From Gammaproteobacteria bacterium (lineage in GTDB: Bacteria; Pseudomonadota; Gammaproteobacteria; Arenicellales; Arenicellaceae), in the NCBI GenBank assembly GCA_030426005.1, contig JAUHZM010000001.1, positions 1 to 50,993 of the forward strand: 50,993 nucleotides of DNA, written 5' to 3'. The notes beneath the pieces were generated by a model that had not been told where the DNA came from, did no database searches, and saw only the letters and a list, made by a program, of their open reading frames with translations. Positions 1 through 50,993 of the stretch are shown here, piece by piece; the first letter of the stretch is position 1; each line of letters opens with the position of its first letter. A program made the translations under genes and the position numbers.

Positions 1-1
1 C

Positions 2-1555
2 GGCCATCATGCCGAGATAGAGTTGCCACATTGCGCCAACGTTTTCGATAAAGGATGCAAAAATGACGGCCGCCACGGTAATTCCCAAGGTGGCGAGGCG
101 GCTTACCAACGTCAATCGTTGATTGCTCGCATCAGGATTGATAAAGCGGAGGTAGAAATCATTGGCGATGTACGAAGCGCCCCAGTTGATGTGTGTGGAC
201 ACCGTCGACATAAATGCGCCCATCAGCGCAACCAGTGCCAAGCCGATCAAGCCGCTAGGCAAAACGTCTTTGATCATTGCCGGGTAGCTGCGTTCGCGGT
301 CTTCACGCAGTTCGACCTTCGTGCTGCCGTCTGCCTGCGTGACTTGTTTTTCGTATAAGAGGCCGAATTCGTTGATTTTACATTCGTAGCGGCTATCAAG
401 GCATGCGCGTTGTTCAATCGTACACACCGTCGCGTCCTGCAAGCAGGCATTGAATTCGGTGGCCACATCATTGACAGCAACGCGCGGATAAATCACCAGT
501 GCCGCGATGCCAGCGATAACCCAAGGCCATGACCGAAAAACAAAATGTGCCAGGCCGTACCAGAGAGCGCCTTTTTCGGCTTCACTGTTGTCCGCAGCAC
601 TGTAGAGGCGTTGTGCGAAAAAACCCGCACCGTCGACATTGCCATTGGTCCACCACATAAACGTGAGCGTCAGAATAAACGCCGAGAAGGGAATCCCGAG
701 TGAACCAACAACGTCGCCAGAAAACGAGGGGATAAACGAGCTCAGTTGTTGGTGGTCTAAAAAGGTTTTGCCATCGATGTCCGTGGCAGTGCTACCAACC
801 GGGTAAGTCGTCTCCAAACTTGCCCAGAGTTGGTCGAGACCGCCGACATGCGCGACAGCGAAATAGCTTAAGGCAATGGCCATGCTCATGGCGAGCACAA
901 ACCAGATCATATCTGTAACGAGAATGGCTTTGAGTCCACCGACAGCAGAGTAGGTTAGGGTAATAACCACCAAAGTGAAAATGGTCAGGCTGGTGTTTAA
1001 ATCATTAAAAATTAGCGCATCTGGGTAGACGCTGGCGATACCGCTGTACAGCGTCGGACCAAGTAAATACTGCCAGTCCATAAAGGGTTCAGCGATTTTC
1101 GACATGCCGGCAAATACCCAGCCGAGCACCACGCAGTTAACGATCACCGAGAACACAAAGGCTTTGCTGGTACGAAGGACCGTGGCGGGTTTTCCGCCAT
1201 AGCGTAATTCAGCGATTTCGGCGTCAGTCACCACGCCGGTCGATCGCCACACGCGTGCGAAGAAAACCGTGATTGCCACAATGCCAATGGCGCCGCCCCA
1301 CCAAAACCAATTACCCGCGATGCCGTAATCGGCGATCCAGCCCGTGATGACCAGCGGTGTGTCTGACGCGAAGGTCGTAGCTGCAATTGAGGTGCCAAGG
1401 AACCACCATTTTGCAGATCGGTTAGCGGTAAAGAATTCCTCGACGCCGCCCTTGCCGCCGCTGTCTTTGAGAACGAGGCTGATAATTAACGTTAGGCCAA
1501 GTACCAGGCCGATAATGGCCCAGTCCAGATTTGAAAGAACGGTAGCTTGCGTCAT
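2..1555 (-). CDS. Sodium:solute symporter (SSF) family protein, 3'-truncated at the window edge; probable GlcNAc/chito-oligosaccharide importer
   Basis: Absent from the ORF track because there is no stop in the window. Hand translation from ATG 1555 gives MTQATVLSNLDWAIIGLVLGLTLIISLVLK...EEFFTANRSAKWWFLGTSIAATTFASDTPLVITGWIADYGIAGNWFWW, a typical SSF N-terminus with many TM segments. It lies 12 nt downstream of the GH20 gene. Confidence 0.88.
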   Translation of the reverse strand, partial: MTQATVLSNLDWAIIGLVLGLTLIISLVLKDSGGKGGVEEFFTANRSAKWWFLGTSIAATTFASDTPLVITGWIADYGIAGNWFWWGGAIGIVAITVFFARVWRSTGVVTDAEIAELRYGGKPATVLRTSKAFVFSVIVNCVVLGWVFAGMSKIAEPFMDWQYLLGPTLYSGIASVYPDALIFNDLNTSLTIFTLVVITLTYSAVGGLKAILVTDMIWFVLAMSMAIALSYFAVAHVGGLDQLWASLETTYPVGSTATDIDGKTFLDHQQLSSFIPSFSGDVVGSLGIPFSAFILTLTFMWWTNGNVDGAGFFAQRLYSAADNSEAEKGALWYGLAHFVFRSWPWVIAGIAALVIYPRVAVNDVATEFNACLQDATVCTIEQRACLDSRYECKINEFGLLYEKQVTQADGSTKVELREDRERSYPAMIKDVLPSGLIGLALVALMGAFMSTVSTHINWGASYIANDFYLRFINPDASNQRLTLVSRLATLGITVAAVIFASFIENVGAMWQLYLGMMA

Positions 1556-1567
1556 TGTTATTATCTG

Positions 1568-3775
1568 TTAGGTGACGGTGATTTCATCAATGTAGAGCGG
1601 CGGTATGACGTCGCACGCGTCTTCGTATGAATAAATAGTCTGCTGATTGTCGACTCGAATGCGCAAGAAATGCGTTGTGTGTTCTAAGCCGTTTAACGCC
1701 CAACGTCCAGCTGGTTTGCTGGGTTGTAGTGGCCCGATTTCAAGCCAGTTTTGACCATCTAGGGAGCAGAGCAAGGTAACACTTAGCGGAAAATAGAGAG
1801 AGCGACCAAGCGCGCCATCAAACCCCACGGAAACGTTTGAAAATTTTGTCTCGCCGCCCAAGTCTAAGTCAATGTAGAACAGATTTAGCGCGTCGAATAG
1901 TGCCCAGTCTGCGTGTTGAAAACGGAGACCCTGTTGAGGTAATCCGTTGGTTAACTTATCAAGATTATCGACGCTGAGAAGCTGTAGCTCAGAGTCCCGA
2001 GCGATCACCTTGCAGCTCACCGCGTGGTGCGGATAGACGAATAACGGTGCAACGCCATAAGCGGCCGTGCCATCATCAGAAAAACTCCCCGCATGGATTA
2101 GCGTTGGCTCGGTAATCACCACGGGTTGCTGATAGACATTGGAGTTCAGTGTCGGCCTGCTGCCATCGGTGGTGATGCGTATTGGGTTCTCTGGAAACTC
2201 GGAGTGCACTGCCACTTTGATACTCTGTGAGCTGCGTTCCGTAACCTCAAATTCAGGGACATAGACCGAATCAGCTACTCGGTATCCTAAAGATCGGTAT
2301 CGCTCAAACAGCCCAGGAATACGCTGTTTAAAGTCGGTCCAGGACTGTTTCTCTTTAGGTGTCCATGCGATCTCTGCCAATGCCGCCAAACGCGGCAGTA
2401 AGACGTATTCCAGTTTGGCCATGGAATCGATGTACTCAGTCCAGACATTGGCCTGCACGCCTTGAATCGCATCAGAATGTTGTAAAGGATCGTAGTTATA
2501 AACGCCCTTAAGTGGGGCATGACCGTGGATTGCAAACGGTTCGTCAATCGACAGCGACTGGTAAAAGTCAAAGTAGAGGTTGCTCTGCGTCATGATGAGT
2601 TCATGACCACGAGCGAGCGCTTCGCGTGCTTTTGCCTCACCAAGCCACGACATAATTTTTACACTGTTATCGAGGTTTTTTGCCTCCAGTACATCGTCCC
2701 AACAGATGGCGCGTTTACCGAGTGTGGCCAAAATTTTTGTGACGCGTTGGATAAAGTAACCATGAAGAGCTTTGCTGTTGGGTAATTCTTGATCGCGCAG
2801 GATTTGCTGGCATTCTGGGCAGTTTTCCCAGTGTAGTTTTTTAACTTCGTCACCTCCGATATGAACAAGCGGGCCAGGGAATAGTTCGGCGAGTTCAGTA
2901 AACAGTGTGGTCAAAAACTCGAAGGTGGTCTCACGGTTACACAACACTTGAGTGAAGATTCCGAAGTGTGTCTGTACGAAGGGTGCCGTGCGCGCGTTGC
3001 TGCAACCGAGTGAGGGATAGGCGGCAAGCAATGCTGAACTGTGGCCGGGCAGGTCAATTTCTGGGATGACCGTAATGTGGCGTGCGCTGGCGTAGGCCAC
3101 AATGTCTCGAATATCTTGCTTGCTATAGTAACCACCATGCGGGATGTTATCGAGATCGGTGCCTCTGTCCAGAGTGTGATTGTTAACGGTAGCGGGTCTC
3201 TGGCTACCCGTTTGAACTAACTCTGGAAACGCGTCTAATTCGAGTCGCCAACCCTGATCATCGACTAAGTGCCAATGAAAATAATTCAGTTTGTGCATGG
3301 CCATCAGTTCCAGCACACGTTTCACTTCTTCAACGCCAAAGAAATGCCGACTGACATCCAGGTGTAAGCCGCGATATTCACAGCGTGCTGTGTCGCTAAT
3401 TTTGAGCGCTGGTAACTTGGCGCCGAGGCTTTGTGCCAGCTGAATTAAGGTCTGCACGCCGTAGAAAACCTGCGTTGCATCACCACCGATTATTCGGGCC
3501 GAGTTGGCATCAATCGTGAGCGTGTAGCCCTCATTGAGCGCTGCATCTAGACTGAGGATGATTGCGTTATCTTCTGGCGTGTGGGGCGCATCGCCTTTTT
3601 CTAGCCGTAGCGCCGAACCGAGAAATTCAGCGCTATCGCTGAGTTCTTTTGCTGCGTTTATACCCGCTACATCGAGGTTAAACGATTGTTCGGTGTTTGT
3701 TACCTCACAGTAGGCCGGATAGGGCGCAAGAGGTAAATTAGCATTCGAGAGCTGAGACCGTACTGTAAGCGCCAT
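1568..3775 (-). CDS. Beta-N-acetylhexosaminidase (GH20) with C-terminal Fn3-like/beta-sandwich domains
   Basis: YRGLHLDVSRHF, FHWHLVDDQGWR, PEIDLPGH, catalytic HIGGDE and GVQANVWTEY motifs; no evident signal peptide. Confidence 0.95.
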   Translation of the reverse strand: MALTVRSQLSNANLPLAPYPAYCEVTNTEQSFNLDVAGINAAKELSDSAEFLGSALRLEKGDAPHTPEDNAIILSLDAALNEGYTLTIDANSARIIGGDATQVFYGVQTLIQLAQSLGAKLPALKISDTARCEYRGLHLDVSRHFFGVEEVKRVLELMAMHKLNYFHWHLVDDQGWRLELDAFPELVQTGSQRPATVNNHTLDRGTDLDNIPHGGYYSKQDIRDIVAYASARHITVIPEIDLPGHSSALLAAYPSLGCSNARTAPFVQTHFGIFTQVLCNRETTFEFLTTLFTELAELFPGPLVHIGGDEVKKLHWENCPECQQILRDQELPNSKALHGYFIQRVTKILATLGKRAICWDDVLEAKNLDNSVKIMSWLGEAKAREALARGHELIMTQSNLYFDFYQSLSIDEPFAIHGHAPLKGVYNYDPLQHSDAIQGVQANVWTEYIDSMAKLEYVLLPRLAALAEIAWTPKEKQSWTDFKQRIPGLFERYRSLGYRVADSVYVPEFEVTERSSQSIKVAVHSEFPENPIRITTDGSRPTLNSNVYQQPVVITEPTLIHAGSFSDDGTAAYGVAPLFVYPHHAVSCKVIARDSELQLLSVDNLDKLTNGLPQQGLRFQHADWALFDALNLFYIDLDLGGETKFSNVSVGFDGALGRSLYFPLSVTLLCSLDGQNWLEIGPLQPSKPAGRWALNGLEHTTHFLRIRVDNQQTIYSYEDACDVIPPLYIDEITVT

Positions 3776-3787
3776 GACTGAGTGAGC

Positions 3788-4708
3788 CTAACCAGCTTTT
3801 TTATTCGCGTTGGCGGACTCAGATTTGGCGAAATGGATTGCGCCGTCTTCTGGCGCATGAATGGGGTCGGATAGCGCAGCTTTAACATCGTCTGCTAACC
3901 AGGGCGTAATCTCAGAACGCAATCCACCGAGCAGTGCCAAGCGACCTGGGTTTTCGGTTAGAATTTTGCGAGCCATGTTGTTGAGATACGACACACCTTC
4001 TTCAATAATCGATAAAGCCACAGCATCACCGCTTTTTGCTTCCGCAAACACGATGGAGGCGAGCTTAGCGAATTCTTTGGGTGGTTGATTGGCCATGGCA
4101 TCCGCGATGCCCCTTGGGCGAGCGCCAAGATAGTCGCAGATGCGTTCGGTTAACGTGGTTGATGGTCCAAGATCGTCCGAAGCCAATAAGGCCGCTACAA
4201 TCGCTTTCCAACCCAACCAGGCTCCGCTACCTTGATCACCGAGGGGGAACCCATGTGCGCCGTACATTTTTGTTTTGCCTTGTACCATAGAGAGACCGCA
4301 CGACCCGGTTCCGGAAATAATTACTGACCCATCTTGCCAGGCATGTGCACCCAAGCAGGCAATATGCAGATCGGTGGTCAAGTACATTGCTTTAAATGGA
4401 TGAGACCAATTATTGACCTGTTCAAATAATGACGGGAGGTTAACGCCCGCTAGGCCGACACCAGCGATTACATGGTCTAAAGCGGCTTCTGGGAGCGATG
4501 CATCTGCGAGCGCCTTTTTAGCCGAATCTACGATGGACTCCAGCGTGGTCTCCATGCCATGTACGGGATTTGCTCGACCTGATATTCCAACGCCGACAAA
4601 TTTCGCGTCGTTCGAAACGAGTTTGGCTTTACATTTGCTGCCACCACCGTCGATTCCAATAAAAAGTGGAGGAAGGTGGTCAAGTACGTTGGCCTGGGTC
4701 ATGGTCAT
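3788..4708 (-). CDS. nagK: N-acetylglucosamine kinase (BadF/BadG/BcrA/BcrD ATPase family)
   Basis: IGIDGGGSKC, ISGTGS and GDQGSGAWLG motifs; first gene of an operon with GH20. Confidence 0.85.
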   Translation of the reverse strand: MTMTQANVLDHLPPLFIGIDGGGSKCKAKLVSNDAKFVGVGISGRANPVHGMETTLESIVDSAKKALADASLPEAALDHVIAGVGLAGVNLPSLFEQVNNWSHPFKAMYLTTDLHIACLGAHAWQDGSVIISGTGSCGLSMVQGKTKMYGAHGFPLGDQGSGAWLGWKAIVAALLASDDLGPSTTLTERICDYLGARPRGIADAMANQPPKEFAKLASIVFAEAKSGDAVALSIIEEGVSYLNNMARKILTENPGRLALLGGLRSEITPWLADDVKAALSDPIHAPEDGAIHFAKSESANANKKAG

Positions 4709-4800
4709 GCTTTCTAGTAAATATTATTTGAATCGGAGTGGAGTGAATTACTGAGGTTCTGATTCAAGTCCATTATTATATAAGTTTGATCATAGTTAGC

Positions 4801-4818
4801 ATTGACAACGTTGTCAAT
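4801..4818. promoter_or_regulatory. NagR-type (LacI family) operator
   Basis: Perfect 18-bp palindrome ATTGACAACGTTGTCAAT about 95 bp upstream of nagK; it resembles the TGACAACGTTGTCA NagR box of Shewanella/Xanthomonas as I recall it. Confidence 0.85.
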
Positions 4819-5602
4819 ATTTTGGCGCTGCAATTCATAGTCATCCACAAAAATTCATAGCGAGCCTCGGTGACGGCTGGTTTCCGCAAACTTTAACGGT
4901 TCGCTCCGCGTCTAAAATGGTACTCGCCAAGGATAATGCTCCGCACTGTACGCTAAGTGTATTCAGTCACGTATAGAGGGACATTTTTGAGTTCAAAGCG
5001 TGTTCATGTCAGCCATTAGTAGGGTCTTCAACGTGAAGTGCGGTAGTCATTGTCAACTATTTTTATCTGAGCGGCGTGTAAAAAATGCACATTATTAAGT
5101 CTTTGAATTTAAAAGACTAAGCGCGTAATTTTATGATATTTATTATTAATGACTCTATTTTTGGTTATCAGGCAATGATAAATGTCATTCGACTTTAGTC
5201 TAATATTTGATGAATAAATGATTTTTTCTTGCCTTTTTATTTTCTTGAAACCATATTGAATGTGCGAGAGCAAGTTTTGCCGCCAAAGCTTTGCCAAGGG
5301 TCGCCTGATTTAAGCAATTGTTATTAGAATAATATCAGCGAAACCTGACTCGAAGTGTTAGCGGTCTGATTCGTCAAGAAAATGGTGTGAGAAGTATTGA
5401 CAAGTTAATTGATCTCGCGAGGGGGAGGCTTGGGGGCCAACTTCTGATAGTGACATCTATCACAGAGTGATGTCGTGGGGGTAAGCATGGTAATCGAGCA
5501 AATCCGATGTTTGCCTCCACGACATGTAATAGAGCGCCGTTGGAGATGTGTTTTCGAGCTTCAAGATACTTTGTTCGTTTGACAATTATTTTGGGGACTA
5601 CA

Positions 5603-6145
5603 ATGCGAAATATTAAACTCGCTTTTAATGCAATTCTGCCAGTTCTGGCACTTCTTTTCTTTTCGGCTCCTTCCAATGCTGCCACGGTTAGCGATACCTT
5701 CGAGGTGCGTGTCACCGTCGCTGAGGTGTGTGAGGTCACGGCAAATGATCTTGATTTTGGTACCTACGATCCACTTGACGCGTTGCCTTTGATCAGCGGC
5801 TTGGCAACCATTGATGTCACCTGTGCTTTATTGACACCACATAATGTTGGTATTGATGCGGGGCAAAATGGCACTGGGGTTGCCGATCGAAAAATGATCA
5901 TTGATGGTGCCGGCACCGACACCATTGACTACACGCTGGGCTGCGCGATCAATCTGCCACCAGCCGGTGCGGTGTTAACCAACTGCGCGACCAATTGGGG
6001 TAATACAATTGGTACAGACACGTTTGTAGGCCTCGGTACTGGTCTACCAATTCCCATCATTATGACTGGTACGATCCCTGCCGGACAAAATGTCCCGATC
6101 GGCACCTATCGCGATAATCCAGTCACTGCAACTGTCACATTCTAG
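5603..6145 (+). CDS. Csu-type (spore coat U domain) fimbrial major subunit, CsuA/B-like
   Basis: Start reassigned to ATG 5603 (GGGGA RBS). Signal peptide ends SNA-A, followed by donor strand TFEVRVTV..C, DLDFGTY, IDVTC and C-terminal IPAGQNVPIGTYRD..VTATVTF. Confidence 0.9.
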   Translation: MRNIKLAFNAILPVLALLFFSAPSNAATVSDTFEVRVTVAEVCEVTANDLDFGTYDPLDALPLISGLATIDVTCALLTPHNVGIDAGQNGTGVADRKMIIDGAGTDTIDYTLGCAINLPPAGAVLTNCATNWGNTIGTDTFVGLGTGLPIPIIMTGTIPAGQNVPIGTYRDNPVTATVTF

Positions 6146-6389
6146 GCGAGGTGTGGAGGGGTTCCGCGGACACTTACTGTCCTGTTCTGAGGCAATTCAC
6201 CCCGTGGAGCCCATGTGGTACGAGTCAGCCTCATTGATTGAGTTAACTGGCTCTTGATGGCGCTGGGGTAGTTTAAAACCCTAAATTTCTCCTCTGCTAC
6301 CCCAGTGGCCATTTTTATCCGTGACATTGCCATGGGGTGTCGTCATGCAAGGTAACGAGCTAAACACTAGGAACAACGCGGGGCGATAG

Positions 6390-7187
6390 ATGAAAACCTT
6401 AAGTCGATTTAAGCAACCGGGTCGATTGATTTGGTTACCCATTCTGTTTTTTGCGTCGTGGTATGCATCTGCAGCCTCATTCAATGTGCTGCCGGTCAGA
6501 ATTTACATGCCTGCAGCGCGACCCGTTGCCAGCATCAAAGTAGAAAATAAAGAGCAAGTTGCCGTGACGGTTCAATCCGAAACAGTGCGCTGGGCCCAGC
6601 AGGACAATCGACAAATCTTAACGCCGACTAACGAACTCATCGTGTCGCCAGCGATATTCGAATTACCACCGGGGGGCTCACAGGTTGTACGCGTGGCCCT
6701 GCGTGGTGATGCCCCTATTGATAAACAGCAAACCTTTCGATTGTTTTTAAGTGAGGTGCCCGCGCTCGACGAGCAAAGTGCGGCGGCGACAGGAATCACG
6801 GTGGCACTCCGCTTAAGTTTGCCGATCTTTGTTACGCCAGAAAAAACTACGGCGAAGTTTTCGTGGCAGTTGGCGACCCGTTGTGAAGAGCCATCAAAGC
6901 AAGACTTGTTAGTTGAAAACCTGGGTGACCAGCACGCCATGCTGTTGAAGATGCGGTTGCGTGGTGACACCGAGTTCGAGGAAATTTACCATCCCCGGTA
7001 TGTATTGCGTGACTCACGTGCATTCTGGCCGGTTACGACCGAATTTGCTGAGTTACCCAAGCCTCTCTGGTTAGATTATGAAACGCTCGAAGGTGAAAAG
7101 GCGTCCGCTGAAGTTCAAGTCGATATTCAAGGCTGTTGGCGTCCTGAATTATCTGCGACACCGCCAGAGGTTTCGGCTGGGAGTTGA
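6390..7187 (+). CDS. Fimbrial periplasmic chaperone (PapD/CsuC-like)
   Basis: FNVLPVRI, LIVSPAIFELPPGGSQVVRV, FRLFLSEVP and LRLSLPIFV motifs; signal peptide. Confidence 0.92.
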   Translation: MKTLSRFKQPGRLIWLPILFFASWYASAASFNVLPVRIYMPAARPVASIKVENKEQVAVTVQSETVRWAQQDNRQILTPTNELIVSPAIFELPPGGSQVVRVALRGDAPIDKQQTFRLFLSEVPALDEQSAAATGITVALRLSLPIFVTPEKTTAKFSWQLATRCEEPSKQDLLVENLGDQHAMLLKMRLRGDTEFEEIYHPRYVLRDSRAFWPVTTEFAELPKPLWLDYETLEGEKASAEVQVDIQGCWRPELSATPPEVSAGS

Positions 7188-7192
7188 TCTGA

Positions 7193-9655
7193 ATGCACTG
7201 GGGTCGAGTGAAGGTAAACACGATCATAGCTGTTCCGGCGCTTGGGATGATCGTGTGTTTGCTGAGTGTTATGGTTTCTCATCACGCCTCGGCAGCTGAC
7301 GATCAAGGACGTTTTTACCCGCCTATTGAGCTCAGTCAAGCGACGGAAATGTTAGTCAGTATTGAGCTGAATGATCGCTTAGTTCACGGCGGCGCCATTG
7401 TGTACCATTATGAAGGTGAGTATTGGGTCCCAGAGTCTGTGTTGTTAAGCAATCGTTTACTGATCCCTCATCGGGTGACGAGTAGCGCTAAATCGTCGGA
7501 GACCTTTGTTTCTCTGCGTAGTTTGCCAGATATTACATTTACCTTTGATGCATCGCAGCAGTCCTTGAAGTTAAACGCTGCGTCCAATGCATTTGTGGCG
7601 CGAGAAATTAAGTCAACACGGAATGCTGAGAATCAACCGCCAGACGGTCTGACTTCCTTCTTTCTCAATTACAGTGCGAACACGACCTACAGTGCAGGCC
7701 AAACACAAGCCAGCGGGTTTACCGAATTTGGGATGACGTTGCCGCGAGCGGTGGTGACGTCTTCTTATTTATTGTCAGACTGGAGTGACCTCGAGAAGGT
7801 GGTGCGCTTGGATACCGTGTGGACCAAGGACCTATTGGACGCTCGCACGCGTTTGAGCATCGGCGATACAATCGCACAAAGTGCTGATGGCAGTGAACTT
7901 GGCTCCACCTTTCGTTTTGGCGGAATTCAACTCGGTACGCGTTTCGAATTGGAGCCCGGCTTGATCCGCTATCCGTTGCCAAGTTTGTACGGAGAAGCGT
8001 TTGGCCAGTCCTCAGTGGATTTGTTTGTCGGTGAATCGCTGCGTTACCGAACACAAACTGACACCGGACCATTTATTATTGAGCAACCACCAATCATGAA
8101 CGGCGCAGGCGATGTGCGCGTGGTGGTGACTGATTTGCTTGGTCGCGAAACCGTGTTCACTACGCCGTTTTATGTGAGCTCGCGTTTGCTTGATGTTGGC
8201 TTGGTTGATTATGAGTTGAACATCGGGAAGCTTCGTCATGGCTATGGTGTTCGTAGCGCAGACTATGGTGAATCTTTTGTTACCGGACGATATCGTCGTG
8301 GTCTGACCACCTATCTCACCGCGCAACTCGTGGCTGAAAAATCGGAGAGCTTGGACCTGATTGGCGTTTCCGGCGTCATGGCGGTGCCGGTGGTTGGTGT
8401 GCTTGGGTTCTCTTTAGCTGAGAGCGACGGCCCAGCTGGCGCGGGGCGCCAACTATCCGCATCCTACGAAAGGCAGGCTGATAGGGGTAGCCTGGGTCTC
8501 CGCTGGAAGCGTTTTGATCCTGAATTTCGCAGTCTGTCGCAAAACACCTTAGGCAGTCGAGTGAGAGAGGAAATATCATCTAGCCTGCGGTGGTCACCAA
8601 CACGCAATGGCTCGCTATCTCTCATTTTTACTGACCGAGAATTTCACGATGATACTGAGTTGAGTCTCCTTTCGTTGACCTATTCTCAGCGTATTGCTGA
8701 GAGTACCATGCTGAGTATTAGTGGGAACTTGATTCAAGGCACAGAACTGTCAGATAATGGGTTCGCGGACTTTGAAGATCACACTATTGAGGTCTCTATA
8801 GCCAAGAGTTTTGGCAAGCGTCGGTCAGCCAGTGCTAAGGTTAAACTCGATCGTGAGATCTTGCCGGAGTCCAGCCGCGACACTACAAGCAGTTTGTCGT
8901 TTCGCAAATCCATTCCGCGTGGACTGGGTGTTGGTTATCAAGCTTCAATCGAAACGATGGAAGCGCAAGATACAACCCGCGCTCGGGCGGGACTGGATTG
9001 GAGTACCCGCAGCGCGATCTTTAATTTTGGTGCTGCCAAATCTGGAGAAAACGAAGCAGTGAATGCCAGCGTTGATGGTTCCGTAGTGCTTATGCAGAAA
9101 GGGGTTTTCTGGCAACGGCCGTTGCGAGAAGGTTTCGCCCTAGTCGACGCCGGCGGCTATCCTGACATTGGAATATACCGAGGTGGTACCTTGGTTACAC
9201 GGACGAATCGACAGGGGTATGCCATCTTACCGGAACTCGCACCATACCGTATCAACTCGATATCCGTGCTCGCGGATGAGTTTCCAATAGATGCACAGCT
9301 GGAACGAGAGAAAGCCAGAGTCATGCCATACTTTAAAGGCGCTACCCGTGTTGGTTTTGGTGTTAGTCGTGAACACGCCAGGTTGCTCACATTGCTTGAT
9401 GAAACCGGGCAGCCACTGCCTTTGGGTGCACTGGTAACAGCGATGGATTCTGGTGCGCAAACACGCGTTGCGATGGCGGGGGCGGTTTACTTACGTGACT
9501 TGGATCAGCAGCAACGTTTTTCTGCCATGTATGCGGATCGCCTTTGCCAGTTTGAGATTGACTATCAGTCGGATACGCCAGGTGATCAACGTATGCAGGC
9601 CGAGTCCGTTGTTTGTCGCCATTCGTATGACACACCTGCGAGGGCGGCTCAATGA
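7193..9655 (+). CDS. Fimbrial outer-membrane usher (CsuD-like); true start may be slightly downstream
   Basis: 820 aa with FFLNYS, VRLDT.W, RLSIGD, FRFGGIQLG, VVVTDLLGRE and a C-terminal Cys pair. Confidence 0.93.
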   Translation: MHWGRVKVNTIIAVPALGMIVCLLSVMVSHHASAADDQGRFYPPIELSQATEMLVSIELNDRLVHGGAIVYHYEGEYWVPESVLLSNRLLIPHRVTSSAKSSETFVSLRSLPDITFTFDASQQSLKLNAASNAFVAREIKSTRNAENQPPDGLTSFFLNYSANTTYSAGQTQASGFTEFGMTLPRAVVTSSYLLSDWSDLEKVVRLDTVWTKDLLDARTRLSIGDTIAQSADGSELGSTFRFGGIQLGTRFELEPGLIRYPLPSLYGEAFGQSSVDLFVGESLRYRTQTDTGPFIIEQPPIMNGAGDVRVVVTDLLGRETVFTTPFYVSSRLLDVGLVDYELNIGKLRHGYGVRSADYGESFVTGRYRRGLTTYLTAQLVAEKSESLDLIGVSGVMAVPVVGVLGFSLAESDGPAGAGRQLSASYERQADRGSLGLRWKRFDPEFRSLSQNTLGSRVREEISSSLRWSPTRNGSLSLIFTDREFHDDTELSLLSLTYSQRIAESTMLSISGNLIQGTELSDNGFADFEDHTIEVSIAKSFGKRRSASAKVKLDREILPESSRDTTSSLSFRKSIPRGLGVGYQASIETMEAQDTTRARAGLDWSTRSAIFNFGAAKSGENEAVNASVDGSVVLMQKGVFWQRPLREGFALVDAGGYPDIGIYRGGTLVTRTNRQGYAILPELAPYRINSISVLADEFPIDAQLEREKARVMPYFKGATRVGFGVSREHARLLTLLDETGQPLPLGALVTAMDSGAQTRVAMAGAVYLRDLDQQQRFSAMYADRLCQFEIDYQSDTPGDQRMQAESVVCRHSYDTPARAAQ

Positions 9656-10116
9656 GAAAGGTGATCTTGTTCGGTTTCTTGTTAATCAGCACCACTGTGG
9701 ATGCGTGTTTATCTATTGATGTAACGACCACGGATTTAAATTTCGGTACCTATAATCCACTTGATAATACGCCGTTGCAATCGAGTTTCGATGTCACCGT
9801 CGATTGTGTTACCGACGGCATATTGCCCGCTTTGGCCACGGTGTTCTCGGTGGGCTTAGTTGCTAATTCCGAAGTGTCGTTGGGTTATCGCGCATTATCT
9901 TCTGGTACCGACCAGTTGCAGTACGGCATAAGTCGAAGTTACGGTGGTGGACCCGAGTGGGGACCCCTCAGCAGCGGACGTGTGTTCAGCGGAAATTTCG
10001 CGGCAATTTTACTGCCGCCGGCACAGTTGTTTAGAGGTCATGCCTCAATTGCGCCACGGCAAAATGTACGTGTCGGTGCGTATTCTGACACCCTTGTGTT
10101 AGAAGTCGAGTTTTAA
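9652..10116 (+). CDS. Spore coat U domain minor/tip fimbrial subunit
   Basis: Signal peptide, DLNFGTYNPLD, VTVDC and QNVRVGAYSDTLVLEVEF; ATGA overlap with the usher stop. Confidence 0.88.
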   Translation: MRKVILFGFLLISTTVDACLSIDVTTTDLNFGTYNPLDNTPLQSSFDVTVDCVTDGILPALATVFSVGLVANSEVSLGYRALSSGTDQLQYGISRSYGGGPEWGPLSSGRVFSGNFAAILLPPAQLFRGHASIAPRQNVRVGAYSDTLVLEVEF

Positions 10117-10138
10117 CTGGTGGTATTGCAGCTGACCT

Positions 10139-11119
10139 TTAAATCCACTTTTTCCATTTGAAAAAACTGATCAAGCCGAGTGTGGCGGTCACCATTAGTA
10201 AGCTGGCAAAAATGAAACCGTACGGGCTCTCAACACCTGGAAGACCACCAACATTCATGCCGAGCAGGCCGGTCAGAAAACCGAGTGGAAGGAAAATGGC
10301 AGCCACCACCGATAGGACATACATACGGGTATTTTGTTGTTGCGCTAGCTGGCTCAAGAATGCTTCTTGCAAAACGATTGCGCGTTCGCGCGCGAGATCA
10401 AGGTCCTCGAGGTAACGCGAGATGCGGTCTGACTCTTCGCGTAAGCGCTGACGGTCATGATCAGTGAAAATATTGTTCTCAGCGTAATGCATGCGATCCA
10501 GTGCGTCACGTTGGGGGGCTAAAAACCGGCGCACTGAAGCGATCTGGCGACGCAATGAGCCGAGCCGACTACGCAAATCATTGGCATCGTTATCTTCCAG
10601 TCGATCTTCCGCCTCGGCCAGCTCATCTTCCAGACGATTGACGTAATCACCGATCCGGTCAGCCAGACGTTCTATCAAATCGGTCAGAAATTCGCCTGAG
10701 GTATGCGGGCCGTCATCGAGATCAAGGCTGTTAGCCAGATCACACACCGACAGTAGTCGCCGATTGCGGCTTGAGATAATACGATTCTTTTCGATCCAGA
10801 TTCGGACTGAAACCATATCTTCAGGATTGTGGCCTGGGTTAGTATTTACGCCACGCAACACCACTAAGATGCCTTGTTTATGCGTGAAAGATCGTGGCCG
10901 AGTTTCTTGGGCGGCTAGTGCTTCGACAATGACTGGGTCAACGCCAGCTGACTCATTGAGCCAGGGATAGCTCTCCGCTTTGCTGAGATCAAGATGTTGC
11001 CACAAGCAGGCTTCTGGGTCCTCGGGCTGGTCTGCCTGGGTGTCGAGGGACAGGCGTATGTTGGCTGTCGGCGACAGTATGTACTGGAATAAAAACAGTG
11101 GCTCAGTTGGCGTGCTCAT
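10139..11119 (-). CDS. zntB: ZntB/CorA family divalent cation transporter
   Basis: WQHLD, ETRPR, LRGVNTNPG..PEDMVSVRIW, RRFLAPQRDAL and FLPLGFLTGLLGMNVGGLPG. Confidence 0.88.
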   Translation of the reverse strand: MSTPTEPLFLFQYILSPTANIRLSLDTQADQPEDPEACLWQHLDLSKAESYPWLNESAGVDPVIVEALAAQETRPRSFTHKQGILVVLRGVNTNPGHNPEDMVSVRIWIEKNRIISSRNRRLLSVCDLANSLDLDDGPHTSGEFLTDLIERLADRIGDYVNRLEDELAEAEDRLEDNDANDLRSRLGSLRRQIASVRRFLAPQRDALDRMHYAENNIFTDHDRQRLREESDRISRYLEDLDLARERAIVLQEAFLSQLAQQQNTRMYVLSVVAAIFLPLGFLTGLLGMNVGGLPGVESPYGFIFASLLMVTATLGLISFFKWKKWI

Positions 11120-11143
11120 ATGCGTATTAACTCACAGTTTTTC

Positions 11144-12022
11144 CTAGCGGTCAGACTCACGATCGAGCTTGATCGACAGTGGTGTTTGGGTAAATAGGTG
11201 AACATCACGTTGTGGGAACGCGATGACGATACCCGCCTTTTCCAATAAAGCATATAAACGAAAACGGATATCGCTGCGCACCTGCCGAAGCGGCTTTTCG
11301 CCGAGTACATCGCACCACAACAAGGCCTCGAACATCAGGGCGTTGTCACCAAAGTCATCAAATACGATTTCCGGCTTAGGCTTCTCGATAACCTCTTCCT
11401 GTCCAAGAACCGCTTTTAAGAACAACTCTCGAACACGCTCTACGTCAGATCCATATGCCACGCCTACCCGAACAGATGTGCGGGTATACTGATCCTCGAG
11501 CGTCCAGTTAGTGACTGTGTTTTCTAGTAGCTTGCTATTGGGTACCAGGAGGTGAACACCGTCAACTCGACGGATACGCGTGGATCGTGTGCCCACATGT
11601 TCAACGATGCCAAGGTTGTTATCAATTTCGATAAAATCGCCCATGCGAATCGGGCGCTCAGCAATTAAAATCCAACCACTAATAAAGTTATTAATGATGT
11701 TCTGCGCACCAAAGCCAACCCCGATCGCAATGGCGCCAGTGGCAAACGCGAAGGCAGTGATCGGGATGCCCAGCAGGCTGAGTGTGGTGATGCCGACCAG
11801 GATCATAATGGCGTAGAACGATACACGCTTAATGATATTTACCGCATCAGCCCGCAATTCAGTATTAGACAACCTTCGAGCTAATAAATATTCCACTAGC
11901 CGGCTTAATAAGTAGCCAACCAACAGCAACACTAACACCAAGGTGATATCGCCCACGGTGACGTTAATGCCACCATTGGTGGCAATCACGCTGGTATTCC
12001 AAATTTGAGTTAAAGCTTGCAT
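11144..12022 (-). CDS. Small-conductance mechanosensitive channel (MscS family)
   Basis: GVGFGAQNIINNFISG, ERPIRMGD, VPNSKL, VGVAYGSD and IAFPQRDVHL. Confidence 0.93.
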   Translation of the reverse strand: MQALTQIWNTSVIATNGGINVTVGDITLVLVLLLVGYLLSRLVEYLLARRLSNTELRADAVNIIKRVSFYAIMILVGITTLSLLGIPITAFAFATGAIAIGVGFGAQNIINNFISGWILIAERPIRMGDFIEIDNNLGIVEHVGTRSTRIRRVDGVHLLVPNSKLLENTVTNWTLEDQYTRTSVRVGVAYGSDVERVRELFLKAVLGQEEVIEKPKPEIVFDDFGDNALMFEALLWCDVLGEKPLRQVRSDIRFRLYALLEKAGIVIAFPQRDVHLFTQTPLSIKLDRESDR

Positions 12023-12165
12023 GGACTAGCTAGACGGTGCTCTATGAAAGTTTTGTGTCCTATGAAGGTAGCAGTATAAAGGAGTAGCGCCCGTGCCACC
12101 AAGCATGTCGGATTTTCGGGTATCTAACGACGTGTTTCTCACACGCTGCTTGTACTGTGTTAGAT

Positions 12166-12570
12166 ATGAAGTATTTGATCGCATATTTAGGGTTCTTAAT
12201 CAGTTTTCTGATCCTCGACTCAATTTGGATTAGCCAGGTTGTGGTCGGGATGTATCGCGCGCAGGTAAATCATCTGATGGCGGAAGATGCGAACATGTTC
12301 GCCGCGATTCTGTTTTATCTGATGTACGCTGCTGCGGCGATCTTTTTGTCGAGGGCTGCGGTAAAGTCTGGTTCGCAGCGTGGCGCACTCATCAACGGTG
12401 GTATAGCTGGTGGCTTAGCGTACGGGACTTACGCGCTTACCAATTTTGCGGTGTTGGATGGTTGGACATGGCAGGTGGTGGTGGCCGATGTGCTGTGGGG
12501 AATTTTTGTGACGGCAGTTTGTTGTACCATCGCCGTGTTCGCTTCCAGGTGGCAAAAACTAGGCACGTAA
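12166..12570 (+). CDS. DUF2177 family membrane protein
   Basis: Four TM segments; LDSIWI, AAILFYLMY, AYGTYALTNFAVL..W...VVADVLWG. Confidence 0.8.
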   Translation: MKYLIAYLGFLISFLILDSIWISQVVVGMYRAQVNHLMAEDANMFAAILFYLMYAAAAIFLSRAAVKSGSQRGALINGGIAGGLAYGTYALTNFAVLDGWTWQVVVADVLWGIFVTAVCCTIAVFASRWQKLGT

Positions 12571-12661
12571 TTTCGACATTGATTCTACCTCGTGGCGGAT
12601 TACACTAGGCGGCTATGAATCACGAAGTGTTAACTTTTACCGTGTCGTCAGGTGCGCGAGT

Positions 12662-13849
12662 ATGAAGATTGTAATCGCTGGCGCGGGTATCGGCGGATTG
12701 ACTGCCGCTTTGTGTCTAGCACGGGACGGACACCAAATTACGTTGCTGGAACGCAAACCGGCGTTTGTGGAGTTAGGGGCAGGCGTGCAATGCGGAGCCA
12801 ACGCGATGCGCGTTTTGTTATCACTGGGCCTTGGTTCAGCACTCAGCAAGCACGCTGTTGCGCCGAGTGAGGTGTTGTTTCGACATGGGGTCAGCGGCGA
12901 AACCCTGTATTCAACCAAGCTCGGTGCGTCTTATCAAGTGCGCTATGGTGCACCGTACTACCACTTTCATCGAGCTCATCTGCAACAGGTACTGGTTGAC
13001 GCTGTGCAACAGGAATCGGGCATTGAAATTCACATGAACACGCAGGTTGACGCTTTCAAGGATTCTGAGAGCGGTGTGCAAATTCAAACCAACGCTCGGC
13101 AATTTAGAGCTGATTGCTTGATTGGCGCGGATGGTATCCGATCGACGATGCGGCAGCAGTTGATACCAGAATGCGTGCCGCGCAACACGGGTAACGTCGC
13201 GTGGCGCGGTGTGATTGACGTGGCACGATTGCCAGCTGATTTTATGCCGCATATTGCGACCAATTTTGTCGGGCCGGGCCGGCATATGGTGGTGTACTAT
13301 CTTGCCGCGGGTAAGTTACTTAACTTTGTTGGTGTGGTCGAGAATCGCGACTGCGACACACAAGATTGGGTTAGCGCGGCGTCATGGCAAACCCTTAAAG
13401 ACGACTTTGCGGGCTGGCACCCTATGGTGCAAACCTTAATTGATTGCGTCGATAAAGACGCCTGTTATCGATGGTCATTGCGGGACCTGCCGGCACTTTC
13501 AAGCTGGACTCAAGGTCGCGTTGCGCTGTTAGGTGATGCGGCGCATGCGACCTTACCGTTTATGGCCTCTGGTGCGGCCCTGGCGATTGAAGACGCGCGT
13601 ATATTGCAGCGTGCTCTGGCGGATGACACGGATTTGCCGCGGGCATTGCGGCGCTATCAGAATACGCGAAAAGCGCGTGCACACGCAGTACAACGAGATT
13701 CAGCGCGTATCGGTCGGCTCTATCATCTGTCGTCCGCATGGTTACAGAAGCAGGCGTTTCGTGGACTGCGTATGGCGGGCCAACGCAAAGAGCGCTTTCT
13801 GGCTGAGTACGACGCCAACCACGCAAGGCTCGCGTCAAACGGCGATTAG
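12662..13849 (+). CDS. FAD-dependent aromatic monooxygenase (salicylate/3-hydroxybenzoate hydroxylase-like)
   Basis: GAGIGG, GAGVQ, IGADGIRS and LLGDAAHATLPFMASGAALAIEDA fingerprints. Confidence 0.9.
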   Translation: MKIVIAGAGIGGLTAALCLARDGHQITLLERKPAFVELGAGVQCGANAMRVLLSLGLGSALSKHAVAPSEVLFRHGVSGETLYSTKLGASYQVRYGAPYYHFHRAHLQQVLVDAVQQESGIEIHMNTQVDAFKDSESGVQIQTNARQFRADCLIGADGIRSTMRQQLIPECVPRNTGNVAWRGVIDVARLPADFMPHIATNFVGPGRHMVVYYLAAGKLLNFVGVVENRDCDTQDWVSAASWQTLKDDFAGWHPMVQTLIDCVDKDACYRWSLRDLPALSSWTQGRVALLGDAAHATLPFMASGAALAIEDARILQRALADDTDLPRALRRYQNTRKARAHAVQRDSARIGRLYHLSSAWLQKQAFRGLRMAGQRKERFLAEYDANHARLASNGD

Positions 13850-15060
13850 TCGAGCAAGGACTTGAGCGGTACCTCGGGATTGCCGAGGTCATCGCCATTC
13901 GGTGCAATCCGCGCCAGGATCAATTTTTTGCCGAGCATAAAATCCGCCGGTGAGTTGATGGCGTCGACTGCGATGATGTGTCCGTCCTGAAGGTAGAAAA
14001 CTGAAAACTTGTGCGCAGTTTGATCGCCGCGTACGACCACCTGATCAAAGCCCTCGCACAGACCGGCAGTTTGCAGTTTTAAATCGTATTGGTCAGACCA
14101 AAACCAAGGCAATTGATCATAGACCGTGGCTTGCCCACAAATACTCGACGCGGCGGTTTTCGCCTGCTCGACGGCATTCGGGACCGACTCAAGTCGTAGA
14201 TGGCGGTTGTAAAACGGATTGTGATGGTAGCTGCAATCGCCAACAGCGTAAATTAACGGATCGTTGGTTTGCGCGTGTTCATTCACCACAATGCCATTGT
14301 CACAGACTAGGCCGGCGCTAGCGGCGAGTTCAGTATTCGGCAACACACCAATACCGATCAAAGCGATATCAAATTCGATCTGTTCGCCATCGCCTAGTTC
14401 CGCATAGGACATATCAGAATCATGGCTAAAACCGACAACCGATGCATTCAAGCGCAAATCCACGCCGGCCTGTCGATGCACTTGCTGATAAAACTCAGAC
14501 ACCGTCTCGCTGGTGACGCGTGCTAGTACTCGTTCCATCGCTTCGAGTACCGTCACCTGACAGCCCAACTGCAATGCGGACGCCGCCACTTCAAGTCCAA
14601 TATAACCCGCGCCGATAATTAACATTTTAGTGCCCGGACTTAACTTTGCCTGGATTGCTTCAACGTCTTGCAAGGTGCGCAAATAATGCACGCGTTCGTC
14701 ATCGGCACCATCAACCGGCAGTTTTCGTGCCCGGGTTCCAGTGGCCAGAATTAGATGTTCATACTTAATGCGTTCGCCATTATCCAGCATCACCTGCTGT
14801 GAAGGTCGATCAATCTCGGTCGCGCGACAATTGAGGCGCAATTCCACCGCATGCTTTTCATAAAACGATTCTGGGCGAATCAGCAACTTGTCTGCGCTTA
14901 CATCGCCTTTTAAAAATGCTTTGGAGAGTGGCGGCCGATGGTAGGGCAGGTGAGGCTCATCGCCGATAAGGACAATCTTGTCGGCCCAACCCAATTTTCG
15001 CAGGGAGGCAATGGCTTCGGTGGCCGCATGGCTCGCGCCGATAATCACAACACTGTGCAT
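13846..15060 (-). CDS. NAD(P)H ferredoxin reductase (putidaredoxin/rhodocoxin reductase-like)
   Basis: PYHRPPLSK, LATG, IGAGYIGLEVA, YAVGDC, RLESVPNA and PWFWSDQYD; start set at ATG 15060 (AAGG RBS). Confidence 0.9.
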   Translation of the reverse strand: MHSVVIIGASHAATEAIASLRKLGWADKIVLIGDEPHLPYHRPPLSKAFLKGDVSADKLLIRPESFYEKHAVELRLNCRATEIDRPSQQVMLDNGERIKYEHLILATGTRARKLPVDGADDERVHYLRTLQDVEAIQAKLSPGTKMLIIGAGYIGLEVAASALQLGCQVTVLEAMERVLARVTSETVSEFYQQVHRQAGVDLRLNASVVGFSHDSDMSYAELGDGEQIEFDIALIGIGVLPNTELAASAGLVCDNGIVVNEHAQTNDPLIYAVGDCSYHHNPFYNRHLRLESVPNAVEQAKTAASSICGQATVYDQLPWFWSDQYDLKLQTAGLCEGFDQVVVRGDQTAHKFSVFYLQDGHIIAVDAINSPADFMLGKKLILARIAPNGDDLGNPEVPLKSLLD

Positions 15061-15163
15061 AGATACCTTGTCAGATTTGATGGACAAAGCGTCAGTGTAG
15101 CTGGAGATTCACTAGAATTCTAATCGATCTGTTTTAACCTGAGTCTGTGGTCGGGCTTGTTTA

Positions 15164-15185
15164 GTTTACGTTTACGTAAACGTAA
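15164..15185. promoter_or_regulatory. LiuR-type (MerR family) operator overlapping a probable sigma70 promoter
   Basis: GTTTACGTTTACGTAAACGTAA contains a perfect 20-bp palindrome (15166-15185) and fits sTTTACGTwwACGTAAAs; TTTACG-N18-TATACT (15171-15200) points toward the thiolase. Confidence 0.8.
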
Positions 15186-15257
15186 TGGTTGGGGTATACT
15201 TTTGCCAACTTCCAGCGAACCAGCAATGAGGCTGATGGGCTGATAATAGCGAGATTG

Positions 15258-16439
15258 ATGATGCTTAAAGAGATATATATCGTAAGTGCCAAGCGTACAC
15301 CGTTGGGCGGTTTTCAGGGTGCTTTGTCTTCGCAAACTGCGCCACAACTGGGCGCGGCTGCGATCCAGGCGGCGGTGACGTCAGCGGGAATCCTGTCAGA
15401 TCAGCTGGATGAAGTGTATATGGGCAATGTGATTAGTGCAGGCATTGGCCAAGCACCAGCCCGACAAGCGGCCCTGCAAGCCGGATTGCCGGCCTCAACA
15501 CCGTGCACAACGGTGAGTAAAGTGTGTGGCTCTGGCATGAAATCGGTCATGTTAGCAGCAGATGCCATGCAACTGGGCGGCGTCGAGTGCGTGGTCGCTG
15601 GTGGTATGGAGAGCATGAGTTTGGCGCCGTACTTGCTGCCTAAAGCACGCGCCGGGTTTCGTCTTGGGCATCAATCAACCAAAGATTCTATGTTTGTCGA
15701 TGGGCTTGAAGATGCCGACAGCGGGCGCTTGATGGGCGAGTTTGGACAACAAACCGCGGATCGATTTGAGATTGGACGCGAGGCGATGGACGCGTTTGCG
15801 ATCGAGTCTTTGCGGCGTGCGACCGAAGCGACTGATAAAGCATATTTTGCAGATGAGATCGCCGCTCTGGAGATTGCTGAGCGCGGTGGCGTCACATCGG
15901 TGGTCGAAGACGAGCAGGTGCGTACAGCTAAGCCAGAGAAAATTCCGTTGTTAAAACCCGCTTTCTCCAAAGACGGCACGGTAACCGCAGCCAATTCAAG
16001 TTCGATCTCAGATGGCGCGGCCGCATTAGTGTTGATGACTGAGAAGGCCATGACCGAGCGCGGAGCCAGTCCGTTGGCAAAAATTTGTGCCTACGAAAGT
16101 CACGCGCAGAAGCCGGAAGAATTCACGTTAGCACCAATCGGTGCCATGCAAAAACTGCTGCAAAAACTTGACTGGCAGGTCGAGGATGTTGATCTGTTTG
16201 AAATAAATGAAGCCTTTGCGGTAGTGACCATGGCCGCCATGCAGCAACTCGGAATTCCGCATGACAAGGTGAATGTTAACGGTGGTGCCTGTGCGCTCGG
16301 TCATCCGCTGGGTGCGTCAGGTGCACGCATTATCGTTACTCTGATTCACGCTCTGCGGCGTCTGGGCAAAAAGCGTGGAATCGCCAGCCTGTGTATCGGT
16401 GGTGGTGAGGCGACTGCCATCGCGGTCGAATTGGTGTAA
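15258..16439 (+). CDS. Acetyl-CoA C-acyltransferase (thiolase)
   Basis: KVCGSG, NEAFA, GHPLGASG and SLCIGGG; start at ATG 15258 or 15261. Confidence 0.96.
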   Translation: MMLKEIYIVSAKRTPLGGFQGALSSQTAPQLGAAAIQAAVTSAGILSDQLDEVYMGNVISAGIGQAPARQAALQAGLPASTPCTTVSKVCGSGMKSVMLAADAMQLGGVECVVAGGMESMSLAPYLLPKARAGFRLGHQSTKDSMFVDGLEDADSGRLMGEFGQQTADRFEIGREAMDAFAIESLRRATEATDKAYFADEIAALEIAERGGVTSVVEDEQVRTAKPEKIPLLKPAFSKDGTVTAANSSSISDGAAALVLMTEKAMTERGASPLAKICAYESHAQKPEEFTLAPIGAMQKLLQKLDWQVEDVDLFEINEAFAVVTMAAMQQLGIPHDKVNVNGGACALGHPLGASGARIIVTLIHALRRLGKKRGIASLCIGGGEATAIAVELV

Positions 16440-16445
16440 GTCGAT

Positions 16446-17588
16446 ATGGATTTTTCCTTAACTGAAGACCAACGGTTGATTCAGGAGACCGCAGCGAACT
16501 TCGCGAGTTCAGTTTTAGCGCCAGCTGCAGATAAGGTGGCTTCTGACCGCTCACTGTTTTTACAAAACCTGAACGCGTTAGCAGAATTAGGCTTTATGGG
16601 GCTGAATGTTAGTGCTGATTATGGTGGCAGTGACGTCGGTACGGTGGCATTCAGTCTGGCGATTACCGAAATCGCCAAGGCATGCGCCTCGACCGCGGTG
16701 ACCGTGTCGGTCAACAATATGGTTGCGGAAGTCATCGAATCGGTCGCCGATGAAGCGCAAAAGACACGTTATTTACCGCGACTATGTGATGGCACTTATC
16801 CGGCTGCTGGGTTCTGTTTGACTGAAGCCAGTGCGGGGTCGGACCCGGCTTCCATGCGAACCACCGCAACGCGAGATGGCGATGACTGGGTGCTTAATGG
16901 CAGCAAGTTGTACATCACCAGCGCTGAGTACGCTGGTTTATTCGTAGTCTGGGCGGTGACTGATAAATCCGCGGCTAAAGGTCGTGGCATTTCCTGCTTT
17001 TTGGTTGAGGCGGACACACCGGGTATCACCATTGGAGCCGCTGAAAAAAAAATGGGGCAGCACGCTTCCAGTACCAATGAAGTGGTGTTTTCTGACTGCC
17101 GTGTGCCTGCGAGTGCGTTGATGGGGCGCGAGAACCAGGGCTATAAAATCGCGGTGACCGAATTGACCGGTGGCCGGATCGGCATCGCTTCTTTGGCGTT
17201 GGGATTAGGTTTTGCGGCCATGGACTATGCCAAAGCGTTTATTCAGGAGCGGACTCAGTTCGATCAGCGAATTGCCGAGTTCCAGGGTGTGCAATGGATG
17301 GTGTCGGATGCCTATACAGAATTAGAAGCAGCACGTTTGCTGACTATCCAGGCGGCGTATCACAAACAAGCTGGATTGCCTTATGCCAAGCAAGCCTCGA
17401 TGGCCAAGCTTTACGCCAGTGAAACCGCCAATAAAGTCTGTGGCACCGCCGTGCAGCTGCTCGGTGGCGCTGGATATCTAGAAGACCATCCGGTTGAGCG
17501 TTATCTGCGTGATGCGCGCATCACCACAATTTATGAAGGCACATCGCAAATACAAAAAATTATTATCAGTAAGCACCTGTTTGCTTGA
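16446..17588 (+). CDS. Short/branched-chain acyl-CoA dehydrogenase
   Basis: FCLTEASAGSD, LNGSKLYIT, GRIGIA and RDARITTIYEGTSQIQ. Confidence 0.95.
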   Translation: MDFSLTEDQRLIQETAANFASSVLAPAADKVASDRSLFLQNLNALAELGFMGLNVSADYGGSDVGTVAFSLAITEIAKACASTAVTVSVNNMVAEVIESVADEAQKTRYLPRLCDGTYPAAGFCLTEASAGSDPASMRTTATRDGDDWVLNGSKLYITSAEYAGLFVVWAVTDKSAAKGRGISCFLVEADTPGITIGAAEKKMGQHASSTNEVVFSDCRVPASALMGRENQGYKIAVTELTGGRIGIASLALGLGFAAMDYAKAFIQERTQFDQRIAEFQGVQWMVSDAYTELEAARLLTIQAAYHKQAGLPYAKQASMAKLYASETANKVCGTAVQLLGGAGYLEDHPVERYLRDARITTIYEGTSQIQKIIISKHLFA

Positions 17589-17597
17589 GGATTTGAA

Positions 17598-18353
17598 ATG
17601 AATATTACCGATAAAGTGGTCGTCGTTACGGGCGGCGCGTCAGGTTTAGGTGGTGCCTGTGTGGCGTGGTTTAAGAGTCTGGGTGCCAAGGTTGCGGTGT
17701 TAGATCGTCGCGTACCAGAATCAACCACAGACGCAGACATCGCATACTTTGAAGCCGATGTGACACAAGCGGACAGCGTCGCAACCGTGATGGACCAAAT
17801 TGCTGCGCAGCTCGGGGAGATTCGCGTCTGCATTAACTGTGCGGGCATCGCGCCAGCGGGCAAAACCGTGGGTCGTGACGGGGCGCTGGCGTTAGATAAG
17901 TTTCGCCAGGTGATCGATGTGAACCTAATTGGCACCTTTAATGTCTTGCGTTTGGCGGCAGAGAAAATGCAGGCCTTGGAACCGCTGGACGAGGACGGTT
18001 CGCGAGGTGTGATTATTAACACCGCCTCAGTGGCGGCCTTCGAAGGTCAGATCGGCCAAGCAGCGTACGCAGCGAGTAAAGGTGGGGTTGCCGCCATGAC
18101 TTTGCCGATCGCCCGCGACCTAGGTCCGCGTGGTGTGCGCATCAATACCATTGCACCGGGCGTGTTCGAGACCCCGATGATGGCGGGTCTGAACGAGGAG
18201 TTTGTCAAACCGCTGGAGCAAGCAGTGCAGTTCCCGAAGCGTTTGGGTCGGGCTGAGGAGTTTGCCAAGCTGGCCGGCCATATTGTTGAAAACAACTACC
18301 TCAACGGTGAAGTAATCCGCTTAGATGGCGGGATTCGTATGGGACCGCGTTAA
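17598..18353 (+). CDS. 3-hydroxyacyl-CoA dehydrogenase type 2 (SDR, HSD10-like)
   Basis: TGGASGLG, NCAGI, GQIGQAAYAASKGG and LNGEVIRLDGGIRM. Confidence 0.93.
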   Translation: MNITDKVVVVTGGASGLGGACVAWFKSLGAKVAVLDRRVPESTTDADIAYFEADVTQADSVATVMDQIAAQLGEIRVCINCAGIAPAGKTVGRDGALALDKFRQVIDVNLIGTFNVLRLAAEKMQALEPLDEDGSRGVIINTASVAAFEGQIGQAAYAASKGGVAAMTLPIARDLGPRGVRINTIAPGVFETPMMAGLNEEFVKPLEQAVQFPKRLGRAEEFAKLAGHIVENNYLNGEVIRLDGGIRMGPR

Positions 18354-18358
18354 GGTCT

Positions 18359-19609
18359 TCACGTAACGGGTCCGGCCTTAGCGCGACTATACTCGGGCTG
18401 CAGGTACGTTTGCGTATCAACAATGCGAATCAATTTTTGCGCCGCTAGCCAGACGTCTTCATAGCGTAAGTAGAGCGGCGTGAAGCCAAACCGAATAACA
18501 TCGGGGGCACGAAAATCAATCACACACTGGTCTGCAATCAAAGCCTGTGTGATGGCGTAGCCTTGCGGATGCGCTAGCGCAACCTGGCTGCCGCGACGAG
18601 TATGCTCCATCGGGGTCAAGAGCGTAAATTCCTGCCAACAGTCCGCGGCTCGCAGGGTGTTTATAAACAGGTCGGATAACGCCAGCGATTTGGCGCGTAG
18701 CACGTCGAGGCTGACGCCATCAAATACGTCTAAGGCCGCATCTAAGGCACTCATTGCGAGCACGCTCGGCGTACCGCATAAGTATTGATCAATAGACGGT
18801 GCGGCGGTGTAGCTGGGGCTAAATTCGAATGGTTTGGCGTGTCCCATCCAGCCGGTCAATGGTTGTGATGATACACCGTGATGCCGAGTCGCGGCATACA
18901 CGAATGCCGGTGCCCCTGGCCCACCATTGAGGTATTTGTAACCACAGCCAACCGCGAAATCGACCTGCCACTCATCCAGCGACAACGGCATTGCTCCAGC
19001 GCTGTGGGCAAGATCCCAAATGACTAAAGCACCAGCCTGGTGGGCCGCTTCCGTGAGTGTGCGGATGTCATGGCAGTGGCCGGTGCGAAAATTGACCTGC
19101 GTTAGCATCAGGACGGCGACCGAGTCGTCGAGGCTGCTGATGAGCTGGTCTGCGTGTACGCTGACTAATTCACATCGGTTGTTACCGAGGAGTGAATTTA
19201 GGCCCTCGACCATGTATAAGTCGGTCGGAAAGTTATCTTGCTGCGAAATAATACGGTGCCGTCCATGTGGTGCTTGAACCTGCAGTGCGGTGGACAAGAC
19301 TTTGAATAGATTGACTGAGGTCGAGTCGCAACAAACGACTTGTCCTGGCGCTGCCCCAATGAGCTTTGCTATTCTGTCGCCGACTTTACGTGGTAGGTTA
19401 ATCCAGTCGTGTTTGTTCCAACTGGTAATCAAGTCCTGGCCCCATTGCTGTTCAGTCACCTCTGCCAGCCGTTGGCGACTCGCACGTGGCAATGGTCCAA
19501 GCGAGTTGCCGTCCAGATATTGCGTCTGCGCTGGCAGTTCAAATTGATCGATGGTGTGCGCGAGGGGATCGTCACGATCCAGCGCACGGATTGAGTCAGG
19601 GCATTTCAC
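18359..19609 (-). CDS. kynU: Kynureninase
   Basis: YLDGNSLG, DSTSVNLFK, NFPTDLY, WDLAHSAGA, VGCGYKYLNGGPG (PLP lysine) and RGSQV. Confidence 0.95.
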   Translation of the reverse strand: MKCPDSIRALDRDDPLAHTIDQFELPAQTQYLDGNSLGPLPRASRQRLAEVTEQQWGQDLITSWNKHDWINLPRKVGDRIAKLIGAAPGQVVCCDSTSVNLFKVLSTALQVQAPHGRHRIISQQDNFPTDLYMVEGLNSLLGNNRCELVSVHADQLISSLDDSVAVLMLTQVNFRTGHCHDIRTLTEAAHQAGALVIWDLAHSAGAMPLSLDEWQVDFAVGCGYKYLNGGPGAPAFVYAATRHHGVSSQPLTGWMGHAKPFEFSPSYTAAPSIDQYLCGTPSVLAMSALDAALDVFDGVSLDVLRAKSLALSDLFINTLRAADCWQEFTLLTPMEHTRRGSQVALAHPQGYAITQALIADQCVIDFRAPDVIRFGFTPLYLRYEDVWLAAQKLIRIVDTQTYLQPEYSRAKAGPVT

Positions 19610-20499
19610 GGCAATAACTCCGCTAGATTTCGTAATAACAGCTTAAAAGCAGGCGTACCGGGATGGATCCAATCGAAGTGGCCCGCACCTTTGGCAATCT
19701 GTGTTTGGTTTCTCAGGCTTGCCGTTTGTTCGATAGGCACAATCGCATCTAGGTCGCCGTGCAGCAAGCGGGTTGCGGGATGCAACGCGCGGTGAATCGG
19801 ATTCGCCGCCCGATAAGTTTCCGCTTGCGCATCGGGTGTGCCTCCCATAAAAGCAGGCGTGGCTGTCTGACAGCTATTCGTCCCTCGAGCATACTGTGCG
19901 ATGTCGACAATCGCGGCTAAGCCGATGACGCCACGTAGGCGATCAGCGCGCTCACTGCCCGCCAGCAATGCCAAATGCCCGCCTGCGGAATGACCGCTCA
20001 CGACAACGCGGTCCAAATCCAATGGTTTGCCTTCGAGTTGGAACAGTGCGTCAATACCATTCAATACATCAGTAAAGGTGTTGGGCCAACCGCCACCTGG
20101 GTCGCCAGTACGACGATATTCCAGTGACCAAACTGCGTACCCGGAGTGCGTTAAGGCCGTGCTTAAAGCGTGGCTGTGCCCAATGTCAAACTGGTTTAGC
20201 CAACAGCCACCGTGAATAAAAACTACAACTGGATAGCCGGATTCGGGTGGTGGATTGTGCTCGGTGTGGGGTAACCAAAGCTCCGCAGTTTGGAGTTCCG
20301 AGCCACCATATCGGTGTTGCGACGATGGTGTCGATACCGGTAACGCGGTAATTGACGCATACTCAACGTTATTGTCACTGGGTAGGTAACAGAATGACGC
20401 GGTGGATGGTTCTTGTTCAGCGCTGGGCAGTGCAGCACTGAGCGTTGTGGCGGCGAGGCCGCTGCAAAGGAATGCGAATAGCTGACATAAATATTTCAT
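19606..20499 (-). CDS. Alpha/beta hydrolase (HSL-like esterase) with a probable signal peptide
   Basis: HGGCW, GHSAGG nucleophile elbow, HGDLDAIVP and GAGHF; 4-nt overlap with kynU. Confidence 0.88.
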   Translation of the reverse strand: MKYLCQLFAFLCSGLAATTLSAALPSAEQEPSTASFCYLPSDNNVEYASITALPVSTPSSQHRYGGSELQTAELWLPHTEHNPPPESGYPVVVFIHGGCWLNQFDIGHSHALSTALTHSGYAVWSLEYRRTGDPGGGWPNTFTDVLNGIDALFQLEGKPLDLDRVVVSGHSAGGHLALLAGSERADRLRGVIGLAAIVDIAQYARGTNSCQTATPAFMGGTPDAQAETYRAANPIHRALHPATRLLHGDLDAIVPIEQTASLRNQTQIAKGAGHFDWIHPGTPAFKLLLRNLAELLP

Positions 20500-20647
20500 C
20501 CGAGTAGTTTACTGCATTGCTCAGTAAAAGCAGGTCGAATTACCACGAGACAACGACGCGAGCTAATCCGTGCGCGCTTGCACTTTCTAGCTGGTCCGGC
20601 GACACTCACGCCTGTTAAATTTGCTAGTCTACATGGGAGAAGTAATC

Positions 20648-21097
20648 GTGCAGCAACCATACACTCACTATCTACGCGTACGCTACGCAGAATGCGATGC
20701 TCAGGGCGTGGTATTTAACGCGCGCTACGGCGAATACGTTGACGTCGCGGCGACGGAATTCTCACGCGCCGTATGGGGCAATTACCAAGACCTACTAGCA
20801 CGTGGACTGGATACGCAGGTCGTAAAACTCAGTACGTCGTGGAGCGCGCCAGCGAGGTTTGACGATGTACTCGCCATCGCTGTGGAGGTCGCTCATATTG
20901 GCCGGTCATCGTACCGACTGACCCTGAGTCACCGCTGTCATCCCAGTGGTAAGCACATAGCAACGTCTGAGATCACCTATGTCATGGTGGATTGTGATGC
21001 GTATCAATCAACGCCGATCCCAGATGACTTGCGACAGCTGTTGATCGAGGCCGGTGTGGGGCAGGTGAGTAATCACGCCGGTGTTGAGCTGCCTTAA
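20648..21097 (+). CDS. Acyl-CoA thioesterase (4HBT/YbgC hotdog family)
   Basis: RVRYAECDAQGVVFNARY and ARFDD; GTG start after GGAGA. Confidence 0.9.
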   Translation: MQQPYTHYLRVRYAECDAQGVVFNARYGEYVDVAATEFSRAVWGNYQDLLARGLDTQVVKLSTSWSAPARFDDVLAIAVEVAHIGRSSYRLTLSHRCHPSGKHIATSEITYVMVDCDAYQSTPIPDDLRQLLIEAGVGQVSNHAGVELP

Positions 21098-21222
21098 AAA
21101 ACTCAGAAGTTTTCTAAATTTGAATGATTTTCGTTTACCTTAAGCGAATCGTCACGTTCTTACCGCAGCACGGTGGTATTCTAGCCAGCGATTATGGCTT
21201 GAGCTAAATTTTGAGAAAGAGC

Positions 21223-22314
21223 ATGTTGTTAAGAACCTTATTCCTCACCCTTTGTGTTTGGCTGTACGCCGCTACGATACCTGCATTCGCGCAGAATGAT
21301 GGTGGTGCCACCGGCGTGTTTGTGGCCCCCGTCAAACTGGCGTCCTTTTCGGATGACATTGAGGCCCTTGGGACCCTAACGTCGATTCAAAATGTTACCT
21401 TGGCATCCACTGTTACCGAGCTCGTGACCGCGGTACATTTTGGTGATGGGCAACGGGTAAAACAGGGCGACCTGTTGGTTGAGATGGATGCATCTGAAGA
21501 GCTGGCAGAGTTGGCTGAAGAGCAGGCTCTGGTTGAAGAAGCGCGTCGTCAGGTAAACCGATTTGAACCTCTGGCTGGGCGTGGTGCTGCCTCTGAGGCC
21601 GCTCTTGATGAGAGCCGACGCTTACTGAAAACTGCGCAAGCGCGCGTGCAGGCGGTGGAAGCACGGATCGCGCAACGTAAGGTGGTCGCTCCATTTGATG
21701 GCGTGGTTGGTTTACGTCAGATCAGTGTTGGCGCATTAGCGCAGCCGGGTGCCATGATTACCACCATCGACGATGACAGCGTGATGCAGCTGGATTTTTC
21801 AGTGCCGGAATTGTTTTTACGCACGCTGACACCTGGACTAAAAATCTCTGCCAGTGCGGCCGCATTTCCAGGCCAAAGCTACGACGGTGAACTGACCAGT
21901 GTGGATAGTCGAGTCGATCCAATTACCCGTGCCATTACGGCACGCGCGTTAATTCAAAATGAGTCGCGACAACTCAAGCCTGGTTTGCTCATGCGTGTGA
22001 CTTTGCGGAACAATCCGCGTCAGACGCTCGTGGTTCAGGAAGAGGCGATCATTCACAACGCCGATAAAGCCTTTGTACTAGTAGCAAAGCCGGAAGGTGA
22101 TGCGCATCGGGCCGAACGCCGCGAAGTTAAGCTGGGCGTACGTCGTGAGGGCGAAGTCGAAGTGCTCGAAGGTGTGGCCGCCGATGAGTTGGTGGTCGTG
22201 CACGGCACCATGACTGCGCGTGACGGCGGTTTGCTCGCCATTCAGGCGATCGAGAGCAAGGGTGAAACACTCAAGCAAATGTTGGATTCAGCGCCAAGTC
22301 AGGACGCCTCATGA
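21223..22314 (+). CDS. RND efflux periplasmic adaptor (MFP) subunit
   Basis: GQRVKQGDLL, APFDGVVG, DSRVDPITR and LKPGLL. Confidence 0.93.
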   Translation: MLLRTLFLTLCVWLYAATIPAFAQNDGGATGVFVAPVKLASFSDDIEALGTLTSIQNVTLASTVTELVTAVHFGDGQRVKQGDLLVEMDASEELAELAEEQALVEEARRQVNRFEPLAGRGAASEAALDESRRLLKTAQARVQAVEARIAQRKVVAPFDGVVGLRQISVGALAQPGAMITTIDDDSVMQLDFSVPELFLRTLTPGLKISASAAAFPGQSYDGELTSVDSRVDPITRAITARALIQNESRQLKPGLLMRVTLRNNPRQTLVVQEEAIIHNADKAFVLVAKPEGDAHRAERREVKLGVRREGEVEVLEGVAADELVVVHGTMTARDGGLLAIQAIESKGETLKQMLDSAPSQDAS

Positions 22315-25300
22315 TTCTGTCAGATATCTCGGTTAAGCGGCCGGTCTTTGCGGCCGTAATCTCGCTATTGTTGATTGCCTTTGGCTTAGTTTCATTTGAG
22401 CGTTTATCGTTACGCGAATACCCAGACATCGATCCGCCGGTAGTCACTGTGCAAGTTGATTACCCAGGAGCCCCGGCAAATATCGTTGAGACGCGCATCA
22501 CGCAGATTATCGAAGAACGCGTCGCCGGTGTGGCCGGTATCGAGTTTATCGAGTCGACCTCACAAGATGGACGCTCCAATGTGGTGATCGAATTTTCGAT
22601 CAACCGCGACATTGATTCCGCTGCCAACGATGTGCGCGATCGCATCGCAGGCGTCATGGACAACTTGCCGGAAGAAGCTGATCCGCCGGAAGTGCAAAAG
22701 GTCGATAGCAATAATGATGTTATTCTGTGGCAGAACCTAGTCAGTGATCGTTTGACCGTTCCGGAGTTGAGTGATTACGCGCGTCGTTATTTGATTGAAC
22801 AATACTCCGCGCTAGACGGTGTTGCGCGCGTTATTGTTGGAGGCCGCCAAAGCTACGCGATGCGGATTTGGCTCGACCGGCAAGCACTGGCTGCACGAGG
22901 CTTGAGTGTGAGTAATGTCGAGTCGGCCCTACGTGCGGAAAACATTGAACTGCCTGCTGGCTCAATTGAGTCGAATGAAGTGTTGTTTAAAGCACGGGTA
23001 GACCGCAGCTTCAAAACCCCGGACGACTTCGCCAAGTTGGTGTTACGGCAAGGTGAGGATGGCTACCTGGTACGCCTCGGTGACGTGGCACGCGTTGAGA
23101 AGGGTTTAGTGGAAGACCGGACCTTTTTTCGCGGCAATCAAGAGCCGATGGTGGGCTTAGGTATTGTACGCCAGTCTACGGCCAACACCATTGATGTGGC
23201 GCGTGCAGTCAAAGATCTAAGTGCCCGATTAAACAAGAACCTGCCGGAGGGTATGTCGGTCAAGCAGAGTTTCGACGCGTCGATTTTTATCCAGTCTTCG
23301 ATCAACGAGGTGTACAGCACCTTATTTATTGCAATTGCCTGCGTGGTGTTTGTCATCTACCTCTTCTTGGGTAGTTTTCGCGTAATGCTGATTCCTGCGG
23401 TAACGGTGCCAGTTTCGCTGATCGCCACGTTTATCGCCATCTACGCCTTCGGATTTTCTGTCAATCTATTGACCTTGCTGGCTCTAGTACTGGCCATCGG
23501 TCTGGTGGTGGACGACGCGATCGTGGTGTTGGAAAACATCGTGCGTCGAATCCAAGATAAGAAAGAGTCTCCGTTGGTGGCGGCGTATCGAGGTGCGCGT
23601 CAAGTTGGATTCGCGGTGGTAGCAACCACACTGGTATTGATCGCTGTGTTTGTACCAATCACGTTTTTAGAGGGCGACCTTGGGCAATTATTCACCGAGT
23701 TTGCGTTGACGATTGCGGCCGCGGTGGCGTTCTCTTCCTTGGTCGCGCTTACGCTCTCCACCATGTTGGCATCGAAAATTTTGTCAGCCGAGATGCCGAA
23801 GCCCAATCGCTTGGTGGCTGGTGTCGACTCACTATTTCGAAAAACGCGTCGTGCGTATCGTCGAATTTTAGTGCGGACTTTTAAAGCACCGATGATTCCA
23901 TTAGCCGTATTTGGCGTGCTCGTGGTGGTGTCAGGCTTTTTGTACAAAGGTATTGAGCAAGAATTTAGCCCGGCAGAAGATCGCGGAGCCTTCTTCTTAC
24001 TGGTGAATGGCCCGGAAGGTGCCAGTTTTCAATATATCAATGAATACATGACCGAGATTGAAACGCGCTTGATGCCGTTGGTGGAGAGCGGTGAAATCAA
24101 TCGTCTGCTCGTGCGCGCTCCACGGGCCTTCGGGTCAATCGAAAGTTTTAATAGCGGCATTGCCATCGTGATTCTGAATGATTGGTCGCAACGTCGCTCA
24201 GGCTGGGAAATCATGGATGACGTGCGCGAGCGCATTAAAGACTTGCCTGGGGTTAGGGCATTTCCAGTGATGCGTCGCGGTTTCGGTGGTGGTACGCAGA
24301 AGCCGGTGCAGTTTGTGGTCGGCGGTTCGACCTATGAAGAAATCGCCGAATGGGTCGAAGTTCTGAAAGCCAAAATTGAGGAAGATAATCCGGGTTTTCA
24401 GGGACTGGACAGCGACTTCAAACAAACGCGACCGCAGATTGATTTCGTGGTCGATTATGAGCGTGCCGCTGACCTAGGTGTGACCATCGCCGAAATCGGT
24501 CGTACCCTAGAAACCATGATGGGCGGGCGTCGTGTGACCACGTACTTAGAGCGTGGTGAGGAGTATGACGTCATCTTGGAAGGTGAACGCAGTCAGCAGC
24601 GCTCGTTCAATGATATTCAGAATATATACGTGCGGTCAGCGCGCACTAATGAACTGATCCCGTTGTCTAACTTGGTGAAGATTAAGGAATACGGTGCAGC
24701 GAATAGCTTGGCCCGCTTTAACCGAGTGCGTGCCATTACACTGGATGCCAATCTGGCAGATGGGTTTAGTCTAGGTGAGGCATTGGCACACTTGGAAACG
24801 CTGGTGGATGAGCATTTACCTGACGAGGCGGTCGTGGACTACAAAGGTGAGAGTCGCGCGTTTATGACGTCGGGGGGCTCCATCCTGTTTGTGTTTCTGC
24901 TTGGCATCGCGGTGGTGTTTCTGGTCTTAGCAGCGCAATTTGAGAGTTTTCTGCATCCGCTGATAATTTTGACGACCGTGCCACTGACCATCGGTGGGGG
25001 ATTGCTGGGCTTAGCCTTAACCGGGCAGTCACTCAATATCTATTCCCAAATCGGCCTGATTATGTTGGTTGGACTGGCCGCTAAAAACGGAATTTTAATT
25101 GTTGAGTTCGCAAATCAGTTGCGAGATGCTGGGTATCGTTTTCGTCGTGCGATCCTGACGGCCTCGGTGACGCGTTTGCGCCCAATCTTGATGACCGGTT
25201 TAACTACCGTCGCGGGGACGATTCCACTCATTCTAGCCAGTGGCGCCGGCGCAGAGACACGCCTAGTGATTGGTACTGTGATTCTTTTTGGTGTGCTCGC

Positions 25301-25424
25301 TTCGACGGCGCTGACGGTGTTTATTGTGCCTGTGGTTTACAGTCTAGTAGCGCGTCGGACAACCTCACCCAATGAAGTTGCCCGACAGCTTGAGACGGAG
25401 GTCGGCGCCACACGCCGTGCTTAA
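22311..25424 (+). CDS. RND efflux permease (AcrB/MdtB-like)
   Basis: 1037 aa; KRPVFA, REYPDID.P, GLVVDDAIVVLENI, KNGILIVEFANQ and RLRPILMT. Confidence 0.96.
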   Translation: MILSDISVKRPVFAAVISLLLIAFGLVSFERLSLREYPDIDPPVVTVQVDYPGAPANIVETRITQIIEERVAGVAGIEFIESTSQDGRSNVVIEFSINRDIDSAANDVRDRIAGVMDNLPEEADPPEVQKVDSNNDVILWQNLVSDRLTVPELSDYARRYLIEQYSALDGVARVIVGGRQSYAMRIWLDRQALAARGLSVSNVESALRAENIELPAGSIESNEVLFKARVDRSFKTPDDFAKLVLRQGEDGYLVRLGDVARVEKGLVEDRTFFRGNQEPMVGLGIVRQSTANTIDVARAVKDLSARLNKNLPEGMSVKQSFDASIFIQSSINEVYSTLFIAIACVVFVIYLFLGSFRVMLIPAVTVPVSLIATFIAIYAFGFSVNLLTLLALVLAIGLVVDDAIVVLENIVRRIQDKKESPLVAAYRGARQVGFAVVATTLVLIAVFVPITFLEGDLGQLFTEFALTIAAAVAFSSLVALTLSTMLASKILSAEMPKPNRLVAGVDSLFRKTRRAYRRILVRTFKAPMIPLAVFGVLVVVSGFLYKGIEQEFSPAEDRGAFFLLVNGPEGASFQYINEYMTEIETRLMPLVESGEINRLLVRAPRAFGSIESFNSGIAIVILNDWSQRRSGWEIMDDVRERIKDLPGVRAFPVMRRGFGGGTQKPVQFVVGGSTYEEIAEWVEVLKAKIEEDNPGFQGLDSDFKQTRPQIDFVVDYERAADLGVTIAEIGRTLETMMGGRRVTTYLERGEEYDVILEGERSQQRSFNDIQNIYVRSARTNELIPLSNLVKIKEYGAANSLARFNRVRAITLDANLADGFSLGEALAHLETLVDEHLPDEAVVDYKGESRAFMTSGGSILFVFLLGIAVVFLVLAAQFESFLHPLIILTTVPLTIGGGLLGLALTGQSLNIYSQIGLIMLVGLAAKNGILIVEFANQLRDAGYRFRRAILTASVTRLRPILMTGLTTVAGTIPLILASGAGAETRLVIGTVILFGVLASTALTVFIVPVVYSLVARRTTSPNEVARQLETEVGATRRA

Positions 25425-27661
25425 CTGAAGCGCACGTGTTTGCTGAACGGTAATTCGCGAATTCGTTTTCCGGTTGCCGCGAAAATTGCATTACCGAGTG
25501 CTGGCGCGGCCGGGGGCACGCCAGGCTCACCAATACCGCGAACTTGGTCGCCGTTTTCCAACACCTGCACTTCAATGTCAGGGGCTTGGTTAAACCGCAT
25601 AGATGGGTAATTGTGGAAGTTGCGTTGCTGCACTTCACCGTCTTTGACGGTAATTTCGCCCATCATCGCCGCAGCTAGACCGAAATTCATCCCGCCCATC
25701 ACCTGCGCCTTTACGTTGCGCGGATCCAGTGCGACGCCAACATCGACGGCAGCCCAAGCTTCGATCAGTTTGATGGTGTCGTCAACTGCGGCCACTTCGA
25801 TTACCTGCGCGGTGGGCACACCAAAAGACAATACAAAGGCAAGGCCCAGACCGTGCCCGTCTGGCAGTGCGCGACCCCAGTTCGATTGCTCCGCAACCGA
25901 TTCTAGGACTTTACGAGATACGTCGTGGTTGATTAACTGAAGTCGCATTTCCAGCGGGTCTAAGCCTCCAGCATGGGCGATCTCGTCCATCATGCTCTCG
26001 TGAAAGAAACCATTTTGAGAGCCGCCAACTGAGCGCCAGGAACTGACCGGAAACGCCTTAGGTGTGCGGTACCCCGTAACACGATAGTTTTGAATGCTGT
26101 AGGGTTGGTCCCATGCCGCTTGGACAATCATAATGTCTGGTCCAGCCACTGGTACGCCTAAGCGGCCCATTTGAGACTCAGCCACAGACGGCGCCGCAAG
26201 GTGTAAATCGCAGGTGTCGATCGTATTGTTCGCGAGTTTGGCTTTGAAACGCGCGACTGCCATAGGGCGATAGAAATCGTGACTGGTATCTTCCTCGCGT
26301 GTCCACGTCGTTTTAACCGGCGTGCCTTCAAACTCTTTGGCGATGTGGATGGCCTGAATCACAAAATCCATCTCGGCACGTCGACCGAAGCCGCCGCCCA
26401 TCAAGGTGGTGTGTACCCGGATATTTTCTTCATCTAAGCCTGTGATGGCCGCACCTTCTTTCAGTGCTTGGGTCGGTAGTTGATTACCAGCCCAGATATC
26501 CAATTTACCGTCGCGTAACCAAGCTGTGGCGTTCAATGGTTCCATGGCCGCATGTGCCAAGTACGGAACCTGATACTCTGCTTCGATTATCTCTCCCGAT
26601 TGCAAGGCTTGTTCGACATCACCATCGTCGCGAAATTGGCTGTCCTGATGGTCTGGTGACAGGCTGTCTTGTACCGCAGCCAACAGCCCGTTAGTGTCAT
26701 TGGAATAACTCGCATTTGCCCAGTTGCATTGCACGGCATTGACCGCTTTAAAGGCATACCAGGTATTGGTAGCGACCGCCGCAACGCCATTATTGACTTG
26801 GAATATTCGCTTTACGCCCGGCATGGCTTCAGCCTTGCTGGCGTCAAATGATGTCATCGGTGCGCCGAGTCGCGGATTCATTCTCACCGAGGCATACAGC
26901 ATGTCAGGTAACTCGACATCGATGCTGAACTCGGCTGTGCCGGTTGATTTGGCGACCATGTCGACTCGTGGCATGGACTTGCCCAGCAGTTTCCATTGAG
27001 ATCTGGATTTGAGTACGGGCTCTTTGGGTGGTTCAATGTTAGCGGCTGTCACCGCTAAGTCCGTGTAGGCCACGCTGCGACCATCGCTGGCGAGGATCGT
27101 GCCATCGTTGGCCGACAATTGACTGGTCGGTACATTTAATTGCGCACTCGCTGCTTGCAGCAAAACCTCGCGCGCAGCTGCCCCGGCTGTCCGCATCTTA
27201 TAAAACGCATCGGGTATGGATGACGAGCCACCGGTGATTTGTAGTCCTAGAAACTTGGCTGGAACTTTGGTGAAACCGCGCACCATCTCAGCCGTCCGGC
27301 TGACGTCAGTCGCTGCGAAAGGAATGCCTTCTTCGAGTACCGCAGCATTGAAATACGCATTAGATGCAGGGCCGTGCAGCACCTTGATGGCGTCTAAACT
27401 GACTTCGAGTTCTTCTGCGACTAGGGCGGCCAATGTGGTGTGCACACCCTGACCCATCTCTGCGCGCGGTGCGATGATGCTCACGCCTTGTTGGTCAATA
27501 ATGACGTAGGGCGTGAGCGCGGTGGCGCTGTCGTCAAGGTCCGCTTCAAGAGGGTTATCAATGGGTTGTTTGTATTTCCAGTAGCCAAACGCCACGCCGC
27601 CTGCGATGGCCACGGAACCGACCAAAAAGGTACGGCGCGTAATTTTGCCTAAGGTACTCAT
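25421..27661 (-). CDS. Xanthine dehydrogenase family molybdopterin-binding subunit (IorB-like)
   Basis: Start reassigned to ATG 27661 ([13 protein letters not shown], twin-Arg-like). Motifs RAEMGQG, TGGSSS, HAAMEP, GGGFGRR, WRSVG and GIGEPGVPP. Confidence 0.92.
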
Positions 27662-28152
27662 GCCGTGCCCTCCGACTCGTTTTGCACTGGAACGGATTCC
27701 GATCGCAACGCTTCGGCCGCGCTTTTCACCGCTGCGCGAATCTTGGGGTAGGTACCACAGCGGCACAGGTTGCCTGACATAGCAGTATCGATCTCGGCAT
27801 CCGACGGGTTATTGTTGGCCGCAAGTAAGGCGGCGGCCGACATGATTTGTCCAGATTGGCAATAGCCGCACTGGGCAACTTGATGTTCGATCCACGCTTT
27901 TTGTAAGGTGTGCAAGGCATCGGGTTGTCCTAGGCCTTCAATGGTGGTCACTGGACCTTGGACTGCAGATGCTGGATACGAACAAGCGCGCACCGGGCGG
28001 CCATCAATGTGTACCGTACAAGCGCCGCACATGGCGATACCGCAACCAAATTTTGGACCCTTAATGCCCAATTCGTCGCGCAGCACCCAGAGCAATGGCA
28101 TGTCTGGTGTGACATCGACGTCGTATTCCTGCTCATTGACAACGAGCTTCAT
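27658..28152 (-). CDS. (2Fe-2S)-binding small subunit (IorA-like)
   Basis: [22 protein letters not shown] and NLCRCGTY. Confidence 0.95.
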
Positions 28153-28245
28153 GGTTTACCTCCCGACCCTCTAATTAATGTGTGGTTTCGAAGTAATCAT
28201 ACACTTCGTCGAGTATAAATTGTATGGTCTTGCGCTTGTCTCGGA

Positions 28246-29085
28246 TTAGTCAGCCATGTGTTTGGCGTGAAACGCGATATGTTCGCCGATAAAGCTGGCA
28301 ATAAAGAAGTAGGAATGGTCGTAGCCTTCCTGCATGCGAATCTCTATTGGATACTCGGCGGCTTTGGCTGCGTCGACCAATAGTTCGGTTTTTAACTGCG
28401 ATGCTAAGAAGTTATCTCCTGTGCCTTGATCCACTAAGATCGGCAAACGTTGTTCGGCCTCACTCAGTAGCGCACAGGTATCGTATTGCAGCCAGGCACT
28501 GCGGTCCTCGCCTAGGTAGTGCGTGAAGGCTTTCTCGCCCCAAGGACATTGGCTGGGCGCAACAATCGGCGCGAAGGCTGACACTGATTTAAATCGGGCC
28601 GGGTTTCTAAGTGCGATAGTCAGTGCGCCATGCCCACCCATGGAGTGACCTGAGATGGCTTGCCGTTCGGCGTCGACTGGAAAATTTTTCTCAATGAGTG
28701 CCGGCAACTCAGTCGCGATGTAATCGAGCATTTGGTAGTTCGCAGACCACGGTGATTGTGTTGCATTCAAATAGAATCCGGCGCCCAAACCAAAGTCCCA
28801 GCTGCCGTCCGGATCATCCGGAACATGGTCACCGCGTGGGCTGGTGTCGGGGCACACAATGGCGATACCGTGCTGTGCTGCGTAGGCTTGCGCACCAGCT
28901 TTGGTGACGAAGTTCTGATCCGTGCAGGTTAACCCAGAGAGCCAATACAATACGGGCACCGGACCGGATTCGGCCTGCGGTGGCAGATAAATCGAGAAGG
29001 TCATCTCGCAAGCCAGGGCTTGGGATTGGTGTGTGTATTGCTGTTGTTGTCCACCGAATGATTTGATATCGGAACTCAATTGCAT
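28246..29085 (-). CDS. fghA: S-formylglutathione hydrolase
   Basis: LYWLSGLTC, PDTSPRG, GHSMGGHGAL and GYDHSYFFI. Confidence 0.95.
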   Translation of the reverse strand: MQLSSDIKSFGGQQQQYTHQSQALACEMTFSIYLPPQAESGPVPVLYWLSGLTCTDQNFVTKAGAQAYAAQHGIAIVCPDTSPRGDHVPDDPDGSWDFGLGAGFYLNATQSPWSANYQMLDYIATELPALIEKNFPVDAERQAISGHSMGGHGALTIALRNPARFKSVSAFAPIVAPSQCPWGEKAFTHYLGEDRSAWLQYDTCALLSEAEQRLPILVDQGTGDNFLASQLKTELLVDAAKAAEYPIEIRMQEGYDHSYFFIASFIGEHIAFHAKHMAD

Positions 29086-29182
29086 GAAGAAGCCTCATTG
29101 CTAATTAGTTGAATTGCCAGCAGTGTAGCGGTTGCTCGTGTCGGCGACCAGTGCCGGATTAAATTGTCGGAGTGTCGGAAAT

Positions 29183-29212
29183 AAAAAAGGGCATGCTAGG
29201 CATGCCCTTTTT
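29183..29212 (-). terminator. Rho-independent (probably bidirectional) terminator after the TonB-dependent receptor
   Basis: AAAAAAGGGCATGC-TAG-GCATGCCCTTTTT: perfect stem flanked by A and T tracts. Confidence 0.9.
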
Positions 29213-29233
29213 CGAAAAGCCGTCTTGGACGGT

Positions 29234-31450
29234 TTAGAAGCGCTTGGTGAACTCCAGTCCCCAGAACGCCGGTTCGTTAACGAACGCAGTCAGGTTCAGG
29301 AAGTCGAGTGCGCCGTCGGCCACCACTTCGTCGGTGATGTTGCGTCCAACCACGGCGACATCGATGGTGTCGTCCGCATTTTTATAGCCTACGCGTAGAC
29401 CACCGATCCAACGTTTCTCCGCCACGAACTCAACCGACTCGTACAAAAAGATGTTGGAGTCACTGCGGTAGTTCCAGTCCGTTTGCGCGTAGATCAAACC
29501 GCTTTCAAGTTCGTAGTCGTAATCAAGCGAAAAGTTGAAGATCCATTCTGGTGCACGTGGCAGTGGATTGCCATTCACGGACACAAGGTTAACCGTGCCG
29601 AAGAAACCTGGGAAGGTGTCAACGATTGGGTCCAGCGACGTACACAATGGTGTGGCTGAACACAATTCAGTATTCAGGTTCGGGTCTTTAATTTCCGTTT
29701 CGTTATAGCTCAAGTTGGTGTTCAAGCGCAGATTATCCATAACCAGGAATTCGAACTCTGTCTCGAAACCGGAACCAGTCACCTCGGCCGCATTTAGCAA
29801 CTCATTGGTGTTACCCGTGCCACCCGTGGCGGTCAGTTGTTGGTCGTCAATGGAGAAGGTGTACACTGTGGTATTCCAGCGCGCGCGTCCATCAAACAGG
29901 TCTGCTTTAAAACCAACTTCGAATGAGGTGATTTCTTCCGTATCTGCTTGGCTGACGAAACCGAATCGTCCCAGGGTCACCGGACCACGGGATGCGGTGG
30001 CCAGTCGTGCATAAGTGCTCCATTCGCTGTTTAAGTCGTAGTTGGCCGACAGTTCCCAGCTGAAGTAGTCATCGCTGGCTTCAATCGTTGCGGCTGGGGC
30101 TGTAGACCCAGGGCCAGGAATCACTTCAAGTTCTTTGTCGTCATCGGTATAACGCAGGCCAGCAGTGATTGAGAATTCGTCCGTGAGGTTAAATTCTGCT
30201 TGGCCGAAGATCGCCATTGAGCGCGTGTCTTGCTGTGCCTGAGTTAGCTGGATGCGGTCGCCAGAGTTTGCGAAATCAATGCTGTCCACGGTGATGTCTT
30301 CGTCCAGGAAGTAAACACCGACCTGGTAGAACAAATCATCCAGCTCAACTGCGTAGCGCAGTTCTTGTGTTAGCTGGCTGTGGTCAGACAAACCGTCACC
30401 GGATGACACGCTGAAGAAAGCTTGACCACCTAATTGGCCAGTCGCCTCTGGACCACCTTGGATGCCGCCGTCAATATCGGCCTGGCTGAAGCTCTCCACG
30501 GTGTCGTAGGCAGTGATCGAGGTGATCGTTGTGTTGTTGTCTAGATCAAATGTCAGTTTGGCACTGCCGCCGAAATGATCCAGTTCCATGCCAGATACCA
30601 GCGCATCGTGCGAGGCGATTTCTGGGTTGAAACCGGGGCGCAGACCCTCAACTCCTGGCGTAAACGCGTTGCCATAGAATACTTGTGGCTGGTTGCCGTC
30701 TTGCTTAAATCCGTGCAGTTTGAACAAGGCAGAAAATTGATCGTTCGGTGTTGCTAACAATTGCAGGCGATAGGCAAATTCATCAAATGCGCCAAAGTCA
30801 TCGCCAGGTCCGTTGAATGTGTTGTCAATCCAGTTGCCGCGGTCTAAGTATTTGAAAGAAGCACGTGCTGCCAGGGTGTCGCTTAACGCACCACCAACGG
30901 CGCCTTCTGCTGAGACAGTTTCTCGACTGCCATAACCTAAGCGGACATAACCGTCGTTTTCTTCTGAAGGTTGAACCGAGTCGACCTTAACCACGCCCGC
31001 CGTGGTGCTGCGACCAAATAGCGTGCCTTGTGGGCCTTTGAGTACTTCGATGCGTTCAACGTCGAATAGAGGGATACTTTTGAGTACTGAGTTCTCCAAA
31101 GCCACTTCATCCATAATCATGGAAACTGGCTGGGTAGCATTTACATCGAAATCATAGTTACCTAGGCCACGAATATAGAAGCGCGGCGATTGGCGGCCAT
31201 TCGATGATTCAATTTGCAGGCTGGGCACGCGTCCGGCCAGTGCGCGAATGTTTTCGCCTGCACCCAATAAGTCCTGGACCTGCTCGGACGGAATCGCCGA
31301 CACAGCAGCAGGAATGTCTTGTAGGGTTTGTTCACGTTTTTGCGCAGTTACCACAATCTCCTCAAGGGTCAGATTGTTTTGCGCGGATGCGACAGTCGAG
31401 AGACTGGCGAGGCCCACAACCAGTGGGGCGGTAAAGGATCGAATAGTCAT
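29234..31450 (-). CDS. TonB-dependent receptor
   Basis: Signal peptide, TonB box LEEIVVTAQKR, ERIEVLKGPQGTLFG and C-terminal Phe (GLEFTKRF). Confidence 0.95.
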   Translation of the reverse strand: MTIRSFTAPLVVGLASLSTVASAQNNLTLEEIVVTAQKREQTLQDIPAAVSAIPSEQVQDLLGAGENIRALAGRVPSLQIESSNGRQSPRFYIRGLGNYDFDVNATQPVSMIMDEVALENSVLKSIPLFDVERIEVLKGPQGTLFGRSTTAGVVKVDSVQPSEENDGYVRLGYGSRETVSAEGAVGGALSDTLAARASFKYLDRGNWIDNTFNGPGDDFGAFDEFAYRLQLLATPNDQFSALFKLHGFKQDGNQPQVFYGNAFTPGVEGLRPGFNPEIASHDALVSGMELDHFGGSAKLTFDLDNNTTITSITAYDTVESFSQADIDGGIQGGPEATGQLGGQAFFSVSSGDGLSDHSQLTQELRYAVELDDLFYQVGVYFLDEDITVDSIDFANSGDRIQLTQAQQDTRSMAIFGQAEFNLTDEFSITAGLRYTDDDKELEVIPGPGSTAPAATIEASDDYFSWELSANYDLNSEWSTYARLATASRGPVTLGRFGFVSQADTEEITSFEVGFKADLFDGRARWNTTVYTFSIDDQQLTATGGTGNTNELLNAAEVTGSGFETEFEFLVMDNLRLNTNLSYNETEIKDPNLNTELCSATPLCTSLDPIVDTFPGFFGTVNLVSVNGNPLPRAPEWIFNFSLDYDYELESGLIYAQTDWNYRSDSNIFLYESVEFVAEKRWIGGLRVGYKNADDTIDVAVVGRNITDEVVADGALDFLNLTAFVNEPAFWGLEFTKRF

Positions 31451-31618
31451 AGTAAGAATCCGGGTAAGTACGTCGGGTCAAGCTGAAAATCTAGGAGTGG
31501 TGACTTTACCACCAACGGCGTTGTAATTAACCCCTAAACGTATGAATTGCCGACATTTAGCCCGCAAAATAACCGAAACGCGATACTATTACGGCCTAGT
31601 CAACGATTCGATCTCCCC

Positions 31619-32257
31619 ATGCCTGCAGAGTTATTTACTGTCACCAATTTGCTGGTGGCCATCACGTGTGTTGTGTCTTTCTTGGTGATGGAAAACCAGG
31701 TCACCAAATCCCAGTTGCTATTTCATCCCGCCACGGTGCGGCGAGAAGGTGAGTGGTATCGATTTTTGACCTCCGGGTTTATTCATGCCGATATGCTGCA
31801 CCTGTTGATCAATATGTTTGTATTGTGGTCATTTGGTAACGCACTTGAAACTGGCTACTTCCCAGTATTTCTGGGTGAGGGCAGTACAATCAAGTTCCTG
31901 ATTCTGTATCTTGGTGGGATTGTGGTGTCCTCAATTCCAGATTATTTTCGGCATCGATATAACAGCACCTACGCCGCATTGGGCGCGTCCGGCGGGGTAT
32001 CGGCCGTGGTGTTTGGCGTCATCATCTTCGCGCCGTGGCAGAATCTGTACCTGTATGGTGTGATCGCCATTCCACAGATCGTGGCGGGAGTTGGCTATCT
32101 CTGGTACTCCTGGGTGAAAGACAAACAGGCGAATGACAACATCGGTCATATGGCGCATTTTGCCGGGGCGGTGTGGGGTTTTGTTTTTACCGGCTTGATG
32201 AATCCATACCTGTTTGTATCGTTTGTGCAGCAAACCTTGGCCGGGCCGAGCTGGTAG
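31619..32257 (+). CDS. Rhomboid family intramembrane serine protease
   Basis: WYRFLTSGFIHAD..HL..NM, GASGG (Ser) and HMAHFAG (His). Confidence 0.92.
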   Translation: MPAELFTVTNLLVAITCVVSFLVMENQVTKSQLLFHPATVRREGEWYRFLTSGFIHADMLHLLINMFVLWSFGNALETGYFPVFLGEGSTIKFLILYLGGIVVSSIPDYFRHRYNSTYAALGASGGVSAVVFGVIIFAPWQNLYLYGVIAIPQIVAGVGYLWYSWVKDKQANDNIGHMAHFAGAVWGFVFTGLMNPYLFVSFVQQTLAGPSW

Positions 32258-32281
32258 CCCGATAGCGCAGGGCTCGCTGGT

Positions 32282-33058
32282 ATGCCGGTGTTTGAACTCA
32301 GTCTAACTCTGATTGCGGGCCTGATGATGGCTGCATTTGTTACCGCTGTGGTGCATGGCGCGACCGGCATGGCGGGCGGCATCTTGTTGGCGGCAGTGCT
32401 CACACAGGTGGTCGGAATTAAGAACGCTATTCCGTTGACCACCTGTGCGTTGATCATTAGTCACAGCAGCCGAGTCTGGTTGCACCGGCATGATATTGAT
32501 TGGCGGACCGTGCAGCTCATTGGCGTGTTCGCAGCGCCCGGTATTTTGTTTGGTACCTGGCTGTTTGTCGGTTTGTCGCCGACTATCGTGGCCCTGGTGA
32601 TGGGTACGTTTTTGGTGTGTTCAATTCCCGTTAAGCTCTGGGCGCGACGTCGGAATCTCGAAGTCAGTAATCCCGTGCTCGGCCTGGCCAGTAGTGCTTG
32701 GGGTGTGCTGGCTGGCAATGTTATTGGTCCTGGTTTCGTGTTGGCACCGTTTTTGCAAGGTCGTCGTTCCCAAACCCAGCAGGGTCAATCAAAACTGCTC
32801 TCGCGAACTGAATTCGTTGGCACCTTGGCTTGTATTGTGTTGGGAATGAATTGCATCAAGGTATTGGTGTTTAGTAGCACCGCGCTCCTCAACTTTGACG
32901 GGCTTTGGTTAGGGCTCGCCTTAGGCTTGGCGACGATTCCGGGAAACTGGTTGGGTAAAAACCTATTGTTGCGGCTCACGGATGGCGCTCACCGACACCT
33001 TATAAACATAATGACCGTCATACTCAGTGCGTACTTTTTCTATCAGGCGGTGCGTTAA
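32282..33058 (+). CDS. Sulfite exporter TauE/SafE family protein
   Basis: About 8 TM; VHGATGMAGGI and an internal repeat G..IGPG. Confidence 0.8.
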   Translation: MPVFELSLTLIAGLMMAAFVTAVVHGATGMAGGILLAAVLTQVVGIKNAIPLTTCALIISHSSRVWLHRHDIDWRTVQLIGVFAAPGILFGTWLFVGLSPTIVALVMGTFLVCSIPVKLWARRRNLEVSNPVLGLASSAWGVLAGNVIGPGFVLAPFLQGRRSQTQQGQSKLLSRTEFVGTLACIVLGMNCIKVLVFSSTALLNFDGLWLGLALGLATIPGNWLGKNLLLRLTDGAHRHLINIMTVILSAYFFYQAVR

Positions 33059-33138
33059 GCTGGTACTCTCTGGCGCTGGGTGATTGCCATACGACGTACT
33101 GATGCCCCAACCAATTATTTTTCTACTCTCGTTCACCA

Positions 33139-33930
33139 ATGGATTTTAGTTACTGGTATTTTTTCCTGCTTGCGTTGTTTGGTGCTGTGGTGGCAAATTC
33201 CACTGGCGCTGGTGGTGGTGTGGTGTTCGTGCCGGCATTCAATTTACTTGGTTTATCGCCTGATTCGGTGATCGCGACGAGTTTCGCAATTCAATGCTTT
33301 GGGATGACTGCTGGGACGCTTGCTTGGTTCAGGCACGCACGCTTGCAGCAGGTGAGTGAGGTGCCAGAAGTTTGGAATGCATACTTGCCACACATTCTTT
33401 GGTTTGGTTTGCCATCCATGTTGGGCGTGGTAGCCGGTCAAGCCTTGTTTGAAGCGCGGGCTGCACATGAGATCGTCAGTTTGTTCAAAGGCTTCTCGAT
33501 TGTGTTCGCCATCTCGATTCTTGCTACCACGTATTACCTTGTGCGCACGCAAAAGCGTAAATTGCCCCCAGTGCAGGCGCAGGGCTATTTTTATCTTCTG
33601 TTTGTCATCGTTGGCGGGGTAGGTGGCATGATTACCGCCTGGTTGTCGATTGGCGTTGGCGAGTTGGTGGCGGTTCTACTGATTTTAATGCGTTACCCGG
33701 TGCGGATGGCGGTCGGTGTGGCGGTTAGCGTTAGCGCGATGTCGGTTTGGGTCGGTGTTCAAAAATACCTATGGGTATTACCAACCATCGATTGGAATGT
33801 GCTGATGTTCGCCGGCCCGGCAGCGCTGATAGGTGGTACGGTAGCCAAACACGTGATTGCCTGGTTTACACCAGTGCAACTTAAGCTGTTTATTGCGGCT
33901 TGGATTCTGTTCAGTGCCATTGCGATGTAG
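33139..33930 (+). CDS. Sulfite exporter TauE/SafE family protein
   Basis: About 8 TM; ANSTGAGGGVVFVP, SFAIQCFGMT and GGMITAWLSIGVGE. Confidence 0.82.
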   Translation: MDFSYWYFFLLALFGAVVANSTGAGGGVVFVPAFNLLGLSPDSVIATSFAIQCFGMTAGTLAWFRHARLQQVSEVPEVWNAYLPHILWFGLPSMLGVVAGQALFEARAAHEIVSLFKGFSIVFAISILATTYYLVRTQKRKLPPVQAQGYFYLLFVIVGGVGGMITAWLSIGVGELVAVLLILMRYPVRMAVGVAVSVSAMSVWVGVQKYLWVLPTIDWNVLMFAGPAALIGGTVAKHVIAWFTPVQLKLFIAAWILFSAIAM

Positions 33931-34109
33931 CTGTAGACGCTGGCGACAATTGGATGCCGGTTTTATGGCAGGCTGGACAGTTTCTTCAACCAGTGTTAAA
34001 ACGGTAGAGTCGCGACTGACTCACGCCGACTGGCTCGCAAACCGAGCTCCCATGATATTACACAATTCTTTGACTGCACTCTGTTCCTGCCAGGGCGCTT
34101 AGAGGGTAT

Positions 34110-36101
34110 ATGGTTACGACTGCTCACCAAAACAAAACACGCTACTCGTTGCTATTGGCTGCGGTGACCGCACTCCTGTTATTGGGGTTGGTGGGGCAGG
34201 TGTTTTGGGTGCAACCCGCACTGAATCAGGCCGCGATGCGGTTAAACGCGGGATCGATGACGCAGGTGCTGTGGCAAACGCCCAATGTGACAAAGCCGGT
34301 AAAACGCGCTGCGCTGGCGCAGTTTGTTACACAGTTGCAGTCAGGTACGACAAGTGACGTCCCTGCCTCGATAGACGCTGTGGCTGCGCTCCCTAAGGGC
34401 GTTCTTGCTGCCGAGTTGAGTCGCTTGCTTGATACTATGCAGCGTGGCGATGATGCCTCCATTAACGCGGCGTTGGTCGCGATGGTCGCAGGGCTCACCA
34501 CGCAATTGGAACAGAAGCAGGTGATTCGGCTGGTATTTTGGTTGGCGATTTCTGTTGGCGTGGTTGGAATAACAGCTTGGTTGCTGTTGAGTTTACGCAG
34601 TGAGCTCAAACGCGCACAAATCATGTTGAATGCCAGTCAACGTGAGAACAAAACTATTATGGAAGCAACCAAGGAAGGCTTGTTTATTGTTAAGCCTAAT
34701 CACCAGGTTGGGTCGGTGCAGTCGCAGGCGGTTCAAACTTTGTTTGGTATTGATGAACCAATTCAGGGTGACTTTTTTGAGTTCCTAAAGCGCTTAATCA
34801 GTTTTGATGATCTGAACGAAGTTCGTGCCCATGTCACCGCGAAGCTTGCCGGTAGCCGTGTGGAAGGCAGTGCCGTCGCATCGCAGGCGTTAAATGAAAT
34901 AGAGATCGTTACCGAAAACAAAAAAGGGTATGTCACGCGTAAGTATTTGAGTTTTGAATTCGTTCGTAATGAACAGAATCCTGCAGCCGGTTTGCTGGCG
35001 ACGGTGTCTGATGTGACGCCTCAGGCTGATCTGAAGCGTGAGTTGAAGGCGTTGGGTCGCCAAAATGACGAACGCTTTCAATTGCTGCTGGGTAGTGTCA
35101 CCAGCCAGTCTCCTGAGCTTAAATCGTTTTTCCGCCAAGCGCACCAATATATGAAGGCGATTAATGATGCATTACGCGACACCGATCAGCTGCATGCTTC
35201 CCCGGAAGATAAGATGCAGGACATCAAAACTGCGGTGAGTGACCTTAAGCGACAAGCTGGCGAGGTTGGCAATGTGTTGCTGGAAACCTCAGCGCAAGCG
35301 TTTGAGGGTCAGGTCGACTTATTACTGGACGCGGCGGAAGTCAGCTCGGAGCAGATCGTCGGCCTCAGTGTGCCGTTGAAGCAGATGATCGCTGAGTTGG
35401 ATATTCTGGAAAAATTGTCGGTCAAGCTTGGTGCGAATCAAGTGGATAAACCAGCCTTGTCTGTGGTGAGCCAGCCACAAGCAGAGCCGCATCTGTCCGC
35501 AGTTGCCAATAACGACACTTTGTCACGCTTTACGCAGGCCTATGCGGCCAGTCAGCAGAAGCAGGCGAAGTTGGTTTTGGCGGGGTTTAACGAGTCAGAT
35601 TTTAAATCCGAAATCAGAGCCGAGCTCATTAAGCTGTTTCGGCAATTGGTCGAGAATGCGGTAATGCATAGCCTGGAAACTCCTAATGAACGTATCCGCG
35701 CCGGAAAGTCGGCAACCGGTGTCGTGACCATACAGCGGCATGATTCAAGCCCGTCGGAAGTGCGTTTCGCGGTTCAGGATGATGGTGCAGGATTTAATTT
35801 TGATGCCATCAGACAAACTGCGGTTGCGCGCGGTATCTTAACTGAGGAGTTGAGTGAGCGCCTGTCGAAAAATGAGTTGGTGCGCCTGGTATTTATTTCA
35901 GGTTTTTCGACCGCAGCAGCGCAAACCGACAATCCGGATCAGGGCATGGGTCTGGAGCAGGTAAAGGTAGCGCTAACCGATATGGGCGGCAAGATTGGTA
36001 TCGGGTCACCGGATGGTGTGCGGGCTCAGTTTATGATTAGTTTGCCTAAATCTGTGCTGTTACCGTCCACCACAGCGCCGCAACCCGCTAGCGCTCAATA
36101 A
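34110..36101 (+). CDS. Membrane-anchored CheA-like HATPase protein (2 TM, PAS-like, degenerate Hpt, no CheW domain)
   Basis: QLVENAVMHSLE...R..AGK...G (N box), QDDGAG (G1), LVFISGFSTA (F) and GMGLEQV (G2). Confidence 0.8.
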   Translation: MVTTAHQNKTRYSLLLAAVTALLLLGLVGQVFWVQPALNQAAMRLNAGSMTQVLWQTPNVTKPVKRAALAQFVTQLQSGTTSDVPASIDAVAALPKGVLAAELSRLLDTMQRGDDASINAALVAMVAGLTTQLEQKQVIRLVFWLAISVGVVGITAWLLLSLRSELKRAQIMLNASQRENKTIMEATKEGLFIVKPNHQVGSVQSQAVQTLFGIDEPIQGDFFEFLKRLISFDDLNEVRAHVTAKLAGSRVEGSAVASQALNEIEIVTENKKGYVTRKYLSFEFVRNEQNPAAGLLATVSDVTPQADLKRELKALGRQNDERFQLLLGSVTSQSPELKSFFRQAHQYMKAINDALRDTDQLHASPEDKMQDIKTAVSDLKRQAGEVGNVLLETSAQAFEGQVDLLLDAAEVSSEQIVGLSVPLKQMIAELDILEKLSVKLGANQVDKPALSVVSQPQAEPHLSAVANNDTLSRFTQAYAASQQKQAKLVLAGFNESDFKSEIRAELIKLFRQLVENAVMHSLETPNERIRAGKSATGVVTIQRHDSSPSEVRFAVQDDGAGFNFDAIRQTAVARGILTEELSERLSKNELVRLVFISGFSTAAAQTDNPDQGMGLEQVKVALTDMGGKIGIGSPDGVRAQFMISLPKSVLLPSTTAPQPASAQ

Positions 36102-36171
36102 CGCTGCGCAACGGCTGACGCTGTCGGCCGAAGGTACTATAATTGCGCTTTTAATTGTTCCTAGCCATCTC

Positions 36172-36522
36172 ATGAAGCTTTATCAGTACCCCAAATGTTC
36201 AACCTGTCGCAATGCCGTGAAGTTCTTGCGTGCGAACGATATTCCGTTTGAGTCGATCGATATTACCCAGCAACCACCAACAATTGACGAGTTGCAGACC
36301 ATGTTAGCCGCGTACGACGGTGAAATTGGCCGTTTATTTAATCGATCTGGGGTTCGATATCGCGAGCTAAAATTAAAGGATTCGCTGCCTACGATGTCGG
36401 AGGCGGATGCCTTGGCCCTACTGGCGAATGATGGAAAGCTGATTAAAAGACCCTTTTTGGTGAACGAGTCTGGCCCATCACTGGTGGGCTTTAAAGAAGC
36501 TGAATGGCAGGCGGTCGTCTAA
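36172..36522 (+). CDS. ArsC/Spx/MgsR family protein
   Basis: YPKCSTCRNA, LFNRSG..YREL and LIKRPFL. Confidence 0.9.
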   Translation: MKLYQYPKCSTCRNAVKFLRANDIPFESIDITQQPPTIDELQTMLAAYDGEIGRLFNRSGVRYRELKLKDSLPTMSEADALALLANDGKLIKRPFLVNESGPSLVGFKEAEWQAVV

Positions 36523-37481
36523 TGCGTTATGTTGACTGCTTTAATGGGGATGCGGATGGTATCTGTGCACTGACGCAGTTGCGACTCCATCAGCCGGTCG
36601 AGTCGGAGCTAGTTACCGGAATAAAGCGTGATATTAAATTGTTAGACCGTGTTGAGGTTGATCACGGTGACCTGGTGACGGTACTTGATATATCGCTTGA
36701 TAAAAACCGTGCTGAGCTGGATCGGGTTTTAGGTTCGGGTGCGACGGTGTTTTACTGTGACCACCACTTTGCTGGCGATATTCCAAATCATCCCAACCTC
36801 ACCACCTTAATCAACACCACGCCAGATGTTTGTACCAGCTTGTTGATCAATCAGCAATTGAAGGGCCGTTACCTGGCTTGGGCCGTGGTCGGTACCTTCG
36901 GTGATAACCTGCAAAAGTCAGCGCGCGGATTGGCAAAGTCACTGAATTTAAATGACGAGCAGTTGCAGGCGCTAGAGGCGCTCGGTATCTACCTGAACTA
37001 CAATGGGTATGGGGCTGACCTCGATGACCTGTATTTTGACCCGGCGGTGCTAGCCCAGCGCACAATGAAATTTGCATCCCCTTTCGACTTTATGATGGAA
37101 GACGCTGATACTTTTGGGACGCTGAAAAATGGCTACCATTCGGACATGGCGCGGGCCGCTGCAGCGACACCGCACCACCAGTCATCTGAGGCCGAGATTT
37201 ATATTTTACCCAATGAAGCTTGGGCCAGGCGAGTGAGTGGTGTGTTCGGCAATGATCTAGCCAATCGCGCGCCTGACCTCGCACACGCTGTGCTTACCGA
37301 GCGCAGTGATGGACAGTTTTTAGTCAGCGTTCGAGCACCGCTGAATAACAAACAAGGGGCAGACGTTGTTTGCCGGCAGTTTGCTACCGGTGGTGGTCGC
37401 GCGGCAGCAGCCGGAATCAACGAGTTGCCCGCGTCCGATCTTAACCAGTTTATTACGGTGTTGTGTGAAACCTATCGATAA
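36522..37481 (+). CDS. DHH/DHHA1 family phosphoesterase
   Basis: NGDADG, LDIS, CDHH, VSVR and GGGRAAAAGI; TAATG coupling to the ArsC-like gene. Confidence 0.82.
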   Translation: MRYVDCFNGDADGICALTQLRLHQPVESELVTGIKRDIKLLDRVEVDHGDLVTVLDISLDKNRAELDRVLGSGATVFYCDHHFAGDIPNHPNLTTLINTTPDVCTSLLINQQLKGRYLAWAVVGTFGDNLQKSARGLAKSLNLNDEQLQALEALGIYLNYNGYGADLDDLYFDPAVLAQRTMKFASPFDFMMEDADTFGTLKNGYHSDMARAAAATPHHQSSEAEIYILPNEAWARRVSGVFGNDLANRAPDLAHAVLTERSDGQFLVSVRAPLNNKQGADVVCRQFATGGGRAAAAGINELPASDLNQFITVLCETYR

Positions 37482-38004
37482 TCCAGTATCCGAGCAGGCC
37501 GTCGATACCCGCGAAAAAGTGGTTCGCATTGTCGCGCGAATTGGGGATGTGGCGCAGAGTTTATTGCGCAAAGTGAGCTGGTTTGTCGGATTCGGCGTGC
37601 TCGCGTCCGCCTATCTGGCCTGGTTGGTCTATTTGCCCGACTCGGTTTGGTGGTGGAATCTGATTAAGTGTCTGATTGTCTGCTTGCCAGCTCTGTTATG
37701 GGGTTTTATCTGGTTTGTTTTGTCGCAGCTGAGCGAAGCGCCAACGCACGTTGCCGGTTTGATGGATGGCGATAGCCAGTTGGTTGGACACCTAAAAGCA
37801 ATGCACTTGGGTGAGAAAAAAGGCGTGCGCGGGCTATTTAGCACATTGAATGCAGTGCGCAACGAAGAGGCGTTCAGTGCCGTATTCGATACCATCGGCG
37901 GCGTGACACTGTTGGCAAACCCGCTGTTTGCGTTTATCGCCTTTATTGCTGGTCTCTTGTTGTTTGGCGTTGTTCTGCTCGCTGGCTTGATCTTGGTGTT
38001 CTGA
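37465..38004 (+). CDS. Hypothetical membrane protein (about 3 TM); start uncertain
   Basis: Fills the gap between the DHH and UDG-like genes in the same direction; hydrophobic segments; GTG 37465 is a plausible start. Confidence 0.65.
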   Translation: MKPIDNPVSEQAVDTREKVVRIVARIGDVAQSLLRKVSWFVGFGVLASAYLAWLVYLPDSVWWWNLIKCLIVCLPALLWGFIWFVLSQLSEAPTHVAGLMDGDSQLVGHLKAMHLGEKKGVRGLFSTLNAVRNEEAFSAVFDTIGGVTLLANPLFAFIAFIAGLLLFGVVLLAGLILVF

Positions 38005-38006
38005 CC

Positions 38007-38903
38007 GTGAAGTCCGTACTACTCGATCAACTGCACGTCCAAGCGTGGCGTCTGCGCTCTCAGCCAGTACAGCAAGTCAGTGAGTCGCAGCCTGAATCGA
38101 TTGAGTTGGGGGCCGTGGCGATACCGGAAGACGTAGCGGTTGGTGTCTCTGACTATACTGCTCAGCAAGATGTTGAGCCGATCGTTACCATAGAACCTGA
38201 AGCGGCGACGACGCCACAAGCGGATGTTCAGGTTCCAACCCTGACGCCGACAATGGCACCAGTCATGCCTGTTCCTGAGCTAGCCGAGTCGATGCCGAAA
38301 ATTCTTGCGGCCCCAGAAGCGGTAGTCGCAGAACCGGCGACTACCGATCCAGTAGCCGTTGCAGACTGGGCCGCGCTGCAGTCTATGATCAATACAGGAC
38401 TGTTGTGCCCGAGTTGCAATACTAATAATGCCGTGCTGGGCCATGGCAGTCAGCAAGCTGAGTGGTTGTTCGTGTTTGATTCGCCAACTTCCACGGATTT
38501 GCGTGAGCGACAAATCTGCAATGGCCGAGCTGGTAGCCTGTATGACGCATTGTTGGCAGCCTGTGGCTTCGAGCGGGCTCAGGTTTACACCACCACCGTG
38601 TTTAAATGTGCCCCAACGGATGATCTGAGTTTGTCGCCAGCCTGCCATGACATATTGCGCCGACAAATTGAATTGATCGAGCCAAAGGTGGTAGTGGCAT
38701 TTGGCGAGTTCGCTGCACAATCTGTGTTGAAAGCTAATGAGCCACTGGGTGTCTTGCGGCAACAACCGCAGACTTGCTTTTCGACCGGGGTACGCGTGGT
38801 GCCGACCTTCAGTCCCTTGCAGATGCTTGAACATAATGAGCTGAAAGCGGATGTATGGCACGATTTATCTGCCGCGCTGCGCTGGTATCGTCAATCACGA
38901 TAA
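38007..38903 (+). CDS. Uracil-DNA glycosylase family 4-like protein, degenerate, with a HolD-like N-terminal peptide and an acidic Pro/Ala linker
   Basis: CPSC...KCAP...AC cysteines, G.AG.L and LRRQIELIEPKVVVAFGEFAAQ; directly upstream of rimI. Confidence 0.8.
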   Translation: MKSVLLDQLHVQAWRLRSQPVQQVSESQPESIELGAVAIPEDVAVGVSDYTAQQDVEPIVTIEPEAATTPQADVQVPTLTPTMAPVMPVPELAESMPKILAAPEAVVAEPATTDPVAVADWAALQSMINTGLLCPSCNTNNAVLGHGSQQAEWLFVFDSPTSTDLRERQICNGRAGSLYDALLAACGFERAQVYTTTVFKCAPTDDLSLSPACHDILRRQIELIEPKVVVAFGEFAAQSVLKANEPLGVLRQQPQTCFSTGVRVVPTFSPLQMLEHNELKADVWHDLSAALRWYRQSR

Positions 38904-38912
38904 CCGCTTTAA

Positions 38913-39398
38913 ATGGCGTCCGAATTAAAACAGCGCATACTCGATCAAGGAGTTGAGGCGCGCAATATGATGGATGCTGATCTTTCCACTGTGCTGCAGA
39001 TTGAGCAATCCGCACAGGTGAGCCCATGGAGCAGATTGTCCTTTGAGGAAGCCTTGACCAGTGATTATCTGTGTCGTGTGTTGTGTTGTGAGCAACAAGT
39101 GCTGGCCTACCACATTTGCAGCAGTGTTTTGGACGAACTGCAGATTCTAAACGTGGTTGTCGCGCCCTCAGTACAGGGGCTTGGTTTGGGGCACCGGCTG
39201 CTGCAGGATGTGCTGGAATTAGCGGCTGCTCGAGATTGCAATAAGCTGTTTCTGGAAGTTCGCTTGAGTAATTTGAAGGCGCAGAATTTGTACCGCCAGT
39301 GGCAGTTTGAGCAGATCGCGGTGCGTAAGCAGTATTATTCGACCCCTAACGGGACGCGTGAAGATGCCCTGGTTTTTCTGCGTCAGCGCGACAATTAA
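38913..39398 (+). CDS. rimI: Ribosomal protein S18 alanine N-acetyltransferase
   Basis: PWS, ELQILNVVV, QGLGLG, FLEVRLSN..A..LY and RKQYY...REDA. Confidence 0.93.
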   Translation: MASELKQRILDQGVEARNMMDADLSTVLQIEQSAQVSPWSRLSFEEALTSDYLCRVLCCEQQVLAYHICSSVLDELQILNVVVAPSVQGLGLGHRLLQDVLELAAARDCNKLFLEVRLSNLKAQNLYRQWQFEQIAVRKQYYSTPNGTREDALVFLRQRDN

Positions 39399-40774
39399 TT
39401 CAAGCTGGGGCGAATTAACACTGTTTGATTTAATTGCAAGATCTGATTGCGCGCAAAATTATTCCAGTCCAACAGTTCTCGTAGCTGCACATTGTAGCGG
39501 CGCGCAATAGACCACAGTGTGTCACCGCGCTGGACGTGATGCACGACTTCGGTCTGCGCGCTAGCCATATCAAGGGCAGCCAGTTCGCCACCACGCACGG
39601 GTACCACCAAGTTGCGATCCGCGCGAATCATATTGTTCTGGAGGTGGTTGGCTTTACGCAATGATGCCACGCTAACCCCGTATTGACGCGCAATACCGCT
39701 CAGTGTGTCGCCGCGACGCACACGATGGTTTTGAAATCGAATGGCAGGTGCTGAGGCGATTGCCGCTTCCGCGCGTGTGATCATGTCGCCATTACCGATG
39801 GGTACCAGAATGCGGTGCGGTCCGTCCGGCGCAGTGGCCCAGCGTTTAAATCCTGCATTAAGGTGGCGTAGAAGGTCACGGTCAATTTGCGTCTGTTCGG
39901 CAAAATGATTAAGGTCTATTTGGCCAGGTAATTCCAGTACTTCAAAATACGGTTTACTGGCGATTTTGGGTAGTGTTACTTGGAACTTTTTTGGGTTCTG
40001 AACGATATTGCGCAGCGCCAGCAGTTTTGGCACATAGCGCTGAGTCTCGGATCTTAGGTTAAGGTTCTTATAGACGGCTTTGTGTTGTGGTCGATGTCGT
40101 TTAATTGCGCGGCGTACTGTCCCTGGGCCGGCATTGTAAGCAGCAAGGGTTAAGAACCAATCGCCTTCGAACATCTTGTTGAGCTGCTCTAAGTAATCCA
40201 GTGCGGCATTGGTGGACGCGATAGCATCACGTCGACCGTCATACCACCAGGTGTCGTGCAGGCCAAACTCACGGCCAGTGGCCGGGACAAACTGCCATAG
40301 CCCACCAGCACGAGAACGACTAACCGCTTCGGGTTTATAAGCGCTCTCAACCGCGGGCAACAAGGCTAATTCCATCGGTAGGCCACGCTTTTCTATTTCT
40401 TCCACAATGTGATACAAAAATGGCGTGGCGCGGACAAACAAATTTTTCAAATAGGTTGGGTGCGTCGCGTCCCAACGTTCGTATTCGCGTACGTACTTTG
40501 AATCTAACTCGGGTAAGGTGAATCCCGCACGCATGCGCGCGAACAAGTCGCCGTGGGCAGATTCATCCGCACTCGGTGCGGCATCTGCGGCTTCGAGCTC
40601 TGCATCCGAGAGTACTATTTTATCGGTTTCATCACCCTGTTCATCATCGGTGTGCGGTGGCAGATTTGACGTTGCCTCCGTGTCTGAGCTCGACGTGGCT
40701 CGATCAGAGTCGAGGTGGCCACAAGCTGACAACAATACAAGCAAGAAAAGAGTAACAAGCGGTTTAAAATTCAT
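39395..40774 (-). CDS. mltD: Membrane-bound lytic murein transglycosylase D (SLT plus 2 LysM), lipoprotein
   Basis: Start reassigned to ATG 40774 (lipobox LSAC). Motifs LPAVES, AGGLWQFVP.TG, LAAYNAG, ETQRYVPK and two GDTL LysM repeats. Confidence 0.92.
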   Translation of the reverse strand: MNFKPLVTLFLLVLLSACGHLDSDRATSSSDTEATSNLPPHTDDEQGDETDKIVLSDAELEAADAAPSADESAHGDLFARMRAGFTLPELDSKYVREYERWDATHPTYLKNLFVRATPFLYHIVEEIEKRGLPMELALLPAVESAYKPEAVSRSRAGGLWQFVPATGREFGLHDTWWYDGRRDAIASTNAALDYLEQLNKMFEGDWFLTLAAYNAGPGTVRRAIKRHRPQHKAVYKNLNLRSETQRYVPKLLALRNIVQNPKKFQVTLPKIASKPYFEVLELPGQIDLNHFAEQTQIDRDLLRHLNAGFKRWATAPDGPHRILVPIGNGDMITRAEAAIASAPAIRFQNHRVRRGDTLSGIARQYGVSVASLRKANHLQNNMIRADRNLVVPVRGGELAALDMASAQTEVVHHVQRGDTLWSIARRYNVQLRELLDWNNFARNQILQLNQTVLIRPSLN

Positions 40775-40858
40775 CGGCGCATAGTAAAGATGGGCTGGTG
40801 AACAGTCAATGTCGCTGTCCCCGATTTCATGTAAGATGAGTGTAATCGAAAAGCTGGA

Positions 40859-41599
40859 ATGACAACAGTGCAACACAACGAGCAGTCAATTTTTACTTGG
40901 CGTCAAAGTGACTACGCGAGTCACTATTTTGCCACTGAGCAACCCTTTCTCAATGCTGGCCTCAAACAGGCGGTCGGACCAAAAGCATTACAAATCGGCA
41001 CGCAGATTGATCAGCAGCTGATCGATGCGCTAGAACTGCCGTATCTGGTGCGGACCACACAGTATGTGCAACAGAATGCCGACTTGATATCGGACCCAGC
41101 ATTCTTGCCGTTTGCCCCCAACTCGTTTGCGATGGTGGTCTTACCACACGTGCTAGAGCGTCACTCGATTCCGCATCAGGTGCTGCGAGAAGCGCACCGG
41201 GTATTGATGTCTGAAGGTCATATTGTCATTACCGGATTTAATCCGACCAGTCTACTTGGCGTGCAACGCTTCTTGCGCCCCAAGGCGGTCATGCAGGGGA
41301 GATACTACACGGTGAAGCGAGTGACTGATTGGTTGCAACTATTGGGCTTTGAGGTGGTTGCCAGTGCCATGTTTCAGTATGCGCCGTTGTCACGTCGGGC
41401 TAGAGTGATGCGCTCCTTACGATTTTTGGAATCGGTTGGTGATCGTTGGTTGCCCATGTTCGGCGGGGGCTATATGATCACCGCCAAGAAACGAGATGTC
41501 GGCATGAACCTGGTGGGGCGCGTGCGTTTTCGATCCTCCAAACCTAAGCTGGCGGCGGCGGTCAGAGCCTCTGCGCCGCGTAGCAGTAAGCACTCATAG
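40859..41599 (+). CDS. Class I SAM-dependent methyltransferase-like protein (YafS-like)
   Basis: LPFAPNS...[26 protein letters not shown] and [10 protein letters not shown]; conserved position between mltD and rnhA. Confidence 0.85.
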
Positions 41600-41609
41600 A
41601 ATATTCATA

Positions 41610-42047
41610 GTGACCAAACAAGTAGAGATTTATACCGACGGCGCTTGTCGGGGCAACCCCGGTCCGGGTGGCTGGGGCGCATTGCTGATGTACGGCGACC
41701 ACCGCAAAGAGTTGTTCGGTGGTGAACCAGCCACGACCAACAATCGCATGGAATTGACCGCGGCGATCAAGGCGTTGCAGTCCTTGAAGCGCCCGTGTGA
41801 TCTGGTGTTGTACACCGATTCACAATATGTGCGTAAGGGGATTTTAGAGTGGATCCAAAACTGGAAGGCGCGGGGCTGGAAGACAGCAGCGAAAAAGCCA
41901 GTTAAAAATGCCGATCTGTGGCAGGCGCTGGATGCGGAAGTGAATCGACATACGGTAAACTGGGTCTGGGTCAAAGGGCACGCCGGGATTGCTGGAAATG
42001 AAGCCGCGGATGCATTAGCGAATCGCGGCATTGACGAGTTGGAGTAA
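41610..42047 (+). CDS. rnhA: Ribonuclease HI
   Basis: [27 protein letters not shown] and WVKGHAG..GNE.AD. Confidence 0.98.
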
Positions 42048-42051
42048 AACA

Positions 42052-42795
42052 ATGAGCGACTATGATCGTCAAATCGTACTGGATACTGAGACCACAGGTC
42101 TGGAGCACCGACAAGGCCATCGCATTATCGAGATCGGGTGTGTCGAGCTGATAAATCGCAAGCTGACCGGGAATAATTTCCATCAATATCTAAACCCCCA
42201 GCGTGAGATCGATCAGGGGGCAATTGAAGTGCATGGTATTACCAATGAGTTTCTTGCTGATAAACCGTACTTTGAAGACGTTGCAGAAAGCTTGGTGAAT
42301 TACCTGCGCGGAGCTGAACTGATTATTCATAACGCGGCGTTTGACGTGGGCTTCCTGGATGCGGAACTGCTGAAGGTCGACGAGAAAGCGCAGCGAATCG
42401 AAGAGTTCTGCGGTGTGCATGACACACTGATTCAAGCGCGTAAGATGTTTCCGGGGCAGCGCAATGACCTGGATTCGTTGTGTCGCCGCTATGAGATAAA
42501 CAACAGTCACCGTGAGTTGCACGGCGCACTACTTGATGCCGAAATTTTAGCTGATGTGTATCTCGCGATGACTGGTGGTCAAGCTAGTTTGTCACTGGAT
42601 AGCGCGGCAGGTAGTGAGAACGCCTTGCAAGGTAGTCAGGCCAGTGTGAACTATGCAACTTTAGCATTACCTTTGGTGCAACCAAGTAACCAAGAGTTGG
42701 AAGATCATGTAGAATGGCTAACCCGCCTCGACGACAAGGTGGATGGTCAGTGTGTTTGGACTCGACTGAATTCAAAGCACGACCTAGTACAGTAG
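42052..42795 (+). CDS. dnaQ: DNA polymerase III epsilon subunit
   Basis: RQIVLDTETTG, HNAAFD and HGALLDAEIL..VYLAMTGGQ; ATG 42052. Confidence 0.97.
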   Translation: MSDYDRQIVLDTETTGLEHRQGHRIIEIGCVELINRKLTGNNFHQYLNPQREIDQGAIEVHGITNEFLADKPYFEDVAESLVNYLRGAELIIHNAAFDVGFLDAELLKVDEKAQRIEEFCGVHDTLIQARKMFPGQRNDLDSLCRRYEINNSHRELHGALLDAEILADVYLAMTGGQASLSLDSAAGSENALQGSQASVNYATLALPLVQPSNQELEDHVEWLTRLDDKVDGQCVWTRLNSKHDLVQ

Positions 42796-42867
42796 TCTGA
42801 TTCAGTATCAACCTCGATCATCAGGTGTCGCTGGATCTGTTTTAGCAATTATCTCGCGGTAGTAAAC

Positions 42868-43872
42868 ATGGTAGATGCCAGGCAAATCAAGAAGCTCTCA
42901 GGGTACGACCTGTCCGGTTTCAGCTTGACCGGCAGTGACCTTGCTGGTGCGAATTTGTCGCAAGCGACGCTACGTGGCGCGAACCTGGCTGGTGCGGATC
43001 TGTCTGGGGCTGATCTATCACAGGCGGATCTGACCGGTGCTGATTTGTCTGGTGCGGATTTGTACCAGGCTAAGTTGATGGGCGCGCGACTCAACGGCGC
43101 TAATTTGAGCCATTGTGACGCCACCTCCGCACGATTTGATGAAGCCTCTATGTCTGGTGCCAGTCTCGAAAGTTCTAATTTGAGTGAGGCAAGTTTTTGT
43201 CGTGCTCACTTGAGCGCAGCGGACTTTACGGACTGTGATCTAACGCAAGCTGATTTCACCGGTGCGCAAATGTCAGGTGCGCTATTTTTGCGTTGTAATC
43301 TTAATCGAGCCAAGCTTGATAACAGCAAGCTTTTCGGTGCGCGTTTGATTGATGCCAAGCTCAACAATGCCAGTTTGCGCAATGCTGAGCTAACTTCCGC
43401 AAAATTGCGTGGCGCGCAAATGGAGAACGCCGATTTTATGAACGGCAATTTGTTCAATACGGACTTCTCCAATGCGAACCTTTTGTTTAGTAATTTTGAA
43501 ACGGCTAATCTGCGATCGGCTATTCTCAGTGGGGCGATTATTCGGCATGCGCGGATGGAAGGCGCTAACATGGCCAATAGTCGGCTTACACGCGCCGATT
43601 TTTCTCAGGCCTCACTTGAGGAGAGTAATCTGCGATCGGCACGCGTGTCGGGCAGTCTGTTTGGTCGTACTAACGTGAAAGCGGCGAATTTGATGGCAAC
43701 TGGGTTGAGTAAACAGTTTGCGCTCTCAGAGTTCCCAGATTTGGAGTTTTCTAATCTCACCACCTGGGACTCCGAATTGCAGCGTCAGCGGCATGTATCT
43801 CAGGCACAAAACCAGCGTCTAGCACGTGAAGTTAAAAAGCGTGGATTTTTTTCACGTATCTTTAGTCGCTAG
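42868..43872 (+). CDS. Pentapeptide repeat protein
   Basis: A(D/N)LxG-type pentapeptides run continuously over about 270 aa; short C-terminal tail. Confidence 0.92.
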   Translation: MVDARQIKKLSGYDLSGFSLTGSDLAGANLSQATLRGANLAGADLSGADLSQADLTGADLSGADLYQAKLMGARLNGANLSHCDATSARFDEASMSGASLESSNLSEASFCRAHLSAADFTDCDLTQADFTGAQMSGALFLRCNLNRAKLDNSKLFGARLIDAKLNNASLRNAELTSAKLRGAQMENADFMNGNLFNTDFSNANLLFSNFETANLRSAILSGAIIRHARMEGANMANSRLTRADFSQASLEESNLRSARVSGSLFGRTNVKAANLMATGLSKQFALSEFPDLEFSNLTTWDSELQRQRHVSQAQNQRLAREVKKRGFFSRIFSR

Positions 43873-44078
43873 TTCATTTTTTAGCCAATCTTCACACGGT
43901 GACGAAATTTTATTTAACTCGTTGTCGCTGCCGTAACTCGACCTCATTGTTTGACACATAACTAATTTATTGGCTGTGTATGAGGCCTGCTGCGGGCTGC
44001 GCTTGGCCTCTTATATCGCCCCTAAAAGCGACGCGATACTCAGTTTAAATAAATTCATAAAAAAATTTTAAAAAAGGG

Positions 44079-44107
44079 TTGACCGATTCCGTTTGGACGC
44101 GTATCTT
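44079..44107 (+). promoter_or_regulatory. Sigma70 promoter of the tRNA operon
   Basis: TTGACC-N17-TATCTT with an A-tract UP element upstream and a GC-rich discriminator (ACGCGC) downstream. Confidence 0.8.
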
Positions 44108-44126
44108 ACGCGCTCCTTCGAGGTCT

Positions 44127-44202
44127 GGGGCTATAGCTCAGCTGGGAGAGCGCTACACTGGCAGTGTAGAGGTCGGCGGTTCGATCCCGCCTAGCTCCAC
44201 CA
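44127..44202 (+). tRNA. tRNA-Ala(GGC)
   Basis: GGGGCTATAGCTCAGCTGGGAGAGCG; anticodon arm CTACA-CTGGCAG-TGTAG; GGTTCGATCC; ends in CCA; 76 nt. Confidence 0.97.
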
Positions 44203-44325
44203 GTTCATTCGCGAAGTTCGCTGCGCGAACGGAAGCCGAGCTTCCCGCGCTGAGGGCTCTTTTGGATTTTTCCAAAAAAGAGTGACCTGGCAAAGACCAC
44301 AGGTGAAAGTGAAGGAAAAATAGAC

Positions 44326-44401
44326 GTCCCCATCGTCTAGAGGCCTAGGACACCGCCCTTTCACGGCGGTAACAGGGGTTCGAATCCCCTTGGGGACGCC
44401 A
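44326..44401 (+). tRNA. tRNA-Glu(TTC)
   Basis: GTCCCCATCGTCTAGAGGCCTAGGAC; anticodon arm CCGCC-CTTTCAC-GGCGG; GGTTCGAATCC; ends in CCA; 76 nt. Confidence 0.97.
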
Positions 44402-44403
44402 AT

Positions 44404-44439
44404 AAAAAAGCCTTGCTCGTCAGAGCAGGGCTTTTTTAT
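44404..44439 (+). terminator. Rho-independent terminator of the tRNA operon
   Basis: AAAAAAGCCTTGCTC-GTCA-GAGCAGGGCTTTTTT. Confidence 0.9.
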
Positions 44440-44727
44440 TGGCTGAAGGAAACTTTAAGTGTGCTATGGAGTGGCGATTCAATAATTCAATTGGCGAGAA
44501 CGATAGTTGTCTCTTGCTTTCATATCGAGACATTATGTCTATTAATCTGAAGCTTTAATAATCTTGTAATAGAGTGCGAGTAGAGTCGCACCTGCATTGG
44601 AATTGGGTAGGTTCGATACTGGAATTTTGCCTAAAAAAATGATTGAAGAGTTGCGACCTTTGTGCTAGCTGATTGTAAGCTTATGAATTTGTTGTGTTTA
44701 TTTTTGAAATTTTTTTTTTCAAGTTTA

Positions 44728-44757
44728 TTGACTCGTGACAAAAAAGTAAGATAAGCT
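44728..44757 (+). promoter_or_regulatory. Candidate sigma70 promoter for the flp/tad locus
   Basis: TTGACT-N18-TAAGCT preceded by long T tracts; by eye only. Confidence 0.45.
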
Positions 44758-44850
44758 GAACATATTGTTAGCTAAATTGACTTTCGCGAAGTCGCAATTT
44801 AATTAACGATACGTCCGTGGGTTTTCCGGGGGGGCGTATAAAACAAATTT

Positions 44851-45072
44851 TGTATGCTGTGACTCGTTTAGGAGTGTGCGGTGTCAGAACTTGTTGAAAT
44901 GCTGTTAAACCTACGTACGACCGTCTTCATCGGGGACGAGGTGCACTCCTGTGTGCTGATGTTCCTTCGATCGCATGTTTCTACCCCCGCAGCATTCTGA
45001 CTAGCTCTGTCACGCGAGCTCATACCCTAATACCCACCTCACGCCGTTCCTCAAACGGACTCACGGCATGCA
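44851..45072 (+). ncRNA. Candidate structured RNA element in the flp leader (family not recognised)
   Basis: Nested long-range helices with G-U pairs that work only on the + strand (see findings). Confidence 0.55.
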
Positions 45073-45256
45073 TCTAAAGATAAATTGGCGCTAGCGCATT
45101 GATCTCAGCTGTTTGATCATGCGTTGCCGCGAATTTATAACGTGCAGGCTGCAAAACATGGTTTGCGCAACTTAATTTCAGTATGAACTGACCCATTTTT
45201 CTAAGGTTCAGGCTGATCTTTAAATCCTTAACCACGACTATTTCTAGGAGTTTCAA

Positions 45257-45535
45257 ATGAATAATGTAGTTCTTAACGCGAAAAAACGTCAACGCGGTCA
45301 AGGCATGACCGAATACATCATCATCGTCGCTTTGATCGCAATCGCGGCTATCGGTGTATACAGTAACTTTGGTAAAGCAATCCGTGGCCAAATGTCAGGC
45401 ATGACACAAGAGCTTGGTGGTGAATCTGCTGATATGACAGAAGTCAACAAAGCGGTTACTAAGAACAAAGCCAATGCGAAAGCCAATAACAACCTGAGCA
45501 ACTACAACCAAAGCGCCACCAACGGTGTAAAGTAA
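45257..45535 (+). CDS. flp: Flp/Tad (type IVc) major pilin
   Basis: Basic leader, G|QGMTEY cleavage/Flp motif, hydrophobic helix; strong AGGAG RBS. Confidence 0.9.
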   Translation: MNNVVLNAKKRQRGQGMTEYIIIVALIAIAAIGVYSNFGKAIRGQMSGMTQELGGESADMTEVNKAVTKNKANAKANNNLSNYNQSATNGVK

Positions 45536-45562
45536 TTTTTGCTGAGGTCGTTTAACGGCTTA

Positions 45563-45605
45563 GGGTAAGCGGTTGCTTGGATAAGCTGAGTACTACCGCT
45601 TACCC
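45563..45605 (+). terminator. Strong stem-loop after the pilin gene (attenuator or mRNA stabiliser)
   Basis: GGGTAAGCGGT...ACCGCTTACCC, an 11-bp perfect stem with a weak U tail. Confidence 0.65.
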
Positions 45606-45712
45606 AATTCTTCCATCGCGGTCGAGGTTCTTCCTATCCAGATATTCTCGGTTTCGCGGCTGGTTTGCAATTCCTGTTCGTCACGATTGCTGTGTGGCGT
45701 GTTGTTTAGGCT

Positions 45713-46657
45713 ATGTTGATCTTTTTAAAGCGTGTGCTGTTTCTGGTGCTGATAGTGTCAGGTTCCGCAACGCAGACTGTTTGCTGGGCGTCAACTGAAA
45801 TATTGGTCGGTGTTTACCCTGGGCTTAGTGAGTACTCAACCTTCGAGGAGTCATATTTTTCATACCCGGTGGCGGTGAAGCCTATTGGTGATGATGGCGT
45901 GCTTGCGCCTAAAGTCATTAACGGCAAGCTTGTGCATTCGGTTTTTGTAGGTTCTGACCAAGACAATACCCTCGAGGTATACCAAAGTTTTTATGATGCG
46001 CTTTCCGATAAAAACTTTGAGCTGGTATTCAGTTGCTCCAATGCAGAGTGCGGTGGCGATTTGGTCTATGAACTGGTTGGAAAGTCGTCAGTTTCTTCTG
46101 CTTATGCGGAGGTGCGTCAGTCCGGCCCAGTCAATACCGACTTTCATTATTTGGTAGCACGCCAAACCAATACCGACAATTCAACCTGGTTGATTTACTT
46201 TATCTACAAGTACAGAGGTAACAAGCTGTATTTGGCGCAAGACATCGTTACTCCAAAGGTAATTGAAACCAAGGCGGTTGATATCGCTATCGAGTTTGAT
46301 GAGATTGATCGTGCCGGTAGAGTGGTATTGGACGGTTTATTTTTCGCTACAGACAGCGACGTCTTGCAGTCGAGCTCAAGCCCGGCATTGAAAGATATTT
46401 CAGAGTATTTGAAGCGTCATCCAAAACGTCAGTTTTACGTCGTAGGTCATACCGATGGTCAAGGTCGTTTTACGCATAACCTAACATTGTCTGAGCGGCG
46501 AGCTAACTCGGTGGTCTCAGCGTTAGTGAGGGACTACGGGATACCTTCAGCGATGTTGGTTGCGCGCGGTGTGGGGCCATTGGCTCCGAAGGCGAGTAAT
46601 CTCTCTGAAACAGGTCGCTCAATGAACCGCCGGGTAGAGTTGGTGCCTGCAAATTAA
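45713..46657 (+). CDS. OmpA-like peptidoglycan-binding protein with a DUF4892-like N-terminal domain
   Basis: Signal peptide, FSC...CG, LFFATDS, VVGHTD..G...NL.LSERRA.SV and GRSMNRRVELV. Confidence 0.88.
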   Translation: MLIFLKRVLFLVLIVSGSATQTVCWASTEILVGVYPGLSEYSTFEESYFSYPVAVKPIGDDGVLAPKVINGKLVHSVFVGSDQDNTLEVYQSFYDALSDKNFELVFSCSNAECGGDLVYELVGKSSVSSAYAEVRQSGPVNTDFHYLVARQTNTDNSTWLIYFIYKYRGNKLYLAQDIVTPKVIETKAVDIAIEFDEIDRAGRVVLDGLFFATDSDVLQSSSSPALKDISEYLKRHPKRQFYVVGHTDGQGRFTHNLTLSERRANSVVSALVRDYGIPSAMLVARGVGPLAPKASNLSETGRSMNRRVELVPAN

Positions 46658-46678
46658 ACGCTTAAACAGAGCAAAACT

Positions 46679-47062
46679 ATGTTGGTAAATTTGATTCAAG
46701 CTAGTCGCGTTACTCAAATGAGTTTGCTGTGTCTGGCGTTGGCTCTTTCGATTGTGCCCGTACTTCCGACTTTTGCGGGACCGGGTGCAGGACTAACTTG
46801 TGATCACTGGGGTGAGAACGCCAGGAATGTGCTCGCGGATTACCGTATTCGCGTTGAAAGTGGCATGACAGATCCACAAGTTGGCACCAAAGACATGGTT
46901 AGCTATGAAAATATGGCTGAGGGGAAAACTGGTAAGCGCTATTACGACACAATTTTTCCTAAAATTTTTGCCTTAGCAAGCCCAGAAGAAGTGTATTTAG
47001 TTGCTCGAGACTTCTGTGAGTCAATGCCAGACGATGCATTTCTCCCGGAAAATTTTTATTAG
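46679..47062 (+). CDS. Hypothetical exported protein (2 Cys in the mature part)
   Basis: Signal peptide ending TFA-G; co-oriented inside the tad locus. Confidence 0.7.
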   Translation: MLVNLIQASRVTQMSLLCLALALSIVPVLPTFAGPGAGLTCDHWGENARNVLADYRIRVESGMTDPQVGTKDMVSYENMAEGKTGKRYYDTIFPKIFALASPEEVYLVARDFCESMPDDAFLPENFY

Positions 47063-47105
47063 GTAGTGCTTCGACCACGACCCAAGACAGTCAGAGGTAT
47101 TTAGA

Positions 47106-48515
47106 ATGTACAGATTCAATTCTCGAAAACAGCAAGGCGGTTACGCTACTGTTCTAGGCGTTATTTTGATGACGACAATGGCCCTGACCATTTTTTCGCT
47201 GTATGACGTCGGGCAGGTGACAACCCATAAAATGCGTGGCCAGAACGCCTCTGACGCCGCCGCATACAGTGTAGCGACGTTTGTCTCCAGGGACCTAAAT
47301 TTTATTGCAACCACAAATCGAGCGATGGTTGCTAATCAAATCGCTATTGGACAGATGGTTGGCTTGAGTTCGTATGGTCATATGATTGAAAGAACTGCCT
47401 CCAACATCGATATCATTGGCGACATTGCACAGTTTATTCCATACGTTGGGCCGGTAATCAAGCGGATCACGGCACTGCTGGAAAAAGCAGCAGAGGCGAT
47501 GGAGAGTGCGTTTGACAAGGCAGCTAAAGCAGTTATCCCGATGAATGAGATAATCTTGGGGTTGCTAAGTACATCTCAGACCCTGTTTCACAATGGCATG
47601 CTGGTTTCGAGTCAGCAGGTATTCAACAAGGTAGCCAAAGATAACGACCCGGATATTGAGTCTTCTGTGGTCGTTGGTGCATACACGGTTGCCAATTTTA
47701 TTTCCGAGCATAATAAAACACTCGAGCGTAATACGGAGCCGAGTGTGCGTGGCGGTGGTCGAAAAAATCGTTTACACCTGAAACGTTATGGTGAGTTTGA
47801 ACAAGTTGTCAAAGGCTCGCAAGATAAGTTCTTAAACTCGCGCTATACGCGATACCTCGCTGGCACAGTGCGAGGTCTCGGCGGAAATGATTTTCGTCGC
47901 CGCGCAATACGAAATAAATATGTGTGGGAATGGACGGCAATGGACACGATGCGGGTTCGAGTTGGACCTTGTTGGTTTGGCTGTTTATTAAAGGCTCCAC
48001 TTGGGTGGGGAGCCGGACACGCGCTAAACCAGGGTTCGTATTACAACTACAGGCGTGACACTCGTCGGTGGGGTGGTGCCTGGCGCAATAGTTCAGCTGC
48101 TTGGTGGGCAAGGCGGACCGACTCGCGAAATAACCTAGCTCGCACCCGGAGTATTAGACCATTCTATGACCTTGAAGAGGATGGCTTGCGGGAAACAGGA
48201 CCTGCCATGGTGTCAATTTTGAAAAAACCGGTTAAGCCGGTCCGCACTTGGAAAGAGGCATCTAAGGATATACCCAATTACAATCTGCAGCAGCGATACG
48301 ATGTGGCTAAAGACGGTGGTATTGCCAAGGATCAAATGCTGAGTATCAGCAAAGCCGAGCCCTATTTTTCAAGGCCGAGAGACCTGTGGCGTCGCAAAGA
48401 TAATAATCTGGAGTACGGGAATCTATATAACCCGTTTTGGCAGCCACGGTTGGTCGAGACCTCATCCGCTGAGAGGGTCGCTGTGATGGCCGCTGCTGCG
48501 GGGATCAATTTATGA
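47106..48515 (+). CDS. TadG-like pilus assembly/tip protein
   Basis: QQG prepilin-like site plus TM, QNASDAAAYS, LNFIA.TNRAMVANQ and C-terminal NLYNPFWQPRL. Confidence 0.82.
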   Translation: MYRFNSRKQQGGYATVLGVILMTTMALTIFSLYDVGQVTTHKMRGQNASDAAAYSVATFVSRDLNFIATTNRAMVANQIAIGQMVGLSSYGHMIERTASNIDIIGDIAQFIPYVGPVIKRITALLEKAAEAMESAFDKAAKAVIPMNEIILGLLSTSQTLFHNGMLVSSQQVFNKVAKDNDPDIESSVVVGAYTVANFISEHNKTLERNTEPSVRGGGRKNRLHLKRYGEFEQVVKGSQDKFLNSRYTRYLAGTVRGLGGNDFRRRAIRNKYVWEWTAMDTMRVRVGPCWFGCLLKAPLGWGAGHALNQGSYYNYRRDTRRWGGAWRNSSAAWWARRTDSRNNLARTRSIRPFYDLEEDGLRETGPAMVSILKKPVKPVRTWKEASKDIPNYNLQQRYDVAKDGGIAKDQMLSISKAEPYFSRPRDLWRRKDNNLEYGNLYNPFWQPRLVETSSAERVAVMAAAAGINL

Positions 48516-49384
48516 TGGGCGCTAGAATGAAGAATACGGGATGCCGAGACCGGTGCCGTGATCAACGAGGCGCAGTTTGGGCGGAGTTCGTGGTTGTCGC
48601 CGGATTCGTGCTTGTTGGCGTAATAACACTCGTGCCACTGATGGGGAAAATGATCGACACTCGTCATAAGGTCGAGATGAGTGGCCGATACGCTGCATGG
48701 GAACGAACAGTTTGGTTTCAAAATCGTCCGAGTTATCACCCAAACCGAAATCTGGCAAAGTCCAATGCTCAGCTGCAAAATGAAATTCATCATCGAATTT
48801 TTAGTGAACCAGACACGGTTCTACATAGCGAGCAGCACCGCGATTTGAAAGGTTTGGTATACGACCCCATGGCTCGTTTCAATAATCCGACCAAACGACG
48901 TCGTGATCGATATGACAACCTGCTGGTCAAGAAAGGCGAAGTGGCTGGTGAAGATTCATTTGTTCAACTCAGTCAAACTGAATCCAGTCCACCGGGAGAG
49001 GCGACGCGGCTAATTACTAACGTGCTTGGAACCATCAACCGTTTTGGTAACGCCAGAGTCAATCAAAAAGGTTATTACTCAGGTCAAGTCTCAGTAGAAA
49101 TTAAAGAATTCTCCTGGATCCCGGAATTCAAAGGCGTGAAACCCAATTTCACTACACACTCCGCGATCCTGACTGATGGCTGGAACGTGGGAGGACCTGA
49201 CGATGCCAAGAAACGTGTCACGCCATTTTTGCCGCAGGACTGGATCGATGGCGAAGTGACAGACGTTCTTCAGGACGTTGCGGGTTTCTTCTTTGACCCG
49301 CTGAAATCATCTTCATTGGACATTGGACGGGTTGATTCCGAGCCCGTACCAGGTTCCAGACTGACGCGCTACCGCAGTCGATAA
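48512..49384 (+). CDS. TadE-like minor pilin
   Basis: QRG|AVWAEF plus hydrophobic helix, RYAAWERTVW. Confidence 0.78.
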   Translation: MMGARMKNTGCRDRCRDQRGAVWAEFVVVAGFVLVGVITLVPLMGKMIDTRHKVEMSGRYAAWERTVWFQNRPSYHPNRNLAKSNAQLQNEIHHRIFSEPDTVLHSEQHRDLKGLVYDPMARFNNPTKRRRDRYDNLLVKKGEVAGEDSFVQLSQTESSPPGEATRLITNVLGTINRFGNARVNQKGYYSGQVSVEIKEFSWIPEFKGVKPNFTTHSAILTDGWNVGGPDDAKKRVTPFLPQDWIDGEVTDVLQDVAGFFFDPLKSSSLDIGRVDSEPVPGSRLTRYRSR

Positions 49385-49402
49385 TTGTTGAGGCAATGCA
49401 TC

Positions 49403-50104
49403 ATGACTTTTCTCACCGTTAAAAAGATCAGTTTTCTACTCGTTATCAGTCTTGCGTTATGTGGTAACGCAAATGCCAAGGGTTACCCTGAGTTTCCATA
49501 TTCAAAAAACATGGATGTGGTCATTGTGGCTGACAATATGGATTACAACGGCCTTGAAATGCGGGCCTATCAATTCAAGAGCAAAGATGATGAGGACGAC
49601 ATCGTTGCTTTTTACCAATCCGAATGGGGTGATGAAATGACCAATGTCCTATTTGGTGATTGGCGTATTTTGTCGCATCGAGAAGGCGACTATCTGATGA
49701 CGGTGCAGATTGAGCAAAACACAATGGCGATGACACATGGAACTATGGGTATTACCCCGATGTTTCGTTTGGTCGAGGCTGGGTCGGCCCATGTTAAAAA
49801 ATTGCAGTCTGGCATTGGCAAAGATTTCCCGACCCCGCCGAAAAGCAAGATTATCAATGACATTAAATCTGATGATGGCGGCATTGAGACACGAACCCTG
49901 TTATTTGAGAACTCGCAAAGTGTTCGACAAAACCTTAGGTTCTATTTGCGCATGCAGTCCGATGGTTGGCAAGTACTCGGTGGCCCGCCGGAAAACATTA
50001 ATGAAGGCAACGCGCTGGCTATGAATAAAGGGGGGAAGAAGTTGAATTTAAGCTTTGTCAGTCGAGATGGCAAAACATACGGCGTTGCAACATCCATTAA
50101 CTAA
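49403..50104 (+). CDS. Hypothetical periplasmic protein of the tad locus (two repeated alpha/beta units)
   Basis: Signal peptide ANA-K; V..NM.YNG..M; repeated FY...W and FY..MQSDGW. Confidence 0.72.
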   Translation: MTFLTVKKISFLLVISLALCGNANAKGYPEFPYSKNMDVVIVADNMDYNGLEMRAYQFKSKDDEDDIVAFYQSEWGDEMTNVLFGDWRILSHREGDYLMTVQIEQNTMAMTHGTMGITPMFRLVEAGSAHVKKLQSGIGKDFPTPPKSKIINDIKSDDGGIETRTLLFENSQSVRQNLRFYLRMQSDGWQVLGGPPENINEGNALAMNKGGKKLNLSFVSRDGKTYGVATSIN

Positions 50105-50142
50105 AAGATCATAAAAACTAGCTATACCCTACTCTAAAAGCT

Positions 50143-50367
50143 ATGACTACCCACTCACAAATGAAGAAGACATATCGCGTTCGGCTGAATCGGGCACGCG
50201 GAGCTACCGTGGTTGAATACCTCATCGGGCTCATCGCCATTGTTTCAGTTCTCTTAATCCCGGTGCCGGGGAAAAATAAAAGTGTTGTTGTGTTGCTTGA
50301 GGAAGCGATCAAGAAAGAGCACTCCGCGTATATCTACGCACAATCACTTCCGTCTCCGAAAAAGTAA
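50143..50367 (+). CDS. Small pilin-like protein (minor Flp/TadE-like)
   Basis: RG|ATVVEY motif followed by a hydrophobic helix. Confidence 0.78.
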   Translation: MTTHSQMKKTYRVRLNRARGATVVEYLIGLIAIVSVLLIPVPGKNKSVVVLLEEAIKKEHSAYIYAQSLPSPKK

Positions 50368-50376
50368 CCGAACGCT

Positions 50377-50993
50377 ATGAAAGATTTTTTGAAGAGTTGG
50401 GGCCTGCTCCTAGCAGCGCTCCTTGTTGGCGCGTTGGCATTTTTTGCTGCGACCAGCTATTTGTCCGATGCCGAAGAAAACCTGAAACGCAGTCTGGCCG
50501 GGAGTGGCGGCGAGTTAGTTGACGTGGTGGTCGCTAATTCTGATCTGCCAGCCGGAACAACTGTCAGTGCTGAAAATTTGGCTGTGGCACAGGTGTCAGC
50601 CCTAAATTTATCAGCAGCAGTAATTACGCCAGACATGTTCGAGGGAATTGATGGCAGCTTGCTGAAATTTCCAATGTCGAGTGGTGAGCCGTTGTTAACG
50701 CATTTTCTGGAAGGCGTATTGATTGAACGTTTTTCAGAGTTGCTTGAAGACGGTCAACGTGCAGTCACCCTGGAGGTAGATAACCTGACCAGTAATGCGG
50801 GTCTGCTCTCCGTTGGAGATCATGTCGATATCTTTTTATCGGGTGAATTTGCTGAGTCTGACGACGGAAACGAAGAAGTGTTAGTGCCACTGTTCCAAAA
50901 TATTCGCGTACTTGCGGTTGACCGGAACCCCTTGCTCACCAAGGAGCAGCCATATCGAGGTCAGGATTATCTCGATGAAGAAAACCTGTTTGA
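50377..50993 (+). CDS. cpaB: Flp pilus assembly protein CpaB/RcpC, truncated at the window edge
   Basis: Absent from the ORF track. Hand translation gives MKDFLKSWGLLLAALLVG...VVVANSDLPAGT (SAF domain)...GQRAVTLEVD...AGLLSVGDHVDIFL...LFQNIRVLAVD. Confidence 0.92.
   Translation, partial: MKDFLKSWGLLLAALLVGALAFFAATSYLSDAEENLKRSLAGSGGELVDVVVANSDLPAGTTVSAENLAVAQVSALNLSAAVITPDMFEGIDGSLLKFPMSSGEPLLTHFLEGVLIERFSELLEDGQRAVTLEVDNLTSNAGLLSVGDHVDIFLSGEFAESDDGNEEVLVPLFQNIRVLAVDRNPLLTKEQPYRGQDYLDEENLF

What the first reader, a model, noticed from the sequence alone, without database searches (positions are those of the whole stretch)
44774..45256. Large unrecognised multi-branch RNA structure in a ~490-nt leader of the Flp pilin gene
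Seen: no credible ORF here, yet the leader is almost fully paired. Outer helix: TGTATGCTGTGA (44851-62) with TCACGGCATGCA (45061-72), 12 bp including 2 G-U, continuing through CGTTT/AAACG, AGGA/TCCT, GTGTG/CACGC and GGTG/CACC to about 30 bp with bulges. Nested inside: GTCAGAA..ATGCTG (44883-904) with CAGCATTCTGAC (44990-45001), plus hairpins CGTCTT/GGGACG (44922-38), GCAC/GTGC and AGCTC/GAGCT (45003-20). More hairpins flank it at 44774-800, 44809-39 and 45082-136. The non-Watson-Crick positions are mostly G-U on the + strand, as expected for selection on RNA. It does not resemble the c-di-GMP-I riboswitch, 6S, SRP, RNase P, tmRNA or CsrB sequences I recall. Inference: an undescribed cis-regulatory RNA (riboswitch-like, thermosensor or protein-binding) or an sRNA controlling Tad pilus expression.
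Basis: partly seen in the sequence, partly recalled or inferred. Interest (0 to 1): 0.78.

Follow-up and report, generated by a model that had tools for sequence, protein, structure and literature searches.

The report
Bistable structured leader before Arenicella pilin
The roughly 495 bases in front of the Flp adhesion-pilus gene of this marine Arenicella-like bacterium are conserved in a way that preserves RNA base-pairing and match no catalogued RNA family; they likely form an mRNA leader whose small conserved core is predicted to flip between two folds and so likely sets how long the pilin message survives.

Summary
Partly confirmed. The listed helices exist and the + strand folds better than shuffles (z -3.8; - strand -0.15). 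It is not 'almost fully paired' (57% vs 60% in shuffles). Against close relative G041, 56 substitutions give 7 double-compensatory and no broken pairs; 0 of 240 control placements fold as well.
A distant congener (G009) keeps four short collinear blocks. Strand a (44813-23) can pair with b (hairpin 44809-39, covarying stem) or with d (45058-66); the folds are predicted within about 2.5 kcal/mol in all three genomes.
No Rfam match, single copy, found in 3 of 8 family genomes with this flp. c-di-GMP is unlikely (0 EAL, 1 weak GGDEF in 3 genomes). There is no terminator, and predicted ribosome-site access does not change.
Best reading (0.35): a lineage-restricted leader switch controlling mRNA survival; near rival (0.3): a constitutive protective fold. 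Start site and RNA are untested. The scan has no look-alike sequence but noted unrelated structured flp leaders elsewhere.

The parts
44401..44440 (+). Bidirectional terminator-like hairpin after tRNA-Ala(GGC) 44127-44202 and tRNA-Glu(UUC) 44326-44401; likely separates the tRNA operon from the flp unit (inferred)
44570..44586 (.). Direct repeat TAGAGT-N5-TAGAGT, a candidate activator site on DNA; kept in G041 and in inverted orientation (N7) in G009; the only match in this assembly
44735..44750 (+). Promoter-region motif GT(G/C)ACAAAAA..TA.G, 28-35 nt before the first hairpin in all three genomes; promoter role inferred, no sigma-70 consensus called
44763..44811 (+). H1: AU-rich 5' hairpin at the inferred transcript start; G009 has an unrelated-sequence hairpin at the same place
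   Evidence: (p about 0.8)
44813..44823 (+). Strand a (GUCCGUGGGUU), invariant in G000, G041 and G009; pairs with b, with d, or (G000/G041 only) with 45032-37
44809..44839 (+). P1 hairpin (a:b) with a G-rich internal loop; strand b (CGGGGGG[G/A]C) starts at 44827; the stem covaries between G000 and G009
44851..44862 (+). No counterpart found in G009
44881..45013 (+). Inner rod 44881-905/44989-45013 capped by a junction with hairpins 44922-38 and 44940-57; the block at 44995-45010 is 14 of 16 identical in G009, whose rod is much shorter
44881..45000 (+). SD-led (AGGAG 44870-74) GTG uORF of 39 codons; 26 codons with amino-acid changes in G041, no equivalent in G009; not a conserved peptide
45019..45037 (+). 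C-rich tract predicted single-stranded only in the a:b fold (G000 and G041)
45058..45066 (+). Strand d (GACUCACGG; GACCCACGG in G009): 9-bp complement of a, and 3' arm of the outer helix
45080..45216 (+). Three 3' hairpins (45080-138, 45142-68, 45178-216); 45076-175 is only 61% identical in G041 but pairing is kept, with compensatory changes such as 45090/45128, 45096/45122, 45098/45120
45246..45250 (+). Shine-Dalgarno AGGAG of flp
45257..45535 (+). Flp/Fap-type pilin gene (92 aa), first gene of an OmpA-Tad-RcpC cluster; nearest named protein 80% identical, labelled Arenicella xantha
45563..45605 (+). Strong hairpin just after flp; G041 and G009 have long hairpins of different sequence at the same place; likely 3' stabiliser or terminator that would enrich pilin mRNA

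Best explanation
The ~495 nt before flp are under selection for RNA pairing on the flp strand and are likely the 5' leader of the flp-tad mRNA, whose conserved core is predicted to switch between an a:b hairpin fold and an a:d closed fold and so likely sets mRNA survival (likely access of an RNase E-type nuclease) rather than ribosome binding, with a trigger that is likely a protein or small RNA and likely not c-di-GMP. Shown: selection on structure, four collinear blocks kept in a distant congener, and both a:b and a:d complementarity in all three genomes. Predicted: the folds are near-equal in energy. The a:b fold leaves AU-rich (44839-50) and C-rich (45019-37) single strands open, and a U-rich one in G009; the a:d fold closes them. 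Inferred: a factor that binds the G-rich P1 loop would hold the open, decay-prone OFF fold, and its release would let d invade P1 from the loop and give a protected ON message. The covarying 3' hairpins and the hairpin after flp would be constitutive stabilisers of an abundant pilin mRNA.
For: Strand-specific folding. G000/G041 consensus -138.75 vs -113.9 +/- 5.4 (local) and -109.0 +/- 6.2 (global) for relocated substitutions, 0 of 120 each; 7 double changes, 0 broken pairs. The segments holding a, b, c and d are the most constrained: 123 of 123 identical at 44764-886 and 97% at 45008-75, against 91% in the flp CDS and 61% in the 3' hairpins. P1 stem in G009: three double changes, one one-sided change and one broken pair over 8 positions; a:d has one one-sided change (G-U to G-C) over 9 bp. 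a:d duplex: 1 of 1000 shuffles reach it in G009, 45 of 1000 in G000; 0 of 182 and 8 of 182 ORF-free 400-nt segments reach these energies. GACYCACGG occurs 22 times in 6.1 Mb, about 0.15% per 430 nt. The states are within 0.7-2.3 kcal/mol when 30 nt of CDS are included at 37 C. SD access is the same in both states (0.31/0.35, 0.30/0.40, 0.04/0.06). The only terminator-like calls in the leader (44940-57, 45142-68) lack a proper U run. Single-strand runs specific to the a:b fold.
Against: Only three genomes, two of them close, so about two independent sequences; covariation counts are small and several double changes in the 3' hairpins depend on the alignment near a 7-nt gap. One-sided changes are not enriched (8 vs about 12 in controls). 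The G009 leader as a whole is not clearly more stable than shuffles (z -1.44, 8 of 100; proximal 250 nt z 0.0). P1 alone has z only -1.5 to -1.75. In G000/G041 a third fold (a with 45032-37) competes and dominates in G041 (p 0.82; a:d only 0.01-0.04). Near-equal folds are common in 500-nt predictions, and state probabilities swing with prefix length. Total unpaired C does not differ between states, the 44839-50 run is state-specific only in the truncated fold, and full-length G009 has no long single strand in either state. One of 2 loose-pattern chance hits in other families also had a perfect downstream complement, inside a pstB-like CDS. No RNA, start site, trigger or nuclease site was observed.
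Confidence: 0.35

Rival explanations
1. Constitutive protective scaffold: the leader has one functional fold (a:d closing the 5' domain, or a pseudoknot with the lower P1 stem kept) that shields a very abundant pilin mRNA from nucleases and Rho; a:b is only a folding intermediate and there is no regulated switch.
For: No expression platform. The 3' hairpins keep pairing with little sequence constraint. Sense-strand structure is also seen before flp in G046 (z -3.8) and G020 (z -2.9) with unrelated sequence. A strong hairpin follows flp in all three genomes. a:d dominates as soon as d is made (p 0.74-0.88 at that prefix).
Against: Does not explain why the loop bases CGGGG and all of a are invariant while plain hairpins drift, nor why G000/G041 keep a perfect second partner (c) for d.
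Confidence: 0.3
2. Orphan small-molecule or ion riboswitch: lower P1 (S1), a:d (S2) and the G-rich linker form a pseudoknot with base triples that binds a ligand; the variable rod is a peripheral insertion.
For: S1 and S2 are compatible as a pseudoknot in all three genomes, with a 10-11-nt linker ending in CGGGGGG and an insertion of 217 or 64 nt. The invariant bases cluster in this core. Pilin genes are known riboswitch targets (C. difficile pilA1; PMC6366702, passages).
Against: Very narrow range (3 of 243 genomes in the order, plus 2 chance hits), unlike typical riboswitches (recalled). No terminator or SD coupling. c-di-GMP enzymes are nearly absent. No Rfam match. The pseudoknot was not scored by any program.
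Confidence: 0.12
3. Rho-dependent attenuator: the a:b fold exposes a C-rich rut tract (45019-37) in a long untranslated leader, as in the E. coli pgaA, ribB, lysC and cold-shock leaders.
For: C>G tract at about 44960-45075 (22-25 C vs 8-11 G per 60 nt), 19 nt exposed only in the a:b fold. Rho is present in 4 of 4 near-complete congeners. Precedents in PMC12360218 (12 of 50 passages read).
Against: Total unpaired C is equal between states, and G009 has only 3-7 unpaired C in the core region. Rho was not found in the 83%-complete own assembly.
Confidence: 0.1
4. A separate or processed small RNA (about 44763-45075) acting in trans, with flp driven from its own downstream promoter or released by cleavage.
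For: The conserved core forms a closed 5' domain that ends about 190-330 nt before the start codon and does not affect the SD.
Against: No terminator after d. The element is always directly before flp and single-copy. No promoter consensus was called between d and flp. CsrB-like ANGGA motifs: 1 in G000, 0 in G041 and G009.
Confidence: 0.08
5. The conserved blocks are DNA sites (inverted repeats for a transcription factor) or a decayed mobile element, and the folding is incidental.
For: a and d are inverted repeats at DNA level. z <= -3.5 is reached by 25 of 294 ORF-free strand-windows.
Against: G-U-dependent strand asymmetry, compensatory changes, variable a-d spacing (245 vs 93 nt), single copy, and no match among plasmids or phages.
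Confidence: 0.05

Closest known systems
Restructuring 5' leaders that gate mRNA fate away from the SD: E. coli pgaA (CsrA), ribB and lysC, rpoS (DsrA/ArcZ/RprA), cspA/cspB/cspG (PMC12360218, passages)
   Same: Long untranslated leader, alternative folds that mask or expose a single-stranded tract, no intrinsic terminator; pgaA also controls a biofilm product.
   Different: No sequence or Rfam similarity; no conserved CsrA sites; the rut-like tract is not conserved in G009; trigger and output not shown.
c-di-GMP riboswitches before pilin genes (class II Cdi-2-4 at C. difficile pilA1, PMC6366702 passages; class I RF01051)
   Same: Structured leader directly before a major pilin gene that heads a pilus operon.
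   Different: No match to any Rfam riboswitch at E <= 10; no terminator platform; the host has no detectable EAL and almost no GGDEF proteins.
5' stem-loop stabilisers and differentially stable pilin mRNAs (E. coli ompA 5' UTR, papA; recalled, not checked here)
   Same: Hairpin at the inferred 5' end and a strong hairpin after the pilin gene, which would favour pilin over assembly genes.
   Different: Much longer (about 495 nt), with an invariant G-rich core and two mutually exclusive long-range helices.
GUCCY-hairpin and Gamma-cis-1 motifs of Weinberg et al. 2010 (PMC2864571; table passage and first supplement rows seen)
   Same: Proteobacterial motifs listed without an Rfam number; GUCCY-hairpin starts with GUC.
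   Different: The rows seen are GUC, a fully paired hairpin, then CY; they lack GUGGGUU, the G-run and the distal complement. Compared by eye on the first rows only.

Membership tests
c-di-GMP-I/II riboswitch | Match to the Rfam covariance models | tested here: not met
   No hit in the leader at the gathering score or at E <= 10, nor in G041/G009. The genome-wide RF01051 search rang in no control, so it is uninformative.
c-di-GMP-I/II riboswitch | Host makes and degrades c-di-GMP | tested here: not met
   EAL 0 of 3 genomes; GGDEF one weak match in 1 of 3; no RxGG[DE]EF motif in the own assembly. G041 and G009 are 99% complete; HD-GYP not searched.
Riboswitch (any) | Expression platform: terminator or SD coupled to the aptamer fold | tested here: not met
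   No convincing U-tailed terminator; SD access unchanged between states. Rho or nuclease platforms are not excluded.
Riboswitch (any) | Direct ligand binding | not testable with these tools
   Needs in-line probing or SHAPE.
RNA thermometer (SD-occluding or cspA-like) | Temperature-dependent opening of the SD or a consistent fold shift | tested here: not met
   SD unpaired 0.34-0.37 (G000), 0.38-0.39 (G041), 0.00-0.11 (G009) from 4 to 42 C; fold shifts differ in direction between genomes. Prediction only.
Rho-dependent attenuator | C-rich unpaired rut site toggled by the fold, in a host with Rho | tested here: inconclusive
   Rho in 4 of 4 congeners; 19-nt tract toggled in G000/G041, but total unpaired C is equal and the tract is missing in G009.
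Leader-peptide attenuator | Conserved uORF with regulatory codons | tested here: not met
   39 vs 26 codons with non-synonymous changes; none at that place in G009.
CsrB/RsmZ-type sRNA or CsrA-bound leader | Several ANGGA motifs in loops | tested here: not met
   1, 0 and 0 ANGGA in the three leaders, although csrA is present in 4 of 4 complete congeners.
6S RNA | RF00013 match | tested here: not met
   The genome's 6S RNA is on contig C380 (60.6 bits); no match here.
MITE/REP/IS remnant | Multiple copies or similarity to mobile DNA | tested here: not met
   Single copy in the assembly; no plasmid or phage match.
Bacterial Y RNA | Rfam match and a Ro60 (TROVE) gene in the host | tested here: not met
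   No Rfam hit; no TROVE found in the 83%-complete assembly. The resemblance was recalled only.
Structured cis-acting 5' leader | Transcribed as one RNA with flp from a start near 44763 | not tested
   Inferred from position, the upstream tRNA terminator and conservation; no read-level RNA data were obtained.

The most novel reading that the evidence does not exclude
The a/b/d core is a new class of compact aptamer: a pseudoknot (lower P1 stacked on the 9-bp a:d helix, with the invariant CGGGGGG linker forming base triples) carrying a variable 60-220-nt insertion. It senses a second messenger or metabolite other than c-di-GMP and controls Tad pilus production in a marine lineage that has essentially lost c-di-GMP signalling.
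Probability: 0.12. Interest if true: 0.85.

Novelty: new member of a known kind. Interest (0 to 1): 0.48.

Why it matters
Tad/Flp pili drive surface attachment, and where RNA control of pilin genes is known it usually runs through c-di-GMP riboswitches. These Arenicella-like bacteria have almost no c-di-GMP enzymes yet keep a long, selected, apparently bistable pilin leader, so they may use another signal or an RNA-binding factor to decide when to stick. The core is small and precisely mapped (about 45 nt in four blocks), which makes it directly testable by probing and lock mutants. If it is only a stabilising scaffold, it is a lineage-specific leader of modest interest.

Tried and rejected
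Expression evidence: 20 of 24 listed runs hold part of the flp region, 8 of them RNA runs with word shares 0.21-0.56.

Wider homologues: BLAST of the three leaders against 80 metagenome flp loci (43-81% identity), 6 family/order loci and 7 other stored loci found nothing credible. A relaxed P1 descriptor matched only G000, G041 and G009 among 78 of 89 loci in which flp could be placed with enough upstream DNA. Rfam found only tRNAs in 40 loci. The exact pattern gave 3 viral and 4 genome hits: 6 of 7 lie inside long stop-free frames and none has ACCCAC downstream. The genome scan did not return the three known positives, so its negative is weak. A looser pattern over 243 genomes of the order gave the three positives plus 2 hits in coding DNA, against 3 hits for the reversed control. 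A first idea that G046 holds a diverged a/d pair was dropped; its motifs look like TTGAC-N-ATCAA DNA boxes.

Rejected readings: c-di-GMP riboswitch, thermometer, leader peptide, CsrB-type RNA, 6S, Y RNA, MITE (see membership tests). No strict sigma-54 site in 8 upstream regions. ACCCAC at 45032-37 was first taken as the homologue of the G009 complement; one search shows that 45058-66 matches better (8 of 9 bases). No covariance model was built because MAFFT misplaced the loop gap.

Literature: searches found no paper describing this leader (45-47 returned nothing); the PMC7494200 passages were irrelevant. The library lacks most subscription papers, and supplements of later motif surveys were not checked.

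Full report
Setting. The stretch 44774-45256 lies between a tRNA-Ala/tRNA-Glu pair with its terminator and a 92-aa Flp/Fap-type pilin gene at 45257-45535 (Pfam E 3e-6, under the curated cut-off). The gene heads a cluster with OmpA-, Tad- and RcpC/SAF-domain genes. The nearest named protein is 80% identical and labelled Arenicella xantha, so the host is taken to be Arenicella-like. Eight of 49 family genomes, this one included, carry a match to this pilin.

Observation. The + strand folds at z -3.77 (0 of 100 shuffles) and the - strand at z -0.15; DNA parameters give -2.8 and -0.7. This is more than chance but not extreme: 25 of 294 strand-windows from 147 of 162 ORF-free regions reach z <= -3.5. 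The region is not 'almost fully paired' (57% vs 60% in shuffles). Rfam has no match at the gathering score or at E <= 10, 6S RNA lies elsewhere, and the element is single-copy in the 83%-complete assembly.

Selection on structure. G041 has an identical pilin and 56 substitutions over 497 aligned columns. The two-sequence consensus folds at -138.75 with 7 double-compensatory, 8 one-sided and 0 broken pairs. Moving the same substitutions to random positions gives -113.9 +/- 5.4 (within 25 nt) or -109.0 +/- 6.2 (anywhere), with 0 of 120 reaching the observed value in each test. Seven or more double changes arose in 3 and 0 of 120; one-sided changes are not enriched. Some of the double changes flank a 7-nt gap and depend on the alignment. 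Constraint is uneven: 123 of 123 identical at 44764-886, 88% in the inner rod, 97% at 45008-75, 61% in the 3' hairpins, 91% in the CDS and 55% just after the tRNA terminator.

The conserved core. The distant congener G009 (pilin 81% identical) shares no alignable leader by BLAST except a 22-nt match (E 0.11). It nevertheless keeps four collinear blocks: a (GUCCGUGGGUU; -444 vs -434 from the start codon), b (CGGGGGG[G/A]C), a 16-nt block in the 3' arm of the rod, and d (GAC[U/C]CACGG; 45058-66). a pairs with b in hairpin P1, whose stem shows three double changes, one one-sided change and one broken pair over 8 positions. a also pairs with d over 9 bp with one one-sided change. The a:d duplex is reached by 1 of 1000 shuffles in G009 and 45 of 1000 in G000, and by 0 and 8 of 182 ORF-free segments. 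A third fold, a with 45032-37, exists only in these two genomes and dominates in G041. The a:b and a:d ensembles are within about 2.5 kcal/mol in all three genomes. The lower P1 stem and a:d could also coexist as a pseudoknot with a 10-11-nt G-rich linker and an insertion of 217 or 64 nt (strands listed, not scored). Against over-reading: the G009 leader overall is only z -1.44, P1 alone about -1.6, and one chance hit in coding DNA of another family also had a perfect downstream complement.

Range. The P1 pattern occurs in 3 of 49 family genomes, always before flp, and in no further credible place among 243 genomes of the order, 78 of 89 scorable flp loci, plasmids or phages. Collection-wide pattern hits look like chance, but the genome scan missed the known positives, so it says little. 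Two other congeners have sense-strand structure before flp with unrelated sequence (z -3.8 and -2.9), against 5 of 67 scorable distant loci at z <= -2.9.

Mechanism. The predicted state does not alter SD or AUG access, there is no convincing terminator, and temperature has no consistent effect. The SD-led uORF at 44881-45000 is not conserved as a peptide, and CsrA motifs are nearly absent. c-di-GMP is an unlikely ligand: no EAL domain in 3 of 3 genomes and one weak GGDEF in 1 of 3, two of the genomes being 99% complete. What does differ is exposure of single strands. The a:b fold opens 45019-37 (C-rich) and, in the truncated fold, 44839-50 (AU-rich), and a U-rich run in truncated G009; the a:d fold closes them. 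Total unpaired C does not differ and G009 lacks a rut-like tract, which weakens Rho as the output although Rho is present in 4 of 4 congeners. I therefore favour a switch that gates nuclease access and mRNA survival, triggered by a protein or sRNA at the G-rich P1 loop (0.35). Every step after 'both helices are conserved' is inference. A constitutive protective fold is nearly as likely (0.3); then an orphan aptamer (0.12), a Rho attenuator (0.1), a separate sRNA (0.08) and a DNA-level element (0.05).

Comparison with what is known. It would work like restructuring leaders such as pgaA, ribB, lysC, rpoS and cspA (PMC12360218; 12 of 50 passages read) and sits where c-di-GMP riboswitches often sit (C. 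difficile pilA1; PMC6366702, 8 passages). It fails or leaves open the membership tests of each family. It does not resemble the first rows of the non-Rfam GUCCY-hairpin or Gamma-cis-1 motifs of PMC2864571 (table passage and supplement passages). Searches found no description of this leader; the ompA and papA comparisons are recalled. The scan's own notes hold no look-alike sequence but several unrelated structured leaders before flp genes; these are leads, not support.

Verdict. A real, selected, uncatalogued and narrowly distributed RNA structure, most likely a cis-acting pilin leader with a bistable or pseudoknotted core. New member of a known kind; interest 0.48. The boldest reading not excluded is a new ligand-binding pseudoknot controlling adhesion in a lineage nearly devoid of c-di-GMP signalling (probability 0.12). 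No read-level RNA evidence was obtained, so transcription and the start site remain open.

Noticed in passing
window 44570-44586; L007 and L008 upstream regions: TAGAGT-N5-TAGAGT direct repeat about 680 nt before flp, unique in this assembly, kept in G041 and inverted (N7) in G009: a candidate orientation-independent activator site.
   Followed up: partly
genomes G000, G041, G009: No EAL and at most one weak GGDEF domain in these 3-4.4 Mb surface-associated gammaproteobacteria: c-di-GMP signalling looks nearly absent, which is unusual for the class (recalled).
   Followed up: partly
window 45190-45196: GACCCAU in the loop of the last leader hairpin is kept in G041 while the rest of the loop varies, and is complementary to the P1 loop GUGGGUU (possible kissing contact near the SD); not present in G009 and of modest statistical weight.
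   Followed up: no
L010 (G046) at -217 and -105 from the flp start: Two TTGAC-N-ATCAA boxes (FNR/CRP-family-like; label recalled) upstream of flp in another congener that lacks the RNA core.
   Followed up: no
window 45713-46657; L008 and L009: An OmpA-domain gene sits next to flp in G000, G009 and G020; in G020 it is upstream and divergent instead of downstream.
   Followed up: no
window 42868-43872: 334-aa pentapeptide-repeat protein gene upstream of the tRNA pair.
   Followed up: no
window 46679-47062, 48512-49384, 50143-50367: Three genes of the tad cluster without a Pfam match at E 0.01; 48512-49384 and 50143-50367 begin with pilin-like N-termini by eye.
   Followed up: no
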